From Candidatus Magasanikiibacteriota bacterium (lineage in GTDB: Bacteria; Patescibacteriota; Patescibacteriia; Magasanikbacterales; 2-02-FULL-50-9b), in NCBI GenBank assembly GCA_943355025.1, contig CALRDW010000005.1, forward strand, positions 244 to 64,243: 64,000 nucleotides of DNA, given 5' to 3'. The stretch's first letter is position 1. The number at the start of each line of letters is the position of its first letter. Under the pieces are notes generated by a model, which saw only the letters and a list, made by a program, of their open reading frames with translations, did not search any database and had not been told where the DNA came from. The translations under genes were made by a program, and so were the position numbers. This document shows, piece after piece, positions 1-64,000 of this stretch.

Positions 1-969
1 GAGATCCTTGCGACAGAGGAAAATCCCGCCCGGGTACGGCAAGCGGCCCATTTTGTCGCCGTCGATTGATACAGACATCACCTGTTCGACATTGAAGCCG
101 AACTTGAGGTCTTTGTTAACGAACGGAACAGTAAAGCCCGCGAATGCCGCATCAACGTGCAGATAGATGTTCGCGCACGTGTCGTGCTGCAACTTATCGA
201 TCCGCGCGCCGATTGCCTCGACAGGATCGATTGATCCCATGACGGTTGTGCCGACATTGGCAACGACGAGAAACCGTCGAAACCCTTCTTCGTAGCGAAG
301 CCGAAACACACGCTCGAGATCGTCGACATCCATTTCACCTTTGTGGTTCATGCCGACAAGTGTCGTGCCTGAGCCACGCGGATCCGTGATGAGCAAATGG
401 TCACGTCGGCAGCGTGGACAACGAGACCAGCGGGATTTCCCGAGGTCCATTTTGTCGCATGCCTTGTCGATGCTGTAGTGCGTGAGCGGCGTGCAGAGCA
501 CTGCGACGCCCCGATTCATCGGGTCTGATCGCAGTCGCAGCCACTCGCGTCCAATCCACAAACTTTGGTCATTCGCTTCGGTTGCACCGCCGCAAAAATA
601 ACCATCAACCGTGTCCGGTGTGCCGCCCATCACACTCGCCATCATCCAGATCGCGCGCGATTCGACATCGTGCAAATCACCAAAACCGGTTTCGCCCTGC
701 TTGCCGCGTGTATGCGTGCCGATCGCGTTGAGCTGCGCGACTATAATGTGATTGATGCACTCCATCTGCGCTTCGAGCAGCGGCGTGCCCGGATAACACA
801 TTGGGGGTTTCGGCTCATAATAAGGGGATTTGAGCAGCTTAGACACGGTGCCGTATTCTTTGAGAGCTCCTTCCGTTCCGTCGAGAAGCTCCGTGGTCTC
901 TGAATGGCGTGGCACTTCCGGCCATCGCCACAAATCGCCTTTGCCACCAGAAACGCGTTTACCAGACAT
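1..969 (-). CDS. PLP-dependent amino-acid decarboxylase (group II, fold-type I), N-terminal part; the C-terminus lies beyond the window start
   Basis: Manual reverse translation from the ATG at 969 (GAGAGG RBS upstream) gives an uninterrupted reading frame to position 1. It carries decarboxylase-like motifs: GYFCGGATEAN, TTVMGSIDP and HVDAAFAGF. The six-frame track omits it because no stop falls in the window. Confidence 0.5.
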   Translation of the reverse strand, partial: MSGKRVSGGKGDLWRWPEVPRHSETTELLDGTEGALKEYGTVSKLLKSPYYEPKPPMCYPGTPLLEAQMECINHIIVAQLNAIGTHTRGKQGETGFGDLHDVESRAIWMMASVMGGTPDTVDGYFCGGATEANDQSLWIGREWLRLRSDPMNRGVAVLCTPLTHYSIDKACDKMDLGKSRWSRCPRCRRDHLLITDPRGSGTTLVGMNHKGEMDVDDLERVFRLRYEEGFRRFLVVANVGTTVMGSIDPVEAIGARIDKLQHDTCANIYLHVDAAFAGFTVPFVNKDLKFGFNVEQVMSVSIDGDKMGRLPYPGGIFLCRKDL

Positions 970-1187
970 GGGGGTGCCTCTCTAACTCTATACTTTTTGT
1001 CAAACCGCACTGCCACTTTGATAGTGCACGCGTACGTTAGACTAGGAATTATAAATAGTCAAGAGGGCGGTTTACAGCCCGTAGTGGTGTTGTGCGGCCC
1101 CTTGACGATTGTGACCCTGTGTGGCCATACTCAAGCTAGTTATTTCTAACAACGGCGTTGCGCCTTTAATTCAGAACAAGGTGAACC

Positions 1188-1433
1188 ATGGCTTTTAAAT
1201 CAATCAGTGGTGTCGTGTCGGCTGCTGACACCGGAATCTATCATCCGACCGGGCAGATCTACGTCAACGAAGATGGGGTACGGCTGTGCCCTGGATGCGG
1301 CGAGGAAGATCCGCAGCACGAGCATGACAGCGGCTCTGCGAGCGAGATGGGCCGACATCTCACGTGCAATAATCAACCTCGCTGGTTCGAAGGCTTTAGA
1401 GGACGAGGTACTAAAATCGTTGACGGCGATTAA
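1188..1433 (+). CDS. hypothetical small protein (81 aa, CPGC motif)
   Basis: ORF with an AAGGTGA RBS 6 nt upstream, followed by a hairpin and T-run. No family recognised. Confidence 0.3.
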   Translation: MAFKSISGVVSAADTGIYHPTGQIYVNEDGVRLCPGCGEEDPQHEHDSGSASEMGRHLTCNNQPRWFEGFRGRGTKIVDGD

Positions 1434-1492
1434 CGCAGCGAGCGTATGAAACGATTGCACATGGCGCGGCGCCGACAAACTTCTTGTATTAT

Positions 1493-1528
1493 GCCCCCTC
1501 TGCTGCACGCAGGTGGGGCTCTTTTTTA
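1493..1528 (+). terminator. putative rho-independent terminator after the small ORF
   Basis: Imperfect GC-rich stem (ccccctctgc / gcaggtgggg) followed by tcttttttat. Confidence 0.35.
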
Positions 1529-1654
1529 TCCGCCAATTGTTTCTGATTGAATTTCGCGAGCTCTACCCGAACCTTCTGTTCCATCTCTGTTCGCGATACG
1601 GCGCCCACGCCGTCCAAAATTTCCTTTGATTATAGTTTTTTTGATACATACCCC

Positions 1655-1690
1655 CTTAAAATAAACACTCCTCCCTTGTGGGGAGGAGTG
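1655..1690 (-). terminator. rho-independent terminator of the NYN gene
   Basis: Perfect 10-bp stem (cactcctccc / gggaggagtg) with a 5-nt loop. The minus strand reads stem then tttattttaag, directly downstream of the stop at 1744. Confidence 0.55.
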
Positions 1691-1743
1691 GACGCGTAAC
1701 GGCGAAATACATAAATAAACTATAGACCCACGCACAACATGTG

Positions 1744-2067
1744 TCAGACACTTAACAGGCCGAGTTCCTCCAGACGGGCAACCACACTCACCTGTTTGCG
1801 CAGACGATTGCGAATGAACTGAATCGCCGGCGCCAATCCCGCGTCCGCGCTCACGATGATTGCGTGATCATACGCATCCTCGCGCGCGCCCACGAGCAGG
1901 TCAACGACCAACGCGACGTCAAACCCGCGCGGCGAGTTTTTATTGTACTGCGTGCAGACAATCCGCGGATCCACATTTTTGATAAACTCCTCCGCCTTTT
2001 TCCGCTGCTCCGGATCCGCCGCGACCAAAAAATCAAAAAATATGTGCACTCTCCCCTGCGTTTGCAT
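1744..2067 (-). CDS. small NYN/LabA-like (PIN-like) domain protein
   Basis: N-terminal RVHIFFD strand and the motif FDVALVVDLL...HAIIVSADAGLAPAIQ, typical of the NYN (DUF88) fold. The protein is short (107 aa). Confidence 0.45.
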   Translation of the reverse strand: MQTQGRVHIFFDFLVAADPEQRKKAEEFIKNVDPRIVCTQYNKNSPRGFDVALVVDLLVGAREDAYDHAIIVSADAGLAPAIQFIRNRLRKQVSVVARLEELGLLSV

Positions 2068-2242
2068 AGAAATAGATTAGTTTGAATGACTATCTATACT
2101 GGGTGACATGGATGGAAAGGTTTGTCAAGGGACTAACATCATGAGAATACACAGCGCTTTAAAAAAAGGTCACAGCGACACGGAATGAATCGTTTTCTGG
2201 AGCATAGCGAAAGAAAAACACTATGAACCAGCACCAGTATGC

Positions 2243-2752
2243 CTATAATTCTCCTTGTTGTCCGCATGTAGGGCATGGCTCATGTGATTTTGCCATATCG
2301 TTTTTATGTTCCAAAAAACAGTGTGCTGTTTTACCTAATGACCTTACAAGTTTTCGCTCACTCGTTATTAAACCACCCATTGTTTTTCCTTTATGGAAAT
2401 CAACTAGCATTCCCACTCCTACATCTTGAAGAAATTTAATCCCAATTAAATTTCTATCACCTTGCACTACTGTAATTTGGTAATTTTCTATTACTAAGTC
2501 TCCAAACCTAAGATTAGCATTACGTATTTGACCTCTTGTTTGTCCCGAACCAGCTCCAGTGCTTATAACTACCTCTCCTTTTACTTTTGCACAAACTGCA
2601 TCTGCTAATTCTTGTGTCAGTATTATGCCAAATATAGACCCAGTATCTACATAGGCGTTAAAATCATATGAACCGTGCCCATCAAAAACTTCGCCTGTCA
2701 GAATAAGCTTACCTTCATCATCAATACTGAGTTTCCCAGATTTTCGCTCCAT
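2243..2752 (-). CDS. retropepsin-like (clan AA) aspartic protease
   Basis: FNAYVDTGS catalytic D-T-G-S motif in a roughly 170-aa protein. GC is low (about 40%). It has its own TTGCTT-17-TAAATA promoter-like element upstream. Confidence 0.5.
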   Translation of the reverse strand: MERKSGKLSIDDEGKLILTGEVFDGHGSYDFNAYVDTGSIFGIILTQELADAVCAKVKGEVVISTGAGSGQTRGQIRNANLRFGDLVIENYQITVVQGDRNLIGIKFLQDVGVGMLVDFHKGKTMGGLITSERKLVRSLGKTAHCFLEHKNDMAKSHEPCPTCGQQGEL

Positions 2753-2878
2753 AGTTTTGTAGAATGACAGTATTTAGTACAAAGTCACTAGATAAGCAAT
2801 GTTTGACAGAGATATAATACACGCGCAAGGCGAGCATAGGAAAGGGTCTAAAACATATATTACGCCAGCCAAAACATA

Positions 2879-3961
2879 TTATTCACGTTCACCTAAAATA
2901 AATTCTGCACGCTTAAATAACTCATCGAAAGTAAGAATTTCCACAGCATGAATACCTTGCCGAAATCTTTCGAAAGAATTCCTTTGGTCTCTATCCGCCG
3001 CTATCTGACTTAGCTTGCCAATTAATAGAATCCCTTTTGGGATAACGGTGTAGGCTTCGTTTTCTTCAAATCTGTCTCGATTGTCATCTGTCCTAGAGCC
3101 GGTGATTTCCCATGTGCTTAGATTTGCCTGCAATTGAGTGATGCCGTCTGTCAGTTCTTTTGCCACACTCCAAGCACCATTGCGCTGCGCTGAAGCTCCT
3201 TGAATAATAGGTGTTGCGGGAGTTTTTATCTCAACTAATACAGTAAATTTGATGTCTCCTTCAGCAGTACATAGTGTATCTCCTCTTTGTCCGCCAGTAC
3301 CATCAACCCTTGTACCACCATAGTGCGGCTGACTTTGTTCTTGCTTTAGAATTTGGTAATTCAAGCCATAGCCGAATATCCACCGATTCCTTTCGAAGAA
3401 ATCCTGCCAATAAGCCTCCTCTCCAACCCCCTTGATTGGCAAGCTAGTTCTGAATTCTTCTAATGCTTCGAGCCTAGTTTCATGAAGATGGTTTAACAAT
3501 ATTTTCTTAGCAAGTTCCGGAGCATTTTCCTTTAGTAAGGACCAAAATTCTTCAGAGTAATTATTGTCTAAAATTTGCTGAAGTACCTGCCGCTTATTTG
3601 CATCGTCTATTACGATAACCCTATCTGAAGGAGCTACAACATATTCTTGGTATCCAGACACCACTCCTTGTTCAGCAATTTTTCGACGTTTTTGAATTTC
3701 TTCACAGAATATTTTTGTTTGCTCTGTGCCCAGCTCGATCTCTACTCCCTCATATAATTTTAGTTTTCTAAAATCTTGCCCATCCAACTGTTCCCATTTT
3801 TTGTCTCTTTCTTTTTTAAATCGAACAAGTATTCCACGAACGCCTCCGGAATGAATTGCTGGTTTGAAAATTAACACCGTATCAGATGTTTGCTTCAATA
3901 CGATCCAATCTGTTTTGGCAAACCCTGTAGTTACTGTTAGTGTTTTTATTTTATCGCTCAC
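2879..3961 (-). CDS. DUF4263 (Shedu-like) protein with a PD-(D/E)xK nuclease core
   Basis: C-terminal WQDFFERNRWIFGYGL...RGDTL...VLVEIKTP...ILTFDELFKRAE, that is D...EIK of the restriction-endonuclease fold. GTG start 23 nt downstream of the preceding stop. Low GC. Confidence 0.45.
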   Translation of the reverse strand: MSDKIKTLTVTTGFAKTDWIVLKQTSDTVLIFKPAIHSGGVRGILVRFKKERDKKWEQLDGQDFRKLKLYEGVEIELGTEQTKIFCEEIQKRRKIAEQGVVSGYQEYVVAPSDRVIVIDDANKRQVLQQILDNNYSEEFWSLLKENAPELAKKILLNHLHETRLEALEEFRTSLPIKGVGEEAYWQDFFERNRWIFGYGLNYQILKQEQSQPHYGGTRVDGTGGQRGDTLCTAEGDIKFTVLVEIKTPATPIIQGASAQRNGAWSVAKELTDGITQLQANLSTWEITGSRTDDNRDRFEENEAYTVIPKGILLIGKLSQIAADRDQRNSFERFRQGIHAVEILTFDELFKRAEFILGERE

Positions 3962-3984
3962 AGAGAAAAGTATATTTACGCAAA

Positions 3985-5868
3985 CTATTTTTTATAGGAG
4001 CCCTTAAACAATTTTCCAATCTCCTCATCCTCAAAATACACGAAACATCCTTTCATCCCTCGTGTCATCAAGGTTCGATAGGTATTTTTAATAATCGCAT
4101 CTGCTTTTTCGCGTGCACCAATTGGATCAATCTTCAATGCAGCCTTAAAACCAGATAACGACTTGTCCGTACGCGCACGCTTTGTTGGATCTGTGATCAC
4201 CTGTCCATCGCGCACAATTAAATCGCGGCCAACGATCACACCCACATAATCAACCTCCAAACCTTGGCATGTGTGAATACAACCAATTTGATTGACCGAC
4301 TCCGGCGCTTGAATCCACAAATTCCCATCTGTCGCCAAATTCCATTGCATACCAAAATCATGTTCGGGAATAATAACATCCATAGCGGATTTATCATTAC
4401 GACTCACCCAATTCCAACAATATCCCGCAACCAATCGTGCCTTGTTAGAAATTTTGCCATCTTTGTCGAGAACATTATTTTTTTCAATAATCAAATCGCG
4501 CAATTCATTCGGTGAATCAACGACACGAAAATCATAGTCGAAATCTGAAAACTCCAAATTTGCCGTTTCACGAATTTGCAACATGTTATCGAGCCACGCT
4601 AAATATCCATCAGAACCATTACACCGAAACTGCGACGTTAGCTCCATGTGTGTCACTTTCGCACCTGCCTCACGCGCAATTTTTTCAATTTCATCTTTCG
4701 AACCAATATCAGACCAGGTCACTCGCTGATCTTCATCAATAAAAAATACAGAACATTTTGCCGCCGCAATAATTTCCTTGATCTGATTTTCACCCTTGTT
4801 TTTATAAATACCTGATTTTTCATTTAAACGATGCGCCTCATCAACCACGAGTGCATCAAATGAATTTGCCTCACAACCAATGAACACACCCGAACTTAAA
4901 AAGAAGTTCCGTATGTCCACTCTTCGCATATGTCCAACAAGGCGGCTGTAAAACACATCCCGCGGAGCAGCATTTTTCGTAACGTAACGAACATTCTTAT
5001 GATCTTGTTTTGTAATGTCAACCAATAAATTAACCGCAACAACCGACTTCCCAGTACCAGGGCCACCTTGAACAATTAAAACATTTTTATTACTTTCTGC
5101 AGATGTACGCGCCAACATGAGCGCGTTTTCGTAAACTATTTTTTGCTCATCTATCATCAAAAATTCTTTATTTCCTTTTAACAACGAAGCAAGGCTGTCT
5201 ACCAATTTTTTTGATGGCTTAATCTCGCCATTGTCGACCCTAAACATTATATTATTCTTGTCACCATATTTAACAAACTGTTTGATAAATGCGGCCAATT
5301 TTCTCGTATCGCTTTTTAAAAAAACAGGCGCTTGCTCAGTGTATTCACGATAAAAATCGTTTCGAATAACATCATCCTCATTATAATTATGCAAATAAGC
5401 ACACGGATGTATACGAATATCATCGTCTTCCACGGTCTTGCTGAAACCCTTAAGCAATTCCGAATATGTAAGCGCTTGATATGACGGATGATTTGCTTCA
5501 CGAATACCACCACCAACCCACGTGCTCACAATTGCGTCTTTATCAGTCATGTCAGCGGACTCCCACTGTTTGAGTTCGACCAAAACAACATGGTCCGAAC
5601 CATTTTCTCCTTGACCACTCAAAATAAAATCAACACGCTTGCGGCTCAGCGGAATCATGTACTCAATTGATACCACTGAACCACCTGGTATCTCTTCATC
5701 AACCAATACACCGTGCATGAAACGCAAAGAATTTGCGAAAGCACGAACTTCCGCATGAGTCGCGGTTACATTAACCTTCTTTCGAAGATACTCAAAAATA
5801 ATGTCGGCGATATCGCCATCAATCACGTGATCAAGAAACTCTGTTTTAGGATATGAATATACAATCAT
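3985..5868 (-). CDS. DUF2075 / Schlafen-like protein: N-terminal PD-(D/E)xK nuclease plus SF1-helicase-like P-loop ATPase
   Basis: Nuclease motif RVDFIL...VVLVELKQWE. Walker A IVQGGPGTGKS. DEAH-box ALVVDEAHRL. Helicase motifs V and VI GCIHTCQGLEVDYVGVIV and TLMTRGMKGCFVYF. ATGA start/stop overlap with the upstream MazG-like gene. Confidence 0.6.
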   Translation of the reverse strand: MIVYSYPKTEFLDHVIDGDIADIIFEYLRKKVNVTATHAEVRAFANSLRFMHGVLVDEEIPGGSVVSIEYMIPLSRKRVDFILSGQGENGSDHVVLVELKQWESADMTDKDAIVSTWVGGGIREANHPSYQALTYSELLKGFSKTVEDDDIRIHPCAYLHNYNEDDVIRNDFYREYTEQAPVFLKSDTRKLAAFIKQFVKYGDKNNIMFRVDNGEIKPSKKLVDSLASLLKGNKEFLMIDEQKIVYENALMLARTSAESNKNVLIVQGGPGTGKSVVAVNLLVDITKQDHKNVRYVTKNAAPRDVFYSRLVGHMRRVDIRNFFLSSGVFIGCEANSFDALVVDEAHRLNEKSGIYKNKGENQIKEIIAAAKCSVFFIDEDQRVTWSDIGSKDEIEKIAREAGAKVTHMELTSQFRCNGSDGYLAWLDNMLQIRETANLEFSDFDYDFRVVDSPNELRDLIIEKNNVLDKDGKISNKARLVAGYCWNWVSRNDKSAMDVIIPEHDFGMQWNLATDGNLWIQAPESVNQIGCIHTCQGLEVDYVGVIVGRDLIVRDGQVITDPTKRARTDKSLSGFKAALKIDPIGAREKADAIIKNTYRTLMTRGMKGCFVYFEDEEIGKLFKGSYKK

Positions 5869-6221
5869 ACGTCTGTATACTCCGTATACTTCCCAAACTT
5901 CCCCCTCGCCTTCTCAACCGGATACTTCCCCTCATTCTCCCCCATCTTGCGCGCAAACGCCGCGCCCAAATCAATCCCCAAGTCGTGCGCCATGAGTAAC
6001 ACCCAGTAGAGCGTGTCAGCGAGCTCGTCGCCAACGTCATCCGTGTGCGCGCGCAGGTGCGCGGCAATGTCATCCGCGCTCTTCCACTGAAAATGCTCAA
6101 GCACCTCCGTGGCCTCAAGCACAAGCGAGATCGCCACATCCTTCGGATTATGAAACTGCTTCCAATCGCGCGCGTCGCGGAAGGCAACAATCTTCTGAGT
6201 TAATTCCTGAATCGAATCCAT
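5865..6221 (-). CDS. MazG-like nucleoside triphosphate pyrophosphohydrolase (small all-alpha NTP-PPase)
   Basis: EATEVLEHFQW and DELADTLYWVL metal-binding helices typical of the MazG/YpjD family. About 57% GC, unlike the downstream genes. Confidence 0.6.
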   Translation of the reverse strand: MDSIQELTQKIVAFRDARDWKQFHNPKDVAISLVLEATEVLEHFQWKSADDIAAHLRAHTDDVGDELADTLYWVLLMAHDLGIDLGAAFARKMGENEGKYPVEKARGKFGKYTEYTDV

Positions 6222-6230
6222 AGTGCCCCC

Positions 6231-6259
6231 ATCATACCCACTTTCTCTAAATCAAACAA
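6231..6259 (-). promoter_or_regulatory. sigma70-like promoter of the MazG-DUF2075-DUF4263 operon
   Basis: Minus strand reads TTGTTT, a 17-nt spacer, TATGAT, then about 9 nt with GGGGG before the ATG at 6221. Confidence 0.45.
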
Positions 6260-6268
6260 TACACCTAG

Positions 6269-6297
6269 TTGACACACCAAATCACACATGTTATATT
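6269..6297 (+). promoter_or_regulatory. divergent sigma70-like promoter driving the small-RNA candidate
   Basis: TTGACA, a 17-nt spacer, TATATT on the plus strand. Confidence 0.45.
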
Positions 6298-6302
6298 TTA
6301 TT

Positions 6303-6431
6303 CGAAGCTTACAATAATAACTTTTGGGACGCTTCGGTGCTCCCCCGGAATATCTGGGGTCTCAGCCGAGGAGAACGAATCCAAGAGACGTAGCTTCACC
6401 AAAACTCCCGATCACTTGATCGGGTTTTTTG
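6303..6431 (+). ncRNA. candidate structured small RNA of unknown class (about 125 nt)
   Basis: Bounded by a consensus promoter and an intrinsic terminator (cccgatca..tgatcggg followed by ttttttgtt). Internal hairpins: cgcUUCGgug, ccccgg/ctgggg and gtctc..gagac. The only ORF here runs through the terminator, so no plausible coding sequence. Confidence 0.35.
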
Positions 6432-6434
6432 TTA

Positions 6435-7082
6435 TCAGACAAACAGTTCGATGCCAGTACCGACGATATTTTCCTTCAAAATATCCATACATTCCTGCCC
6501 CAACGGTTTTTCATTCAAATACGCCGCAATTGCGCCGGCGATCCAATCTGCAATTTGTATATTTCGATCTACAGCCGAATCGACGCGGTCAATTCTGACC
6601 TTCGTTCCTCGTAAAGCATCCTTATAAATTTTTGTTCTGAGCATTTCTTTAAATTCAACATCAGTCACACCCTTTAATCGCCGCTGATCACAAATAACAA
6701 AAAATTCCTTATCGGTCGATGGAAAATATTGCTCGATCACCTTTCCAACCATATGTGTATACAGCAGCCCACCCTGGATGATGCTTTTACGCATATATTT
6801 CGTAGGAAAATTTTCACATTTAAAATATACAAATTGGATTCTCACTTCAAGCGAGCAGATAAAACGAAGCGTCCGAAGCCTAAGTGCACGGTCTATCCCA
6901 TTCCCTGAATATTTTATCTCGGCCAGTGCCCGCATTTTCTTCGGGAATTTAGTTCGACACCATGCTTTAAATCGTTTTGCTGATTTTTTAGGATCATCAA
7001 CAGTAAAAGATGCAATAATAAAATATCGCTCGTTTCCCCGTTCAACAAACGGACCACTTTCATCAATAAAAATAGTTGCCAT
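6435..7082 (-). CDS. DUF3800 family protein
   Basis: N-terminal MATIFIDESG, the hallmark DUF3800 start motif. Low GC. Its stop abuts the bidirectional terminator. Confidence 0.55.
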   Translation of the reverse strand: MATIFIDESGPFVERGNERYFIIASFTVDDPKKSAKRFKAWCRTKFPKKMRALAEIKYSGNGIDRALRLRTLRFICSLEVRIQFVYFKCENFPTKYMRKSIIQGGLLYTHMVGKVIEQYFPSTDKEFFVICDQRRLKGVTDVEFKEMLRTKIYKDALRGTKVRIDRVDSAVDRNIQIADWIAGAIAAYLNEKPLGQECMDILKENIVGTGIELFV

Positions 7083-7152
7083 ATCCCCCTTAAAATTTTA
7101 TGATGCAATCTTATGCTTTCATGAAACTAAACGCAAATATCGCGAATATATT

Positions 7153-7187
7153 TTATTCACGCAATAATATCAATAATTAGTGAATAA
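7153..7187. repeat. perfect 8-bp inverted repeat TTATTCAC-N19-GTGAATAA at the right edge of the low-GC island
   Basis: Seen directly. A further tattcactaataa half-site lies about 20 nt downstream. Confidence 0.4.
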
Positions 7188-7231
7188 CCACTACAAAACA
7201 CCCCCTATTCACTAATAAATCTGTCAAATAC

Positions 7232-8179
7232 TTATCGATCCCACAAAAACCCTCTCCCAAAATGCCCCCACATGCACGTCTCCGCATATCGCACGTCAGC
7301 CAACCGGAGCGCCCCCCGAATCCCCGCCGGCGACAAATCATACCCGCTCACAACCTCCTCAACCCCATCCACCACCGCAGAGGCCATAACCGGTTCCGCC
7401 TTCCCAATCGCATACGCCAATTTCACGACAACCTCTCGCGCCCCCACGCGCGCACCCAACAAATCCACCGCAATCTTCCGCGCCATATACGCGCCCGACC
7501 GATCGACCTTCGTGTAATCCTTCCCCGAAAACGAACCGCCGCCAATCGCAACCTCCGGCCCGTAATTGTCGACGATCAATTTGCGCCCCGACAAACCCGT
7601 GTCCGCGTCGAACCCGCCCTGCGTCCATTCGCCCGCCCGATTAATAATATATTCCCCCGCGCCCGGAATCACAGCCTGCACAATCGCCAATAAATCCGCG
7701 CTCTTAGTATTCTGAAAACTCGCGACCACGCATGTGACCACCCCATCCTCAACCGTCACCTGCGTTTTGCCGTCAAACGGATACACGCCAAAAATCGCCT
7801 GACACAGCCGCCGCGCCAAAACGTACTCCAAAGGCAACAACTCCGGAGTCTCTGCACACGCATACCCCTTCATAATTCCCTGGTCGCCCGCGCCACCCGT
7901 ATCAACGCCCTGCGCAATCTCCGGACTCTGCCGCGCAATATTCGTCAAAACCACAAACTCCTCGCCCACAATATCCCGCACCACCCGCTGCATATCCGGC
8001 GCCACTCCCGCCGCCGTCACCTCTCCATTAATCGTCACCAAATTATGCCCGCCCATCACCTCAATCGCCACGCGCGCCCGCGGGTCAACCGCCAAGTACG
8101 CGTCGAGAATGCTGTCCGCAATAAAATCACAAATCTTGTCCGGGTGCTTCGGTGAAACGAACTCTGCTGTCTTAATCAT
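7232..8179 (-). CDS. metK: S-adenosylmethionine synthetase (short form, 315 aa)
   Basis: HPDKICDFIADSILDA N-terminus and the GAGDQGIMKGYA signature. Confidence 0.85.
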   Translation of the reverse strand: MIKTAEFVSPKHPDKICDFIADSILDAYLAVDPRARVAIEVMGGHNLVTINGEVTAAGVAPDMQRVVRDIVGEEFVVLTNIARQSPEIAQGVDTGGAGDQGIMKGYACAETPELLPLEYVLARRLCQAIFGVYPFDGKTQVTVEDGVVTCVVASFQNTKSADLLAIVQAVIPGAGEYIINRAGEWTQGGFDADTGLSGRKLIVDNYGPEVAIGGGSFSGKDYTKVDRSGAYMARKIAVDLLGARVGAREVVVKLAYAIGKAEPVMASAVVDGVEEVVSGYDLSPAGIRGALRLADVRYAETCMWGHFGRGFLWDR

Positions 8180-8198
8180 ATAATTGGCCCATCAAATT

Positions 8199-8352
8199 AA
8201 AATAAAAAATCCTGTGAATAATACAGGAAAGATTGCCGCATAATATCTTTCCCGTTGCCGGGCTGGATGTGGCACCTGTCGCGCACGCCGCATGCGTCGT
8301 CGATGGTTGCCGGTGGGTCAGTGAGCCAGTGCTCTCGCCACTCTCTAGATAA
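8199..8352 (-). promoter_or_regulatory. SAM-I (S-box) riboswitch with terminator expression platform in the metK leader
   Basis: Minus strand reads UAUCUAGAGAGUGGCGAGAGCACUGGCUCACUGACCCACCGGCAACC ... GGUGCCACAUCC ... GAAAGAUA, matching the S-box consensus including P1 UAUCU/AGAUA. An antiterminator ggaaagat/atctttcc and a terminator cctgtattattcacagg plus U-run follow. Confidence 0.8.
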
Positions 8353-8379
8353 TTACTTCTTTAATTGTCGGACCTAATT

Positions 8380-8407
8380 AGTATAGCACAAAAACTTTCT
8401 TGCGCAA
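8380..8407 (-). promoter_or_regulatory. promoter of the SAM riboswitch and metK transcript
   Basis: Minus strand reads TTGCGC, a 16-nt spacer, tgcTATACT (extended -10). Confidence 0.4.
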
Positions 8408-8433
8408 CTCTCTCATAAACTGATGTAACGAAA

Positions 8434-8465
8434 TTAAAAAACACGCGGCCCCGGGAAGCCGCGTG
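8434..8465 (-). terminator. rho-independent terminator of the VOC gene, likely bidirectional
   Basis: 8-bp stem cacgcggc/gccgcgtg with T-runs on both strands. Confidence 0.5.
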
Positions 8466-8479
8466 TTTTAATTCCACAT

Positions 8480-8890
8480 TTACATTTTTACCCCTGCCTC
8501 TGGCTGCATCAAACCAAACAAATTACCTTCTGTGTCCTTAAAATATCCCAAAAAGCCGACGCCTGCCATATCCATTTTTGGCATCTGCAGAGCGCCACCG
8601 CCCGCAAGAATCGCCGCAGCCGTTGCGTCATAATCAGCAACTTCCATTGTGCACACAAACGCGTTCGCCGATGTGCCCTCGGTCGGAGCTGGCGCATTGC
8701 GCTTCATCATACCGCCGTTAATTCCCTTTTCGCCGACCTTCGTCATGATCATAGTATATTCAAACGATCCGCCGTCCGGGCCATTCTCGCCTTTCCATAC
8801 AGAAAACTCCCACCCAAATACATCGCCATAAAACTTCTTCGCGCGCTCAAGATCATCTGCCATGATTTCAAAGTGAACAAGTGGGGTCAT
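8480..8890 (-). CDS. glyoxalase / bleomycin-resistance (VOC) family protein
   Basis: MTPLVHFEIMADDLERAKKFYGDVFGWEF. The start was moved to M31 of the listed ORF, because a hairpin plus T-run terminator and a TTGCGG-17-TATATT promoter sit inside the longer ORF. Confidence 0.6.
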   Translation of the reverse strand: MTPLVHFEIMADDLERAKKFYGDVFGWEFSVWKGENGPDGGSFEYTMIMTKVGEKGINGGMMKRNAPAPTEGTSANAFVCTMEVADYDATAAAILAGGGALQMPKMDMAGVGFLGYFKDTEGNLFGLMQPEAGVKM

Positions 8891-8906
8891 AAAAAGCGTA
8901 AAAATT

Positions 8907-8935
8907 AATATATTCCAGTGTATCTTAAACCGCAA
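8907..8935 (-). promoter_or_regulatory. promoter of the VOC gene
   Basis: TTGCGG, a 17-nt spacer, TATATT on the minus strand, 16 nt upstream of the ATG at 8890. Confidence 0.4.
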
Positions 8936-8975
8936 AATAAAAAAAGCCGTGCACGTTCCTAAAAAAATGCACGGC
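8936..8975 (-). terminator. terminator of the 9026..9598 gene
   Basis: gccgtgca..tgcacggc stem followed by ttttttt on the minus strand. Confidence 0.45.
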
Positions 8976-9025
8976 GCCATCGAACGGTCCCATCCAATGC
9001 CTCGCGCATGGATTGAGGTCTTCGA

Positions 9026-9598
9026 CTAGAACTGTTCAATTCGACGCAGTTTCTGTTCCGCGAGCCACTTTGCCGAAACAGGCCCTGGCTGTTCAGGCGC
9101 ACGAGCCGTCAAATCAGATATCTCCCCAAACAAATGGAATTGCCACTTGCCATACGACGAAAGATCCCCAGGCGGCTCCATCTGCGCTTCGAGAATACTA
9201 ACACACCGCAATGCTGTATCCGGATCATCATACACCGGCGACAGCGTCGGTTCCGCTTCGTCGACCCGCGCCCACAAATCATCGAACAAAAATGGCTCTG
9301 ACGGCTCCGTGGCGCGCACAAGCTGTATCATCTTTTGCAGACGAAACCCTTTCTGCGCGCGCTTCAGTGCTGCACGGCCATTATCGTCAAACCCGATTTG
9401 AAACCAACGTTCAAGTTGTGCCCACACTTTCCACTGCGAAAACGGAAAATACTTTTCTGGATCAATTCGCTTCCACGCAACAGAAAGCGTATCACGAGTC
9501 TTCGTGTTCGCAGCCATAACAATAAACAAGAGCAGATGCAGCAGGAGCAACATCTCAAACTGATTAAGCGCAACCTGTCTGCGCACACTTACGGTCAT
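9026..9598 (-). CDS. hypothetical protein with an N-terminal signal or TM segment
   Basis: GGAGGG RBS before the ATG. RR followed by the hydrophobic stretch LLLLHLLLFIVMAA. No family recognised. Confidence 0.45.
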   Translation of the reverse strand: MTVSVRRQVALNQFEMLLLLHLLLFIVMAANTKTRDTLSVAWKRIDPEKYFPFSQWKVWAQLERWFQIGFDDNGRAALKRAQKGFRLQKMIQLVRATEPSEPFLFDDLWARVDEAEPTLSPVYDDPDTALRCVSILEAQMEPPGDLSSYGKWQFHLFGEISDLTARAPEQPGPVSAKWLAEQKLRRIEQF

Positions 9599-9679
9599 GA
9601 CACCCTCCGAAATAACGTCCCGATATTGGGTGCCCCAAATTTACTCCCTCGCGGGTGTGACGTCAACCCCTACATACTT

Positions 9680-10291
9680 TTATTGTGCGGCTGGCTGTAA
9701 CCCAACAAATTGAAGTGTGATACCGTCAATTAATTTTTTAACCGCAGCAACAGGATCTTTAACAACGCTCGTATCATAATTATAAATACCCCGCAGTTCA
9801 AATGCGCCCCCACTGCTTGCTGTTCCCACAAATTTTATCATGAGCATACGTGGATTATCATTAATACCCTTAAACCCAAGCTGCTCCCACATTTTCGCGT
9901 CTTTCGCAAATGTGCGAATTGTATACGTAGTAAACGGATCGGCTTTCCTATATGCTTCGGTCCCTGTTTGAATAAACCCAACACCGTCATCGCTTGGTGC
10001 ATCAGTGCGAATCATAAATTCTGCGCTTTTATCCGCAGGCTCAATATCAAACACAATAGACTTATCAACATCCGCGCCATTCGCAACCGCTGACCAACCG
10101 TTTGGTGTTGCCAAAGAAATTGTACGGCCCAATGTCGCAGTGTGTGGAACCGAAAGTTCCGCCAGTTTTTGAATTGCCCGCGCGCGTGCGGCCGCAACAG
10201 CTGCGAGATCAGCATTTGAGGTTCTACTGCAACCAGGGCCTAATAATAAAATAGTTGCGCTACAAATAATAATTTTCGTTCTGAGTAACAT
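9680..10291 (-). CDS. putative secreted protein or lipoprotein
   Basis: N-terminal hydrophobic segment ending LLGPGCS (non-canonical lipobox). No family recognised. Confidence 0.4.
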   Translation of the reverse strand: MLLRTKIIICSATILLLGPGCSRTSNADLAAVAAARARAIQKLAELSVPHTATLGRTISLATPNGWSAVANGADVDKSIVFDIEPADKSAEFMIRTDAPSDDGVGFIQTGTEAYRKADPFTTYTIRTFAKDAKMWEQLGFKGINDNPRMLMIKFVGTASSGGAFELRGIYNYDTSVVKDPVAAVKKLIDGITLQFVGLQPAAQ

Positions 10292-10337
10292 AAAAAAATC
10301 AGTTAAGTAGCCGGATTATACCACCACACACGAATTA

Positions 10338-10372
10338 AATAAAAACACCCGCCACACAGCGAGTGTTTTTAT
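10338..10372 (-). terminator. terminator after the 10390..10896 gene
   Basis: acactcgc/gcgggtgt stem with a T-run on the minus strand. Confidence 0.4.
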
Positions 10373-10389
10373 TTAATTATTTGAATGAA

Positions 10390-10896
10390 CTATTTCAAGA
10401 GTGCGTCTTTGACTTTTGAAACGGTTGCCTGATCTGCGTCCTTAAAGATAAGCTCGATTTCGTTTACTGATGCGTCGCCAAGACCACGAACAAATGAGTT
10501 CTGGTAGTTTGCGTCAGCTACTTTTACCACGTTATCAAATTGACCTGACATTTTTGCCATTACGATACCGCCACGACCATCTTTCGCGTCAACGACTGAA
10601 ACAATTACGCCTGAGCCCGTGATTTTGAATTCAGTAATTGCGGCAATTGCATCTTCAACACCGGTAAATAATGCTGTTCCTGCTGCTGTTTTGTCCTTCA
10701 TGGTGAAGGCAATGCCTGCTGCGGCAAGCTTTGCGCTAACCATTTCAGCACCGGTCTGTGCGGCTGCTGCAGGAGCTGCGGCCTGTTCGGTAGGCGCTGC
10801 ACCAGGCGCAGTTGCTACTGACTTTGCTGCTCCACATCCTGCACCGATGAGTGAAAATGAAACGAGAGCGATCGAGAGTTTTGTAAAATTTTTCAT
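10390..10896 (-). CDS. putative lipoprotein (Ala-rich linker plus C-terminal domain)
   Basis: MKNFTKLSIALVSFSLIGAGCG signal with a lipobox-like IGAGC. Confidence 0.4.
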   Translation of the reverse strand: MKNFTKLSIALVSFSLIGAGCGAAKSVATAPGAAPTEQAAAPAAAAQTGAEMVSAKLAAAGIAFTMKDKTAAGTALFTGVEDAIAAITEFKITGSGVIVSVVDAKDGRGGIVMAKMSGQFDNVVKVADANYQNSFVRGLGDASVNEIELIFKDADQATVSKVKDALLK

Positions 10897-10951
10897 ATGC
10901 ACAAAATTATATCACACCCATGAAATAATTCAATCTATGTGTCAAGCCCTT

Positions 10952-12556
10952 TTAACTCCCCCCGCCATATTTTTCGTAAAAAGTATTTGTAAACAGCTCG
11001 GTCGGATCCATTTTTTTCTTTGCGGCAAAAAACGAATCAATATTCGGATATGCTGCATGCAATTCTGCCGGCGTATACACTAATTGATACGGCAAATAAA
11101 ACGATCCGCCAAGATTTGTCGCTGCATCAATTAAATCCGTTGTGGTTTTTTTCAAAATTTCAGAATCGCGCGTTGTAAACTTCTGATTAAAATATAATAC
11201 GAATGCAAACCGCTCTCCCGGCGCATACGGCAGCGCCGTAATTGTGTCTGCGTGCACGATTCGAATTGTTACGTTAAGCAAATTCGCATCATTTTTTATC
11301 ACAGTCGTACGCAGTGCATCGACGAATGCCGCCATCTTGTCCGGCGGAATAAAATATTCCTGCAAAATATCCGTGTCTGGTAAACGATTTTTTAAATATC
11401 TCATCGAGTCGTACATTTCTTGGTTGCGCGAAACAATGCACACCTCTTTTTGACTCATTGCTGCGTTGCGCGTCATGCAAGACCGAAGACGTGGCAAAGC
11501 AAATTTTTCTAAATTCCACCGCACCCATCGTCCAATCTTACCGGTCTTCGAAAAATTAATCACAAATCGTGCGAGCGCATCATGCACATCCGGCTGCAGT
11601 GGCGGCAATACCTCGGCCGAATTTATTTTTTCGTATGTGTGCACGGCGGTCTCGCGCAAAAAAGATGTTGGCGAAACTGACAAACGCGCATAAAATAAAC
11701 CGATATTTTTATTCCCCGGAATATTCTTCGCATAATATTCCGGAAACGATTTATAATCCGTGTAGTCAGTTTTGACTTCATATAATTCATTCGGGACAAC
11801 CTCAATCTGCGCGTCCAAAATTACGCCGAACAGACCATACCCGCCGAGCGCGTGAGCAAATAAATCAGAATTTTCCGTCGGACTTGCGATTTTAATTTCG
11901 CCAGTTGCTGTCATGATGCGTAGTGATTTTACCGTCGAAGCAACCTGTCCTGGATCGTGCGCGATGCCGTGTGCGTTAACACTCAAACTTCCACCAACAG
12001 TAAAAATATTTATTGATTGCATCGCTTTGACCGACAAACCGCGCGCATCCAAAAATTTCTGAATCTCCACCCACTTTGCGCCTGAACCAACAGTCAAAAT
12101 TTTTCCGTGCGCATCCACATTTATTTCATTCATCGCTCGCATGTCGAGCACAAGTCCATTTTTAACAAATGAGTGCCCGCCCATGCTGTGTCGCTCGCCC
12201 GCGCTCGTAACTTTTAAATTGTTTTCGCGTGCATATGCAAGCGCGTGCCGCACATCTTCTGTATTCGAAATTTTTACAATTCCATGCACTGCGGTTTTGT
12301 TGAGGCAGCTCGCATCATTAATAATGCCGCCACGCTGTTCAAATTCAAGGATGTATGAAGAATCTGGATGTTGAACAACGCGAATTATCGTCGGCTTTGT
12401 TTGATCAACGCTTTCGGGAAAAATAAAATCGCACGCCTTGGACGTCGTCGGCGCGGCACTTAAATCAAAAATCTTTTTGACGCAGAGCACCGCAAATAAA
12501 ATTGCCATGCAATACACTGCGTATCGTTTGCGCAGCGATGATTTTTGCTTTGACAT
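10952..12556 (-). CDS. membrane-anchored FAD-binding oxidoreductase (FAD_binding_4; GulO/ALO- or DprE1-like)
   Basis: VHGIVKISNTEDVRHALAYARENNLKVTSAGERHSMGGHSF. The start was set at MSKQKS (M300 of the 833-aa six-frame ORF), because the first 299 codons are antisense to the PRTase gene. Confidence 0.6.
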   Translation of the reverse strand: MSKQKSSLRKRYAVYCMAILFAVLCVKKIFDLSAAPTTSKACDFIFPESVDQTKPTIIRVVQHPDSSYILEFEQRGGIINDASCLNKTAVHGIVKISNTEDVRHALAYARENNLKVTSAGERHSMGGHSFVKNGLVLDMRAMNEINVDAHGKILTVGSGAKWVEIQKFLDARGLSVKAMQSINIFTVGGSLSVNAHGIAHDPGQVASTVKSLRIMTATGEIKIASPTENSDLFAHALGGYGLFGVILDAQIEVVPNELYEVKTDYTDYKSFPEYYAKNIPGNKNIGLFYARLSVSPTSFLRETAVHTYEKINSAEVLPPLQPDVHDALARFVINFSKTGKIGRWVRWNLEKFALPRLRSCMTRNAAMSQKEVCIVSRNQEMYDSMRYLKNRLPDTDILQEYFIPPDKMAAFVDALRTTVIKNDANLLNVTIRIVHADTITALPYAPGERFAFVLYFNQKFTTRDSEILKKTTTDLIDAATNLGGSFYLPYQLVYTPAELHAAYPNIDSFFAAKKKMDPTELFTNTFYEKYGGGS

Positions 12557-12673
12557 AAAAAATTGTATCGAAAGTATAGCACAAACAGACCCTTGACAAA
12601 TCAGCTCCGAGCGTACACACTTCAGACCAGGCAAGCCCCTTAACATTCGCCCCCCCCACCACAGGAGTCCTCC

Positions 12674-13426
12674 ATGAACCTCCAACGCATTCCGATTCTG
12701 GAGCAAATCAAAAACGAGGCCCGCACTCGGGAAATCCTTACGAGCTGCGGCGCCATTCATATAAATGAACACTTCGTTTATACGAGTGGCCTGCACGGAT
12801 CGGCGTTCATCGATAAAGCAGCGATCGTGCCAAACCCCCTGCTGTTCGATGAACTCGCCGCATTCATCGCTGCCGAAACGCGACACATGTTGCCTGAAGT
12901 TGTTCTCGGCGCCGCAGTTGTTGGTGCAATGCTCGCCATGCCCGTTGGACGACACCTGCACACGCAGATAAACCACCCAGCGTGCTCGCCGCGTGTCATA
13001 TTCGCGGACAAAGAAATCTATCATCCGCGCGACGAGCACGGCAACCTCTTTTTTGACAACAGTGGCGAGCCACGCATCGAAGAGCGCCTCGTCATCAAAC
13101 GCGGCTACAGCCCAATGCTCCGTGGCAAAGCAGTGCTCATTGTTGAAGACATAATCAACACGGGCAAAACCGTTCACACGCTTATGAACCTTGCTCGGAA
13201 TGCTGGCGCTCGTGTGATTGGCATCGCGGCACTCTGCAATCGTGGCCCCTGTACAGCCGCTGATTTTGGAGGCGAACCACTCGTTCTCACCTCGCTCGTG
13301 CAGCTTAAAATGGACGTGTACGATCCAAAAATTGGAGTATGTCCTTTGTGCCACGCGGGCATCCCAATTAATGAAGAGCTCGGCCACGGAAAAGAATATA
13401 TGGAACACCGGCGCCGAGTCGCATAA
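12674..13426 (+). CDS. type I phosphoribosyltransferase, OPRTase-like
   Basis: PRPP-binding motif AVLIVEDIINTGKTV. AGGAG RBS. Followed by a terminator. Confidence 0.55.
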   Translation: MNLQRIPILEQIKNEARTREILTSCGAIHINEHFVYTSGLHGSAFIDKAAIVPNPLLFDELAAFIAAETRHMLPEVVLGAAVVGAMLAMPVGRHLHTQINHPACSPRVIFADKEIYHPRDEHGNLFFDNSGEPRIEERLVIKRGYSPMLRGKAVLIVEDIINTGKTVHTLMNLARNAGARVIGIAALCNRGPCTAADFGGEPLVLTSLVQLKMDVYDPKIGVCPLCHAGIPINEELGHGKEYMEHRRRVA

Positions 13427-13466
13427 CGCGTGCCGCCGCCTGTTCAATCGCACCCAGCCCTAGAAA

Positions 13467-13502
13467 CCCGACAGCACCCACTGCTCTCGGGTCTTTTTTT
13501 AA
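13467..13502 (+). terminator. rho-independent terminator
   Basis: cccgacagc/gctctcggg stem followed by tcttttttt. Confidence 0.5.
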
Positions 13503-13533
13503 CCAAAAAATATCCCACGCCTTCGAAAGACGC

Positions 13534-13562
13534 TTGACAAACGAGCCGTTTTTTGCTATAAA
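13534..13562 (+). promoter_or_regulatory. sigma70-like promoter
   Basis: TTGACA, a 17-nt spacer, TATAAA, then a GGAGAG RBS and the ATG at 13602. Confidence 0.45.
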
Positions 13563-13601
13563 AATAGAAGCCGATCCTACATTTCCGGCTGGAGAGAATT
13601 C

Positions 13602-14405
13602 ATGTGCTTACACACAGAGATAGCACCGGCAGCGATTCCTCTTTTGCTCAAACCGTGGCTCGATATTATCGACGCGGAAGAAAAAGAACGTGACGAAATT
13701 CTTACTGAAGTCGAGAGTCTCAGTGAGCTCAAACTGTCGGGCGAGGATTGGATTCGAAACTCGATCATTACGCTGGCCATTGAAAATGTGGCTGACAGAA
13801 TCACATCAACAGATGTGCCGAATTCGGAGGTATTTCTCACCCTTGCTGATCTCGATGCAGCGCTCGTTGAAAATTCACTACTGTTCACAACAAAAATTAA
13901 GCTTGAAAAAAAACCCGACATGGCGCGCCGCCTTGCAAGGGTTAGTGCTACAAGCAGAATTTTGCGCCTGCAGTTGTCCTTCATACTCCGACACGTGCGC
14001 CGCCTCGCAAGAACCTACGGTGAGATTCGTGCATTGCTTGAGCACATGACGAATGAAGCAGCGTCATGCGACTCAGATCCGCTGGCCCTCATCAAACAAA
14101 GCCCTGCTTTTTGGCAGCACATCTTACGGCTCTCTTTCTCGCGCGAAACCTATCGTCGGCGCCTTCTCGAGCACATTTCAGAACATGACAACGACCTCAT
14201 TACAAAAGTGATCGTTCGGTCTGCTGCTATTCTCAACGAGATTCGTGAGCCGGGCGCACAAGCTCTAAACCCAGATCCAAACACAACCAAAGAGCTGCTA
14301 AGTGCGTACATGTCGGCCATTCCGGTGCTTATCCAATGGGTCGACAAACGCACGGCCGATATCTATGGTTCGTCAGAGCAACTTGTTGACGTCTCGCGCA
14401 AATAA
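13602..14405 (+). CDS. hypothetical protein (267 aa, helical)
   Basis: Promoter, RBS, ORF and terminator are arranged consistently. No family recognised. Confidence 0.45.
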   Translation: MCLHTEIAPAAIPLLLKPWLDIIDAEEKERDEILTEVESLSELKLSGEDWIRNSIITLAIENVADRITSTDVPNSEVFLTLADLDAALVENSLLFTTKIKLEKKPDMARRLARVSATSRILRLQLSFILRHVRRLARTYGEIRALLEHMTNEAASCDSDPLALIKQSPAFWQHILRLSFSRETYRRRLLEHISEHDNDLITKVIVRSAAILNEIREPGAQALNPDPNTTKELLSAYMSAIPVLIQWVDKRTADIYGSSEQLVDVSRK

Positions 14406-14441
14406 CATCAGAAGATTTACTGTCAACCCAGTTAAATCTGG

Positions 14442-14476
14442 CCGCTTGCACGTACTCTGCAGGCGGTTTTTTATTT
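14442..14476 (+). terminator. rho-independent terminator
   Basis: ccgcttgca/tgcaggcgg stem followed by ttttttattt. Confidence 0.5.
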
Positions 14477-14512
14477 GCACAATCCGCCTTCGACCAATGG
14501 AATGCCTCAAAT

Positions 14513-14541
14513 TTGACAAATTACAGTCCTTTTGATAGACT
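14513..14541 (+). promoter_or_regulatory. promoter of rplU
   Basis: TTGACA, a 17-nt spacer, TAGACT. Confidence 0.35.
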
Positions 14542-14563
14542 CCGTACATCTTTTTCGAAATCT

Positions 14564-14878
14564 ATGATCGCAATCGTTGAAACAGGTGGCAAGCAATTCA
14601 TTGTGAGCCCAAACACAAAAATTCAGGCTGAAAAGCTCACAGGTGACGCGGGTGAAACAATTACCTTTGATAAGGTGCTTTTAGTTGCCGAGGAAGACGG
14701 CGCCGACCTTAAAATTGGCACGCCTGAGGTAACTGCAAAAATTGCAGCAACGGTATCGCGCCAGTTCCGCACCCGCAAAATTATGGTGCGCAAATTTAAG
14801 AACAAAGTTCGCTACCACCGCACAGCCGGACATCGCCAGCACAAGACCGAAATCAAAATTGAATCGGTTACTGCATAA
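14564..14878 (+). CDS. rplU: 50S ribosomal protein L21
   Basis: MIAIVETGGKQF...HRQHKTEIKI. The start was set at M18 of the listed ORF. Confidence 0.85.
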   Translation: MIAIVETGGKQFIVSPNTKIQAEKLTGDAGETITFDKVLLVAEEDGADLKIGTPEVTAKIAATVSRQFRTRKIMVRKFKNKVRYHRTAGHRQHKTEIKIESVTA

Positions 14879-14887
14879 TTGCAGCAC

Positions 14888-15367
14888 TCACTTCTCAACA
14901 ATTTGAACTGCATCCCCGATCTTGATCCCAAGACGGTCTGCTGTTCCCGCAACTACTTCGACTACCCGACTGGCGGGTAGTCTTGGTGCATATTTTGGTA
15001 AATCAACATCTTGAAGACCGATTCCCGGCGGGACACGCGGCGCGATATCAATTATTTTTCCATTTTGGACCCAAATAATATCAAGCGCGTAGTTCATGTC
15101 TTTCATCCAAAAAACGTACTGCCGCGCGCTATCAAATTTAAAAACCATCGCCTCATTTTTGCCGAGGCTGTCTGTTCCTGAAAGTCCTTTTTCGCGCTGC
15201 GCACCCGACGATGCAACGCGCGCAGAAAATTCTTGTCCTCCCATCCGAACCGTTGCAACGCTATACAGTCGAACAGCAATCGTTTTGCCAATAAGTCCAA
15301 CGACAAACAAACACGCAAAAATTATTACTATGATGCGTGGTGGATTTGATGATTTGATCAAAGCCAT
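14888..15367 (-). CDS. DUF192 (COG1430) domain protein with an N-terminal TM anchor
   Basis: MVFKFDSARQYVFWMKDMNYALDIIWV motif. Confidence 0.55.
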   Translation of the reverse strand: MALIKSSNPPRIIVIIFACLFVVGLIGKTIAVRLYSVATVRMGGQEFSARVASSGAQREKGLSGTDSLGKNEAMVFKFDSARQYVFWMKDMNYALDIIWVQNGKIIDIAPRVPPGIGLQDVDLPKYAPRLPASRVVEVVAGTADRLGIKIGDAVQIVEK

Positions 15368-15372
15368 ATTTT

Positions 15373-16404
15373 TTATCGGCGCAACCGAGCTTCAAGAATT
15401 ATCGATGTCATGAGCGTGCACAGCAATAAACCTATAAGAACGATGAGTTTCCCCGTGCTTTGTAAAATGAGTGCGGTTAGACCGGCAAAAAAACCGACAG
15501 CATAATAACTGAGCACAGCAGCCCTATGACTCAGGCCGCTGCGGAGTAACAAATAGTGAAAGTGAGACTGGTCGCCTCTAAAAATTGATTGCCGTGTTAC
15601 TGCGCGAACAATCATGACGCGCACAACGTCGAACACGGGGAGACCCATGACTAAAAGTGTTGTTGCGATTTTACTGCCACTGAGAATTGCAAGAATGCCA
15701 AGAAAAAAACCGAGAAATAACGAACCGCCTTCGCCGAGAAAGGCGCGTGCAGGATGAAAATTATAGATGAGAAATCCAAGACACGCGCCCGCAAAAATCG
15801 CCGCAAGAAATCCGATGCGCGGTTCGTAATAGCGCGTTGTCGCAGTAAACGCGACGATCATAAGTCCCCCAATCGCGGAAAGTCCGGTCGATAACCCATC
15901 GAGTCCGTCAAGTAATTTTGTTCCGTACATCATCGCCATGAGCCACACAAAGGTCAGTACGGCAGGCAGCCACCACACAGCACCAAACTCAAGAACACCA
16001 CCGTGTGGATTTGTAACTCGAGCAACAACGATTCCCGACCACACGACAAGCAATGACGCGAGCGTTGGTGCGATAAGTTGTACGGGTGCAGGTAGTTGGC
16101 GTTTGTCGTCAAGCGCGCCGCCAATCATGAGGAGAAGTGTCGCGGCCGCGAGCGCGAGCCACTTGCGAATAGAAAGCGCTGGCATTAATTCGGGAAACGT
16201 GTGGGCGACAACGAGCAATACTGCAGACAGCGTGAGCGGAATTACTATGCCACCACCAAGAACAATTGGACGTGCGTGCACTTTTCTAGAGGCTGCCCGT
16301 GGATCATCGATAAAACCATGTGATCTGAGCAGCGGCAACACGCCAAGCGCACCGAGCGCCGAGCATGCAAACGCCGCAATTCCTGCAAAAATCGTGCTGA
16401 GCAT
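15373..16404 (-). CDS. glycosyltransferase family 4 polyprenyl-phosphate sugar-1-phosphate transferase (MraY/WecA-like)
   Basis: DDPRAASRKVHARPIVLGGG and VFDVVRV...GDQSHFHYLLL motifs. ATG at 16404, one nt after the Clp stop. Confidence 0.65.
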   Translation of the reverse strand: MLSTIFAGIAAFACSALGALGVLPLLRSHGFIDDPRAASRKVHARPIVLGGGIVIPLTLSAVLLVVAHTFPELMPALSIRKWLALAAATLLLMIGGALDDKRQLPAPVQLIAPTLASLLVVWSGIVVARVTNPHGGVLEFGAVWWLPAVLTFVWLMAMMYGTKLLDGLDGLSTGLSAIGGLMIVAFTATTRYYEPRIGFLAAIFAGACLGFLIYNFHPARAFLGEGGSLFLGFFLGILAILSGSKIATTLLVMGLPVFDVVRVMIVRAVTRQSIFRGDQSHFHYLLLRSGLSHRAAVLSYYAVGFFAGLTALILQSTGKLIVLIGLLLCTLMTSIILEARLRR

Positions 16405-16405
16405 A

Positions 16406-19105
16406 CTACCCTTTTTTAATAGTGACACCGCCAGCATCAATAACAACAGTATCTTTTCGATTCAATTGATTTTGAAGCAGCATTCCAGCGATCGCATTTT
16501 CAACGCGGTCTTGAATAACACGGCGCAGTGGGCGCGCACCAAATTCCGGATCATACCCCGCAGCTGCAAGCTCTGCGACTCCCGCATCAGTCATCTCAAG
16601 CAGAACGCCACGCTCTTCCAATTTCTTTCCAATGCCGCGCAAAATATTCCGCGCAACTTCTCCAATCTGAGATTCTGTCAGCGGACTAAACAATACAACT
16701 GCATCAAATCGATTGAGAAATTCTGGTTTGAAATATTGTTTAAGTTCACCGTGGAGCAATTGTGTTTTAATACGCTCGCCACTCGTCCCCGCACGAATCT
16801 GCTCTTGAACAAATTGTGTCCCTGCGTTTGATGTCGCGATCAAAATCACATTCGTAAAATCAATAACACGTCCAACAGAATCTGTCAGTCGTCCGTCATC
16901 CATGACTTGTAAAAACAAATTTAAAATATTTGGATCCGCCTTCTCAAGCTCGTCAAGCAGCACGAGCGAAAATGGTTTTTGACGAATTGCTTCCGTTAGG
17001 ATTCCTGTACCTTGCTGATTTGGTTGCCCGATCAAACGATAAATACCGCTTGTGTCTTGATATTCTGACATATCAATACGAACCATCTGCGATTCGCTTC
17101 CGAAATAAACTTCCGCAATAGTTTTTGTCAATTCTGTTTTTCCAACGCCGGTCGGACCAAGAAATAAAAAGTTAGCAATCGGCCGCTTGTTGCTCCGAAT
17201 TTCTGCTCGCGCGCGCCGCAGCGCATTCGCAACAAGTGTAACCGCCTCGTCCTGTCCAATAACGCGCCGATGCATTTCTGTTTCAAGCCTGAGCAATTTA
17301 TCGGTCTCATTTTCTGTGACTGCAGTAACTGGGATTTTTGTTCGCTGTGCAATAATTGTCGCAACATCATCTGCAGTTATCAATTGCTCTTTGCCTCGTT
17401 TATTTCGAACATGCTGCGCAACTTCATTACAAATTTCAATCGCGTTTTGCGGCAAATACGTGTCGTGCAAATATCTTTGACACATTTGTGCAGCGCGTTC
17501 GAGCGCCTCGTACGAAAACCACACGCTGTGTTTGAACTCGATAAACCCTGCCTTTGCTTCGAGTACACGGATTGCAGCATTGAGATCCATTTCATCAATA
17601 TCAACTTTCTGCAGCACAGTTGCGAGCTGTTGATTTGCAATCGTGCGATTGTATGCTTCCGGCGTTGTTGTTGCGATCGTCAAAAAATTTCCTTTTCCAA
17701 GCTCAGTCGCGAGCACACTCGCAACATCAAGACTCTGCTGCTGTCCAATGGTAATTCCAATCATTTTTTCAATTGACGGAATTACCAGAATAATATTTCC
17801 CGCTGCGCTGAGTTCATTTAATAATTCGAGCAACCGCTCTTCTGCCTCAACTGGACTCGCGCCTGCCAACAATTTTGGAAGATCCAACTCAACCAATCGC
17901 TTATCGCTTAAAATTTCTGGCACATTTTCTGCAACCATGAGCTCTGCAATTCCGTTGATAATTGTTTCCTTACCAACGCCGTGGTTACCAACCAGCAAAA
18001 CACTCGTGCTGCCGCCCTGCAAAATGCGAAAAATTGTTTCCAGTTCTGCATCGCGCCCAATCAGAGGCTCAAGCGCGCCGTATAAAGAAGCGCGCGTCAA
18101 ATCTTGGCTCAAAGAATTTAAAAACGGAGTCGCGATTGCCGTCATCGCACGATTAATGTCGCCCTTTTTACTGCGGCCATGACTTCCGCGAATCCGACGC
18201 TGTCGCGCACGCTTCATCTGTTCACGAACGCGTACCCATTCAACTCCGTTATGTAGCGTCTCAGGCTTCACGCCAAAATCAAAAAATAAATCCGCGATTT
18301 TTTGTTCAGCCGAAACAACAGTCAAAAAAATATCCGTCACGTCAACAACTGGTGAGCGATTCATCCATGCCTCTTCATAACTATTAAAAATGATCTGCCA
18401 CACAGTCGTGCTTAAAATCGGCTGCGCAAGCGCTTGCTCTTTCACCATACACGCATCAACCGCCGCTTGCAGATGATCAAGCGGTACAAGTAACCGCATA
18501 CACAAACTTTGAATGCGTGTGTTTGCTAAAATCGCGCGCAACAAATGAAACGGCGTAACGTGTGAAGCTGTACTGTGCGCCGCAATACCATACGCATCTT
18601 CGATTGTTTGTAGTGCATCATGCGTAAATGCAGTTGAAATATTTTGCACTTTTGATTGCGGCAATGCATGTACCTCTTCCCAACTAATTTCTGCCTTCTC
18701 TATGTGATCGTCCGCACCTTCAAGGTATGAGTGGGGCGCGACCTCTGATTCTATTGGACGCAGACGAATATTTCTCGAAATCAAAAAAAATAATGCGAGT
18801 CCGCCAAAACCAAGAAGCGGAAGTGTGCTTGCATCAAACCCAGATTGCGTTATTTTAAATATAAATAAACCAACGCATGCTAACAAAAATAATCCGAGCA
18901 CAATCGATAGTGCTGCATCAAATTGACGTTTAATTCCACGGTACTGAATTGAATACGTGTCGATCGTGTGGTTCCAAAATAAAAACCGATCATGCGCAAA
19001 ATAACCAACAATTTTTCCGTGGCACGCCGCACACTCATGTCGCTGGACACGACCCGTGCCTTTACACACACTGCATCCGATAAGTGGACGGTTGGTCAGT
19101 GACAT
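16406..19105 (-). CDS. ClpC/ClpB-like double-AAA+ unfoldase with an N-terminal CxxCxGxG zinc finger and TM helix
   Basis: Two P-loops (LLVGNHGVGKE, FLGPTGVGKTE). Clp_N repeats. N-terminal CSVCKGTGRVQRHECAACHGKI followed by a hydrophobic segment. Confidence 0.75.
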   Translation of the reverse strand: MSLTNRPLIGCSVCKGTGRVQRHECAACHGKIVGYFAHDRFLFWNHTIDTYSIQYRGIKRQFDAALSIVLGLFLLACVGLFIFKITQSGFDASTLPLLGFGGLALFFLISRNIRLRPIESEVAPHSYLEGADDHIEKAEISWEEVHALPQSKVQNISTAFTHDALQTIEDAYGIAAHSTASHVTPFHLLRAILANTRIQSLCMRLLVPLDHLQAAVDACMVKEQALAQPILSTTVWQIIFNSYEEAWMNRSPVVDVTDIFLTVVSAEQKIADLFFDFGVKPETLHNGVEWVRVREQMKRARQRRIRGSHGRSKKGDINRAMTAIATPFLNSLSQDLTRASLYGALEPLIGRDAELETIFRILQGGSTSVLLVGNHGVGKETIINGIAELMVAENVPEILSDKRLVELDLPKLLAGASPVEAEERLLELLNELSAAGNIILVIPSIEKMIGITIGQQQSLDVASVLATELGKGNFLTIATTTPEAYNRTIANQQLATVLQKVDIDEMDLNAAIRVLEAKAGFIEFKHSVWFSYEALERAAQMCQRYLHDTYLPQNAIEICNEVAQHVRNKRGKEQLITADDVATIIAQRTKIPVTAVTENETDKLLRLETEMHRRVIGQDEAVTLVANALRRARAEIRSNKRPIANFLFLGPTGVGKTELTKTIAEVYFGSESQMVRIDMSEYQDTSGIYRLIGQPNQQGTGILTEAIRQKPFSLVLLDELEKADPNILNLFLQVMDDGRLTDSVGRVIDFTNVILIATSNAGTQFVQEQIRAGTSGERIKTQLLHGELKQYFKPEFLNRFDAVVLFSPLTESQIGEVARNILRGIGKKLEERGVLLEMTDAGVAELAAAGYDPEFGARPLRRVIQDRVENAIAGMLLQNQLNRKDTVVIDAGGVTIKKG

Positions 19106-19106
19106 A

Positions 19107-19478
19107 TCAAATCACAAAATGAAGAATGGGCGAAACAATTAAATAAACGGCGATGAGTGGCGCCGCAAGCCACACACAAAAAATAATAAGGGCTCCGATG
19201 CTCCACGCAAAAACCTGAATCAGTTTCGCAAGTATTGTTAAAAAGCGGAGGCCAATACTAATCCCGCGACTCCATGCATCTCGCTGTCCGTACATGGGCA
19301 CGAATAAATTTTTTATCCAAATAGCGATGTTTGTTTCGACCCACATCGCGCGAATAGAGCTAAATAAACGCGAAATGATCCAACGTGCGCCCGATGTATA
19401 CCACCAAATCGGCGCATATGCGGCGTCGACAAGAGTATCAAAAAATAAGCGCCCAACCATGGTCATTGTTTGCGTCAT
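19107..19478 (-). CDS. hypothetical membrane protein
   Basis: Hydrophobic helices. Start chosen at MTQTMTMVGRL to avoid overlap with the ftsL-like gene. The start is uncertain. Confidence 0.35.
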   Translation of the reverse strand: MTQTMTMVGRLFFDTLVDAAYAPIWWYTSGARWIISRLFSSIRAMWVETNIAIWIKNLFVPMYGQRDAWSRGISIGLRFLTILAKLIQVFAWSIGALIIFCVWLAAPLIAVYLIVSPILHFVI

Positions 19479-19497
19479 AGCGCCACAAGTATACCAC

Positions 19498-19803
19498 TTA
19501 TCTGACTGCAACGGAATGTGAATCTGCGTGAACGTATTCCATCTTGGTCGCCGCCGCGAGTCCAAGCGCGTCAAGTCGTTTTTTTAAATTCTGCGCCGAT
19601 GATTCTTCGGCAATGTTGAAATCAAGTCGTGAGGTTTCGCCAAGCAGTTGTGTTTTGCGTTCTGACAAATGTCTCAGCTCAAAGCCGCGAGCCGAAGACG
19701 ATGTAATTTGAAAAAAGTAGATCACCCCGATGAGAATTGCTGAAATAAAAAGTGCTGTTCGAATTCGTGGTCTGTCAAAAAACTGTTGCGTGTTTTGTTC
19801 CAT
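19498..19803 (-). CDS. FtsL/DivIC-like septum-formation protein
   Basis: Single TM (IRTALFISAILIGVIYFF) followed by a coiled coil. Positioned directly after rsmH as in dcw clusters. Confidence 0.5.
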   Translation of the reverse strand: MEQNTQQFFDRPRIRTALFISAILIGVIYFFQITSSSARGFELRHLSERKTQLLGETSRLDFNIAEESSAQNLKKRLDALGLAAATKMEYVHADSHSVAVR

Positions 19804-19804
19804 A

Positions 19805-20686
19805 CTATGATTTTTCAAAGATGCGAAACTTACTGCTGCGAGATCGCGGATTATCCCGCACTTCTTCCCACGTTGGGATAACTGGTTTTTTTGTTATTGA
19901 TATTACATCGGCTCGCGTTGTAACAAACTGTTTTACAATGCGATCTTCAAGTGAATGAAACGTGATGACGCCAATACGCGCGTGCGGAGCTACTGCGTCG
20001 GTTATGCGCTCAAGCGCTGTGCGCAAAACCCCAAGCTCATCATTAACCGCGATACGAAGTGCTTGGAACACTTGTGTTGCGGGATGTTTTTTGCCAACTC
20101 GTGGCGCAACTTGACTCATCAAATTTGCAAGTTGCTGCGTTGTCGTAATTGGATCCCGATCTCGCGCATCAATTATTGCTTCTGCAATTTCTGCTGCTCG
20201 CGGCTCTTCTCCATACAGCCGAAATATTTTTACAAGCTCTTCTTTTGAAGACTTGTTTAATAGCTCAGCTGCAGTTTCCGTTTCTTCAGTCGGATCAAAA
20301 CGCATGTCGAGATGTTCGTTGGTAAGGAAACTAAATCCCCTGCCGCGCACCATGAACTGTGTCGTTGACCAGCCAAGGTCGAGGAGTACACGATTGATCG
20401 GTCGGTCCGTTATCTGCCGGACGAGCTCCGGAATATCCTGGAAATTCCCGTGCACAGCACGAAATCGATCTGCGTAGCGCTCTAACCGAGACTCTGCTGC
20501 AATAATTGCCTCAGGATCTCGATCGATACCGATCACCATGCCTGTTGGTCCAACAGCGTCGCATAGCAGTTCGCTGTGTCCACCGTCACCAAGCGTTCCG
20601 TCAACAACGACCATGCCGGGCTCAACAGCTAACCATTCCCGAACTTCCTTTGTAAGTACCGGGCGATGTAGAAGTTCTGAGCTCAT
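19805..20686 (-). CDS. rsmH: 16S rRNA (cytosine1402-N4)-methyltransferase
   Basis: HRPVLTKEV...VVVDGTLGDGGHSELL. The start was set at MSSELL, because the listed ORF carries a spurious 114-aa extension. Confidence 0.85.
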   Translation of the reverse strand: MSSELLHRPVLTKEVREWLAVEPGMVVVDGTLGDGGHSELLCDAVGPTGMVIGIDRDPEAIIAAESRLERYADRFRAVHGNFQDIPELVRQITDRPINRVLLDLGWSTTQFMVRGRGFSFLTNEHLDMRFDPTEETETAAELLNKSSKEELVKIFRLYGEEPRAAEIAEAIIDARDRDPITTTQQLANLMSQVAPRVGKKHPATQVFQALRIAVNDELGVLRTALERITDAVAPHARIGVITFHSLEDRIVKQFVTTRADVISITKKPVIPTWEEVRDNPRSRSSKFRIFEKS

Positions 20687-20687
20687 A

Positions 20688-21116
20688 TTAAACGCCGAGG
20701 CTGAGAAGTTGCTCCGCAATTTCTCCGCTATCTTTTTCAGCGCGTTTTGTATACACGGCCCACGCCTCTTCGCCCCACAGTTCCAGGCGATTATAGAGGC
20801 CAGCAACAACAACTGCTTTGCTGAGACCTGCATACGTACGCAGGTATTCTGGAATACTGATTCTTCCCTGCCCATCAATTTCAACGTCCATTGCGCCCGC
20901 AAGCATGAGCCTGGCGAACGCGCGTGAATTTGATTGGCTGATGGGAAGATTTGCGAGCTTCTGCGCCATTTGTTTCCACTCCGCGAGCGGATATACAAAC
21001 AAACATGCATCGAGACCTCGTGTAACAACGGCTTTTTTTAAAGAACTTCGAAACTTGGCCGGTATAGCAAGCCGGCCCTTTTCGTCGATAGAATGTCGAA
21101 ATTCGCCGATGTACAT
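20688..21116 (-). CDS. mraZ: transcriptional regulator MraZ
   Basis: MYIGEFRHSIDEKGRLAIPAKFR, the duplicated MraZ motif. Stop TAA lies 1 nt before the rsmH ATG. Confidence 0.8.
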   Translation of the reverse strand: MYIGEFRHSIDEKGRLAIPAKFRSSLKKAVVTRGLDACLFVYPLAEWKQMAQKLANLPISQSNSRAFARLMLAGAMDVEIDGQGRISIPEYLRTYAGLSKAVVVAGLYNRLELWGEEAWAVYTKRAEKDSGEIAEQLLSLGV

Positions 21117-21151
21117 GTTGTTTTTTGCCCCACTTTCCCCCACTTGAAACC

Positions 21152-21182
21152 ATTATATACCACCAAAGCCCACAAAACAAGG
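21152..21182 (-). promoter_or_regulatory. promoter of the mraZ cluster
   Basis: Minus strand reads TTGTTT...tggTATATAAT (extended -10), then a GGGGGAAAG RBS. Confidence 0.45.
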
Positions 21183-21216
21183 CAAAACCCCCACTGTGGA
21201 TAACATTTTATAAAAA

Positions 21217-22485
21217 TCATGAACCAAAATCGCGCATGTTTCTTTTTTTTCTCTGATACGTAATCGCAAATCGATGTGCCTCATTACGAACTTTAACAAA
21301 AATATGTCCGTATAAACGAATCGCACGATCGAGGGCAACATTGCGACGATCAAAAACATATCTCACATTTTTTCTAAGCGCGCCTTTTGCAATTCCAACA
21401 ACTGGAATTGTTATTCCGTATTCTTTTAAAACTTTTACAACTGCATTCACCTGTCCTTCGCCGCCATCAATAAAAAATATTTCCGGCAGCGGCCATTCCG
21501 TGTGCTTAAGCCGACGCGTTAGTGTTTCCCGAAGCGCGCCAGTATCATTTGATTTTGTAAATTCTCGAATCTCAAATTTTCGATACTCCGATTTATCTGC
21601 TTCACCTTTATTAAAAACAACCATTGATGCAACCATTCCTGTTCCTGATAAATGTGAAATATCATACCCCTCGATGCGTTTAAACGGATTGACCGCTAAA
21701 TTCCTCGGTGGTGCGTCATCATCGCGATTGATGAGTGCGATATCCTGAATGTGCTGCAAAGAAAATAATTGGTTGCGAAGAATTGCCGCCTCTTCAAACT
21801 GCTCTGCACGCGCCGCAATTTTCATGTCACGCAGTATTTGTTTCTCCAAAGTCGTGCGGTCGCCATTTAAAAAAAGCTTCATTCGTCGCAATATTATTTT
21901 ATATGCTGGAGCGGAAATTGCGCGCGTACACACGCCTGGACAGCGTCCAAGTTGCGCATTAAAACAGGGGCGCGTGCGACCTGGCACACAATCGCTCCAC
22001 GGAAAAATTCGTCGCATCATTTCAAGCGCAGTGCGAACTAATTTTGCACCGAGAAATGGGCCCCACCGCTGTGGATAAATTTTATCCACAGTCGCGCCCA
22101 AATCATCAAGTTCTTTTCCACGCACTAAAACAACGCGCGGATATTCGTCTGCAGTAAAACAAATCCACAAAAAACTTTTGTCATCCTTTAATAAAACATT
22201 GTACGGCGGTTTATGTGCGCGAATTAAATTAGCCTCCATTATAAGCGCCTCAAGAACCGTTGGTGTCTCGACGTATTCAATATGCGTTATATCTGCCGTA
22301 ACCTCTTCGATGGCGCGGGCGAATGCTGTGCTGGTATGAAAATATGATGCGACGCGCGACTTAAGCGACGTTGCTTTTCCAACGTACATCAAATTTCCCG
22401 CTGCGTCATAAAATAAATAGACGCCGGGGGTGTCTGGCAATGATGCGCGATTCTGCACCGCAATATGGGGTCTCTGTAAACGCAT
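21217..22485 (-). CDS. uvrC: excinuclease ABC subunit C, short form lacking the C-terminal (HhH)2 domain
   Basis: GIY-YIG N-terminus (PGVYLFYDAAGNLMYVGKA), Cys-rich region, UvrBC motif and RNase-H-like domain ending at EAHRFAITYQRKKR. Confidence 0.75.
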   Translation of the reverse strand: MRLQRPHIAVQNRASLPDTPGVYLFYDAAGNLMYVGKATSLKSRVASYFHTSTAFARAIEEVTADITHIEYVETPTVLEALIMEANLIRAHKPPYNVLLKDDKSFLWICFTADEYPRVVLVRGKELDDLGATVDKIYPQRWGPFLGAKLVRTALEMMRRIFPWSDCVPGRTRPCFNAQLGRCPGVCTRAISAPAYKIILRRMKLFLNGDRTTLEKQILRDMKIAARAEQFEEAAILRNQLFSLQHIQDIALINRDDDAPPRNLAVNPFKRIEGYDISHLSGTGMVASMVVFNKGEADKSEYRKFEIREFTKSNDTGALRETLTRRLKHTEWPLPEIFFIDGGEGQVNAVVKVLKEYGITIPVVGIAKGALRKNVRYVFDRRNVALDRAIRLYGHIFVKVRNEAHRFAITYQRKKRNMRDFGS

Positions 22486-22552
22486 GTGAATTAAAACTCA
22501 TTCCTTCATGCGAAGTGTATGCTTACAAACACGATTGCGTCAAGCCCGAGAA

Positions 22553-24568
22553 CTATTCTCGCGCGCCAAGTGCACGCGCAGTCAGAGAAGTGTTGCCACG
22601 AAGCATTCTGCGCTCTTCCAAAGCAGTTGTGTGTGCCCGCGCGATACGTGCCGCCTCTGCGAGAGGATCCGCAGCTTCAAATTCGGTTCGTGTATCAACC
22701 GCGTGCAAAATATTAATTTCAGCATCGCTTACCGTTTTAACACCATGCGCGATAAATTTATTTGCGTCCCACCCTTCAAAAAATCCACGACGCAAGAATA
22801 ATTCTGTCATAAACTTCTGATCGTCTGGTGCATCAAATCCGCCACGCAAAATATTTTCAGCAACAACCTCTTCGAGCGGCGTTGTAAAGTTTGATGCACG
22901 CCATGGTTCAATAATTTTTTTCATCAAATCACGAGGCGAAATAACCATTTTTTCGAGCTGGGTTTTCGCCGCAGTCATACCACGCGTTTTATTCATAAAC
23001 GCTTGACCTGCTGTTTTTCCAGAGAACAAATCCTGGGATTCACGAACAACAAGCGCAAGATCAATAAGCTTACTGTATGCTTCTGGTGGAAAATCCGGTG
23101 GCAAGCGCTGACAATCGTGCCGCAGAAGCGACGTTAAAATTAAATCGTAGGTTTCCGAAACTTCTGGATAGTCTACTTCCTCACCAACCCAGCGCGAACG
23201 AAACGCAGCGTTGAAATCTTTAACACCTGCATATTTTCCACCAAGGTTCAACGTTGAGATTACGGTAAAGCCTGGCTTCATAACAAATTCTTCCTCACCA
23301 TTTTCTTGGAGACGAAATTTTGAACCAACTGGTCGAAGTAAAATATCATTGATACGCCCGATTACTTCAGCAGGCGCAAGATTAATCTCATCAATAATAA
23401 TCGGTTTTCCGTCACGAAGCGCGCGACCAAGCGGACCATAATTAAATACAGTTTCTGTTACACTTCCTTGTCCAAGCAAAATCTTCGCGATATCAGCTTC
23501 CGGCACATCTGAAATACCTCGCTCTTTTAGTTCGAGTGCCATTTGTTTTGTTCGAACCGCAAGAAGTTCTGGGTCTGATACATTTTTTCCCGTTAATTTT
23601 AATTTACCCACCAAATCATACACAGATGCCTCGTCAGATGCTGAAAAAATTTCAGGACTTAGTCTGTCATACAACTCATCTGGATCCATTTTTGATGCGC
23701 CCGGAAAATAGGTCTCCGCATACTGCATCATAAAAATCTTTGCGGTGTGCCGCGCGATTTCCGTTTTACCTGAACCCAAATGGCCCGCCAACATATACGG
23801 TTGGTGCGCTCGCAAATTTTTCATGATGCGCTCGATTCGTTCTTTTGCTGATGAAAACTCAACAATACGATTCTTTGCGGCAGAGGACTGATAATTTTTA
23901 AGCGTTGCGTACCGTGCGATCATTGGTCCAATCGTATCATAACTGGCGAGCATTTCTAATTTTTTCTGAAGCTCAGCGCGCTCACGCCGACGATTATCAA
24001 TTAAAACACGATCAACACCAATCACTGAACCCGCTTTGCTTGACAATGCTTTGCGCTCAATGCGCGAAATTTCATAATCAAGTTTGCCAATATGCCCGCG
24101 GATAGTTTGATCTGCACGCGCGAGCTCAACAAGCAAATGTGCCCCCATTTGTTCTTTTTTAAAAACGTCTGCAATACCTTCGATGCGAGAAATTTTACGA
24201 AGCGCCTCTGCTATCTTATGCTTTTGTTTAGCAGATTCGTCCAACGCCTCCTGCATTATAGATAAATCTTCGACTGATTGAGGCTCTGTGCCCTCCATCG
24301 TCTGCATTGGAACATACCGATCACCCATAAAACCATCTGACAATGTCTCCGTTGCGGACTCATCAAAATATGAAGAGTTCTCATCACTTGATTGAGTATA
24401 TGCCTGACCCGACTTAGCTTGATCCGTAAATTGATAATACAAATGATACATGTCATCAATCAATTGAATCTTTTCCTCTTCTGACCGTTCAGAAAAAGGT
24501 CGCCCATCAACTGATTGCTCTTGGATAGACTCTGGGCCTGATGGTGATCGCGGAATTTCAATTCGCAT
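22553..24568 (-). CDS. large MoxR-class AAA+ ATPase with N-terminal coiled-coil and C-terminal extension
   Basis: Walker A GHLGSGKTE. Walker B IIIDEINLA. Sensor TVISTLNL. Start chosen at MRIEIPRS (M55). Confidence 0.6.
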   Translation of the reverse strand: MRIEIPRSPSGPESIQEQSVDGRPFSERSEEEKIQLIDDMYHLYYQFTDQAKSGQAYTQSSDENSSYFDESATETLSDGFMGDRYVPMQTMEGTEPQSVEDLSIMQEALDESAKQKHKIAEALRKISRIEGIADVFKKEQMGAHLLVELARADQTIRGHIGKLDYEISRIERKALSSKAGSVIGVDRVLIDNRRRERAELQKKLEMLASYDTIGPMIARYATLKNYQSSAAKNRIVEFSSAKERIERIMKNLRAHQPYMLAGHLGSGKTEIARHTAKIFMMQYAETYFPGASKMDPDELYDRLSPEIFSASDEASVYDLVGKLKLTGKNVSDPELLAVRTKQMALELKERGISDVPEADIAKILLGQGSVTETVFNYGPLGRALRDGKPIIIDEINLAPAEVIGRINDILLRPVGSKFRLQENGEEEFVMKPGFTVISTLNLGGKYAGVKDFNAAFRSRWVGEEVDYPEVSETYDLILTSLLRHDCQRLPPDFPPEAYSKLIDLALVVRESQDLFSGKTAGQAFMNKTRGMTAAKTQLEKMVISPRDLMKKIIEPWRASNFTTPLEEVVAENILRGGFDAPDDQKFMTELFLRRGFFEGWDANKFIAHGVKTVSDAEINILHAVDTRTEFEAADPLAEAARIARAHTTALEERRMLRGNTSLTARALGARE

Positions 24569-24641
24569 AGTTAAGCGAACAAATAAACAATGTGCTATAA
24601 TTGTACCACACTTTAAATGCCTTCTGAAATCTACGCGCTCT

Positions 24642-26585
24642 ATGCCATTTGAAATACGTCGTGTTGCTGGTCGTGTATCCGAAAAAGATACTGCAGAAAA
24701 AGAAGGTGACGATACTGCAGCACAAGACACCGGAATGAAACCCGAAGCCGGACGACCTGGCTATAATATTTTTTTTAATCGATTTGAAAAAACAATTAAC
24801 GGTTATTTTGGAACACCGGATGTTAAATTTACGATGAAGCCGGGCGGCTGGTATGTGGACTTAGAAAAGATTGAAGTGAGCGCTGACCCAAATTTTTTTA
24901 TTGATAAAGGTTATTCACAAGACGAGGCACTCTTCGCATCATTTCACGAAGCAGAACATTTTCGCGATATGATTCGCGAACCAGAAGAATACAAACGATT
25001 ATTTGACCGCATGAATAGCGAAAGCACGGTTCATCCAGCGCTGCCAAAAGCACTCCATACGTTATACAACTGTCTCGACGATGTGCTCGTAAATAAATGT
25101 GTGATGCAACGATGGAATTCAGGACGAAAAGCAAAAGATACGTTGTATCCAAAACTTTTTCAGAGTTCAGACCTCATGACCAACCCGTTTACAGGAAAAG
25201 AGGAGCCGGGGCATCGGCAATTCATGTATGCGCTTCTCAGAGAAGCGATGTTGCCAGACGAAACATGCACAGTTTCTCCCTATGTTCGCGAAGCCATTGA
25301 TAAAGTCCAAGCAAAAGGTGGTAAACTCAAACTCACGGAGGTTTTGACTGCGGTTGATCTTGAGGGTGAAGGGGTAATGAAGCCGATAGATCGCTTTGGG
25401 ATAATTTCAGGACTCATAGAGCCGACGTTTATTGAGATGTTTAAAAAAGACATTGAAACAATGAAGGAGCAGCAGGAAAAGAGCGGAAAAGGAGGAAAGA
25501 GCGGAGAGAAACCAGATGGAGATAAAAAAGGAGGAGAAAAAACAGATGCACAGCCAGATCCTGACGCTGAAAGCGCGTTTGATGACGATCCATTTAAAGA
25601 CGCTATCCCCGATCCGATAGAGTTCAAAGATATTCAGGATCAGGTACAAAAAATTAGAGAGGCACTCGCAAAAAAGAAAAAAGAAGAAATGGAGAAATTA
25701 CTTGGCGTTTCTAAGGAAGATTACGATGCGTACGCGAAAGATTTCAAAATGATTCAGAAATTTATCGCGGATTTATCGGGAACTTTTGATGCAGTTATAC
25801 AGCGGCGCAAAACAATTGAGCGTAAACTTCGTAAACCCGTTCGTGAAGGTGTGATGCTCAGCCCCTCACGCATTGCAACCGCTGTTGCGGAAATTAAATC
25901 CGGAAACACAGATCCTCGCACGATGCTTGACTATGAAGATCGCGAAGCAACACGGACGCGGCCATCAGATTTTGAATTTACAATTGTATGCGATGGTTCG
26001 GGTTCTATGAAAGGCGAGGGGAAAGACAAGATGCAGCGCCAACTATCAGTTCTTATTACTGAAGCACTTCTTGATTTTCAAGAACGACTCGAAAAAGAGC
26101 GCCGCAAGGGCGAGCGTATCAACCTCAATATTAAAAGCGAAGTGCGCATGTTTGACGAAAACGATCACGTGCTCAAACCTCTTGGCACGACGCTTACACA
26201 CAAAGAACGCGTTGCGATGCACAAAGTTCTCCGCGAGTTTCCTGGTGGCTCTAATAATGAAATCGCGACATTTACAAAAATGCGCGAGGAACAATTTGAT
26301 GCGGATCGCGTTGAAAAAATGCGAAAAGGCGACATTAAAAAAGTTATTCTCTGGCTCACGGATGGAGAGAGCGATGTAAATGCGATCCAATCTGAAATTC
26401 GCCGACTTGAAGCGCTCACTAAAAATGACAGCGATCAAAAATCGCTGGTAATCGCTGGACTTGGATTTAAAGGAGGTCAGGGCGCATTAACAACGTACGC
26501 TCCGAATGGCTATTACGGCGAGAGCTTTGAAAAAATTATTGAGATCTTTAAAAAGTTCCTCACGCAACTTCTCGATGACCTATAA
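24642..26585 (+). CDS. vWA (MIDAS) domain protein with an N-terminal HExxH metallopeptidase-like domain
   Basis: SFHEAEHF (HExxH). Acidic, Lys-rich linker. TIVCDGSGSM MIDAS motif and VILWLTDGESD. Confidence 0.6.
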   Translation: MPFEIRRVAGRVSEKDTAEKEGDDTAAQDTGMKPEAGRPGYNIFFNRFEKTINGYFGTPDVKFTMKPGGWYVDLEKIEVSADPNFFIDKGYSQDEALFASFHEAEHFRDMIREPEEYKRLFDRMNSESTVHPALPKALHTLYNCLDDVLVNKCVMQRWNSGRKAKDTLYPKLFQSSDLMTNPFTGKEEPGHRQFMYALLREAMLPDETCTVSPYVREAIDKVQAKGGKLKLTEVLTAVDLEGEGVMKPIDRFGIISGLIEPTFIEMFKKDIETMKEQQEKSGKGGKSGEKPDGDKKGGEKTDAQPDPDAESAFDDDPFKDAIPDPIEFKDIQDQVQKIREALAKKKKEEMEKLLGVSKEDYDAYAKDFKMIQKFIADLSGTFDAVIQRRKTIERKLRKPVREGVMLSPSRIATAVAEIKSGNTDPRTMLDYEDREATRTRPSDFEFTIVCDGSGSMKGEGKDKMQRQLSVLITEALLDFQERLEKERRKGERINLNIKSEVRMFDENDHVLKPLGTTLTHKERVAMHKVLREFPGGSNNEIATFTKMREEQFDADRVEKMRKGDIKKVILWLTDGESDVNAIQSEIRRLEALTKNDSDQKSLVIAGLGFKGGQGALTTYAPNGYYGESFEKIIEIFKKFLTQLLDDL

Positions 26586-26618
26586 TAGTCGATAGCAGAA
26601 ACAGCGAACGCGTTTTGT

Positions 26619-26816
26619 TTACCATTCCTTTTCGCGATCATAATCGCGCGCATCCTCGTCTGCCTGTTTACTGCCACGCCGAACAATCTCATCATCTTTT
26701 ACGTCTCCAAATTCGGGTTGCTGTTTATCTGGCAACGGAATCGGCTCTTCGTTTGGATTTGGTGCCTGGAGCGGTATACCCACTCCAGGCCGCTGTGGTT
26801 TAAAAGTGTGTTCCAT
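26619..26816 (-). CDS. hypothetical small acidic, Pro-rich protein (65 aa)
   Basis: ATG 8 nt after a TATACT -10, so leaderless-like. Convergent with the vWA gene. Confidence 0.25.
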   Translation of the reverse strand: MEHTFKPQRPGVGIPLQAPNPNEEPIPLPDKQQPEFGDVKDDEIVRRGSKQADEDARDYDREKEW

Positions 26817-26928
26817 AGAACACTAGTATAACAAACGCGACGCGTTCATACATACCCCCCAGGGACACTATCTCTTCTGTGGGTTCCAAGGTATACTAGG
26901 CTCAAATTCGTTTTTTATTTCTTTTTCT

Positions 26929-29900
26929 ATGTTCAAAGGAACTTCGCTGCGGCGAATAAGCCCCATCTTTTTGGGTGTACTATTCGCTGCAGCTTTTTTT
27001 GTTGAAAGTGCTCACGCGCAAACAACAAGCACGACACCCTCCGTCACGATTCCGGCTGCCCCATCAGAATTAACAGGTTCTATTTTTAATAATGTTTCTG
27101 GTCCAAATGTTTCATTGCATGTGACTGATAACGCGAACAATGAAACCGAGTATCGTTTATATTGGCATCTCATAGGGGCTGCATGGCCGAGCACATTTCA
27201 GTCAACCAGCGCAATCGGTACAAGTGGTACATGGGGATTCCCTGCTAATTCAGGGGGATTTCAGTTGGCCACGCCCCCACAAAGCGGTACCTATGAGTAC
27301 CAAGTAAAGGCATGCAATTCTGCAGGCTGTTCTGATTCAAATATTGTACAAATTGCAATTACTGCAAAACCAGCTGCACCGTCGAATCTTAATTTCGATC
27401 CAGCCCCGCTCACAGACAGGATTTATTTGAAATGGAATGACAATTCCTCTGATGAGGCAGGGTTCTATGTTGACCGCAAATTTATTACTGACACAAATTA
27501 CGCGGGATCTCTCCATTGGGCAACACTTCCTGCAAATACAACAATGTTTACTGACATGAACGTTGTGCCTGGTCAGCGCTATGATTATCGTGTGTCGGCC
27601 TATAATTCTACGGGCACTTCGGATGCTGTCTATCGCTCGAATGTGATGACAACGCCTGCCACACCCGCTGACACAACTTCGCCATCAGTGCCTGCAAGTG
27701 TATATGTCACACTGATTCCGAACTCTTCAAGTGTAAATCTCTATTGGAGCCCTTCCACTGACAATGTTGGCGTCACGGGTTACAAAGTTTATCAGAATGG
27801 AATTTTTCTGCTCGATGTACCGAGCACACTCACCCCTTCTGTTGGTAACTTGTCATCAGGCCAATACTATTCTGTAGCAGCATACGACGCTGCCGGCAAC
27901 GTCTCAAACGTAAGTCCATCAGTTTCAGGAACAACACCGAGTAGTAATCCAACTTCCCCCACCTCGACACCAGTTATTACTGCGCCAATTCCGTTTGTGA
28001 ATACCACCTCAACTCCTACGACAAGCGCGCCGGTCATTCCAACGCCAACTCCACCACCAACCATGTCATATGGATCGTGGCCAAGTACACAAACAGATTG
28101 CCAAAGCTTTTCTGGTAGATGGTGTTCAACTATCGGTTCATCGTATAGCGGTGGCAGTGGCGGCTATTGTCAAATGGCAAACATGACATGTCCAGTGATG
28201 CCACGTTCAGGCTACATGAGCTGTTGGGACAAATCAGAGGTACCAAATGGCGGTAACTGCCCCGTCATGCCACAAAACCAAACAGACTGTACTAAGATGG
28301 GCAAGAATTGGTGCAGCAGTACCTATGGAGGTCCAAATAACGGTTGGTGCAGTCCTGACATCTGCCAAATGATGACCCCACCAGGCCAAATGACATGTCC
28401 GGATGGTAAAACTTTCGTAACTTCATTCGATAATTGCCCACGCACTAACGTGACAACTCCCCTTCCAGTCATTCCAAATCCTGAATTTACGACGTGCCCC
28501 ACTGGCAAAGTTGTTCGCAAAGGAGATCCGTGCCCAGCGCCGGATGCGACGGTAACTTGCGCAAATGGCACAACAGCGCCAACAATTACCGCCTGTCCAC
28601 CAATCGAAGTTAAACAGGATGAAATCACAAAGTGCTTGAATACAGGAAATGTGTGGTGCCCCGACACTAAAGGTCAAACAACGGGTTGGTGTCAGATGAG
28701 TCGCGGTCCGTGTGTTAAACCACTCATGGGACCGCCACTGCCTGAGCCAGCGGTTCAATATCGGCCGCTGACGGCGCGCGAGATTCGTGATATGGAGCGC
28801 ACACGCAAAAATTTTATACAGGAGCTTGGTCAGATGCAATCAGCCGCAAAACGTGCCAAGGAGGATGCACTGCTCACAAAGATTACTGCGGAGCGCAAGA
28901 GTATCGAGACCGTAAAGCTTCTTGATTCTTCAGCATTCGACATCATGTCGTCGTTTGGTGACGACATGACAGATTTGCGCGATGCGACATCACAGATTGA
29001 TACGGGTGGCGGAAGTGGGCTTGATGAAAAGCAGGAAGCAAAAGCCCTTAAGCAGATGAAGCAAGGCGCGAAATCGTTCGTTCGTACACTTACCGCAAAG
29101 AAAAGTCAGATTGATAAATTGGTTAAACAAGGCGTGAGCGTTGATTCAGATATTATTGATTTAGTGACACAGGCGCTTGAAATTGCTAATAAAGTTGGTG
29201 CGGCAACAACATACGACGATGTGCGCAGTCTGATGGAACAGATACCGAATTTGGCAGAGCAATTGAATGATGCGTTTCAAAAATTGGAAATGTTGTCTCG
29301 TTTGCCGCGCGCACTTGCGATTATTGACCGCGAGATCGTAAACACGAACCGTGTGGTTAAACAAGCACAAACACAGGCGCTCCGCCGTGGCATTCAGGAA
29401 AACGATTTGGTTCAAAAAATGTCACAGACACTCACAGATGCACGCACGGGTGCAGATTCAGTTCGTTCGGGCAAGGTTGCCGCAGACGACGTGTTCGACT
29501 TTATTCAATCGGATATTCTCGACAAGCTGCAGGATGCACGAGACACTGCGTCGGGCGTGATAGCGGTTGCAAACGCACAAGCAACGGTTGGCAAAATCAA
29601 AGTACAGATTGCGCAATACACAAAACGCATTCGTACATTGAATAAAGCAGGTCAAGATACCAGCGCCGCGAGCTCTCTTGTTGCAGATCTCAGCACACAA
29701 AACAGCTCTCTTCAAAATCTGACTTCGGCTAAATTAACTTCAGACACTGCGGAAAAAATTGTTGAGGCGCTCGATGCAATTCATCAAACAGTTCAAGATC
29801 TAGAGAGCGCTCTTGGTCTCGCAAAACCAAATGCAGTGATTGACGAGTTACGTCAGTCACTCAATCATGGTGGTCAATCGTTCGATGAAATTCGTGTGAA

Positions 29901-29994
29901 TGATCTTGAAAAATTGATTGTGCGTGCGCACAGCCGCGCGCACTTCGCTGATTCGTTGATTACGCGTACAAAAAATATCGCTCTAGCGGAATAG
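26929..29994 (+). CDS. large secreted surface protein: signal peptide, FN3-like domains, Thr/Pro linker, Cys-rich repeats, long C-terminal coiled coil
   Basis: Signal peptide FLGVLFAAAFFVESAHA. FN3-like motif YLKWNDNSSDEAGFYVDRKF. Repeated C..W C..G..GWC modules. About 400 aa of heptad-rich sequence. Confidence 0.6.
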   Translation: MFKGTSLRRISPIFLGVLFAAAFFVESAHAQTTSTTPSVTIPAAPSELTGSIFNNVSGPNVSLHVTDNANNETEYRLYWHLIGAAWPSTFQSTSAIGTSGTWGFPANSGGFQLATPPQSGTYEYQVKACNSAGCSDSNIVQIAITAKPAAPSNLNFDPAPLTDRIYLKWNDNSSDEAGFYVDRKFITDTNYAGSLHWATLPANTTMFTDMNVVPGQRYDYRVSAYNSTGTSDAVYRSNVMTTPATPADTTSPSVPASVYVTLIPNSSSVNLYWSPSTDNVGVTGYKVYQNGIFLLDVPSTLTPSVGNLSSGQYYSVAAYDAAGNVSNVSPSVSGTTPSSNPTSPTSTPVITAPIPFVNTTSTPTTSAPVIPTPTPPPTMSYGSWPSTQTDCQSFSGRWCSTIGSSYSGGSGGYCQMANMTCPVMPRSGYMSCWDKSEVPNGGNCPVMPQNQTDCTKMGKNWCSSTYGGPNNGWCSPDICQMMTPPGQMTCPDGKTFVTSFDNCPRTNVTTPLPVIPNPEFTTCPTGKVVRKGDPCPAPDATVTCANGTTAPTITACPPIEVKQDEITKCLNTGNVWCPDTKGQTTGWCQMSRGPCVKPLMGPPLPEPAVQYRPLTAREIRDMERTRKNFIQELGQMQSAAKRAKEDALLTKITAERKSIETVKLLDSSAFDIMSSFGDDMTDLRDATSQIDTGGGSGLDEKQEAKALKQMKQGAKSFVRTLTAKKSQIDKLVKQGVSVDSDIIDLVTQALEIANKVGAATTYDDVRSLMEQIPNLAEQLNDAFQKLEMLSRLPRALAIIDREIVNTNRVVKQAQTQALRRGIQENDLVQKMSQTLTDARTGADSVRSGKVAADDVFDFIQSDILDKLQDARDTASGVIAVANAQATVGKIKVQIAQYTKRIRTLNKAGQDTSAASSLVADLSTQNSSLQNLTSAKLTSDTAEKIVEALDAIHQTVQDLESALGLAKPNAVIDELRQSLNHGGQSFDEIRVNDLEKLIVRAHSRAHFADSLITRTKNIALAE

Positions 29995-30043
29995 CCACAC
30001 TCGTGATTTGCTCGGTTTGGATACAGTTGGGCCATAAAAAGTT

Positions 30044-30066
30044 AAGCCCCGCACGGGGCTTTTCTT
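30044..30066 (+). terminator. bidirectional rho-independent terminator
   Basis: aagccccg cacg gggctt stem with T-runs on both strands. Confidence 0.55.
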
Positions 30067-30143
30067 AATTATAAAAAAACCTCACTCGCACACATCAAAT
30101 CCTTTTGGGAATTCAACGTGTGCGAATGAGGACACTATGTTCA

Positions 30144-30737
30144 TCAAGGGGCCGCAACAATTTGGTCGCGCTGGTCTCTTTTGGTGAACGCATTGATAAC
30201 GAGCCCGATGCCAAGGACAAGAAGCGCCAACGTGACGACGAGCAAAATGCCGCCCACAATCACAATTTCGCCGCCCATACCGTCACCACAGTAGCCGTAG
30301 CCAGACATCCCGGAGCCGCAATCCATCGAATCGCTCTTCATCCCAGTGCATGTTTGTGCACAGAGAAGCGATCCGAATAAAAATGCTGATCCAGTGCCGA
30401 AGCTACAAACCCGCCGGAGCAGATTTCCGAGAACACTTCCGCATCTCTTCATCCGTGAGCCCCAATTCGATCGACTGATCGAATTTTTTCGAAGCGCGTA
30501 AGCCACAAGTGTGCATGCATTAAATGCAGCAGACAGGCTGCCGTACACGATCAAAGGGTGATCTCGGAATTCAAACATGAGAAGTTGACCGCTCACGATC
30601 ATCAAGGTGAACCCGCCAAAGTACAAGGTGCTGAGCGTTGCGATATCACCGCGATAAACGCTCCGCACCGTGTAGGCTATGACGACGAGCACCAAAACGA
30701 TACCAAAGATAGTGAAAATGATTGGGAACATGGACAA
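30144..30737 (-). CDS. hypothetical polytopic membrane protein (Cys/Gly-rich loop)
   Basis: Multiple hydrophobic helices. AGGAG RBS. Confidence 0.45.
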   Translation of the reverse strand: MSMFPIIFTIFGIVLVLVVIAYTVRSVYRGDIATLSTLYFGGFTLMIVSGQLLMFEFRDHPLIVYGSLSAAFNACTLVAYALRKNSISRSNWGSRMKRCGSVLGNLLRRVCSFGTGSAFLFGSLLCAQTCTGMKSDSMDCGSGMSGYGYCGDGMGGEIVIVGGILLVVTLALLVLGIGLVINAFTKRDQRDQIVAAP

Positions 30738-30816
30738 CTCCTAATTATTTAGTTGTTAAAGACTCATTTAATTCAGTCGTCGACTTTTAGCTTTTTTGCT
30801 TAAAATCGAACAAATT

Positions 30817-30849
30817 AATATAACATAAAAATGGGGTTTTGTCAACCCC
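30817..30849 (-). promoter_or_regulatory. rlmD terminator hairpin that also supplies the -35 of the downstream membrane-protein promoter
   Basis: Minus strand reads hairpin ggggtTTGACAaaacccc then atttttat. TTGACA, a 17-nt spacer, TATATT. Confidence 0.4.
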
Positions 30850-30871
30850 CTCACCCTAATTTCCTTTTATT

Positions 30872-32089
30872 TTAGCCTTTAATCGCCTCAAACCGCGCGA
30901 TTGTTTCAATATGCGGCGTGTGTGGGAACATGTCGACAGCTTCGAGTGCCACCAATGTGTAAACTTTTTGCAATTCGAGCATTTCGCGCGCGAGTTGTTC
31001 GTAGTTGCAGGAGACGTAAATGAGTTCCGGAATGCGCTGGGCGCAGAGCCATTCTACAACTTTCGGATGCAGACCCATGCGCGGAGGATCAACAACAATC
31101 GAGTCGGGCGCAAAATCTTTGACTATCGCCGGCCCGTCGCCACGCACCCACTCTTCCATCGACGCTGCCGCAAATTCAGCCTCGACATTATTTAATTTTG
31201 CATTTTCGCGTGCGAGTTCAATCGCCGCGCTATCCAGCTCAACACCAAACGCTTTTTTGCCGTGTGCGGCAAAGTCAATCGTAAAAAATCCGAGACCGCA
31301 GTACAAATCAAGCACACGCGAACCATGCACATGCGCGCGCACGCGTTGTTGCAAAATTTCTGCACCTTCGGAATTTGTTTGAAAAAACGATGACGGAAAA
31401 ATTTTGTATGTGTAGTCATTAATTTTTTCAGTCAAAAATTCTGGGCCCATCAATAATGTCATCTCGCTGGGAATTGAAATGTCCGTTATTGTTGGATTCA
31501 CACCATGATATAAAGTCGTGCATGATGATTTTAATCTGCGCACGAGCTCGGGCCATATTTCCGCCGACGTTTCACCCATTGTGTCTTCGGCCGTCACAAT
31601 CATAATCATCCGCTCCCCTGTTCGCTTGCCCTCGCGAATTACCACATAGCGCACGAACCCGTGGTAGCGCACATTGTTCCAGCCCTTCAAATTAAACGCG
31701 GCCATCCAATCGCGCACAAGCTGCAAAATTTCCGGCGTCTCTTTTGAGAGTAAAAAGCATTCTTTTAAATCGAGCACATCGCGCCATTTGCCAAAGGGCT
31801 TCAAGCCAATTTCATCGTTCTCACCAACTGGATAGTCCATGCGATTACGATAAAACCACTGTGACGGCGACGATGTAATTGCGTCTTTTTCAAGCCGCGC
31901 CTCCAAACCATTTTTCTCGAACGCACGATTTACGAGTTGGCGCTTAAGTTCAACCTGATCCTTATACTCGATATTTTGCATAAGGCAGCCGCCACATTCG
32001 CCAAAATACCGGCATCGCGCCTTAATGTGGCGCATGCCCTCTGATAATTCCTCGATGACCGATAGTTTTTCGCGCTTCCCTTTTTTCAT
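30872..32089 (-). CDS. rlmD: 23S rRNA (uracil-C5)-methyltransferase, RlmD/RumA family
   Basis: Fe-S motif CRYFGECGGCLMQ. SAM motif DLYCGLGFFT. Catalytic VSCN. Confidence 0.75.
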   Translation of the reverse strand: MKKGKREKLSVIEELSEGMRHIKARCRYFGECGGCLMQNIEYKDQVELKRQLVNRAFEKNGLEARLEKDAITSSPSQWFYRNRMDYPVGENDEIGLKPFGKWRDVLDLKECFLLSKETPEILQLVRDWMAAFNLKGWNNVRYHGFVRYVVIREGKRTGERMIMIVTAEDTMGETSAEIWPELVRRLKSSCTTLYHGVNPTITDISIPSEMTLLMGPEFLTEKINDYTYKIFPSSFFQTNSEGAEILQQRVRAHVHGSRVLDLYCGLGFFTIDFAAHGKKAFGVELDSAAIELARENAKLNNVEAEFAAASMEEWVRGDGPAIVKDFAPDSIVVDPPRMGLHPKVVEWLCAQRIPELIYVSCNYEQLAREMLELQKVYTLVALEAVDMFPHTPHIETIARFEAIKG

Positions 32090-32179
32090 GCGTGTAGCGT
32101 ATCAGACGTGCTTCATATTGACAAACCCCTGATTGTGCCATACAGTGGTCAAATAATATCAAGAATACAGGAGTCAACG

Positions 32180-32512
32180 ATGGCAGGTTTGAAAGGTCGT
32201 GTAAAAATGTGGACACGGCTCCGCCGAAATGTGAGCTGCTCAAAGGATAAACTGATGGGCTCCCCAAAATTCAGACCAAACCCACGACCTGTTCTCGGCG
32301 AATGGGCGTGTGCATTCTGCGGATTTCAAGCGCTCAAAGTCCGATTCAGAAAACGAGTTGAAATTAAAGAAAAGCAAGAAATCATTCTCGTGTGTCCAGA
32401 GTGTGGAACACAAGAAGACATTTTTCCTACGGACGACGAGGGTTGGCCAGGTCAAAAACACGGCGAGGACGAACATGCTGAAGATCTGGAGATTAATGAG
32501 GAAAACTGGTGA
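32180..32512 (+). CDS. hypothetical zinc-ribbon protein (CxxC...CxxC), acidic C-terminus
   Basis: AGGAG RBS before ATG 32180. WACAFCG and CPECG motifs. Confidence 0.4.
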   Translation: MAGLKGRVKMWTRLRRNVSCSKDKLMGSPKFRPNPRPVLGEWACAFCGFQALKVRFRKRVEIKEKQEIILVCPECGTQEDIFPTDDEGWPGQKHGEDEHAEDLEINEENW

Positions 32513-32636
32513 ATCAATTCGCGTGTGCGAGCACTTAGCAGACTCTTTTCTGCGTGGCGCTCGCTTTTTTATTGACAATTTGAGCAGAACACGGCACTAT
32601 AAGCGCCGAACTACAATCGCCAAGGAGGGCTTTCAG

Positions 32637-33614
32637 ATGAAACTTCGTGGAATCGAATTTGGGCATGTGCTCGACGCGTCAGGTGCGCGGAACTTTGACG
32701 GAAGTGGCTGGTGGTATCATCGGCTCGGTAAACTGGTTGGCCTCAGCTTTGATGGCTCAACGTTCGTTGCAAAAACAACAACAGCCTATGCAAATCCGGG
32801 CAACATGGCCCTGAAGAGCGACGGTATGACACCAAAAAGTTTCATGCCAGACTGCATCTGGATGGATAGCGACCAAGGAATCGCGCTGAACGCCGTTGGC
32901 CTTTCGGGTTTCGGTGCTGAGCATCTGTTCGAAAACGCGGGTTGGGAAAAACGAACGGAACCTTTTTTTCTGTCGTTTATGGCACTGCTGGGAATTACTG
33001 GGTCAACGCCGAACCAACAAACGTATGAGTTTTCCGAATTGGTTCGCCGATATGTCCCGAACTTTCGCGCGCCGATCGGTATTCAGCTCAACGTATCGTG
33101 TCCAAATGTTGGCGCGCTTATGGTGCCGGAAGTGCGTGCGATCAATAATGTACATGAACAACTCGATATTTTGGCATGCACGGGCGTTCCGCTCATGCTC
33201 AAAATTTCAGTCACTACCCCAATTCGCGTCGTCTTACGGATGGCAGCACACGCTGCATGCGACGCAATTTGTGTCTCCAACACTGTGCCATTTGGTGCAT
33301 TGTCCGAAAAAATCAACTGGATTCGTTTGTTCGGAACTGTTGATCCAAAACACTCGCCGCTTGCAAAATATGGTGGTGGTGGACTCTCAGGAGCCCCACT
33401 TCTCGCGCTTACAGAAGCGTGGGTGCGCGACGCGCGTGCGGCACAGTTTCAAAAAGCGATTAACGCTGGCGGAGGCATTTTGTGTCCTGCTGACGCAGAT
33501 CGTTTGATTGATGCGGGTGCGGATAGTGTATTTCTTGGTTCGATCGCGTTCCTTCGGCCGTGGCAAGTTGCCCGAACGATCCGGCACGCCAATAAACGGT
33601 TCAAAAACCGATAG
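32637..33614 (+). CDS. pyrD: dihydroorotate dehydrogenase
   Basis: GIQLNVSCPNV, YGGGGLSGAPL, GADSVFLGSIAF. AAGGAGG RBS. Start at M110 of the listed ORF. Confidence 0.8.
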   Translation: MKLRGIEFGHVLDASGARNFDGSGWWYHRLGKLVGLSFDGSTFVAKTTTAYANPGNMALKSDGMTPKSFMPDCIWMDSDQGIALNAVGLSGFGAEHLFENAGWEKRTEPFFLSFMALLGITGSTPNQQTYEFSELVRRYVPNFRAPIGIQLNVSCPNVGALMVPEVRAINNVHEQLDILACTGVPLMLKISVTTPIRVVLRMAAHAACDAICVSNTVPFGALSEKINWIRLFGTVDPKHSPLAKYGGGGLSGAPLLALTEAWVRDARAAQFQKAINAGGGILCPADADRLIDAGADSVFLGSIAFLRPWQVARTIRHANKRFKNR

Positions 33615-33624
33615 GAGACAAGAG

Positions 33625-34668
33625 ATGGAAAGACTGCTCATCCGTCGGCCGTGGGACATGCATGTTCACTTCCGACAAGGCGAGGTGCTCGACGGCCTCG
33701 TGCGCGAAACTGCGCGTTACTGTGCAGGAGCACTCGTGATGCCCAATACGTCGCCGCCAATTCTTACGTATGAGGATGCGCTTGAATATGAATTCCGCAT
33801 AAAAAATGTTGCGAATCGTGCGGGGTATCAACACTTCAAGCCACTTATGGCGCTCAAGCTCGCACAAAACACGAGCGAGCAAACAATTTGGCGTGCAGCG
33901 AGCTCGATAAACTCGATCGTCAAAGCAGTCAAGTTGTATCCGCGAGGTGTGACCACAAATACATCCGATGGAGTGAGCGCTCCGCTTGAGAAAAACTTGC
34001 AAAAAGTTTACGCGGCAATGCAGGAGGTTGGCATGGTGCTTTCCATACATTGCGAAGATCCGAATGCGGACGTGTTCGCAGCAGAAGAACAGTACTTGCC
34101 CGTGGTCGGCTTGCTGACACATTTGTTTCCAGATTTACGAATAGTGCTCGAGCATGTCAGTACGCGTGCCGCAGTTGAGTTTGTTCAGCAATCAGGCCCG
34201 AATGTTGCTGCAACAATAACTGCGCATCACATGCGGTTCAATCGAAATCATCTGCTCAAAGATGGTTTGCGTCCGCATCTATATTGCAAACCGATCCTTA
34301 AAACCGAAAACGATCGACAGGCTGTACATGCAGCCGCGGTTTCTGGAAATCCCACGTTCTTTCTCGGTTCAGACAGCGCGCCGCATCCAAAAAATGCGAA
34401 AGAGACTTCATGCTGTGCTGCCGGCGTATTCACAGCGCCGATTCTCATACCGCTGCTCGCAGAATCTTTTGAAGATGCGCGAATGTTGGACCGGCTTGAA
34501 GGATTTGCGTCGATATACGGACCCCAATTCTACGGAATTGTTCCGCGGCAAAGTGCAGCGCTCCTAACGCTCGTGCGCGAGACAGAACAAATTCCGCATC
34601 CGCGAAGCAGCGAAGCAGCGGTTCTCCCGCTTGCTGGTGAATCGCTTCGGTGGAGAATTCAGTACTGA
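33625..34668 (+). CDS. pyrC: dihydroorotase, type II
   Basis: RRPWDMHVHFRQG...ALVMPNTSPP...FFLGSDSAPHPK. AGGAGA RBS. Start at M40 of the listed ORF. Confidence 0.8.
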   Translation: MERLLIRRPWDMHVHFRQGEVLDGLVRETARYCAGALVMPNTSPPILTYEDALEYEFRIKNVANRAGYQHFKPLMALKLAQNTSEQTIWRAASSINSIVKAVKLYPRGVTTNTSDGVSAPLEKNLQKVYAAMQEVGMVLSIHCEDPNADVFAAEEQYLPVVGLLTHLFPDLRIVLEHVSTRAAVEFVQQSGPNVAATITAHHMRFNRNHLLKDGLRPHLYCKPILKTENDRQAVHAAAVSGNPTFFLGSDSAPHPKNAKETSCCAAGVFTAPILIPLLAESFEDARMLDRLEGFASIYGPQFYGIVPRQSAALLTLVRETEQIPHPRSSEAAVLPLAGESLRWRIQY

Positions 34669-34729
34669 AAGAAAGTTTTGATGGTGATGATTGGTTAGTG
34701 CGTTAAGCACAACCTCTCGTCACCGTTTT

Positions 34730-37276
34730 TTATTTTTGATCTTTTTCAAGAACTTTTTTTAAATATTTTCCCGTCAAACTATTTTTATTATTCGCGACGT
34801 CCTCTGGTGTTCCATTTGCAACAAGCGCACCCCCTTCGTCTCCCCCACCCGGACCTAAATCAATAATCCAATCTGCGGATTTAATTATATCGAGATTGTG
34901 TTCGATGACAAGTGCTGTATTACCGCGGTCAACAATTTTTTGAATGACCTCGAGAAGTTTTTGAATATCGGCAAAATGCAAACCGGTTGTTGGCTCATCA
35001 AGAATATAAAGTGTTCGGCCCTGCGTACGCTTTGAAAGCTCGGCCGCAAGTTTAACGCGCTGCGACTCACCACCAGAAAGTGTTGGGGCGGACTGACCAA
35101 GTTCCAAATACTCAAGACCGACTTGATTTAGCATTTTAAGTTTGTCGTTGATTTGTGGAATATCCTCGAAAAATTTTTCCGCTTCTTCAATCGTCATCTT
35201 CAGAATTTGTGATATATTTTTTTCCTTATACGTAACTTCGAGCGTCTCGCGATCAAATCGCGCGCCTTTACACACTTCACACGGAACCCACACGGTCGGC
35301 AAAAAATGCATTTCAATCGCAACTTCGCCATGTCCTTCGCAGTGTTCGCAGCGACCACCGGCAACATTAAAACTAAACCGACTCGGACGATAACCACGCG
35401 CTTTTGCTTCGGGGGTTGTTGAAAATAATTCACGAATTGGCGACCACGCACCCGTGTATGTCGCTGGATTGCTGCGCGATGTTCGACCAATTGCTGATTG
35501 ATCGACCATGATTACGCGCTCAACATATTCAAGTCCTTTGATATCTTTATGTTTGCCCGGCAACGATCCCGCATTATTAAGTCGCCGATGCACTGCTTTA
35601 AATAGAATATCGTGGACGAGCGTTGATTTGCCGCTGCCCGAAACACCTGTCACACAAACAAAACGACGAAGCGGAATTTCAACATCGATATTCCGCAAAT
35701 TATTTTGTGATGCGCCAATTACTCGAAGTGTATCATGAACTTTTGCGCGTCTCTTTTTAGGGAGTTCGATTTTTTTCTCGCCCGTCATGTACTGCACGGT
35801 CAAAGATTTTGATTTTTTTTCTTTCAACAATTTTTGTACATCGCCCTGTGCAACAATATGCCCACCATGAACGCCCGCGCCAGGCCCGAACTCAACTAAA
35901 TAATCCGCTGCACGAATCGTATCCTCGTCATGTTCAACAACAATTATTGTATTCCCAATATCACGCAGATCAATTAATGTTTTTATAAGTTTTTCATTGT
36001 CTGCTTGATGGAGACCAATTGTTGGTTCGTCAAGAACATACAATGCGCCAACGAGTTTTGATCCGATTTGTGAAGCAAGACGAATGCGCTGTGCTTCGCC
36101 GCCAGACAAAGATCCAGCAAGACGGCCGAGTGTTAAATAGTGAAGACCGACATTCAATAAAAATTGCAGACGCGATAAAATTTCGCGCATCGCAGGCTCT
36201 GCGATTTCATGTCGCAACTCATCAAGCTCATTAAAATACCAATTGTCCATGAACTTTTGTGCATCGCGAATTGTCCGAGATGTTAGTTCGACGATACTTG
36301 CGCCGCCAATTTTAACTGAGAGTGCTTCTGGTCTGAGTCGTTTTCCTGCGCATGCTGCACACGGTTTTTCAGAAAATAAAGATTCGGTTCCGATACCAGT
36401 ACATGTCTGGCAATATCCGTAAGGTGAATTAAAACTAAAGAGACGCGGCTCAACTTCGGGAAAGGAAAACCCATCACGTGGACAAGCGAATGTTGTTGAA
36501 AATAATTTTTCTGTTTTATCTGGAAACAAGACGGTGATAAGGCCCGCGCTTTTTTGCAGTGCTGTTTCAATCGCTTCAGACAATCGCTGTCGCTCCGCTT
36601 TTTGCAGATCCTCATCTTTTGATTGTGTGAGTCCTAATACTGGAATTGTGTCGACAACAACTTCGATTGTGTGTTGTTCATACCGACCAAGATTTATTCT
36701 TTTTTTAAGTGAACTAAAAACTCCATCGACACGTACTTCCATAAATCCCGCGTTGTACAAATCGTAGAGCAATTGATAGTACTCGCCTTTGCGTCCGCGA
36801 ACAACGGGCGCGATGACTTTGATTTCTCCTTTCTGAATTTTTCCTAATCCGTTCAAAATTAAATTAATAATTTGCTCAGCGCTCAAACGCTGAATTGGGT
36901 CCCCACATAAAATACAGTGAGGAGTTCCGACGCGCGCAAATAAAACGCGCAAATAATCATAAATCTCCGTAATTGTTGCAACAGTCGATCGCGGATTTGC
37001 GCTGTGTGCTTTTTGATCAATTGCAATTGCAGGTGACAAGCCCTCAATCTCATCAACGTCTGGCTTCTGCATGCCGCCAAGAAATTGACGCGCATACGCG
37101 GAAAGTGACTCAATATATCGACGCTGACCTTCAGCAAAAATTGTATCGAACGCAAGTGATGATTTACCTGAACCCGAAAGCCCCGTAAACACAATCATTT
37201 TATTGCGCGGCAAATCAAGCGAAATATTCTTAAGATTATGTTCGCGAGCACCACGAATTTTGATGAATTCTTGCAT
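34730..37276 (-). CDS. uvrA: excinuclease ABC subunit A
   Basis: [50 protein letters not shown]. Start set at MQEFIKI (M61). Confidence 0.9.
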
Positions 37277-37350
37277 AGTAAGCGTAAAAAACAGCCCGAA
37301 ATTGGGCGTCACTATAGTGTAGCTGATAGCAGACATCAGTACAAGTGCGA

Positions 37351-37356
37351 TATACT
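37351..37356 (+). promoter_or_regulatory. -10 element (gaTATACTggg) of the MFS transporter promoter
   Basis: TATACT lies 19 nt upstream of the ATG at 37376. The same -10 flavour recurs across the window. Confidence 0.3.
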
Positions 37357-37375
37357 GGGCAAGCACTCCAATTTT

Positions 37376-38557
37376 ATGACAACCGAAAAACAAAATAAAT
37401 ACAAAAAGAATATTACACTCGTTGGTCTCGCCAGTTTTTTTGGCGGCATCAGTCAAGACATGGTGGTGCCAATTATTCCTGTTTATTTGGCGAGTGTTCT
37501 CGGCATGCCAAAAACAATGATCGGTCTCAGTGAGGGCGTGCTTATGGCCGGCGCGAGCGCATTTAAAATTATTGCTGGTTGGTTATCTGATAAATATCGC
37601 ACACAAAAACCGTTCATTATTTTTGGATATGCAACGTCAATGCTTTCGCGCGCGCTTCTTGCCGCATTCGCATCGTTCGGCGCGGTAAGTGCACTCCGTT
37701 TTTTGGATGGTGTTGGTAAAGGAACAAAGGACGCGCCAAAGTCAGCTCTTCTTGCAAATTCAACGGAACAAAAAACGCGCGGAAAATCATTTGGCATCAC
37801 GCGTGCGCTCGACACGCTTGGTTCTGTAGTTGGTCCCGTACTTCTGTACATCGGACTCAGATTTTTTGGAACAGGCGCGAGCGGATATAAAACAATTTTT
37901 CTCCTCGCAGCAATCCCTGTTTTTATAACAATAATTATTTTTGCTTTTTTTATTTCAGAGCCACCGGTTGCTGAAAAAAAACAAACAACTGTTGTAGCGC
38001 CGCTGCCACGAGCGTTTTATATTTTTATTGCGATCGTCGGAATTTTTACGCTAGGAAATTCTAGTGACGCCTTTTTACTTTTACGGACGCAAGAGCTTGG
38101 TGTACAAGTCCTCATGATCCCGCTCGTATACGCGCTATTTAATTTTATTTATGCATCTGCTTCGATCCCGCTTGGCAGTCTCTCCGATAAAATCGGACGC
38201 ATTAATGTAATCCTTCTTGGCTGGATCGCTTATGCGATTGCATATCTTGGTTTCGCGAACGCAACGCACAGTTGGCATGCGTGGGTGCTCTTTGGTTTTT
38301 ATGGATTGTACTATGCAACAACTGAGGGCGTTGCAAAAGCATTTGTTGCGGATCTCGTCCCCCAGGACCGGAGAGGCACTGCTTATGGTATTTACAATAC
38401 GTCGATAGGTCTTCTTGCCCTGCCTGCAAGTTTTATTGCAGGTCTCGCGTGGGACCATATCGGAGTTTCCGCACCATTTTATATTGGCGCTTCAACTGCG
38501 TGTGTTGCAGCCACTGCACTTCTTTTATTCCAACCTAAATCGAAGGGCCTTTTTTAA
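37376..38557 (+). CDS. MFS transporter
   Basis: Twelve-TM-like hydropathy. Start set at M47 (MTTEKQN). Confidence 0.6.
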   Translation: MTTEKQNKYKKNITLVGLASFFGGISQDMVVPIIPVYLASVLGMPKTMIGLSEGVLMAGASAFKIIAGWLSDKYRTQKPFIIFGYATSMLSRALLAAFASFGAVSALRFLDGVGKGTKDAPKSALLANSTEQKTRGKSFGITRALDTLGSVVGPVLLYIGLRFFGTGASGYKTIFLLAAIPVFITIIIFAFFISEPPVAEKKQTTVVAPLPRAFYIFIAIVGIFTLGNSSDAFLLLRTQELGVQVLMIPLVYALFNFIYASASIPLGSLSDKIGRINVILLGWIAYAIAYLGFANATHSWHAWVLFGFYGLYYATTEGVAKAFVADLVPQDRRGTAYGIYNTSIGLLALPASFIAGLAWDHIGVSAPFYIGASTACVAATALLLFQPKSKGLF

Positions 38558-39194
38558 TAAGTGTAATTCCGCGCACATCAAAATACGCAAATGGTGAGGC
38601 AAGTAGATCACGAATCCAATCATAGACGACTGACGCATACCATCGTTTATCCGCAACAACACCGGTAGCATTAACACCAAGTTCGTTGCACAAATAAAGT
38701 GCGCGCGGCAAATGAAACCGTTGAGAAATCAAAATGACATCGTGAAAATTTTGTCGTTTTAAATTTGCACAACTATCATACGTGCGATATGCCGCATCAT
38801 CAATAAAAATAATTTCGTCAGGAACTTTATTTGCATGTAAATAATCGAGCATGCCTTGTCGCTCATTTGTACTATACTGTCCATCGTCGCCCGTGATAAC
38901 TACACCCATTACTTTTCTTAAACGCAGCAGTTCAATCGCTGTATCAAGTCGATCCTTAAGCGCAATACTCGGAACATTTGTTTTTGGATCAACAGAGGCA
39001 CCGAGCACAACTGCATAAATCGTTTGTGGCGCGTGATCAATATCAAAAATCCGATCAGCATATTTAAATCGAACCTGCGCACCAAGAATAAACGCGAGCA
39101 CACCGCAGCCAAGAATAGCGGCAATTACAAAAAGCACTGCGGCGCGTACCACCGGAGATTTTTCTTTGAATCGATCAATATGCTTTCGCATCAT
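38535..39194 (-). CDS. SanA/YdcF (DUF218) family protein
   Basis: N-terminal TM, then IYAVVLGASVD...IALKDRLDTAIELL...TYDSCANL. ATGA overlap with the uvrB stop. Confidence 0.6.
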   Translation of the reverse strand: MMRKHIDRFKEKSPVVRAAVLFVIAAILGCGVLAFILGAQVRFKYADRIFDIDHAPQTIYAVVLGASVDPKTNVPSIALKDRLDTAIELLRLRKVMGVVITGDDGQYSTNERQGMLDYLHANKVPDEIIFIDDAAYRTYDSCANLKRQNFHDVILISQRFHLPRALYLCNELGVNATGVVADKRWYASVVYDWIRDLLASPFAYFDVRGITLIKKGPSI

Positions 39195-41269
39195 ATAGGA
39201 ATCGTATCAGTTTTTGAACGTTTTTTCAACTCTTTTTTGAGCGCAACAAGTTCATCGCGCAAAATTGCAGCGAGTTCAAATTGTAGCTCTTTCGAAGCGC
39301 TGCGCATCTGAGATTCCTTTTCTCGAATAATTTGGTCAAGCGGCTTCCCTGCTTCCATAGCAAGATCAAGCGCAACAGTTGCACTTGTACCACCATCAGC
39401 GCTCGATTTTTTTGCGCGCGGATTTTTTCCTGATGTCAATCCAAAATCTTTGAGTAAATCACGCACTGCTTTTTTAATTGTCTGCGGCGTGATGCCATGC
39501 TTCACGTTGTATGCAGTTTGAATCGTACGGCGACGTTCCGTTTCACCAATCGCGCGCTCCAATGAGCCTGTCATGTGATCCGCATAAAGCACGACCTGCC
39601 CCGCCGCGTTTCGCGCAGCACGACCAATCGTCTGAATGAGTGCTGTGTCACTCCGAAGAAATCCTTCTTTATCCGCATCGAGAATGGCCACGAGCGAAAC
39701 TTCTGGAACATCAAGTCCTTCACGAAGTAAGTTAACTCCGACCAACACATCAAAAAGTCCGCGACGAAAATCGCCGAGAATTTGAATGCGTTCAATTGTA
39801 TCAATATCCGAATGCAAATATTTTACCTTCACTTTTTTGTCTTTCAAATAATCGGTCAAGTCTTCTGCCATTTTTTTTGTGAGTGTTGTTACCATTACAC
39901 GCTCATCACGCTTGGCACGCTCAACTGCCCGTTCAATTAAATCTTGCACTTGACCCCGATACTCTCCCTTTGCCGTAACTGGTTGAATAATAATCACCGG
40001 ATCAACAAGCCCTGTCGGACGAATAATTTGTTCGGCAATCTGCGATGATTTTTTTCGTTCAAATTCCGCAGGCGTTGCTGACACAAAAATAACCTGTTTT
40101 GTTCGCGCTAAAAATTCGTCCCCCGTAAGCGGCCGATTGTCGCCCGCGCTTGGTAAACGAAACCCATGATCAATCAATGATTTTTTTCGCGCTGAGTCGC
40201 CGCCCGACATCGCACCAACCTGCGGAAGTGTAACATGTGATTCATCAATCACAGTTAAATAGTCGTCTGGAAAATAATCGAGCAGTGTAAACGGCGGCTC
40301 ACCTGGCGCGCGACCATCAAAATAACGTGAATAATTCTCAACGCCGTTTACATATCCGATTTCTTTAATCATCGTGATATCGTATCGTGTACGACGCCTC
40401 AGACGATCTGCTGAAATAATGTCGCCGTTTTTTTCAAAAAATTTCAGCCGCTCTTCGAGCTCATACAAAATTTGCGTAAGCGCACGCTCAGTGGCATCTT
40501 TGTCCGCTAAATAATGTTTCGCCGGAAAAATCCACGCATCATTTGATCGGCCCTCTGACTTGCGTGAAACAATATCGAATAATTCAATCGTTTTTATTTT
40601 TCCACCACTTCCATCTATTCGATAAATTCTTCCCTCTTCAATGGGAACAATATCGAGAATTTCTCCGCGCAATCGGAATGTGCCGCGAGCAAGTTCAACC
40701 GTCGTACGTGTAAATTGCAAACTAATTAATTTTTTTAAAATCGTCGTGCGATCAAATGCATCGTTAACGCTCAACTGTAAAACACCACTCAAATAATTTT
40801 TTGGCGATCCCAAACCGTAAATGCACGACACTGACGAAACAATAATGACATCGCGTCGCGTTAAAAGCGCTTGTGTTGCGGCGTGACGAAGACGGTCAAT
40901 TTCCTGATTAATCATTGCCTCTTTCTCGATATACGTATCGGTCCCCGGCATGTACGCTTCAGGCTGATAATAATCGTAATACGATACAAAATACTCAACA
41001 GCATTATTCGGAAAAAATTCACGAAATTCATTGCAGAGTTGCGCGGCAAGCGTTTTATTATGTGCCATCACCAGCGTTGGTTTTTGAGTGCGTTCGATTA
41101 CCTCGGCAATCGTAAATGTCTTACCCGTACCCGTTGCACCGAGCAGTGTTTGCATGCGATCGCCGCGCTCGACGCCAGTTACCAATGCAGCAATAGCCTC
41201 CGGTTGATCCCCCGCAGGCTTATATGGCGCGACCAATTTAAATTTTTGCGACTCTTTTTTACCGAGCAT
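39191..41269 (-). CDS. uvrB: excinuclease ABC subunit B
   Basis: FKLVAPYKPAGDQPEAI...GATGTGKTF...helicase motifs...UVR domain. Confidence 0.9.
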   Translation of the reverse strand: MLGKKESQKFKLVAPYKPAGDQPEAIAALVTGVERGDRMQTLLGATGTGKTFTIAEVIERTQKPTLVMAHNKTLAAQLCNEFREFFPNNAVEYFVSYYDYYQPEAYMPGTDTYIEKEAMINQEIDRLRHAATQALLTRRDVIIVSSVSCIYGLGSPKNYLSGVLQLSVNDAFDRTTILKKLISLQFTRTTVELARGTFRLRGEILDIVPIEEGRIYRIDGSGGKIKTIELFDIVSRKSEGRSNDAWIFPAKHYLADKDATERALTQILYELEERLKFFEKNGDIISADRLRRRTRYDITMIKEIGYVNGVENYSRYFDGRAPGEPPFTLLDYFPDDYLTVIDESHVTLPQVGAMSGGDSARKKSLIDHGFRLPSAGDNRPLTGDEFLARTKQVIFVSATPAEFERKKSSQIAEQIIRPTGLVDPVIIIQPVTAKGEYRGQVQDLIERAVERAKRDERVMVTTLTKKMAEDLTDYLKDKKVKVKYLHSDIDTIERIQILGDFRRGLFDVLVGVNLLREGLDVPEVSLVAILDADKEGFLRSDTALIQTIGRAARNAAGQVVLYADHMTGSLERAIGETERRRTIQTAYNVKHGITPQTIKKAVRDLLKDFGLTSGKNPRAKKSSADGGTSATVALDLAMEAGKPLDQIIREKESQMRSASKELQFELAAILRDELVALKKELKKRSKTDTIPI

Positions 41270-41300
41270 GGAGCTATGATAGCCCGCGTGCAGTTAAAAT

Positions 41301-41654
41301 TCAAGCCGCTGTCAATTTTGGGAATGGGCCCAATTTTTTGAGGCGCGCCGCCGCACCACGCTCAAATAATTTTCTCTGCTCGGCCGAATCAACAATTTCA
41401 TCAACTTTTTCATCCTCACGACGTAAGGGCATGATGAATTTGTTCTCTGCCTCGGTAATACGTCTGTCGGTATAGGCCATAAGCTCATGCTTTGCTTCAC
41501 CAATCATTTGTTTGACATCGTCCTTGGTCGCAAAATTTTTCAGATCCTCTTTTGTCGCACAATTCTGAACTAAATACCTCAATAATTCCGTTGTTTCGTC
41601 TGTCGTATGAACATCTGCCACCGCATTTTCTGTGGCCCCCTCCTTTGGTTGCAT
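41301..41654 (-). CDS. hypothetical coiled-coil protein, paralog A of 48081..48563
   Basis: TELLRYLVQNCATKEDLKNF and TKDDVKQMIGEAKHELMAYTDRR are shared with paralog B. DNA identity is also visible. Start set at MQPKEG. Confidence 0.5.
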   Translation of the reverse strand: MQPKEGATENAVADVHTTDETTELLRYLVQNCATKEDLKNFATKDDVKQMIGEAKHELMAYTDRRITEAENKFIMPLRREDEKVDEIVDSAEQRKLFERGAAARLKKLGPFPKLTAA

Positions 41655-41684
41655 ACAAAACTCATTATTTTCTAAAGTAGGGTG

Positions 41685-41693
41685 AATATACCA
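41685..41693 (-). promoter_or_regulatory. extended -10 (TGgTATATT) promoter of paralog A
   Basis: Minus strand reads tggtatatt about 30 nt upstream of the ATG. An identical element precedes paralog B. Confidence 0.35.
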
Positions 41694-41748
41694 TCTTGTC
41701 AGCAACACAACAAACACCCTTGTCAAGACTCGACAAGCGAATACATCT

Positions 41749-43107
41749 TTAGATCTCAACAATTTGCCCCGGCATCGCTGCCTGCGCTTGAATTTTTAAT
41801 TTATTTTTTACTACTAATACAAATGCATGCGCTGCTGTTGGATCAGAATGCACAACAACTATTTGTCGCGGCGCACTCGGGCCTGACGAAACCCACTGCA
41901 ACAATTTATTTTGGTCACCGTGTGCCGAATACGAATCCATTTTTACCAACGCACATCGAACAGGAATTTGTTCCCCATTAATTGTAATCATTCGTGCACC
42001 TTCCTGAATCTTGCGGCCGATTGTTCCGTCCGCTTGATATGAAACCAGCAGCAACGTAGATTTTTTATCAGGCAAATAACGCATCAAGTGATGCATGATG
42101 CGGCCACCCGAAAGCATTCCTGAACCAGCGATAATAATTTTTGGTCCTGGAACAGAATTTATTTTTTTTGATTCTTCAACTTTGTATGTGACACGCAATC
42201 CAGGAAAATTTAAAAAATCCTCTCCGCTTTTATATTCCGCCATGGCCTGCTCGTCAAAATACTGTGGGTACTGACGATACACGTCGTTCGCGCGAATCGC
42301 AAGCGGGCTGTCTAAAAAAATCGGCACATGTGGAAGTGCGCGTTCGTGTTTAATCAATTGATCAAGTTCAAATAAAATTTCTTGCGTGCGCTCAATCGAA
42401 AACGCAGCGATCATCATCGTGCCGCCACGCTGAATCGCTTCAATAATATGTTTGCGTAATTCATACCGGCGTAGTCGCGGAGACGAGTGCAAGCGATCTC
42501 CATAGGTTGCCTCAGTAACCAAAATATCGCAGGGAACAAGCGCGACAGTCTCATGTACAATCGGCACGTTGTCATTTCCGATATCTCCAGAAAATACAGC
42601 AACTTTCCCGTGCGAACGAAATTCGACCCACGCCGATCCAAAAATATGACCCGCGTCACGCAGTAAAAAAGAAACATCGTTCGCAATTTCCTGCGGCCGA
42701 TCATAACGCATCGGTTTTAAATGTTGTTTTGCTCGTTCAACATCGGCCGCATCGTAGAGCATCGGCTTTTGATGATGATTAAAATCCATTCTCATCACTT
42801 CGAGCATATCGTCCCACTGCAATTTAATAAGTTCACACGTTGGTTCCGTTGCAAAAACGGGCCCACGATACCCGCGCGCGAACAACAAAGGCACTCTGCC
42901 GCAGTGATCTAAGTGCGCATGGGTAATAATTACGTGAGCAATCTCAGTCGGGTCAAAACTCAGCGGCGCGCGATTGCGTTCATCAGCAGAACTAGCCCCT
43001 TGAAAAATTCCACAATCAACCAAAACCTGTGTGTCGTGTGTTTCGATTAAATAACAAGAGCCCGTGACCTCGCCTGCAGCTCCGAAAAAATGTATTTTCA
43101 TAATCAA
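41749..43107 (-). CDS. MBL-fold beta-CASP ribonuclease (RNase J / CPSF-like)
   Basis: HAHLDHCG motif. Beta-CASP region. C-terminal RNA-metabolising MBL domain. Confidence 0.7.
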   Translation of the reverse strand: MIMKIHFFGAAGEVTGSCYLIETHDTQVLVDCGIFQGASSADERNRAPLSFDPTEIAHVIITHAHLDHCGRVPLLFARGYRGPVFATEPTCELIKLQWDDMLEVMRMDFNHHQKPMLYDAADVERAKQHLKPMRYDRPQEIANDVSFLLRDAGHIFGSAWVEFRSHGKVAVFSGDIGNDNVPIVHETVALVPCDILVTEATYGDRLHSSPRLRRYELRKHIIEAIQRGGTMMIAAFSIERTQEILFELDQLIKHERALPHVPIFLDSPLAIRANDVYRQYPQYFDEQAMAEYKSGEDFLNFPGLRVTYKVEESKKINSVPGPKIIIAGSGMLSGGRIMHHLMRYLPDKKSTLLLVSYQADGTIGRKIQEGARMITINGEQIPVRCALVKMDSYSAHGDQNKLLQWVSSGPSAPRQIVVVHSDPTAAHAFVLVVKNKLKIQAQAAMPGQIVEI

Positions 43108-43165
43108 ATCAACTACTGGTAATTATATAGGAAAACTGCTACAATTACGAGCATCAGATATATTT

Positions 43166-43888
43166 ATGCGGCAAAGTCCCGGCGGATCGTCCATCCAGAT
43201 TCAGGAACCCACACTTAAAGAAATCAAAAAACATCACGGCTGGTTTACAGGAAGTTGTTTAACCGGCTGTGGCTGTATTATTTTATTTATAGGTGCTTTA
43301 TATCTTGTTTTTCGCCTGCTCCTCGGGTCTGGTCCAACTAGTACAACAGACTTCCCAACAAATTTTCCAAAAGATATTCCGCAGACAAATCCGAATAGCG
43401 TTGTCAAAATTGTTAAGATTGACGGTCAGTCAAAGGAACGCGCACTATGGGTTGCAACAACAATTCCGCGTTTTATTGCAGGACCAATTCTCGACGAAAT
43501 AGATAGTGAAGCGCCGATCATCGAGGAAAAAGATTCGCTCGGTCGCGTCAATTTTAAGCATGAGCGATCAGCCCAAGATTACGCGCAGTACGTTTTTGGT
43601 TTTCCAATCAGCAAAAATAAAAATTCACAGACTGTTTCTGTTACATGGACAGGAATCAAATCTGACGTTCAAACAATTGTGAATTCCTATTCGAAAATTT
43701 TACAAAAAAATGGATACGAAATTACAACAAGTTCGTTCGCCGGTTCGCAAAAAGACGATGAAGTGCGCGCTGGTTTTTCATTTATAAAAGGTGAAACAAC
43801 AGGAACATACCGAGCGATTGATTTGCATACTGATCAGCCCGGCACTGAATATGTGCAGCTCATCGTCAATTACCCCGCGCAGCCATGA
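43166..43888 (+). CDS. hypothetical membrane-anchored protein
   Basis: Single TM (CIILFIGALYLVF). Start set at M35. ATGA overlap with murJ. Confidence 0.4.
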   Translation: MRQSPGGSSIQIQEPTLKEIKKHHGWFTGSCLTGCGCIILFIGALYLVFRLLLGSGPTSTTDFPTNFPKDIPQTNPNSVVKIVKIDGQSKERALWVATTIPRFIAGPILDEIDSEAPIIEEKDSLGRVNFKHERSAQDYAQYVFGFPISKNKNSQTVSVTWTGIKSDVQTIVNSYSKILQKNGYEITTSSFAGSQKDDEVRAGFSFIKGETTGTYRAIDLHTDQPGTEYVQLIVNYPAQP

Positions 43889-45507
43889 CTATAAAAAAAA
43901 TTCTCAATCACACATCTGATTCTATCGCAACAGCGGCGATAGTTCTTGCTGGTGCGTCACTTGTGAGTCGTGTGCTTGGTCTTGTGCGCGATCGACTTCT
44001 TACATACCATTTTGGTGCAGGCGATGTACTTGATACATACTACGCAGCGTTCCGTTTGCCTGATTTTTTATACAATCTACTTATTATTGGCGCACTTTCA
44101 TCCGCATTTATTCCGATTTTTTCAGAATATGTTTCTAAAGGAGCTCACGCGCGCGCGTGGAAATTCATGAATACGAGTATCGCGACGCTTGGTACAATTT
44201 TTTTCGGAATTTCACTCGTGTGTGCAATTGGCGCACCGCTCCTCATGGTTCTTATCGCACCAGGATTTAGTGGCGATAAATACACCCTAACTGTTCATCT
44301 GACTCAGATCATGATGATTTCTCCTGTACTCATGGGCCTTTCCGCAGTTGTTGGCGGCGCATTGCAATCAATGCGCAAATTTTTGCTCTACGCATTCGCA
44401 CCAATCATGTATAACCTTGGAATTATTCTTGGCATCTTGCTGTTTGTGCCTATTATGGGCCCCACTGGACTTGCAGTTGGTGTTGTTCTCGGCGCCGCGC
44501 TCCATTTAATAATTCAACTTCCAGCACTTTTTGAATCTGGATTTCGTCCAAAATGGGAATGGGGTTGGAAAGAAAAAGATGTGCAACTTTTACTAGTTCT
44601 CATGGCGCCGCGCGCAATCGCTCTCGCCGCAGTTCAATTAAATTTGCTCGTCATCACTAGTCTCGCATCCGAACTTTCAAGCGGCTCGGTTGCAATTTTT
44701 AATCTTGCAAATAATATTCAATCTCTTCCGATTGGAATTATCGCCGTATCGTATGCGGTCGCCGCGTTTCCACTCATGACAGAATTTGCAGCGCAAGATA
44801 ATCCTGATGGAATTGCGCGCACTGTTGCATCAACTTTGCGTATGGTTTTAACATGGATCGTTCCGATAGCCGTTTTATTTATCGTGCTCCGCGCGCAGTG
44901 GGTACGAATAATTTTAGGTACAGGAAATTTTGATTGGAACGCAACAATCACAACAGCAGACACGCTTGGTTTTTTTGCACTCGGCCTTGTGGGTCAGGCA
45001 TGTGTGCACACACTCGCGCGAGGATTTTATGCGCTCAAAGATACGAAGACACCAGCAATCACCGCGATTGGTGCGACACTTTTCAGTATCATCGTTGCAC
45101 TTCTACTCATGCGACCGCTTGGTGTTCGTGGCCTCGCGTTTGCGAGCGCACTTGAAGCAACGCTCAATGCATTGATTTTGTGGGCGCTTCTGCACAAGCG
45201 GCTTGGATCTATCGATGATAATCGCATGATTAAAACCGGCCTCAAACTTTTTGGTGCGGCGATTATCATGGGCTTCATTGTCCAAGGACTCAAAAATCCA
45301 ATCGCATATTTTGTTGATATGCAAACATTCTGGGGAATTTTTTTACAAGCGGTCGGCGCATCGCTCGGCGGTTTAATCGTTTACATCGGCATTGGCTTGC
45401 TTCTGCACAGCGAAGAGCTCCATGCAATTATTGACGCAAGCAAATTGCATATTGGAAAACTAAATCGCATTCGTGTACCCGTCGAAATGACAGATACTTC
45501 AAATTAA
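43885..45507 (+). CDS. murJ: lipid II flippase MurJ
   Basis: LVSRVLGLVRDRLLTYHFGAGDVLDTYYAAFRLPDFLYNLL. Confidence 0.8.
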   Translation: MTIKKILNHTSDSIATAAIVLAGASLVSRVLGLVRDRLLTYHFGAGDVLDTYYAAFRLPDFLYNLLIIGALSSAFIPIFSEYVSKGAHARAWKFMNTSIATLGTIFFGISLVCAIGAPLLMVLIAPGFSGDKYTLTVHLTQIMMISPVLMGLSAVVGGALQSMRKFLLYAFAPIMYNLGIILGILLFVPIMGPTGLAVGVVLGAALHLIIQLPALFESGFRPKWEWGWKEKDVQLLLVLMAPRAIALAAVQLNLLVITSLASELSSGSVAIFNLANNIQSLPIGIIAVSYAVAAFPLMTEFAAQDNPDGIARTVASTLRMVLTWIVPIAVLFIVLRAQWVRIILGTGNFDWNATITTADTLGFFALGLVGQACVHTLARGFYALKDTKTPAITAIGATLFSIIVALLLMRPLGVRGLAFASALEATLNALILWALLHKRLGSIDDNRMIKTGLKLFGAAIIMGFIVQGLKNPIAYFVDMQTFWGIFLQAVGASLGGLIVYIGIGLLLHSEELHAIIDASKLHIGKLNRIRVPVEMTDTSN

Positions 45508-45544
45508 AAAACCCCGCCGTCGAAGTATCGAGGAGAGGCTTTCG

Positions 45545-45585
45545 ACTTGCTCTCAGCAACCGGTTGGCTGCTTATTTTTTCAAGC
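45545..45585 (+). terminator. terminator region (palindrome AGCAACCGGTTGCT plus T-run) shared by convergent genes
   Basis: Seen directly. The strength of the T-run differs between strands. Confidence 0.35.
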
Positions 45586-46129
45586 CGGATTCTTCTTGAA
45601 CCGCTTCCCAAATGCGACTTCGCCACATGGAGGTACCCAGTCGCAAGAGGCCAAAGAACCAACCATTAAAAACGTCCCCTAACAACTGAACACTTTTCAG
45701 AAGAAGACTCTTTTGAGAATCGAACCACTGATCAAATGTTCGCAGCTCTCTGAGGCTAAGTAATTCACGCAGTTTTCCCCGGCGCAAGGAATCACGCGCG
45801 ACTAATGGAATCGGCGCCCATTCTATCTTGTCTTTTTCAGCTCGAAAATCAAGGCGTGGAAACAAGTCCCATACTTCCGGAACATCAAGCGCTGAAACAT
45901 AAACGAGCATTGCGTAGGTGAGCCAGGCGAAAGTAAAACGAATTGCAAACAACATGGTGGCGCCAACGGTCCCAAAAATGACACTCGCAAATCCATGCTT
46001 CAGACCAAAAGTGAGCTCGTAATCAGAACTATTATCGAGCAGCACCAAAAGAATGAGGATCACATACGTTGCAACATTCCACGTTTCGGCAACGCGGAAT
46101 CGGCCCCACGGAACCTTGAACTCAAACAT
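45572..46129 (-). CDS. hypothetical membrane protein
   Basis: TTGACA-17-TATCCT promoter and an AAAGGAG RBS upstream on the minus strand. Confidence 0.45.
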   Translation of the reverse strand: MFEFKVPWGRFRVAETWNVATYVILILLVLLDNSSDYELTFGLKHGFASVIFGTVGATMLFAIRFTFAWLTYAMLVYVSALDVPEVWDLFPRLDFRAEKDKIEWAPIPLVARDSLRRGKLRELLSLRELRTFDQWFDSQKSLLLKSVQLLGDVFNGWFFGLLRLGTSMWRSRIWEAVQEESGLKK

Positions 46130-46234
46130 CAGATAACTCCTTTTTAAAGTTAGAAAAAACTTCGTACTTAGGTTGCAGGATAGCAGACATTCAGGGTTTT
46201 GTCAAGAGACAAACCCATAATTTAGCTAAAAACT

Positions 46235-46262
46235 TGATTAAAATAGGGTTAATCGGTATAAT
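46235..46262 (+). promoter_or_regulatory. lepA promoter (near-leaderless)
   Basis: TTGATT, a 16-nt spacer, TATAAT, ending 10 nt before the lepA ATG at 46273. Confidence 0.45.
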
Positions 46263-46272
46263 CGCCGCACTT

Positions 46273-48084
46273 ATGAACCACATACGCAATTTTTGCATTA
46301 TCGCCCATATTGACCATGGAAAGTCGACGCTCGCAGATCGACTTCTTGAGGTTACCGGCACGGTGCAAAAACGCGATATGCAGGCACAGCTTCTTGATTC
46401 GATGGACATTGAGCGCGAGCGCGGCATTACGATCAAACTCGCTCCGGCGCGGATGAAGCACTCAGTCGCGGGTCAGGAATATGAACTCAACCTCATTGAT
46501 ACACCAGGACATGTTGATTTTTCTTATGAAGTTTCGCGGTCACTCGCCGCAGTTGAGGGTGCGCTTTTAGTTGTTGACGCATCACAGGGCATGCAGGCAC
46601 AAACGCTCGCAAACTTATATTTGGCGGTCGAGCAAAATTTAACGATCATTCCGGTTCTCAATAAAATTGATTTACCAAACGCAGACATTGAAAAAACATC
46701 CCGCGAAATTATTTCTGTAATTGGGTGTGATAAAGAGGATATTATTTTGGCGAGTGGTAAAACAGGTGTGGGCGTTCCCGCGATTCTTGACGCGATTGTC
46801 GCACGCATTCCAGAGCCGCAAGGAAATCCTGATGCGCCAGTTCGCGCACTTATTTTTGACTCAGTCTATGACGACTATCGTGGCGTTGTTGCAAAAGTTA
46901 AAATTGTCGATGGATCGCTGAGTCCCACGACAAAAATTAAATTCATAGCGACACAATCGCTCGGTGAAGCGCTCGAAGTTGGTTTTTATAATCCAAAATT
47001 AAACGCAACACCGATTTTAAAAACGGGCGAGATTGGGTATGTGGTTACAGGTCTCAAAGAAATTGTTGGCGTGCGTGTTGGTGACACAATCACGAGCGCC
47101 ATTAACGGATCGAGCGAGGGTCTTCCGGGATACAAACCCGTTGTGCCAATGGTCTACGCGGGAATTTTTCCGAAAGATGGCTCGCAATTTTCGCGACTGC
47201 GCGACGCCATGGAGCGATTAAAATTAAATGACGCATCGCTCATTTATGAAACCGAACAATCCCCGGCACTTGGTATGGGTTTCCGCTGTGGGCTTCTCGG
47301 GCTTTTACATTTAGAAATTGTGCAAGAACGTTTTGCGCGTGAATTTAAAATTGAAGTTGTGGTAACAACGCCGAGCGTTGCGCTCACGGTTAAAAAAACA
47401 AACGGCGATGTAATTACAGTTCACAGTCCGATGGAATATCCAGATCCAACTTTTATTGAAGAGACGCTCGAACCATGGGTTAAAATTGATGTGGTTACGC
47501 CTGCCGTGAGTCAGGGCAGCATCATGCAGCTTGTCCAAGAAAAACGTGGTCGCTATATCAACACGGAATATTTAGCAGGTGGCGATATGCATTCGCGCGT
47601 ACTCCTTCATTTTGAATTGCCTTTATCATCAATTTTGGTTGATTTTTATGATCGTTTAAAAAGTATTTCGAGCGGGTATGCTTCCCTTTCATATGATTGG
47701 CTGGACGAAGAGCCGGCGAATATAGTGCGTCTTGAAATTCTAGTCGCGGAAGAATCAATTGAAGCGCTTGCGACACTGGTTCCACAAGAAGATGCCTATA
47801 GAATGGGTAAGCGGATTGTTGAAAAATTAAAAGATCATTTGCCGAGACAAATGTTTGAAATTAAATTACAGGCCGTAATCGGCGGAAAAATTATTGCGTC
47901 GGAGCGATTGAGTGCAATGCGAAAGGATGTGACTGCGGGCTTGTACGGTGGTGACATCACTCGTAAGCGTAAACTTCTCGAAAAGCAAAAGAAAGGCAAG
48001 GAGAAAATGAAAACCGTTGGCCGCGGTTCGGTTGATATTCCACCAGAAACTTTTCTTGCCATTCTTAAACCTGATCAAGGCTAA
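46273..48084 (+). CDS. lepA: translation elongation factor 4
   Basis: IRNFCIIAHIDHGKSTLADRLL. Start set at M14 (MNHIRNF). Confidence 0.9.
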   Translation: MNHIRNFCIIAHIDHGKSTLADRLLEVTGTVQKRDMQAQLLDSMDIERERGITIKLAPARMKHSVAGQEYELNLIDTPGHVDFSYEVSRSLAAVEGALLVVDASQGMQAQTLANLYLAVEQNLTIIPVLNKIDLPNADIEKTSREIISVIGCDKEDIILASGKTGVGVPAILDAIVARIPEPQGNPDAPVRALIFDSVYDDYRGVVAKVKIVDGSLSPTTKIKFIATQSLGEALEVGFYNPKLNATPILKTGEIGYVVTGLKEIVGVRVGDTITSAINGSSEGLPGYKPVVPMVYAGIFPKDGSQFSRLRDAMERLKLNDASLIYETEQSPALGMGFRCGLLGLLHLEIVQERFAREFKIEVVVTTPSVALTVKKTNGDVITVHSPMEYPDPTFIEETLEPWVKIDVVTPAVSQGSIMQLVQEKRGRYINTEYLAGGDMHSRVLLHFELPLSSILVDFYDRLKSISSGYASLSYDWLDEEPANIVRLEILVAEESIEALATLVPQEDAYRMGKRIVEKLKDHLPRQMFEIKLQAVIGGKIIASERLSAMRKDVTAGLYGGDITRKRKLLEKQKKGKEKMKTVGRGSVDIPPETFLAILKPDQG

Positions 48085-48563
48085 TCCATAGGCTGTGCGA
48101 ACGGATTAATCGTGATTAAACGAACCCCGTCCGCCTTTGAAATTGTGCCACTTTTTTGAGCGGTTCGAATAAATTCGTTTGCTTTTTCATCCTGGCGATG
48201 CGCGATCGCAGTCAAATCTCCTCGCACTTTCGCGCACTCGCGCGTCGTGTGGTCCATAAGCTCGTGCTTGGTTTCGCCTATAACTTTTTTCAAATCCTCC
48301 TTTGTTACCATTTTTTCCGCTAATCCTTCGACTTTTTCTTCTACACCACCCATTTTTTCATCTAATCTCTCAACTTTTTCTTCTACACCACCCAATCTCC
48401 GCGCTAAACCATCTATTTTCCCTTCGAGCTCGCCCTTTAAATTCTCCAAATCATCCTTTGTTGCACAATTTTGTACCAAATAACGCAACATTTCCGTTGA
48501 CTCCTCGGGTGTATGAATTTTTTCGCGTTCCTTTGTTTCAGAAATCCCCTCCGCTTTTTGCAT
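48081..48563 (-). CDS. hypothetical coiled-coil protein, paralog B, with a 14-aa tandem repeat
   Basis: TEMLRYLVQNCATKDDLENL and TKEDLKKVIGETKHELMDHTTRE. Repeat GGVEEKVE(R/G)L(D/A)EKM duplicated. Confidence 0.5.
   Translation of the reverse strand: MQKAEGISETKEREKIHTPEESTEMLRYLVQNCATKDDLENLKGELEGKIDGLARRLGGVEEKVERLDEKMGGVEEKVEGLAEKMVTKEDLKKVIGETKHELMDHTTRECAKVRGDLTAIAHRQDEKANEFIRTAQKSGTISKADGVRLITINPFAQPMD
48331..48395. repeat. 42-nt tandem direct repeat (2 copies) inside paralog B
   Basis: actttttcttctacaccaccca occurs at 48331 and again at 48373. Confidence 0.6.
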
Positions 48564-48595
48564 ACCATGTATATTAAAAATGTCTCAGCGCTCGA

Positions 48596-48604
48596 AATAT
48601 ACCA
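48596..48604 (-). promoter_or_regulatory. extended -10 (TGgTATATT) promoter of paralog B
   Basis: Same 9-mer as upstream of paralog A. Confidence 0.35.
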
Positions 48605-48818
48605 CAGCCGACAGTACCAAACAATTCTCCTTGTGTCAATACACGACTGCCTGGTATTATAGTGGCAAACAAACACGCGTAAAACTATGAAACATCGGAC
48701 ACGCAGAATTCTCATGGGCGTAATAGGCCTCTTTGTAATTATTTCAATGATCCTCGCGTTTACTGTGCGCTATTACTAGCATTGCACGGCGACGCAGATG
48801 TGATACTATCCATGAAGC

Positions 48819-50573
48819 ATGAAAGAATCGAATTGGGTCGTTGCACAAGAATATATAGATGAGATCGCAGAGACATTTCCGGATTTGCCGCCACTCGTGG
48901 CGCAGCTCCTCTGGAATCGTGGCGTGCGAACTCAACATGAGGGGCGCTCTTTTTTAGAACCAGATTATGAGCGCGATATTCATGATCCTTTTTTGTTTCA
49001 ACACATGCGGCGTGCCGTTGATCGCTTGCGTGCAGCAATTGTAGCGCAAGAATTAATTGTGGTGCATGGCGACTATGATGCTGACGGAATTTCCGCCGCA
49101 TCAATTCTTACACACACTCTCAGAACCCTTGGAGCACGCGTTGAAGGTTTCATCCCCCACCGCGAATTTGACGGATACGGAGTTAAGCATTCGACAATTG
49201 ACCTGCTTGCAGGGCGCGGCGCGCAGGTTATTATTACGTGCGACTGTGGCATTTCAAATGCACCAGAAATTGAACACGCACGCGGAAAAAATATCGATGT
49301 CATTGTTACGGATCACCATGCCATTCCGGAACAATTGCCCGATGCGTATGCGATTCTACATCCAAAAGTTGCTGGTGAGCCTTACCCTGACAAAACGTTG
49401 TCTGGTGGAGGTGTTGCGTTTAAACTCATGCAAGGATTACTCCAAGATCCAGAAACGCGAAAACTCTTGCCCGCTGGAGTTAATCCCGATGGATTTCAAA
49501 AATGGCAACTTGATTTAGTCGCTATATCAAGCGTCGCGGATATGGTGCCGCTTGTCGGCGAAACACGCACGCTCGTTCATTATGGCTGCATGGTTTTAGG
49601 AAAAACGCGGCGGCCAGGTCTGCGCGCGCTTCTTGCCCGTGATAAAATTATCGTGACTGACAAAGGTTCATCAGCACCGATAACACCGATTACAATTGGT
49701 TTTAAAATTGCGCCACGCATCAATGCAGCGGGACGCATGGATCATGGAAAAACTGCGTTTGAAATGCTTCTTGCAGACACTGAACCCGAAGGCCAACGAC
49801 TCGCAGATTTACTATTTCAACACAACATCAATCGACAAAAATTAACTGAGGTAATTGTAAAAGAAGCGGTTGCAAAAATTAAAGAAGGCGGACTCGATAC
49901 ATACCCCGTTACGGTAGTTGCTGGCGAAGGTTGGCCAGCAGGGGTGCTTGGACTCATCGCATCACGGCTTAAAGAAAAATTTTATAAACCAACATTCGTC
50001 ATTGGCATCAACGATGATCGCATCGTTGGTTCTGGCCGATCAATTGATGAATGGAATATGATTGCGGCAATGCAAACTGCGCCGCAATTATTTACAAAGT
50101 TTGGCGGCCACCCACAGGCATGCGGTTTTTCGCTCGGAAGCATTGATGCGATTCAGGAATTTGCAAACGCAATGTATATTTTAGCAGAAGCGCACGTTGC
50201 AAATATTACAAAACTCATTCCGACGATTTCTATCGATGCGCGAGCACAACTCGGCGATTTAAACTGGGATGTTCTCAAGTTGCTTGAAAAATTTGAGCCG
50301 TATGGAATGGGAAATCCAGAGCCGAGATTCCTTGCAGAAAAAATGGATGTCGTTACGGCCGCACACGTCGGAACCGAAGGTAAACATATGCGTCTCATGG
50401 TAAAAAATGGGTCGCCAGCAATTAAAAAATTAATGGCGTTCAACATGGGTGAACATCTCGGGCGATTCTCGCCCGGTAAACAACTTGATGGTGTGTTCAC
50501 ATTCGGTAGCAACGAGTGGAACGGCGTTAAGGAGCTTCAATATAAACTTCATGACTTTCGATTATGCGAATGA
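48819..50573 (+). CDS. recJ: single-stranded-DNA-specific exonuclease RecJ
   Basis: DHH motifs (VHGDYDADGISA, DHH) and DHHA1 (GGGH). Confidence 0.85.
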   Translation: MKESNWVVAQEYIDEIAETFPDLPPLVAQLLWNRGVRTQHEGRSFLEPDYERDIHDPFLFQHMRRAVDRLRAAIVAQELIVVHGDYDADGISAASILTHTLRTLGARVEGFIPHREFDGYGVKHSTIDLLAGRGAQVIITCDCGISNAPEIEHARGKNIDVIVTDHHAIPEQLPDAYAILHPKVAGEPYPDKTLSGGGVAFKLMQGLLQDPETRKLLPAGVNPDGFQKWQLDLVAISSVADMVPLVGETRTLVHYGCMVLGKTRRPGLRALLARDKIIVTDKGSSAPITPITIGFKIAPRINAAGRMDHGKTAFEMLLADTEPEGQRLADLLFQHNINRQKLTEVIVKEAVAKIKEGGLDTYPVTVVAGEGWPAGVLGLIASRLKEKFYKPTFVIGINDDRIVGSGRSIDEWNMIAAMQTAPQLFTKFGGHPQACGFSLGSIDAIQEFANAMYILAEAHVANITKLIPTISIDARAQLGDLNWDVLKLLEKFEPYGMGNPEPRFLAEKMDVVTAAHVGTEGKHMRLMVKNGSPAIKKLMAFNMGEHLGRFSPGKQLDGVFTFGSNEWNGVKELQYKLHDFRLCE

Positions 50574-50974
50574 TAACTTATACAGACGGTGGCGCACGCG
50601 GAAATCCAGGACCGGCCGCGATTGGCGTTGTTGTAAAAAATGGAACGACTGGTGAAAATATCAGCGGCTTTGGTCGCTATATTGGTCACACAACAAATAA
50701 TCAAGCGGAATATCAAGCACTTGTCGCAGCGCTTGAAGAAGCGATTAAACACGGAGCAACCGAAGTTTCTTGTTTTTTAGATTCTGAATTGATTGTCAAG
50801 CAAATGAACCGCGAATATCGCGTGCGCGATATTGGGCTGCAGACGCATTTTATGAAAGTGTGGAATATGGCAACAACACTTAAAAAAGTTACCTTCACTC
50901 ACATACCGCGAGCAAAAAATAAAGAGGCAGACGCATTCGTAAATCAAGCGCTTGACGCACAACGCCTGCGCTAA
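50570..50974 (+). CDS. rnhA: ribonuclease HI
   Basis: ITYTDGGARGNPGPAAIG...NNQAEYQALVAAL. ATGA overlap with recJ. Confidence 0.8.
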   Translation: MITYTDGGARGNPGPAAIGVVVKNGTTGENISGFGRYIGHTTNNQAEYQALVAALEEAIKHGATEVSCFLDSELIVKQMNREYRVRDIGLQTHFMKVWNMATTLKKVTFTHIPRAKNKEADAFVNQALDAQRLR

Positions 50975-50997
50975 GGGTAAACTTTTTCTGATAAAAA

Positions 50998-51996
50998 TTA
51001 GTGCTCGGCACGCTTCACTTCCGCGTATGCAGCGGCAGAAATTTTTTTAATAATTGATGCCATATCAATATAATCAGTACCTTTTGTCATCACGCACAGC
51101 AAGTACGCTTTATTTGGAAAATAAACGATACCGCAATCGTGCAGATACTTTTCTGATTTCTGATCCGGTCCTAGGCTTTGCTCACCAAATTTATGGGCAA
51201 CCTCAATTTCTGGCGGCACACCTGCAACAATTCCCTGCTTAAAATCACTTTGAGCTAGTAATGAAAGTGCATAATCAGAAAATATCTGATTGATATACGC
51301 TGCGTTATAAAACATTCGAAAGAAATATGAGTATTGTTTCACAGAAATAAACGCTGGAAAATTACTCTGGTTTTTTGGTATTGTAATCGACGCTTCAGTA
51401 TAAACATCGTCTATGTTTTTATGATCTATCAAACTTGCGACAGCAATTAAAGCGTTATTGTCAGAATATGATGACATATACTTTAAAAGTTCTTCGACTG
51501 TATAATTTTTCCCAAGCACTGTATGATGCGCTGAACTAAAAAATTCTCCAGCATTTTTGTCTTCAGTACCGACTAGTTTTACAGCACTCTTTAAAAATTC
51601 TGGATGCTCCTCAATGTAATTCAAACTTGCAAGAAGCATAGGGACCTTCAAGAGGCTCGCTGGCCAGTAGGTCTGATCTGGGTTAAGTCCAACCCAGCGG
51701 CCGGAACTCAAATCACGAAAATAGACCGAGGCTGTTTCTATTTTATGATCAGTGATTCCAGATTGAACAATATCTTGAAAAGCCTTCTCTAGCGGCATGT
51801 ACTCACGATACTCTTTATTTTCAGAAAAATTACACGCAATGAGAGGGCTTACATACTTATACTTTCCTGAGATTCTCCGCGGCCCGTTACCCGCTAAATC
51901 AGACTCGACACTATTTTTTCTTGCATAAAAAAATCCGCATGCTCCGCCAAGCATTAATAAAAAAATAAGGATAACTACTTTTTTTAAAGCGTACAT
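50998..51996 (-). CDS. class A beta-lactamase-like serine hydrolase (PenP/COG2367 family)
   Basis: SLLK (SxxK), SDN and KGT motifs. N-terminal TM/signal. Start ambiguous between 51996 and 52005. Confidence 0.5.
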   Translation of the reverse strand: MYALKKVVILIFLLMLGGACGFFYARKNSVESDLAGNGPRRISGKYKYVSPLIACNFSENKEYREYMPLEKAFQDIVQSGITDHKIETASVYFRDLSSGRWVGLNPDQTYWPASLLKVPMLLASLNYIEEHPEFLKSAVKLVGTEDKNAGEFFSSAHHTVLGKNYTVEELLKYMSSYSDNNALIAVASLIDHKNIDDVYTEASITIPKNQSNFPAFISVKQYSYFFRMFYNAAYINQIFSDYALSLLAQSDFKQGIVAGVPPEIEVAHKFGEQSLGPDQKSEKYLHDCGIVYFPNKAYLLCVMTKGTDYIDMASIIKKISAAAYAEVKRAEH

Positions 51997-51997
51997 T

Positions 51998-52582
51998 TTA
52001 TTCATACATGCTGCCACGTTTTCTATCCATTGATAGCCCAACGACGAGCAGACCAAGTATCGGAAGAACAACCCACGTAAATTTGCCCCACGCGCTCACA
52101 AAAATTATTTGTGTGAGAGTTGCTAGTTTTGCTGTCCATTGCTCCGGCAAGAAACTCATAATTACACTGATGAGCATCCCAACTTGTAAAAATGAGAGCA
52201 GAATAATATGCCACCACTTTCCAAGCATACCGTCAGTTTGAATTGCATGATTGAGCGCGCTGCGTGTCAAGAGAAAAAATAAAATAACGAAAAGACCGAC
52301 AAAGGCACCGACTTTAACTGCGAACGCCTGGCCAAAAGCAAGACTGACACCTGTTGGAATAAATGGCATGCGCATAACAGCAACAAGCGCCATATACAGT
52401 GCAATCATGATCATGATAATGCGATCACGGCCAAGTGAAAATCCGTAAAGCAAGGTCCCGATGAGCAAAAAGACCAAAATAAATAAATCCCAGGTCGGAT
52501 GAGACCAGGAAATTGCCTGGGTATAATCTGAAATAAGCTGTTTTATTGGCTCTGACATGGCATCAGTATACTCGCCCTGCAC
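51998..52582 (-). CDS. hypothetical membrane protein
   Basis: Five to six hydrophobic helices. Confidence 0.4.
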   Translation of the reverse strand: MQGEYTDAMSEPIKQLISDYTQAISWSHPTWDLFILVFLLIGTLLYGFSLGRDRIIMIMIALYMALVAVMRMPFIPTGVSLAFGQAFAVKVGAFVGLFVILFFLLTRSALNHAIQTDGMLGKWWHIILLSFLQVGMLISVIMSFLPEQWTAKLATLTQIIFVSAWGKFTWVVLPILGLLVVGLSMDRKRGSMYE

Positions 52583-52654
52583 AAAATTTCAAGAAAAAAG
52601 CCTGTAACACTTTTTGGTTACAGGCACTGACGCTTCGTATTGCTCTGGTGATTT

Positions 52655-53308
52655 CTACAGTGGCACTTCTGCCAAGATTTCTTTGATCCGACCGCCCGTG
52701 CTATGGCTCACAAATGCAATTGACCGGATAAGACCTTGGTGCTGATACCTCATGGGTGTCCGCGTATTAAACACATCTGGCTGATCAATGTGCATAAGCG
52801 TAATGTGCGGAACAAACCGATAACCGACGTACATTTGTCCGAACGTCTCAAGCAAAGCGCGTTGCGGCTTTGTAAGCGCGGGTTGTTTCGCGTCAGCCAG
52901 GGCGAGCAATTCAAGAATCGACTGCGGATCGACAAACTGCGAAAGATCAAGCGATTTCTTGTGCAAATCACTGAGACCTCCGCGGTCAGCGTACCAAAAA
53001 AAGTAATTCCCACTGTGCACAGCGATTTTGTCCATCGAGATGCGTTGTCCGCTCACCATGGTACGCGCAGCATGCGCAAGCTCCTCAAGCTTGTCTTGCA
53101 CAAACTTTTCGCGCAGACCTTTGAAGTTTCGATGTTGAAACAACGTGATGTGGGCGCGGTCCCACGTCACTCGTTGAAGCCTGCGGTCCTTCGTTCCTCT
53201 GAATTCTAGAATGTCTTCTGCGAGCTCCTCGGCAATTACAGCGGTACGATTGTCAACCATTGCCACAATGCCATACCAGCCGCTATAGACTCGGTTTGAT
53301 TTCACCAT
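52655..53308 (-). CDS. 2H phosphoesterase superfamily protein (LigT-like)
   Basis: Two H-x-T-x motifs (HITLFQH and HITLMHI) about 90 aa apart. Confidence 0.5.
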   Translation of the reverse strand: MVKSNRVYSGWYGIVAMVDNRTAVIAEELAEDILEFRGTKDRRLQRVTWDRAHITLFQHRNFKGLREKFVQDKLEELAHAARTMVSGQRISMDKIAVHSGNYFFWYADRGGLSDLHKKSLDLSQFVDPQSILELLALADAKQPALTKPQRALLETFGQMYVGYRFVPHITLMHIDQPDVFNTRTPMRYQHQGLIRSIAFVSHSTGGRIKEILAEVPL

Positions 53309-53409
53309 TATCAGTACCCCCTCAAAATCAAAAGTTCTTGTCCAACGCTATCAAATGTTCTAAAATCTGTCAAGCTGTCGCCTGGCATGCATGATACTTA
53401 AAAATTTGC

Positions 53410-54525
53410 TTAAGATTGTTTAAGCTCTTCTTGTAATTGCTCAAGTAATTTTTTTCCCGCGCGTGAAATATGTTTTGGTACCGCAATGGTTACGTGCACA
53501 AAATGATCACCGCGACCGCCGCCATGTCGCACACCCCCTTTTCCTTTGAGACGCACCTGCTCACCTGAAACGATCCCCTCAGGAATTTTTATGGTAATAC
53601 GCCCTTCGAGACTATCCGTTTCTGCGATGCCGCCAAGAACTGCTGTTGGGTATGAAATATGAACCTCCGTGTGAATATTGTCGCCATCTCGCTGCATTGT
53701 TTTATGTGGGCGAACATGGATGCGAATATATAAGTCGCCCGCTGGTGCGCCGTACGCTGCAGCAGCGCCATGTCCCGTTAAGCGAATTGACTCACCCTGA
53801 TGAATGCCGGCAGGAATTTTAACCGTGATTGTTTGTTCGCGCTTGCGCACACCTGTACCACTACATGTGCCACATGGTTTTTCTGGAATTTTTCCTGATC
53901 CATGACAGTGTGGACATGTTGCAACAGTTTGCATTGCTCCTAAAATTGTCTGCTGCATGCGCACGATCTGCCCCTTACCTCCGCATTCCTTACAACCAAC
54001 CGTTTTACTGTTGGATGCCGCACCTGACCCGGAACACGTCTCGCACGACGCAAGTTTATTTAATTTCAAGGTGCGTTCAACGCCGAATGACGATTCTTCA
54101 AGCGTGAGCTCAACATCAATTGCAATATCCTCGCCGCGCTGCGTTTTCGCGCGACCTCCGCCTGAGCGTCCGCCACCGAATCCAAACATGTCACCAAAAC
54201 CACCGAACAAATCTCCGAGATCTTCTGCATTCCCAAAATTAAATTCAAACCCACCGGCATGCTGTCCGCCACCAAATGGACTGCCGCCGCCCGGTGCGCC
54301 GTGATTACCTTGCGCAAAATCAGAACCAAATTGATCAAATTGTTGGCGCTTCGTTTTGTCTGACAAAATTTGATTTGCCTCATTAATTTCTTTAAATTTT
54401 TCAGCATTGCCACCTTTTTTATCAGGGTGGTGCACGTGCGCGAGTTTGCGAAATGCTTTTTTAATCTCGTCCTCAGAAGCATCCCGAGTAACTCCTAAAA
54501 TTTTATAGTAATCTTTATTTGCCAT
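53410..54525 (-). CDS. dnaJ: molecular chaperone DnaJ
   Basis: J-domain DYYKILGV...HPDK. G/F region. Four CxxCxGxG repeats. Confidence 0.9.
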
Positions 54526-54588
54526 AACGCACACTTTAAACGCGCCTCGCCGAGCGCGAGGCTTGGCAAGGCGCGCTACAAAAAATAA

Positions 54589-56502
54589 TTAGACTACCTC
54601 ACCCTCGATCGGGCCGGCGGTACCTGTATCCTGGGCCGCGCCTTCTTCCTGCGGGCCGTCAGCCGCCCTTGCCCCGCCCTCTGGCTGACCGGCAGCAGCG
54701 CCTTGCTGTTGATACAGTGCTGCACCAACTTTCTGCGCGTGTTCACTGAGTTCGTCGGCGGCTTTTTTAATTGCCTCGACATCTGTTCCATCCTTAACAG
54801 CTTTGAGTGCGACGATTTTTTCTTCAACATTTTTCTTGTCATCTGCTGAAACTTTTTCGCCCGCCTCTTTCATCATCTTCTCCGTCGTATAAATCATCGT
54901 GTCTGCAATATTGTGTGCTTCAACAAGCTCCTGTTTTTTCTTGTCATCTTCCGCGTGAAGCTCTGCCTCCTTGCGCATTTTTTCAACCTCTTCTTTTGAA
55001 AGCCCGCTCGACGCTGTGATCGTAATTTTCTGTTCCTTATTTGTACCCTTATCTTTCGCGGACACTGACAAGATACCGTTTGCATCAATATCAAATGTCA
55101 CTTCAATCTGTGGCACGCCGCGCGGCGCTGATGGAATTCCGTCGAGCATAAATCTGCCGAGTGATTTATTATCAGGCGCCATCGGACGCTCGCCCTGCAA
55201 AACATGAATCTCAACAGATGGCTGAGCGTCTGCCGCAGTTGAAAACGTTTGAGACTTGCTTGTTGGAACTGTCGTGTTGCGCATAATAAGCGCGGTCATA
55301 ACACCTCCCATTGTTTCAATACCGAGCGAGAGTGGCGTAACGTCGAGAAGCAAGACATCCTTAACTTCACCCTGCAAAATACCGGCCTGAACCGCTGCGC
55401 CAACAGCAACAACTTCGTCAGGATTTACTGAAACATTTGGCTTCTTGCCAAAAAATTTCTCAACGGTCGCAAGCACGAGTGGCATGCGTGTCATACCACC
55501 GACCATCACAACTTCGTGAATGTCGCCCGTCGACATTTTTGCATCCGCAAGTGCTTTCTTTACCGGTTCGAGTGTACGCTCAACAAGTGCGTGCACTAAT
55601 TCCTCGAGTTTTGAGCGCGACAATTTTAATACAAGATGTTTCGGTCCATTTGCATCAGACGTAATAAACGGCTGATTGATTTCAGTTTCCTGCGCAGTTG
55701 ATAATTCAATCTTTGCTTTTTCTGCTGCATCTTTAATGCGCTGAAGCGCGAGTGCGTCTTTGCCAATATCAACGCCCGTTTCTTTTTTGAATTCATCGAT
55801 GATCCACTGAATAATTACCTGATCAAAGTCATCACCACCCAAATGTGTGTCGCCATTTGTCGCGCGAACCTCAACCGTGTCTGCTGAAACTTCAAGAATC
55901 GAAATGTCGAATGTACCACCACCAAGGTCGTACACCGCGATTTTCTGATCCTGTTTTTTATCAAAGCCGTATGCAAGTGCAGCAGCAGTCGGTTCATTCA
56001 AAATGCGGAGCACTGTCAAACCCGCGATTTTACCCGCATCAATTGTTGCTTGACGCTGAGCATCGTCAAAATAAGCTGGAACAGTAATCACCGCTTCAGT
56101 TATAGATTCGCCGAGACGCGCCTCTGCATCTGCTTTAAGTTTTTGAAGTACCATTGCTGAAATTTCTTGTGGCGCATAGTCTTTTCCGCTCATTGCAATC
56201 TTAACGCCGTCGCCTGATTTAACAATCTTAAATGGCATGAGCTTAAGGTCGCGCTTGACTGCCTCGTCTTCAAAGCGGCGACCAATAAGACGCTTGATTG
56301 AATACAAAGTATTTTCTGGGTTTGTAACTGCCTGACGCTTTGCCGGTAAGCCAACAACGCGCTCTCCCGCTTTTGTCATCGCAACAATCGATGGCGTTGT
56401 GCGAACACCTTCTGCATTTTCTAAGACGCGAGGAACACCCCCTTCGATGATGGCCACGCATGAGTTTGTTGTACCGAGATCGATACCGAGAATTTTAGAC
56501 AT
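54589..56502 (-). CDS. dnaK: molecular chaperone DnaK
   Basis: [13 protein letters not shown]...DLGGGTFD... Confidence 0.95.
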
Positions 56503-56522
56503 AAAATTTAATTTAATGTGTG

Positions 56523-57017
56523 TTAAGCTTGTGGCTTATCAGCCGCAACAATAACGCGCGCTGCTGTGATGACTTTATTTCCTAATTTATAGCCGCCATC
56601 AGTTTCTGAAATAACTGTTCCGGAAGCGACACCTTCTTTATATTCTTCTTTTACAGACTCCATTGTCATGGGATCAAATGGTTTTCCAACAGTCTCGATT
56701 TCTTCAACCCCAAGTTGCAACAATGTCATTTTAAACATCGTCCCGATATGCTGTGTACCCGTAAACCAGTTTTTAACACTTGCCGATTGCTCTGCTTCTG
56801 GTGGCGTGTGTTGCATCGCACGCTTGAAGTAATCATAGACAGGCAGAAACGCACGCACTGCTTCTGCTGTCGCGAGCTTCCCCATCTGTGAGCGCGCCTC
56901 AACCGTCTCGCGCTGCAAATTTGCATAATCCGCCTGCGCGCGACGCCAGCCTGCTAGATATTCCGCTGCTTTGTCTGCCGCTTCTTCTACCACCTCGTCT
57001 GTTGATTCGTTTTGCAT
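56523..57017 (-). CDS. grpE: nucleotide exchange factor GrpE
   Basis: [12 protein letters not shown] and the C-terminal GrpE fold. Start set at M7. Confidence 0.8.
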
Positions 57018-57018
57018 A

Positions 57019-57723
57019 TTACATGTCAGATTCAAGTAATCGTTTCATCGCCTGCATGAGTGCGATGTTGCGGTCATACCGCATGCGCATGAAGCCGAGG
57101 AGCGCCATGATGCGTTCGCCTTCGCTTGATGCGTATGTGGTTACCATAAGTGATAAATTTTCGTCGATCGGATTTTGTTTACCGATCAAAATTTTAACGT
57201 CGCCACTAACAGCAACTTCAAATAAGTTGTCCATCAGATCGTCAGTTCGGTCGAGCGCTCGTGAAATTTGACGCATTACATCGGTGTTGTTCGATTCGCT
57301 CGAACTGTACATGTGACCCATGCCCACGCTATATAACGAACGCGGATCAACGCCGACCATAATAATATTACCCGCAAGGTTAGAAAGCTCACGCGCAATG
57401 TGACGCACTTTTTCCTCCGGCGTGTCGCTCGCGTCAAGTTCCCCTTCGAGAATATCAACCTCTTCGCTTACTTCGGCCGGTCGCATGTATGTTTCAATAT
57501 ATGCGCGATACCCCTCTTCGGTTGGAACGCGACCAGCCGACGTGTGTGGCTGTTTGAGAAGTCCGGCACGCTCAAGCTCAAGCAGATCAGCACGAACCGT
57601 TGCGCTTGATACTTTTTCAGAGAGTTGCTCAACAACCCATTCGCTGCCAATAGGCTCCCCTGTGGATATGTGTCCTTCCACCGCGAGACGGAAGATTGTC
57701 ATCTGACGCTCAGTTAAGCCCAT
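57019..57723 (-). CDS. hrcA: heat-inducible repressor HrcA
   Basis: LTERQMTIFRLAVEGHISTGEPIGSEWV. Confidence 0.8.
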   Translation of the reverse strand: MGLTERQMTIFRLAVEGHISTGEPIGSEWVVEQLSEKVSSATVRADLLELERAGLLKQPHTSAGRVPTEEGYRAYIETYMRPAEVSEEVDILEGELDASDTPEEKVRHIARELSNLAGNIIMVGVDPRSLYSVGMGHMYSSSESNNTDVMRQISRALDRTDDLMDNLFEVAVSGDVKILIGKQNPIDENLSLMVTTYASSEGERIMALLGFMRMRYDRNIALMQAMKRLLESDM

Positions 57724-57751
57724 ATTTTGACTAAATGGTAATAAAAACCAA

Positions 57752-57778
57752 TTAGCACTCTGGATTATAGAGTGCTAA
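57752..57778. promoter_or_regulatory. CIRCE operator (TTAGCACTC-N9-GAGTGCTAA)
   Basis: Perfect match to the CIRCE consensus, directly upstream of hrcA. Confidence 0.9.
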
Positions 57779-57792
57779 TGCAAGGCTGTCAA
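57764..57792 (-). promoter_or_regulatory. hrcA-grpE-dnaK-dnaJ promoter, with the -10 inside the CIRCE spacer
   Basis: Minus strand reads TTGACA, a 17-nt spacer, TATAAT. Confidence 0.6.
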
Positions 57793-57978
57793 GTGACTAA
57801 ACTGAACCGTTTTTATTACGAACACGTGCATTAATTTCAGCCAAAGCAGTCTTTAGGCGGCTCGTAAACTCTAAATTATCCTTTAATAAATGCTCTGACC
57901 AACGAACAACTCCTGGATTATTTTTAATATCGTCTTCATACGTTTTTCTATTTGTTTCCATTGTACCCAAAGACATTC

Positions 57979-59007
57979 TCAAGCTTTTACGATATTAAGC
58001 TTGTCAATATCCTGAGACATACGGTTAATCTTCTGAACGTCTCCCAAATACCTTGGCGTGATTGAGGGATTAGTCAATGTGTTTGTTCTGCGATCATTCT
58101 TTGCAAAAATTGTACCACCGGTAATCTTAGATCCCACAAGATACTCAAGCTTAGCTCCATCCCCTATGGCCTCAAGCACTTCGTAATTAACTTTTTGCAA
58201 ATTTGAAAGCTCGCTCACCTCTTTTTTGAGATTTGCCACATCCTCCTCTGAGATTGGTGTATTTTCTGCTCGTAATGCCGCAGTTTTATTAGAAATAGCA
58301 TTTAGCTTATCTGCTATTGCAGCGATACTAGACTCAACATTTTTCGTAGCTTCCGGACCCTTCAATTGCTCTTGAACGCGTGCATTCAGTCCTTCAAGAG
58401 TGCGCGTCTTTCTTTCTCCTGGTGTTAAATTCGCTTCTTTTGCAGCAGCGGCCGCCTTTTGCTCCGCAGCAACCCGTTCTCCAACAGCAGCGTTAATCTT
58501 CTTCATCACTGCGGCATCTCCCGACGCAAGTGCGGCTTCCGATTCAGCAACTTCATCTGCATTCATCGCTTCAAAATTTTGACTGAGTTTGCCAGACGCT
58601 TCGCCGAGCGCCGAAGCGGCGCGCATTTCATCACGCTTTGCTTTAAGACCCTCAACTGTCGAGCCTTTAATTGCTTCAACTTTTGCACCTTGCACATCTT
58701 CTGCCGTTATTTCAGCGCCCGCCTCCACAGCCTTATCAACTTCTGTATTCACTTCACCAAGAGATGCTCCGACTGCTTCTTTATTTTTCGAAACCATTTG
58801 GCCAAGCTCTGTTTTGTGCTGCGCTGCCAGAGAACCAAAACTATCTGTCGAGATTCGAAGCGCTTCGCGCACTGCGTCGCGCCGTCCCGCAGCTGCCGCT
58901 GCGGCAGCCTCGGCAGATTTTGCAGCAGCTTCTGCCGCTTCAGCAGCTGATTTATTTGCTTCTACTTTTGCTTCCGTCTGTCCTTTGATTTTATCGAGAA
59001 AACCCAT
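57979..59007 (-). CDS. Ala-rich coiled-coil protein, hypothetical
   Basis: Low-complexity A/E/K-rich helical sequence. No family recognised. Confidence 0.4.
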   Translation of the reverse strand: MGFLDKIKGQTEAKVEANKSAAEAAEAAAKSAEAAAAAAAGRRDAVREALRISTDSFGSLAAQHKTELGQMVSKNKEAVGASLGEVNTEVDKAVEAGAEITAEDVQGAKVEAIKGSTVEGLKAKRDEMRAASALGEASGKLSQNFEAMNADEVAESEAALASGDAAVMKKINAAVGERVAAEQKAAAAAKEANLTPGERKTRTLEGLNARVQEQLKGPEATKNVESSIAAIADKLNAISNKTAALRAENTPISEEDVANLKKEVSELSNLQKVNYEVLEAIGDGAKLEYLVGSKITGGTIFAKNDRRTNTLTNPSITPRYLGDVQKINRMSQDIDKLNIVKA

Positions 59008-59018
59008 AGTATTAAAAA

Positions 59019-59582
59019 TTACATTTGCTGAATTTTACCGAGCAATACATTCTCAACAAAAATTCCACGTGGATAAAAGATCCGTTCGAGCTCATTTTTT
59101 ATTTCAATCTCGATCGTATCGCGCTGCGTTGAATGAATCTCGTTATACGTAAAACGTGACGCGATCAAGCGAAATCGCGAACGCATCGTTGGTCGGACAA
59201 TTTTCTGAACAAAATCCTCACCAATTGTTTGCCAGATAACTGGAATCTGGTGCACATCAAGGCGAAGGAGTACCGTGCCCTCAAGACTAACTGTCTGCCC
59301 ATCACGCGTTGACGCCTCAATCGGCTTATCGCCAAGTGCACGAACCATAAGCGGATTAAAACTTTCGTCAATCGTATATTCAAGTGTCTGAACATTAAAC
59401 AATTTTGCCTGCTGCCAAAAAGGAATTTTCAAATGCAGCCCCGGCGTATATACTTTTTTTAAAACGCCACGTCCCAAATCGTATACAGCGGCAACATACC
59501 CCGGCGGAACATAAATCGTCACGCCTTTGAGCACGTCCTCCATCACGAACGAATACATCATTTTGTCAATTTCTGCTGACAT
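59019..59582 (-). CDS. SPFH/band-7 domain protein
   Basis: TRDGQTVSLEGTVLLRLD...IASRFTYNEIHSTQRDTIEIEIKNEL. Start chosen at MSAEIDK. Confidence 0.5.
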   Translation of the reverse strand: MSAEIDKMMYSFVMEDVLKGVTIYVPPGYVAAVYDLGRGVLKKVYTPGLHLKIPFWQQAKLFNVQTLEYTIDESFNPLMVRALGDKPIEASTRDGQTVSLEGTVLLRLDVHQIPVIWQTIGEDFVQKIVRPTMRSRFRLIASRFTYNEIHSTQRDTIEIEIKNELERIFYPRGIFVENVLLGKIQQM

Positions 59583-59586
59583 ACAT

Positions 59587-60366
59587 TTATTTTTTTGCAA
59601 CGGGCGCTGTGCGCCAGAAAACAACACGGATTAAGCTTAGCACGTAAGAGAAAAGTATGGAAGTTACAATAAACAGAGATTTAACCATGGGCAGCGACCA
59701 CAGAATCACAAACGAAAAAATTGGAAATAAAATCCAATAGGTTAAATCTGATTGTTTTGGCATGCGTTTTGCGATTCGAAATCCAAAACCAATATCAAAA
59801 AATAAAATAAACCCGACAAGTCCCGCCCATAAAACATCGCGCTTCCCCACATCAAAAACAAGCGCGTCTGCAACAGTGGGCCCATATTGAATCGACGTAA
59901 AAATCGTGTTAAGACGTCCCGGATAATCGACTGAGTCATACAAAATTTTCGAAAGTTGCACACCCTGAATCGCGGTTACAAACACCTGATACAAAACAAG
60001 AAGAACAACAAACTGAATAGCAAGTTCAATAGTTTTTGCCCACGGCCGAATCTTAAATTTTTTCATGAGCCCGCGAATATACTCTTGCAAAAAAACAGGG
60101 TCAGCGCGGTGTACACGTTCCGCCTCATCGATTTCGGTTTGCATTTTTTGATATGAAACTTTGTTCCGTTCTGCCAAAATAGAAAATGGCAGAAGAACGA
60201 CGCGGAGCATAACCGTAAAATAAATCACTGCCCATCCCAAATTTTGGTGAGCAGCCGTATTATATAAATATACGAGCACATTTACGAGCGGCTGATACAA
60301 ATAGAGCTGCCAGATTTCAACAAAAATATGCATAGGTAGGCCCTCATAATACCATGCCGGCGGCAT
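59587..60366 (-). CDS. yidC: membrane protein insertase YidC/Oxa1 (short form)
   Basis: LGWAVIYFTVMLRVVLLPFSI...KMQTEI. Multi-TM. The real start may be M12. Confidence 0.6.
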   Translation of the reverse strand: MPPAWYYEGLPMHIFVEIWQLYLYQPLVNVLVYLYNTAAHQNLGWAVIYFTVMLRVVLLPFSILAERNKVSYQKMQTEIDEAERVHRADPVFLQEYIRGLMKKFKIRPWAKTIELAIQFVVLLVLYQVFVTAIQGVQLSKILYDSVDYPGRLNTIFTSIQYGPTVADALVFDVGKRDVLWAGLVGFILFFDIGFGFRIAKRMPKQSDLTYWILFPIFSFVILWSLPMVKSLFIVTSILFSYVLSLIRVVFWRTAPVAKK

Positions 60367-60369
60367 ATT

Positions 60370-61605
60370 CTACAATTCTGAAGTGTCTCGTGGAAGTACA
60401 ATATGAATAAACCAATCAATTAAAATTTTTGTTCGGTTTACTACGCTCCAGATCTGCCGCAAAAAAACAAATCGGCGTATAACCCATGCGATGCGTCCAA
60501 AAAATCTAAAGCCGCTAATTTCGGCAACAGCATACCAATCCCCAATCGGTACAATGTCACCTTTACTTTTAAATTTGAACGGTTCAAGCGGTGCGTTACG
60601 AAGAATCGCGCACAAATTTCGAGCAGCGCATCGCGCCGTAGCTCCTGCTGCCTGAGCAGTTTGTGGAACCATGACTGCGGCTGGCTCAACAATCTCCATG
60701 TTGTCGCCAATGACAAATACGTCCGGATGGTTAACCATTTGAAGTGTATTTTTTGTTTTAAGCAGTCCGCGCGTCGACAAAAATTCGTCATCAACAATAC
60801 CACGCAAATTGCTTTTAATTCCCGCACACCACACGCGGAGCCCTGCCTTGAGCATTTCGCCGCCAGCAAGCGCAACACCCTCTTCTGTACATGCCGAAAC
60901 CTGAGAATTAAGCACCATGCGCACACCCATGCGTGTAAGGCGGCGCGCCGCCTGTTCACCGAGCTCTGGATGAAACTGGCGAAGCAACCGATCACCCGCT
61001 TCGACGAGCAAAATAGAAATTTCATGTGCGTCAATTTCCTGATACAACTGCATGATTTCATGATGAAGCAGATCTGCGACTTGTCCCGCAAGTTCAACGC
61101 CTGCTGGTCCTCCTCCTATGATGACAAACGACAAAAGCGCACGTCGCTGCGCCTCATCATGCTCGCGTGTCGCTTTTTCGACGTGTCGAATTATATGGTT
61201 ACGAACCGTTACAGCGTCCTCGATCGATTTAAACGTAACACAATGTTTATCAACACCCGGAATACCGAAAAAATTTGGCTGAACGCCGAGTGAAACAACT
61301 AAATAATCGTATCGAATCACGCCGGCTGTTGTTGCGACCTCGCGTGTATTAAAATTAATGTGCTGAATTTCTGCTTGTGTAAATTGCTCTACACAACAAT
61401 CGACAATTTCTCGAAGCGGCTGTGTAATATGCCCGCGCTCAACAGATCCGGTCGCAACTTCATGCAGCATCGGATAAAATAAAAAATAGTTCCATCGAGA
61501 AACCATTCGAAAAGTCACATGTGGAACACCGTGCAACTTTTTGTGCAACGTTTTATAAAATTCAACGCCACCAAAACCACCACCTAAAATTACGATTTTC
61601 TTCAT
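60370..61605 (-). CDS. ndh: type II NADH dehydrogenase (NDH-2)
   Basis: MKKIVILGGGFGG, FVIIGGGPAGVELAG. Confidence 0.8.
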   Translation of the reverse strand: MKKIVILGGGFGGVEFYKTLHKKLHGVPHVTFRMVSRWNYFLFYPMLHEVATGSVERGHITQPLREIVDCCVEQFTQAEIQHINFNTREVATTAGVIRYDYLVVSLGVQPNFFGIPGVDKHCVTFKSIEDAVTVRNHIIRHVEKATREHDEAQRRALLSFVIIGGGPAGVELAGQVADLLHHEIMQLYQEIDAHEISILLVEAGDRLLRQFHPELGEQAARRLTRMGVRMVLNSQVSACTEEGVALAGGEMLKAGLRVWCAGIKSNLRGIVDDEFLSTRGLLKTKNTLQMVNHPDVFVIGDNMEIVEPAAVMVPQTAQAAGATARCAARNLCAILRNAPLEPFKFKSKGDIVPIGDWYAVAEISGFRFFGRIAWVIRRFVFLRQIWSVVNRTKILIDWFIHIVLPRDTSEL

Positions 61606-62656
61606 AGGTTGCTGCTGAATGCGCTTTTCGATATGCCCATAGTATCAGAAAAAATTCGATCGTACCAAATAACGCACCGATTATAGCGATAACTCGTACA
61701 AATTCACGCGCACCCAGGAGATAGAGCCCGAGAGGGATCCCTGTTGCACAGGCAATTGCAAACGCCGGACGAAAACCAAAATCCCACTGGAATGTTCGCC
61801 TTAAGGCTTGGCCAATCATAACAAAACTTGTACACATGGCGATAATTGCAAAAATATTTCCCGCCCAAATCATTCCTGGACCGATAGCTTGGCCCAATCC
61901 GATTGTCGCGATGTCTGTGGTTTCTCTTCCGGTCACGAGCACAACAGCAACGGCAAATAAAAGGTACAATAAAATAGGCAGAAGTGAGCCAGCAATGATT
62001 GCAGCGCGCAATTGTTTTGGATCTCGTCCCGTAATAAGTTCCATTTCAGGAATTGCAGACGTACCGTGAAATGCAAAAAGTAAAACACCGTACGGCAAAA
62101 ATAATGATGCATTCGGCGTCGGAAATAATGGAAAATGCTCTGCGGCTCCAAGCGCCGCCGCAGAAATAAAAAATAAAATAATTATTGTTGCAATATTCAT
62201 GAAATAATCAAACGTTGCAATCACTTTTGTTCCACGCACGATAATCAGTGTGCCACACAGAAAAAAAAGTAGTGACCATGCAAATGGTCGGCCGCCAAAT
62301 AAAATGCCGAGACTTTGACCACATCCGATTAAATATGCAGTCATCGCCCCAATATGCAACGCAAGAAAAACAATTGCCATGAGAATCGCTGCGCCAGATC
62401 CTAAATATGTTCTAATAATTCCTGTCATCTGGGCATGTTTCTTCGTTCGAAGTACAAGCTCGCCGAGCACCAGATGAACCGACATCACGAGCAGCCCCAT
62501 GCCAATAATATACGCAGTGCCGATAACGAGGCCGACGCGGGAAATCGCGTATGGAAGCCCAAGCACTCCTGCGCCGACAATCGTAGAAAATAATAACCCC
62601 GCGGCACGCACCCAGGGTTTATGAAACGGCTCAAATAAAAACGAGCGATGACTCAT
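61562..62656 (-). CDS. amino-acid permease (aromatic amino-acid/TnaB-Mtr-TyrP-like)
   Basis: Eleven-TM-like hydropathy. Motif GAGVLGLPYAISRVG. Its C-terminal 44 nt overlap the ndh start. Confidence 0.55.
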   Translation of the reverse strand: MSHRSFLFEPFHKPWVRAAGLLFSTIVGAGVLGLPYAISRVGLVIGTAYIIGMGLLVMSVHLVLGELVLRTKKHAQMTGIIRTYLGSGAAILMAIVFLALHIGAMTAYLIGCGQSLGILFGGRPFAWSLLFFLCGTLIIVRGTKVIATFDYFMNIATIIILFFISAAALGAAEHFPLFPTPNASLFLPYGVLLFAFHGTSAIPEMELITGRDPKQLRAAIIAGSLLPILLYLLFAVAVVLVTGRETTDIATIGLGQAIGPGMIWAGNIFAIIAMCTSFVMIGQALRRTFQWDFGFRPAFAIACATGIPLGLYLLGAREFVRVIAIIGALFGTIEFFLILWAYRKAHSAATYEENRNFRWWFWWR

Positions 62657-62671
62657 ATCAATATGTCCATT

Positions 62672-63802
62672 TTACGCGTGTTGCACGTCGAGCGCAATAA
62701 CAGTTCCAAATCGAGATGGTGTAATTGTTACACTACAGGGGACGATCCGCTTTGAAGAAGTTTGTACATTCGCCAAAATAGTTGTACGCCCTGTTCCGAG
62801 CGGCGCATTAATAAATTTTTTAATTATTTCGGCGTCTGATTCTTGAAAAATTTCGAGCACCGAAAAATTTTTCTCGGTCTTGCGCGACACTCCTGTGAGC
62901 ATATGCGCTGCGCGATTTAATGCTTCAACACGATCACCGCGAACAATTACAAGTGGTGTTGGTGCAATTTGAAATGCTTGTTGAAAAACTTCAAACTTTT
63001 CTTTGAAGTGTGTCGTTCGTTCTGCGGCCTCAGAAATATTTTCACCAACTCCGCGACAACCCACGATTGTTCCATCGCTGTCGAGCAGCGGGTGAATACT
63101 CCAACGCATGTGAATGTATTTACCTGTCGCCGACGTAAATCGATTTTCGCACACACCGAATGAGCGCCCTTGATTTACAATCTGCCAATAAATCTGCCAC
63201 ATACGCTGTACGTCCTCAGAATGCACGAGTCGCGTAAACGATTTTCCAACTAGATCTTCAGCCCGATATCCAAGCACGGGCAGTGCCGCGCTATTTACCT
63301 TTATAAAATTTCCTGCTGCGTCAAGTTCGAATGAAACGAGTTGTAGTGTTTCAATTAATTGTTTATATTCAAAATCTTTTTGCTCGGCCTGTTTTTTTGC
63401 AACAATTTCTTCGTTGACATTTTCAATCATCACAATCACGCCTTCAACAAGATTTCCTTTTAAAATAGGAATTATTTTTCTATGAAAATATCCAGTTTTT
63501 CCATCAACCGTTGTATGTTGAACGTAAAATTCTATGTGGGACTTTCCGCTATGAAAAACACGAGCGATAAGTGTCTCAAAACCTTGTCGCTCCAAATTTG
63601 GATAGACATCAAAGAGCTTTTTAAAAATAACATCGCGTTTTTCAAGTCCACTTGGAAGCGCGGCCTCATTCACAACAACGATTCTCCAATCACGGTCCAC
63701 GACAACAAATCGTTCACGCAAACAATCCATCACGCGTTCGCCCAGCGTTGATGAGTGCCCTTCGAGCGGGCTGGTCCGTGTAACAGCAGCGGGCTGAGAC
63801 AT
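62672..63802 (-). CDS. PAS-domain sensor protein (multiple PAS folds, no obvious output domain)
   Basis: Repeated PAS-like segments (for example DAAGNFIKVNSAALPVLGYRAEDLVGKSF). Confidence 0.5.
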   Translation of the reverse strand: MSQPAAVTRTSPLEGHSSTLGERVMDCLRERFVVVDRDWRIVVVNEAALPSGLEKRDVIFKKLFDVYPNLERQGFETLIARVFHSGKSHIEFYVQHTTVDGKTGYFHRKIIPILKGNLVEGVIVMIENVNEEIVAKKQAEQKDFEYKQLIETLQLVSFELDAAGNFIKVNSAALPVLGYRAEDLVGKSFTRLVHSEDVQRMWQIYWQIVNQGRSFGVCENRFTSATGKYIHMRWSIHPLLDSDGTIVGCRGVGENISEAAERTTHFKEKFEVFQQAFQIAPTPLVIVRGDRVEALNRAAHMLTGVSRKTEKNFSVLEIFQESDAEIIKKFINAPLGTGRTTILANVQTSSKRIVPCSVTITPSRFGTVIALDVQHA

Positions 63803-63821
63803 AGGACTAACGGCTAAATTT

Positions 63822-64000
63822 CTATCGTGATTTGACTATACCACGAACCGAGGCAAGCGCAAAGAAGAGGGTTGCGACGAGTACGACTGCAGGTCCGCTT
63901 GCAATTGATAGTTGGGCCGAAACAAGGAGTCCTAGAATCATGCTCACAACTGCGATTACAACACTTGCAATTACCATTCCACGAAACGAACGTGCAATGT
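63822..64000 (-). CDS. partial membrane protein (C-terminal about 59 aa; start outside window)
   Basis: Minus-frame translation IARSFRGMVIASVVIAVVSMILGLLVSAQLSIASGPAVVLVATLFFALASVRGIVKSR ending at TAG 63822. Confidence 0.35.
   Translation of the reverse strand, partial: IARSFRGMVIASVVIAVVSMILGLLVSAQLSIASGPAVVLVATLFFALASVRGIVKSR

Follow-up and report, generated by a model that had tools for sequence, protein, structure and literature searches.

Does a low-GC block of minus-strand genes in a Candidatus Magasanikiibacteriota contig encode one composite anti-phage system, or do several systems merely stand side by side? We analyzed a window of 64,000 nucleotides from contig CALRDW010000005.1, for which the first-pass annotation had proposed a joint system of a MazG-like enzyme, a DUF2075 protein, a Shedu nuclease and a retropepsin-like protease, with a juxtaposition of separate systems as its fallback. 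The fallback came closest to the truth. The defence-island character of the region was confirmed, and this is most likely a variable-site defence hotspot of independent modules rather than one system. Within it, MazG-DUF2075 forms a genuinely conserved, translationally coupled two-gene module.

The gene layout had been read correctly. All four open reading frames (Table 1) are present where they had been placed, the stop codon of MazG shares the sequence ATGA with the DUF2075 start codon, and the Shedu GTG start at 3961, which lines up with the ATG start codon in a Shedu homolog of 85% identity, follows 23 nt past the DUF2075 stop codon (TAG, ending at 3985). Profile searches with Pfam and PADLOC returned the assigned domain for each of the four proteins, and the catalytic motifs that had been named for the DUF2075 protein, Shedu and the protease are conserved across their homologs. 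The low GC content of the last three genes was likewise real, at about 40% (DUF2075 40.3%, Shedu 40.1%, protease 37.5%), against a whole-window mean of 45.9% and higher values for MazG (55.5%), the NYN gene (55.9%) and metK (58.2%). Low GC returns beyond MazG, in the DUF3800 gene (39.8%).

Table 1. Features of the hotspot region, in window coordinates
Feature	Position	Strand	Remarks
MazG-like gene	5865..6221	minus	118 aa; first of conserved two-gene module
DUF2075/SLFN-g3 nuclease-helicase gene	3985..5868	minus	627 aa; second of module
Shedu SduA gene	2879..3961	minus	360 aa, GTG start
Retropepsin-like protease gene	2243..2752	minus	169 aa
Short NYN-domain protein	1744..2067	minus	PF01936; conserved right-hand hotspot flank in all three related genomes
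DUF3800 protein	6435..7082	minus	PF12686, E 1e-10; separate module upstream of MazG
DUF3800-V RNA RF02964	6303..6398	plus	Rfam 62.8 bits vs gathering score 37.4
Variable segment, 1.87 kb (Shedu + protease)	2129..4001	none	relative to sister genomes
Putative promoter of MazG-DUF2075 operon	6231..6259	minus	read from sequence

The view of one interdependent system, built from MazG, DUF2075 and Shedu and optionally the protease, draws on their common strand, the ATGA overlap, the 23-nt gap between DUF2075 and Shedu, in which no terminator is predicted, and the fact that all products are plausible defence enzymes. Moreover, the nuclease of the two-component system KELShedu is inhibited at physiological NTP levels (PMC12577705), so that an NTP-hydrolysing MazG could in principle license the Shedu nuclease. 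A census from both sides largely refutes this view. It covered the 80 loci best matching DUF2075 (968 kb; identities of 53-61%; from many phyla and from Methanobacterium) and the 80 best matching Shedu (457 kb, with at least 2 kb upstream in only 36 of them). Using profile HMMs, we found neither Shedu nor the protease in any of the 80 MazG-DUF2075 loci, and no DUF2075, MazG or protease in any of the 80 Shedu loci, which leaves neither the four-gene nor a three-gene composite a single co-occurrence in 160 loci. Of the supposed linkage, only one part stands: a MazG-like gene adjoins DUF2075 in 72 of the 80 loci, equivalent to 72 of 76 informative ones, as four of the remaining eight loci are truncated on the upstream side; the last four have ample flanks and carry DUF2075 without MazG. 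No third gene is conserved in these 80 loci.

The sister genomes point in the same direction. Only two syntenic ones were found, L083 and L084, which share with the window a backbone running from metK (85% identical at the DNA level) through MazG-DUF2075 to NYN (phmmer E-values of the orthologs 3e-38 in L083 and 4e-31 in L084; the protein also matches PADLOC HEC-09 weakly). At the position of Shedu and the protease, they hold other cargo or none: blastn homology to L084 breaks at 4002 and resumes at 2128, leaving a DUF2075-NYN interval of 50 bp in that genome, while the corresponding 2.55 kb in L083 encode a ThsB-like TIR protein, a 93-aa open reading frame and a Trypsin_2 protein, a trypsin-like protease. 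The upstream side varies as well, in that DUF3800 is absent from both sister loci and other genes take its place. DUF3800 and its DUF3800-V RNA are a further separate module; the RNA has a plus-strand promoter at 6269-6297 (TTGACA-17-TATATT, 11/12 match, with TG), and a terminator-like hairpin at 6407-6424 lies past the DUF3800 stop on the minus strand and, as a hairpin followed by a T-run on the plus strand, ends the RNA.

Both genes of the variable segment behave as cassettes, with DNA homology to other contigs that stops at the open reading frame borders (3960-2879 for Shedu, 2775-2248 for the protease). Shedu is a canonical single-gene SduA nuclease that was separately acquired: it scores 96.6 bits for SduA_C, 30.2 bits for SduA_N and E 1e-62 with the PADLOC SduA model, retains D228...E244-I-K246, which is invariant in 17 homologs, and matches the solved, autonomous Bacillus cereus-type SduA 8TI8 over its full length (E 1.7e-28). 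Its closest homologs sit in ever different company, next to DUF3800/PGM (85% identity), a SacI restriction-modification system and LexA (84%), DUF4357 (81%), or a serine recombinase and a type ISP restriction-modification system (72%). The protease is an orphan single-gene mobile cassette without a conserved partner. It passes the PF13975 gag-asp_proteas cut-off marginally (29.6 versus 28.2 bits) and belongs to a tiny family of 22 clusters in 5.8 billion proteins, whose named members are Gracilibacteria. D36-T-G, G-x-R-N-L and H144/H149/C160/C163, the latter forming a C-terminal H-x4-H-x10-C-x2-C motif, are invariant in 17 homologs. Neighbours of its closest relatives are unknown genes (87%), an integrase fragment with HEPN/MNT (72%), the dnaK operon (66%), or a PLD-helicase with a recombinase (63%). 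With this autonomous Shedu, the other or missing cargo in the sister genomes and the empty census, we regard one interdependent composite system as highly improbable.

How, then, is Shedu expressed? MazG and DUF2075 do constitute an operon, as had been suggested, and the putative promoter ahead of it, TTGTTT (6259-6254)-17-TATGAT (6236-6231), is present in the sequence but fails a consensus scan (3/6 and 5/6 matches); shuffled sequences contain promoter-like sites about as often as the region does (15 found, 14.3 expected). Its position is kept in L084 (TTGTTA-17-TATGAT) and, in weaker form, in L083, where the -10 element reads TAAGAT. Since the putative promoter ends 9 nt ahead of the MazG ATG, a leaderless or near-leaderless mRNA is implied. 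For the protease, to which a promoter of its own had been ascribed, the scan found none on the protease strand. The short, apparently terminator-free gap makes co-transcription of Shedu with MazG-DUF2075 very likely; Shedu probably lacks a promoter of its own here and is probably transcribed by read-through from DUF2075. In this reading, a self-sufficient Shedu landed right behind DUF2075 and is probably expressed in this way.

In this one genome, Shedu and MazG-DUF2075 may interact functionally. By analogy, a nucleotide-depleting module that makes DNA ends could create the conditions, free ends or low NTP, under which a Shedu of independent origin becomes active. Besides the likely co-transcription and the NTP inhibition of KELShedu, two reports would fit this idea: SduA responds to DNA ends (10.1101/2023.08.10.552762), and Shedu, a single-gene system, is often embedded in other defences such as restriction-modification and BREX loci (10.1101/2023.08.10.552793). 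The literature describes SduA as tetrameric, with N-terminal domains that detect free ends of DNA. The arrangement does not recur in the census, however, and the idea is built purely on analogy, so that we consider such a positional benefit quite unlikely.

The conserved core of the locus is the MazG-DUF2075 pair. Its first product is, judged by sequence, a DCTPP1/RS21-C6-type, all-alpha NTP pyrophosphatase with an intact metal site: it reaches 54 bits for PF12643 (cut-off 27), matches the structures 4qgp (6e-17) and dCTP pyrophosphatase 1/RS21-C6 (2e-15), and across 73 sequences its residues E36, E39, E66, D69, R18, W20, H24 and K27 each reach 95% conservation or more. The GC3 of its gene (0.71) differs from that of the downstream DUF2075, and members of the subfamily are also seen apart from DUF2075, such as one beside topoisomerase III on the Paenibacillus plasmid pART37. 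The DCTPP1/PF12643-type family is not known to act in defence. The second product combines an N-terminal PD-(D/E)xK nuclease (approximately residues 1-235) with an SF1B-type helicase/ATPase, i.e. the Nhi architecture. It matches PF09848 SLFN-g3_helicase with 337 bits (E 1.5e-100), 18 homologs keep D80...E98-L-K100, the Walker A motif GGPGTGKS and DEAH without exception, the PADLOC Nhi and AbiO models match weakly and partially (44-46 bits, about residues 170-418), and a search of PDB sequences gave no match. Where MazG lies upstream (62 loci), the genes overlap by 4 nt in 18 cases and are at most 72 nt apart in 60. The pairing is seen again with distant DUF2075 relatives (25-38% identity) on plasmids of the Bacillus cereus group, Priestia and Nocardiopsis. 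No PADLOC model exists for the pair, and no description of it was found in the literature.

What might this pair do? It could serve DNA maintenance rather than immunity, with the pyrophosphatase cleaning non-canonical dNTPs and the nuclease-helicase acting on replication intermediates that are damaged or stalled. House-cleaning is the established role of DCTPP1-type enzymes, the pair is highly conserved across phyla, its relatives were not found in IMG/VR viral contigs, and about 31 of the 80 DUF2075 homologs (about 39%) carry a C-terminal LexA/UmuD-like Peptidase_S24 fusion, which would connect them with the SOS response. We nevertheless judge this explanation unlikely. The pair is spread patchily over many bacterial phyla and some archaea, is plasmid-borne in both, and, inside a single lineage, diverges at a far higher rate than metK (64-72% versus 93% amino-acid identity). 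Its immediate neighbours include restriction, Abi and candidate defence genes (HNH_2, 8; AbiEi, 6; PDC-S05, 4-5; PDC-S23, 4; type IV restriction enzymes and Mrr), and it sits at a hotspot that gathers Shedu or ThsB. Furthermore, Nhi, Nhi-like and AbiO, which have the same architecture, are anti-phage by experiment (10.1101/776245; 10.1101/2022.05.11.491447). As a separate observation, identities of 53-61% between phyla exceed what is usual for defence genes, which counts against a defence reading.

MazG-DUF2075, an Nhi-like nuclease-helicase with a DCTPP1-like pyrophosphatase, is thus a plausible candidate two-gene defence module. By analogy with Nhi, the DUF2075 protein would load on phage replication intermediates and degrade them, while the MazG-like enzyme could hydrolyse dCTP or modified dCTP/dNTPs, and thereby either starve phage replication or strip the modified nucleotides that shield phage DNA from nucleases.

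Compared with known systems, Shedu differs in nothing essential from the B. cereus-type SduA (PDB 8TI8): the homology takes in both the sensor at the N-terminus and the DUF4263 nuclease domain, D...ExK is kept, and both are single-gene cassettes in varied defence contexts, although ours has a GTG start 23 nt behind another gene. KELShedu shares the DUF4263 nuclease and combines a second gene with NTP-level sensitivity (PMC12577705), but its partner KELA is a dsDNA-binding protein, whereas the neighbours of our autonomous Shedu are unconserved. Like bacterial Asp_protease_2/gag-asp_proteas members, the protease is a single, presumably dimerising, domain with the retropepsin-fold motifs DTG and G-R-N-L; it departs from them in its invariant HHCC motif, its lack of a conserved neighbour and its borderline Pfam score. 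As in DCTPP1/RS21-C6 and the archaeal 4QGP, the MazG-like protein is a lone PF12643 domain of about 110 aa that retains EXXE...EXXD for metal binding and RDW..FH.PK in the substrate pocket; unlike them, it is translationally coupled to a nuclease-helicase. Nucleotide-depletion defences (dCTP deaminase, dGTPase; PUA-Cal-HAD) also encode a (d)NTP-pool enzyme in a defence locus, and earlier work predicts effectors of the MazG type among them, with rare MazG-for-calcineurin substitutions in PUA-Cal-HAD (10.64898/2026.01.15.699771; PMC13092281), yet these lack a DUF2075 nuclease-helicase partner. The closest likeness in architecture is to Nhi (Staphylococcus epidermidis SERP2475), Nhi-like (Millman et al. 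2022) and lactococcal AbiO, which are also horizontally spread among defence genes. However, Nhi and Nhi-like act as single-gene nuclease-DUF2075 defences (10.1101/776245; 10.1101/2022.05.11.491447), whereas the DUF2075 clade described here is nearly always coupled to MazG, and many of its members add the S24 peptidase domain.

Five genes follow one another on the minus strand of the window, bounded by metK on one side and by a short NYN gene on the other. Four of them (MazG-like, DUF2075, Shedu and a retropepsin-like protease) had been put forward in the first-pass annotation as a candidate composite anti-phage system. All four domain identities pass their cut-offs in HMM searches, the protease marginally, and the gene layout was also read correctly: the MazG and DUF2075 genes share an ATGA overlap, the GTG start codon of Shedu lies 23 nt past the DUF2075 stop and lines up with the ATG of a homolog of 85% identity, and the last three genes are low in GC (DUF2075 40.3%, Shedu 40.1%, protease 37.5%). 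The composite system itself finds no counterpart elsewhere, neither in 80 DUF2075 loci nor in 80 Shedu loci, and sister genomes differ at this site.

Features of the hotspot region in the window
Feature	Position	Strand	Evidence or remark
Short NYN gene	1744-2067		flank of hotspot; 104-111 aa across the window and the two sister loci (L083, L084)
Retropepsin-like protease gene	2243-2752	-	PF13975 / PF13650, marginal
Shedu gene	2879-3961	-	SduA_C + SduA_N
DUF2075 gene	3985-5868	-	PF09848
MazG-like gene	5865-6221	-	PF12643
Small-RNA gene, complete	6269-6432	+	promoter, DUF3800-V RNA and terminator; opposite strand to operon
RNA promoter	6269-6297	+	near-consensus TTGACA-17-TATATT with TG
DUF3800-V RNA (RF02964)	6303-6398	+	62.8 bits vs gathering 37.4, full model matched
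RNA terminator	6407-6424	+	hairpin + T-run
DUF3800 gene	6435-7082	-	protein-domain match
metK	7232-8179		housekeeping gene; S-adenosylmethionine synthetase, short, 315 aa
SAM riboswitch (RF00162)	8240-8355	-	52 bits; upstream of metK

Of all DUF2075 relatives, the closest two have 72% and 71% identity, and their contigs also carry metK, 85% identical in DNA to that of the window, and an NYN ortholog; the order metK…MazG-DUF2075…NYN is common to the window and both sister-genome loci, L083 and L084. The interval between DUF2075 and NYN holds Shedu and the protease in the window (1.87 kb), measures 50 bp in L084, and spans 2.55 kb in L083, where it encodes a ThsB-like TIR protein, a 93-aa ORF and a Trypsin_2 protein; the metK-MazG interval is equally variable among the three genomes. 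An effector followed by a protease thus occurs twice at this site, as Shedu with an aspartyl protease and as TIR with a trypsin-like protease, in both cases built from unrelated proteins. In the L083 segment (L083:10005-12303), the ThsB-like TIR is full-length (PADLOC 4e-118), and no ThsA was seen in its locus. The NYN gene keeps its position in the sister genomes (L083:12485-12820; L084:7172-7486). Its product diverges fast (51-56% amino-acid identity vs 93% for metK) and gives a weak match to the PADLOC candidate HEC-09; the NYN protein may be defence-related.

Neither Shedu nor the protease was found by phmmer or profile HMMs in any of 80 DUF2075 loci (the best 80 of at least 594), and DUF2075, MazG and the protease were all absent from 80 metagenomic Shedu loci (457 kb, 36 of the 80 with at least 2 kb of upstream sequence). 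The closest homologs of Shedu (85, 84, 81 and 72% identity) and of the protease (87, 72, 66 and 63%) reside in unrelated contexts, often next to recombinases, restriction-modification (R-M) systems or toxin-antitoxin genes. Nucleotide homology ends at the ORF borders (3960-2879 for Shedu, 2775-2248 for the protease), and a search for repeats or att/attC-like sites flanking the 1.87-kb insert returned only short, chance-level repeats. Synteny and both censuses together show that of the four genes only MazG and DUF2075 belong together, that Shedu and the protease are independent, and that the four genes have come together by chance at a hotspot. Homologs that are never linked elsewhere, which the first-pass annotation had named as the sign of such a juxtaposition, are what we found for Shedu and the protease, whereas MazG and DUF2075 are linked.

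Judged by its sequence, the Shedu protein of the window is a canonical SduA. PF14082 (DUF4263 / SduA_C) matches with 96.6 bits against a cut-off of 27, the B. cereus-type N-terminal sensor domain SduA_N with 30.2 bits against 27, and PADLOC SduA models with E-values down to 1e-62; the solved SduA structure 8TI8 aligns over residues 2-354 (E 1.7e-28), and none of 17 homologs (40-85% identity) deviates at the catalytic residues D228, E244 and K246. The close homologs and 80 further loci have no neighbour in common, as expected for an autonomous single-gene system. DUF3800 was considered as a common Shedu partner and rejected, as the DUF3800 protein beside the 85%-identical homolog (L092/L093) is not detectably homologous to that of the window and its gene is divergently oriented. 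The protease passes PF13975 (29.6 bits vs 28.2) and PF13650 (26.4 vs 24.3) marginally, and its retropepsin-like motifs D36-T-G and G98-x-R-N-L remain unchanged in all 17 sequences compared. It belongs to a very small family, with 22 clusters among 5.8 billion proteins, whose named members are Gracilibacteria and whose genes are found beside integrase or recombinase genes. Its C-terminal H-x4-H-x10-C-x2-C motif is likewise invariant and recalls a zinc-binding HHCC element.

On the other side of MazG, the DUF3800-V RNA is 37 nt away from the stop codon of the DUF3800 gene, and its small-RNA gene is convergent with the DUF3800 gene and back-to-back with the putative MazG promoter. The literature assigns no function to DUF3800 RNA motifs (PMC5737381). 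The SAM riboswitch and metK are a case of ordinary cis-regulation. NCBIfam provided informative names for none of six proteins.

The operon promoter proposed upstream of MazG is present as a sequence (TTGTTT at 6259-6254, a 17-nt spacer and TATGAT at 6236-6231) but fails the consensus scan, in which promoter-like sites were no commoner here than in shuffled sequence. The putative promoter ends 9 nt before the ATG, so that a MazG transcript would have little or no leader. The element is kept in position in one sister locus (TTGTTA-17-TATGAT) and less clearly in the other. In contrast to the three low-GC genes, MazG (55.5% GC) resembles NYN (55.9%) and metK (58.2%), against a window average of 45.9%. 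GC3 is 0.71 in MazG, like the metK/NYN backbone, and 0.37 in DUF2075, with a sharp switch exactly at the ATGA overlap. This MazG-DUF2075 difference of +0.37 is an extreme outlier compared to 74 other loci (0.00 ± 0.09), and the MazG orthologs in both sister loci are low in GC, unlike that of the window. The composition switch suggests a recombination breakpoint at the MazG/DUF2075 junction. Genetic code 25, considered because the named protease homologs are Gracilibacteria, was ruled out: translation under table 11 gives complete ORFs, and the TGA that ends MazG lies where homologs and PDB alignments predict the gene to stop.

The MazG-DUF2075 association extends far beyond this lineage. DUF2075 relatives comprise at least 8000 scored 90%-identity clusters, and at least 594 were confirmed in a species-level genome collection, the best 80 of which (968 kb of loci) were assessed for MazG adjacency. 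These loci come from Bacteroidota, several proteobacterial classes, Nitrospira, Verrucomicrobia, Elusimicrobia, Patescibacteria and Methanobacterium, and in 72 a MazG-like gene adjoins DUF2075. Of the remaining eight, four lack upstream sequence and four have no MazG even at a profile E-value of ≤ 10. MazG lies upstream in 62 loci, with a 4-nt overlap in 18 and a gap of at most 72 nt in 60 of these, and just downstream in 10 loci; the two genes are translationally coupled. The DUF2075 clade shows 53-61% identity across phyla and is also plasmid-borne (Halomonas, Hymenobacter, Marivirga, Methanosphaera, Halalkalicoccus). The pair itself is found in many phyla of bacteria and in some archaea, plasmids included. 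MazG is paired with distant DUF2075 relatives (25-38% identity) as well, on plasmids of the Bacillus cereus group, Priestia and Nocardiopsis. The association is not absolute, since a MazG-like gene on Paenibacillus plasmid pART37 adjoins topoisomerase III. Tandem DUF2075 genes beside an R-M system were observed on a Hymenobacter canadensis plasmid (NZ_CP114769.1, locus L097, 6001-9987), where the upstream 207-aa protein has no Pfam match and the locus thus has no MazG-like gene. No relatives of the pair were detected in IMG/VR viral contigs, and the sole GenBank "phage" record containing it is Microcystis Mwe-JY31.

By sequence, the MazG-like protein is homologous to the solved DCTPP1/RS21-C6 dCTP pyrophosphatases (2a3q/6sqw, 2e-15) and to the archaeal 4QGP (6e-17). 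PF12643 matches with 54.3 bits against a cut-off of 27, and across 73 family members conservation is at least 95% for both the metal-binding EXXE...EXXD residues (E36, E39, E66, D69) and the pocket residues R18/W20/H24/K27. PF09848 matches the full-length DUF2075 protein (E 1.5e-100), which combines the invariant Walker A, DEAH and motif VI of an SF1-type helicase with D80 and E98-L-K100, invariant PD-(D/E)xK nuclease residues within the N-terminal 235 residues. A PDB sequence search with its profile gave no matches; a fold search with the full-length model retrieved the SF1B helicases Dda, Upf1 and RecD2 and human SLFN11. This architecture is that of Nhi and of the Nhi-like protein of Millman (10.1101/776245; 10.1101/2022.05.11.491447). 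The PADLOC Nhi model, however, scores 44 bits over only positions 162-331 of 470, and AbiO (46 bits) and PDC-S41 (48 bits) also match weakly and in part, so that the protein belongs to a separate clade. It further differs from the single-gene action of Nhi and Nhi-like by the adjacent MazG-like gene in 72 of 76 informative loci. About 31 of 80 DUF2075 homologs (~39%; L035:6983-9388, L004:6986-9472 and about 29 other loci) possess a C-terminal Peptidase_S24 domain (LexA/UmuD-like, ~180 aa), which hints at regulation via RecA-stimulated self-cleavage. The DUF2075 protein of the window has no S24 domain, and in the Halomonas-type clade with S24 forms MazG lies downstream of DUF2075, not upstream.

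A conserved third gene was sought and rejected: among 134 immediate neighbours, the largest cluster had 6 members, all from one Halomonas-type clade, and only small clade-specific families were shared. These neighbours are rich in defence-type genes, namely HNH_2 (8), AbiEi (6), PDC-S05 (4-5), PDC-S23 (4), type IV restriction enzymes and Mrr. The HNH_2 proteins of ~310 aa (8/134; L009, L048, L061, L068 and others) adjoin the pair directly, and DUF3427-type type IV restriction enzymes recur beside it, e.g. at L001:617-3529. An association of DUF2075 with modification-dependent nucleases (MDRE) was noted by Lutz et al. (PMC6765204). The DUF3427 enzymes, HNH_2 and Mrr fit a link to modified DNA without proving it. 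In the lineage of the window, evolution of the pair has far outpaced that of metK (64-72% vs 93% amino-acid identity). That the pair serves DNA maintenance rather than defence appears unlikely to us.

Immunity by Nhi requires both its helicase and its nuclease activity, and the enzyme is a proposed degrader of phage-specific replication intermediates. For MazG domains, a part in defence has so far been a prediction, made for other architectures (PMC13092281; 10.64898/2026.01.15.699771). We tentatively propose, as one possible reading, that MazG-like and DUF2075 constitute a widespread, unnamed two-gene anti-phage system. The DCTPP1-type enzyme would hydrolyse dCTP or modified dCTP, possibly also other dNTPs, and thereby starve the phage or remove protective modified nucleotides, in concert with a nuclease-helicase that, by analogy to Nhi, would destroy phage replication intermediates. 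In a large sub-clade, the LexA-like S24 domain could gate this activity by RecA/ssDNA-stimulated self-cleavage. The locus behind the pair would act as a landing pad for further cassettes, such as Shedu and the ThsB-like TIR, expressed by read-through, as is probably the case for Shedu here. Shedu would work alone in this genome, as an end-sensing nuclease (10.1101/2023.08.10.552762).

In place of a four-gene system there is thus a conserved two-gene unit with a canonical Shedu, an orphan protease and a DUF3800/RNA module as neighbours, a caution that operon-like spacing in defence islands does not make one system. In the remaining pair, an enzyme of the nucleotide pool is combined with a nuclease-helicase of the Nhi type. 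Should the pair act in defence, one compact operon would link DNA degradation with nucleotide depletion or sanitation, and a defined partner would be gained for the bacterial proteins related to the Schlafen group-3 helicase domain. PADLOC v2 has no model for the pair, and no paper on it was found in the literature on DUF2075 with MazG or Shedu, or on MazG-like proteins with helicase and defence. Shedu and the nuclease-DUF2075 architecture are already known; the MazG-like/DUF2075 pairing is new, as a variant, and makes a good and widespread candidate that is not surprising in kind.

Follow-up and report, generated by a model that had tools for sequence, protein, structure and literature searches.

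An intact two-gene MoxR–vWA unit lies in the window (the whole 64,000-nucleotide stretch analysed here, from the CPR bacterium Candidatus Magasanikiibacteriota bacterium), pairing an ATP-driven motor with a metal-binding adaptor that carries a protease-like domain. Both long open reading frames, first reported in an initial annotation, are in the ORF list at the positions reported there, and independent gene callers gave identical 671-aa and 647-aa models in three separate same-strain assemblies, which establishes them as real genes. The features of the locus are as follows.

22553–24568, minus strand: 671-aa MoxR-class (AAA_5) ATPase gene (ORF list, gene calls, Pfam, homologues, AF2 model, Foldseek)
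23864–24511, minus strand: N-terminal helical, coiled-coil-like region of the ATPase, ~aa 20–235 (AF2, family alignment)
23099–23863, minus strand: AAA+ module, ~aa 236–490 (alignment, Pfam AAA_5, phmmer, Foldseek)
23759–23785, minus strand: Walker A, aa 262–270 (alignment)
23381–23401, minus strand: Walker B, aa 390–396 (alignment)
22556–23098, minus strand: C-terminal helical region, ~aa 491–671 (alignment)
24569–24641, no strand: 73-bp spacer between the divergent genes, containing two extended −10-like elements that overlap (sequence)
24593–24601, plus strand: extended −10-like element TGCTATAAT (sequence)
24608–24600, minus strand: extended −10-like element TGGTACAAT (sequence, consensus scan)
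24642–26585, plus strand: 647-aa gene for a protein with an HExxH domain, a charged linker and a vWA (MIDAS) domain (ORF, gene calls, alignment)
24759–25496, plus strand: predicted zincin-like N-terminal domain, aa 40–285 (AF2, Foldseek, BFVD, hhalign)
24945–24959, plus strand: HEAEH of the N-domain, aa 102–106 (alignment)
25497–25973, plus strand: charged linker and helical spacer, ~aa 286–444 (alignment)
25974–26582, plus strand: C-terminal vWA domain with MIDAS motif (Pfam in family members, alignment)
25992–26006, plus strand: DGSGS of the MIDAS, aa 451–455 (alignment)
26619–26816, minus strand: 65-aa acidic ORF (ORF list, gene calls in the three same-strain assemblies)

The ATPase start preferred by gene callers and by the alignment of homologues is the ATG at 24568, although the ORF could be extended to a GTG at 24730. 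Its assignment to the MoxR class was borne out by Pfam AAA_5, which reaches 48.4 bits where the cut-off is 22 (E 1.3e-12) in a match that falls in two separate stretches. We found 58 homologues, and the motifs quoted in the initial annotation proved real. When 27 family sequences were aligned, the columns of Walker A (G262-x2-G265-x-G267-K268-T269), Walker B (D393-E394) and sensor 1 (N441) were invariant, as was that of the Arg finger (R459). Between Walker A and Walker B lies an insert of ~90 aa that contains a conserved FSxSxEASVYDLVGKLKL segment. The AF2 model (pLDDT 81) retrieved NorQ, CbbQ, Rea1 and McrB as top Foldseek matches, the best being NorQ (E 4e-9, TM-score on target 0.73–0.78), and phmmer matched NorQ and the AAA domains of midasin. 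The AAA_5 domains of midasin (Rea1/Mdn1) are the best PDB sequence match, with a summed E of 5.6e-35 that is high because six repeated domains add up, the best single domain scoring 39 bits. In midasin, too, an AAA_5 ring goes together with an acidic linker and a MIDAS domain, but its six AAA domains lie in one polypeptide, whereas the pair in the window has one AAA domain and carries the MIDAS on a different protein.

The regions that flank the AAA+ module contain conserved segments. AF2 places helices at residues 30–62, 99–127, 132–175, 185–207 and 214–231, with low confidence for residues 1–19 and 62–97, and a 'PF-ER-EEQ-L' segment in this region is conserved in the family alignment. The earlier label of a coiled-coil N-terminus is reasonable because ~230 N-terminal residues are modelled as long helices, although a coiled coil itself is not proven. 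In the alignment, the C-terminal region consists of a lid and a conserved 'DDQKF-TE-FLRRGFF-GW' domain.

The partner protein, with 72 homologues, combines a conserved putative peptidase motif with a MIDAS vWA domain. H102-E103-x2-H106 is invariant in 31/31 aligned homologues, and HExxH is present in 71 of 72 full-length homologues from fetched loci. In the AF2 model of the N-domain (pLDDT 90, pTM 0.88), three short strands precede the HExxH helix in a zincin-like topology, and the invariant residues N143, D147 and N151 are placed on a later helix. A Foldseek search of the PDB gave weak matches (best E 0.24), with selecase and jannalysin, both minimal metallopeptidases, and IrrE at the top, and a PDB sequence search with the N-domain returned no match; relative to solved structures, the predicted zincin-like (protease) fold is a tentative assignment. 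The suggested DUF2201_N-type assignment did not hold, as none of 31 members had a Pfam match in the N-domain at E ≤ 1. The domain lies outside every Pfam family, and both its structure and its motifs match those of N-domains from vWA ('CobT-like') proteins of phages and haloviruses: BFVD matches to such viral proteins have probabilities of 0.99–1.00, and hhalign aligned HExxH and N-x-[LIV]-[DE]-D with a Ralstonia jumbo-phage protein (E 3.8e-4). A profile search recovered 556 cluster representatives. The linker columns that follow are rich in K, E, D and G and poorly conserved, and equivalent acidic linkers occur in halovirus and jumbo-phage homologues. At the C terminus, D451-x-S453-x-S455 and T573-D574 are invariant; Pfam VWA is sub-threshold in the window's protein (19.8 versus 23.8 bits) but is found in 27/31 family members (best E 5.6e-7), with VWA_2 in 16/31, which upholds the identification of a MIDAS vWA protein. 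A PDB profile search with this domain matched generic vWA domains only, with no particular resemblance to the MIDAS domain of midasin.

The two genes point away from each other across the 73-bp region. The face-to-face extended −10 elements described there do exist, and a consensus scan recovers the minus-strand site with its TG. Their promoter function, read from the sequence, is plausible but not demonstrated, because promoter-like sites are not commoner in the region than in shuffles (9 observed versus 7.4 ± 2.8). The divergent arrangement, although correct for the window, is not typical of the family: the window is the sole such case, and the pairs in all other related loci are co-directional. 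The divergent layout and shared putative promoter region are an exception peculiar to the window's strain.

The pair belongs to a mostly Patescibacteria family in which the ATPase gene sits beside the vWA gene. The two proteins are functionally linked, as had been proposed, since in 26 of 29 well-flanked loci the large ATPase and the vWA gene are no more than 6 kb apart, invariably sharing a strand; in close relatives the genes are directly adjacent, with the ATPase first. A reverse transcriptase (RT) or TR/VR pair in 33/79 related loci places a diversity-generating retroelement (DGR) inside the locus, where a ~330-aa neighbour gene is RVT_1 and a ~124-aa gene is bAvd-like. TR/VR pairs occur in 22 loci, with 82–100% of mismatches at TR adenines; each VR is located at the 3′ end of either the ATPase gene or an adjoining small gene. 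These DGRs diversify the C terminus of the ATPase or of adjoining small proteins, and one ATPase, 43% identical, is fused in frame to an RT. In at least 11 related loci, arrays of leucine-rich-repeat (LRR) paralogues take the place of a DGR. An N-terminal NPF tag is carried by 24/32 accessory proteins versus 8/800 other genes, those 8 also being system-adjacent, and the accessory genes are mostly co-directional with the pair.

The large ATPase is a member of a family that had previously been recognised as the most frequent target of DGRs among CPR bacteria. According to the summary in PMC10907252, variable proteins of the AAA-ATPase-CLec type are the commonest CPR DGR targets (Paul et al. 2017), CLec fused to an AAA ATPase being the commonest target architecture; CPR targets also match a 'Midasin' AAA domain (Wu et al. 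2018, PMC5758913). These targets have the same AAA_5 core and helical N-terminus, come from the same kind of organisms and always lie beside an HExxH–vWA gene, a partner that goes unmentioned in the descriptions of PMC5758913 and PMC8144416, where the term 'vWA' is absent. In BLASTP comparisons, the window's ATPase aligned to them over aa 161–605 only, leaving their C-terminal ~225-aa variable domain unaligned; its own C-terminal region has no variable (DGR-target) domain. Unlike AAA-ATPase-CLec loci, the window locus lacks RT, Avd, TR and VR, and no such element, LRR gene or NPF-tagged gene was found within the 64 kb, where nothing ties the pair to a sensor or client.

We consider, at a probability of roughly 55%, that the two genes are the conserved core of a modular MoxR–vWA machine for recognition and processing that is sensor-less in this window. 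The DGRs and LRR paralogue arrays around the pairs of relatives favour a system for recognition or conflict, in line with the initial proposal, rather than a housekeeping context of the chelatase or NorQ kind.

It is unlikely that the pair is instead a NorQD-, CbbQO- or CobST-type chaperone dedicated to maturation, whose ring and vWA adaptor would remodel one fixed housekeeping enzyme or complex for cofactor or metal insertion, with the HExxH binding metal instead of cutting protein. NorQ/NorD and CbbQ/CbbO provide the solved structures closest to the ATPase, their partners share the order of N-domain, linker and C-terminal vWA, and the window's N-domain resembles phage proteins annotated 'CobT-like'. 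The pair is set among housekeeping genes (uvrC, mraZ, rsmH, clpB-like, trmA-like and pyrimidine genes), and Syntrophorhabdaceae homologues adjoin genes for GlcD/GlcF-like FAD and CCG (FAD/FeS) oxidoreductases, which also fits a maturation chaperone. However, the Patescibacteria loci share no conserved client gene adjoining the pair, whose recurring neighbours are DGRs, DGR targets and LRR arrays, and the pair is sporadic rather than universal across the radiation. The N-domain, with its HExxH, is unrelated to NorD in fold searches (no NorD chain among the PDB matches of its model), CobT, NorD or CbbO-type Pfam matches occur in 0/31 members, nor and cbb genes are absent nearby, and the ATPase has N- and C-terminal regions that NorQ and CbbQ lack.

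The pairing of MoxR with a metallopeptidase–vWA protein is already known from group 2.2 jumbo phages (Iyer et al. 2021, Viruses, PMC7824862); such pairs are proposed to aid virion or tail assembly in jumbo phages and archaeal viruses. The jumbo-phage pair, the haloviruses HHTV-2 and HCTV-2 and phage 'CobS/CobT-like' pairs follow the same two-gene logic as the window, with an AAA_5/MoxR ATPase adjoining a protein of HExxH N-domain, acidic linker and C-terminal MIDAS vWA, and their N-domains have in common with it the fold, the HExxH and, on a later helix, N-x-[LIV]-[DE]-D. Sequence identity to the phage pairs is below BLAST reach. That the window pair is a domesticated or decaying remnant of such a morphogenesis module is nevertheless very improbable: phage ATPases are short (351–460 aa), with neither the helical N-terminus of ~230 aa nor the C-terminal domain, and the pair has no phage genes as neighbours, either in the window or in relatives. 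The cellular family, with its DGR and LRR-array link, is absent from viral contig collections (no relatives in the 2.9 million contigs of IMG/VR; tblastn with the vWA protein found nothing in 50,697 phage records), and the catalytic motifs are all intact and conserved over many Patescibacteria classes.

Ternary vWA–MoxR (VMAP) conflict systems (Kaur et al. 2020, eLife, PMC7159879) likewise couple MoxR and vWA with peptidase effectors, some with DGR-diversified CLec sensors (Dore et al. 2024, PMC10907252), and a rare variant fuses a metallopeptidase to the vWA protein (PMC7159879). The window differs in having no VMAP protein or other third gene, no matching PADLOC model and an ATPase twice the usual size, and its family is centred on single-celled, small-genome Patescibacteria rather than on multicellular bacteria. 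Membership in such a system, with the 65-aa ORF as effector or adaptor, is the least probable reading and the earlier suggestion falls away: gene callers report the ORF in three assemblies and it lies 33 bp from the vWA stop codon, but it is on the opposite strand, has homologues only in the same strain among ~90 related loci, fails the NPF-tag profile and has no Pfam, NCBIfam or PADLOC match.

In the modular machine that we favour, the ATPase would assemble into a hexameric AAA_5 ring, as the analogy of NorQ and CbbQ suggests, and engage the C-terminal vWA domain of its partner, whose MIDAS site may bind an acidic residue on a client protein. ATP hydrolysis would then pull or twist the long charged linker, much as the NorQ and CbbQ rings work on the linkers of their partners; in NorQD, a 'finger' of the vWA domain inserts into the pore of the ring, which remodels the linker (PMC13036017). 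Movement of the linker would control or position the putative zincin-like domain, whose probable substrate is the client or a protein associated with it. The window holds the core only, with an ATPase devoid of a variable domain, no retroelement and no tagged sensor gene, and its clients may be encoded elsewhere in the genome or consist of one fixed protein. In relatives, interchangeable kinds of clients or sensors would be encoded within the same locus: a DGR-rewritten hypervariable C-terminal domain fused to the ATPase, stand-alone proteins bearing a DGR-diversified domain, or arrays of LRR paralogues, most of these proteins bearing the NPF tag. This pattern suggests that the family serves ligand recognition, in defence or host interaction, rather than cofactor insertion.

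The window encodes the two proteins as an intact, divergently transcribed pair, as the initial annotation had described: a 671-aa ATPase and a 647-aa protein that joins an HExxH motif, a charged linker and a vWA domain. The same pair in the same divergent layout is present in three independent assemblies of the strain (ENA, the NCBI MAG GCA_943359715.1 and Logan), and its base composition resembles that of the remainder of the window. In the ENA and Logan assemblies, the vWA gene is a single 647-aa ORF. In GCA_943359715.1 it is split into two ORFs of 538 and 109 aa (L002:7985-9927, the corresponding fetched locus), a split that probably reflects either a strain variant or a mistake in the assembly. 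Features of the window are as follows:

22553-24568, minus strand: ATPase gene, 671 aa from ATG; the ORF is extendable to a GTG at 24730
24642-26585, plus strand: vWA protein gene, 647 aa
26929-29994, plus strand: 1021-aa protein adjoining the vWA gene, with a signal-peptide-like N-terminus and fn3 / chitinase-A-N-type domains, and also Cys-rich repeats and, at the C-terminal end, a long helical region
21217-22485, minus strand: UvrC homologue, short at 422 aa, with GIY-YIG, UVR and RNase-H-like endonuclease domains and without the C-terminal helix-hairpin-helix region
6303-6398, plus strand: DUF3800-V RNA (Rfam, 62.8 bits; gathering score 37.4)
8240-8355, minus strand: SAM riboswitch (S-box) aptamer (52.2 bits; gathering score 44.4)

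The ATPase matches Pfam AAA_5 at 48.4 bits (cut-off 22; E = 1.3e-12), in line with the class first given to it, and this family (PF07728) is present in 58 of 58 homologues. A 27-sequence family alignment shows invariant Walker A (G262, G265, G267, K268 and T269), Walker B (D393 and E394) and sensor 1 (N441) residues, as well as an invariant candidate arginine finger (R459). The insert of ~90 aa between Walker A and Walker B carries a family-specific motif, FSxSxEASVYDLVGKLKL, that is likewise invariant in this alignment. In an AlphaFold2 model (pLDDT 81), long helices spanning residues 30-231 precede the AAA module, and the C-terminal region is helical too. Foldseek places NorQ closest to this model (E = 4e-9; TM-score on target 0.73-0.78), followed by CbbQ, Rea1 and McrB. 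Midasin is the top PDB sequence match, with an E-value of 5.6e-35 that is a sum over six repeated AAA domains; its best single domain scores 39 bits versus 26.6 for NorQ. Because of this summation, and because NorQ is nearer in structure, we dropped midasin as a special relative. An NCBIfam search returned just a weak GvpN-type AAA match. The AAA_5 match, the invariant motifs and the NorQ-like model therefore identify a MoxR-class ATPase with large added N- and C-terminal regions.

In its partner, the HExxH residues (H102, E103 and H106) and three residues on a later helix (N143, D147 and N151) are invariant among 31 aligned homologues, and the MIDAS residues D451, S453, S455, T573 and D574 are conserved in the same alignment. 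D147 is a candidate for a third metal ligand beside H102 and H106. HExxH occurs in 71 of 72 full-length homologues from the fetched loci and the MIDAS motif D-x-[ST]-x-S in all 72. Pfam VWA scores 19.8 bits on the window protein, under its cut-off of 23.8, and matches 27 of the 31 family members. Modelled alone with AlphaFold2 (pLDDT 90, pTM 0.88), the N-terminal domain (N-domain, residues 40-285) is predicted to consist of three short strands leading into the HExxH helix (54-73, model numbering) and then a helical bundle. Its matches to solved structures are weak (E = 0.24-5), headed by two minimal metallopeptidases (selecase and jannalysin) and IrrE, and no NorD chain is among them. A domain search found no Pfam family for the N-domain in the 31 members (E ≤ 1) or in ten more distant relatives; the suggested DUF2201_N assignment fell away, as neither DUF2201_N nor DUF2201 (PF13203 / PF09967) matched any of the 31 at E ≤ 1. 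Searches of PDB sequences returned nothing up to E = 10 for the N-domain profile and, when the one full-length sequence served as query, no match covering the N-domain; a whole-protein profile matched only vWA domains of a generic kind and singled out neither NorD nor the midasin MIDAS domain. At E ≤ 0.001 the N-domain profile recovered 556 cluster representatives. Most of the 150 matches listed are 600-830 aa long, with a minority of 131-520 aa, and six of the ten matches sampled were confirmed to have a vWA domain. Judged on these residues and the predicted fold, the protein combines a vWA fold with MIDAS and a zincin-like HExxH domain, a putative peptidase.

Homologues of both proteins come nearly all from Patescibacteria/CPR, across many named classes; the others are a distinct Syntrophorhabdaceae set and one protein from a Woesearchaeota MAG. 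ORFs were called in every fetched locus and then clustered. In 29 loci the vWA gene is flanked on either side by 2.5 kb or more; the large ATPase gene lies no further than 6 kb away, and invariably on the vWA gene's strand, in 26 of these, and the remaining three hold fragmented copies. Close relatives have the ATPase gene first with the vWA gene directly adjoining, and the window is the sole divergent arrangement among the loci examined. The context in Syntrophorhabdaceae is unlike that in Patescibacteria: a ~475-aa gene without a Pfam family lies between the ATPase and vWA genes (L029:2036-6439, L031 and L036), and GlcD/GlcF-like FAD-binding and CCG-domain oxidoreductase genes precede the pair in several loci such as L029 and L031, with the CCG subunit only in L037. 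At one distant locus, an AbiEii-type nucleotidyltransferase toxin gene (L039:12074-12694) stands between the vWA and DGR-target ATPase genes.

The commonest neighbour of the pair in related loci is a ~330-aa reverse transcriptase (RT) gene (RVT_1, E = 3e-19; 33 loci), usually adjoined by a ~124-aa bAvd-like gene. A self-comparison script identified template/variable repeat (TR/VR) pairs of 108-137 bp in 22 related loci, and 82-100% of the mismatches in these pairs fall on adenines of a single copy, the hallmark of a diversity-generating retroelement (DGR). Altogether, 33 of 79 loci contain an RT or a TR/VR pair, including two whose vWA proteins are 37% (L022; RT and TR/VR) and 40% (L020; TR/VR on either side of the pair) identical to that of the window. 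In more distant clades, the VRs lie at the 3' end of the large ATPase gene itself; others end genes for ~320-350-aa proteins that share just their C-terminal ~225 aa with DGR-target ATPases, or for two further small protein families (c15 and c40). The window ATPase aligns with DGR-target ATPases within the AAA region only (residues 161-605) and has no counterpart of their variable C-terminal domain. One 928-aa protein (P0014, L086:297-3083) joins an RVT_1 RT in frame to an AAA_5 ATPase 43% identical to that of the window, and is either a natural fusion or an artefact, from assembly or a frameshift; its contig is 3.1 kb long, and an Avd-like ORF lies just upstream on the opposite strand. DGRs are notably abundant in CPR, and what they target most often there is an AAA ATPase that carries a variable domain at its C-terminus. 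PMC10907252, citing Paul et al. 2017, names CLec fused to an AAA ATPase as the most frequent target in these bacteria, and certain CPR DGR targets match a 'Midasin' AAA domain (PMC5758913). Neither PMC5758913 nor PMC8144416 mentions a vWA partner.

At least 11 other close loci have, in place of a DGR, an array of LRR/FNIP-repeat paralogues (one to nine) around the pair. These paralogues, c15 and c40 have in common an '(L/I)-x-NPF' / '...(E)NPF...' motif within their first 25 residues. This NPF tag is present in 24 of 32 accessory proteins versus 8 of 800 other genes; those eight also adjoin the system, and two of them are ATPases of the family. The tagged proteins span at least three unrelated families, and the tag is possibly a docking or cleavage site. 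Examples of accessory proteins in related loci are:

L017: 4318-6943 and 9257-9889
L024: 1534-7934
L022: 5983-6795
L005: 15229-16362
L018: 11874-20928

Because hypervariable or multi-paralogue binding proteins recur beside the pair in relatives, the pattern argues for a function in recognition, in defence or host interaction.

A dedicated maturation chaperone is the strongest rival to such a function, with the NorQ-like fold of the ATPase, the gene context in the window and the oxidoreductase genes that adjoin the Syntrophorhabdaceae homologues all in its favour. The genes flanking the pair in the window are housekeeping genes: clpB-like, ftsL-like, rsmH, mraZ and uvrC genes on one side and, on the other, pyrimidine genes together with those for a trmA-like methyltransferase, a membrane protein and the secreted 1021-aa protein with fn3 domains. 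The nor or cbb gene context expected of a NorQD or CbbQO pair is absent here, the neighbours being uvrC, mraZ, rsmH and the fn3 protein gene. The 1021-aa protein occurs in the same strain only among the loci examined and has no link to the pair elsewhere. The 73-bp spacer between the two genes contains the two face-to-face extended -10 sequences reported earlier, TGCTATAAT at 24593-24601 (plus strand) and TGGTACAAT at 24608-24600 (minus strand), which overlap by two bases, and a consensus promoter scan picks up the minus-strand site. Promoter-like sites show no excess over shuffled sequence (9 versus 7.4 ± 2.8). From their sequence, the two elements may plausibly act as promoters, and they are not evidence for anything out of the ordinary.

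A phage-derived assembly module is the second alternative, and it draws on viral parallels. Pairs of MoxR and metallopeptidase-vWA proteins are known in group 2.2 jumbo phages, with a proposed role in virion assembly (PMC7824862). They share the architecture of the window pair, homology being judged on HHTV-2 gene 2 protein (gp2) and RsoM2USA gp445. In BFVD, the N-domain matches the N-terminal regions of viral vWA proteins from the Haloarcula viruses HCTV-2 and HHTV-2 and of phage 'CobT-like' proteins (probability 0.99-1.00; TM-score on query up to 0.58), and these predicted structures match it much better than solved structures do. HHTV-2 gp2 has HEVQH, an 'NVLEDN' motif and an acidic tail; a separate vWA gene follows gene 2, and an AAA gene is close by. 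In the Ralstonia jumbo phage RsoM2USA, a 351-aa MoxR-type gene precedes that for the 635-aa gp445, which carries HEVGH and 'NIVED' together with an acidic linker and a vWA domain with MIDAS. Alignment of the N-domain to gp445 with hhalign superimposes HExxH and N-x-[LIV]-[DE]-D (E = 3.8e-4); the N-domain profile against the single gp2 sequence gives a probability of 0.8%, although structure and motifs agree. The phage pair is virus-encoded, whereas the window pair sits in a cellular context. No relatives of the pair were found among IMG/VR viral contigs, and tblastn of the vWA protein or the N-domain found no match in a phage collection; on these grounds we set a viral origin aside.

The accessory genes seen in relatives are absent from the window. 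With RT, Avd, LRR, c4 (a further gene cluster of the related loci), c15 and c40 as tblastn queries against the 64-kb window, only an unrelated ABC-type family matched, and the script that found TR/VR pairs in 22 related loci found none there. An HMM of the NPF-tag region matches no ORF in the window, and in a regular-expression scan none starts with the tag; the one internal NPF, within the vWA protein, is unconserved. Several close relatives are likewise bare, or almost bare, of accessory genes. A ternary vWA-MoxR conflict system with the 65-aa acidic ORF (26619-26816, minus strand) as third component, proposed in the initial annotation, is the weakest reading: a VMAP ternary system needs a third, VMAP-type protein, no conserved third gene accompanies the pair in the window, PADLOC defence-system models give noise only (E = 0.0045-0.011), and the ORF has no homologue in related loci outside the same strain, no Pfam, NCBIfam or PADLOC match and no hit from the NPF-tag HMM. 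Its superficially tag-like start, MEHTFKP, was considered and dropped.

The best-supported description of the window pair is that of an intact core belonging to a modular MoxR-vWA machine. From the observed domain identities, conservation, gene linkage and accessory-gene pattern we infer the entire mechanism that follows. By analogy with NorQD, in which a vWA 'finger' enters the ring pore and the ring remodels the linker of the vWA protein, the ATPase ring would act on the charged linker of its partner and on the vWA domain, whose MIDAS site would bind an acidic residue in a client. The zincin-like domain would process some protein, and the hypervariable or multi-paralogue proteins would serve as sensors or as clients. 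A tentative extension, to which we assign a probability of roughly 0.3, makes the pair the fixed core, for both signalling and effector action, of a CPR cytoplasmic receptor-like recognition system. Its sensors would be DGR-hypermutated domains (ATPase-fused or free) or LRR arrays that plug in via the NPF tag, ligand binding would trigger ATP-driven protease activation, and the system would descend from phage MoxR / metallopeptidase-vWA modules or be shared with them.

Parts of this picture are already known: MoxR-vWA couples, jumbo-phage metallopeptidase-vWA partners, CPR AAA-CLec DGR targets and DGR-diversified vWA-MoxR conflict systems. Four elements appear to be undescribed in the literature examined, namely the consistent pairing of CPR DGR-target ATPases with a zincin-vWA protein, the replacement of DGR-diversified sensors by LRR arrays, the NPF tag common to accessory proteins and the existence of sensor-less cores such as that of the window. 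The window copy itself is modest, being intact, sensor-less and unusual in its divergent arrangement; it is an ordinary though rearranged member, and the interest lies in the family-level pattern. CPR DGR-target ATPases are almost always accompanied by a vWA/MIDAS protein with a protease-like domain, and this pairing offers a testable mechanism for their role, running from sensor to MoxR ring to vWA adaptor to protease, for which the N-terminal NPF tag provides a specific experimental handle. The same core is found with DGRs, with LRR arrays or, as in the window, free of sensors, and this therefore ties the family to the phage pairs as well as to the vWA-MoxR conflict systems found in multicellular bacteria. 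If the receptor-like reading is true, the window would show that the core can persist without linked sensors.
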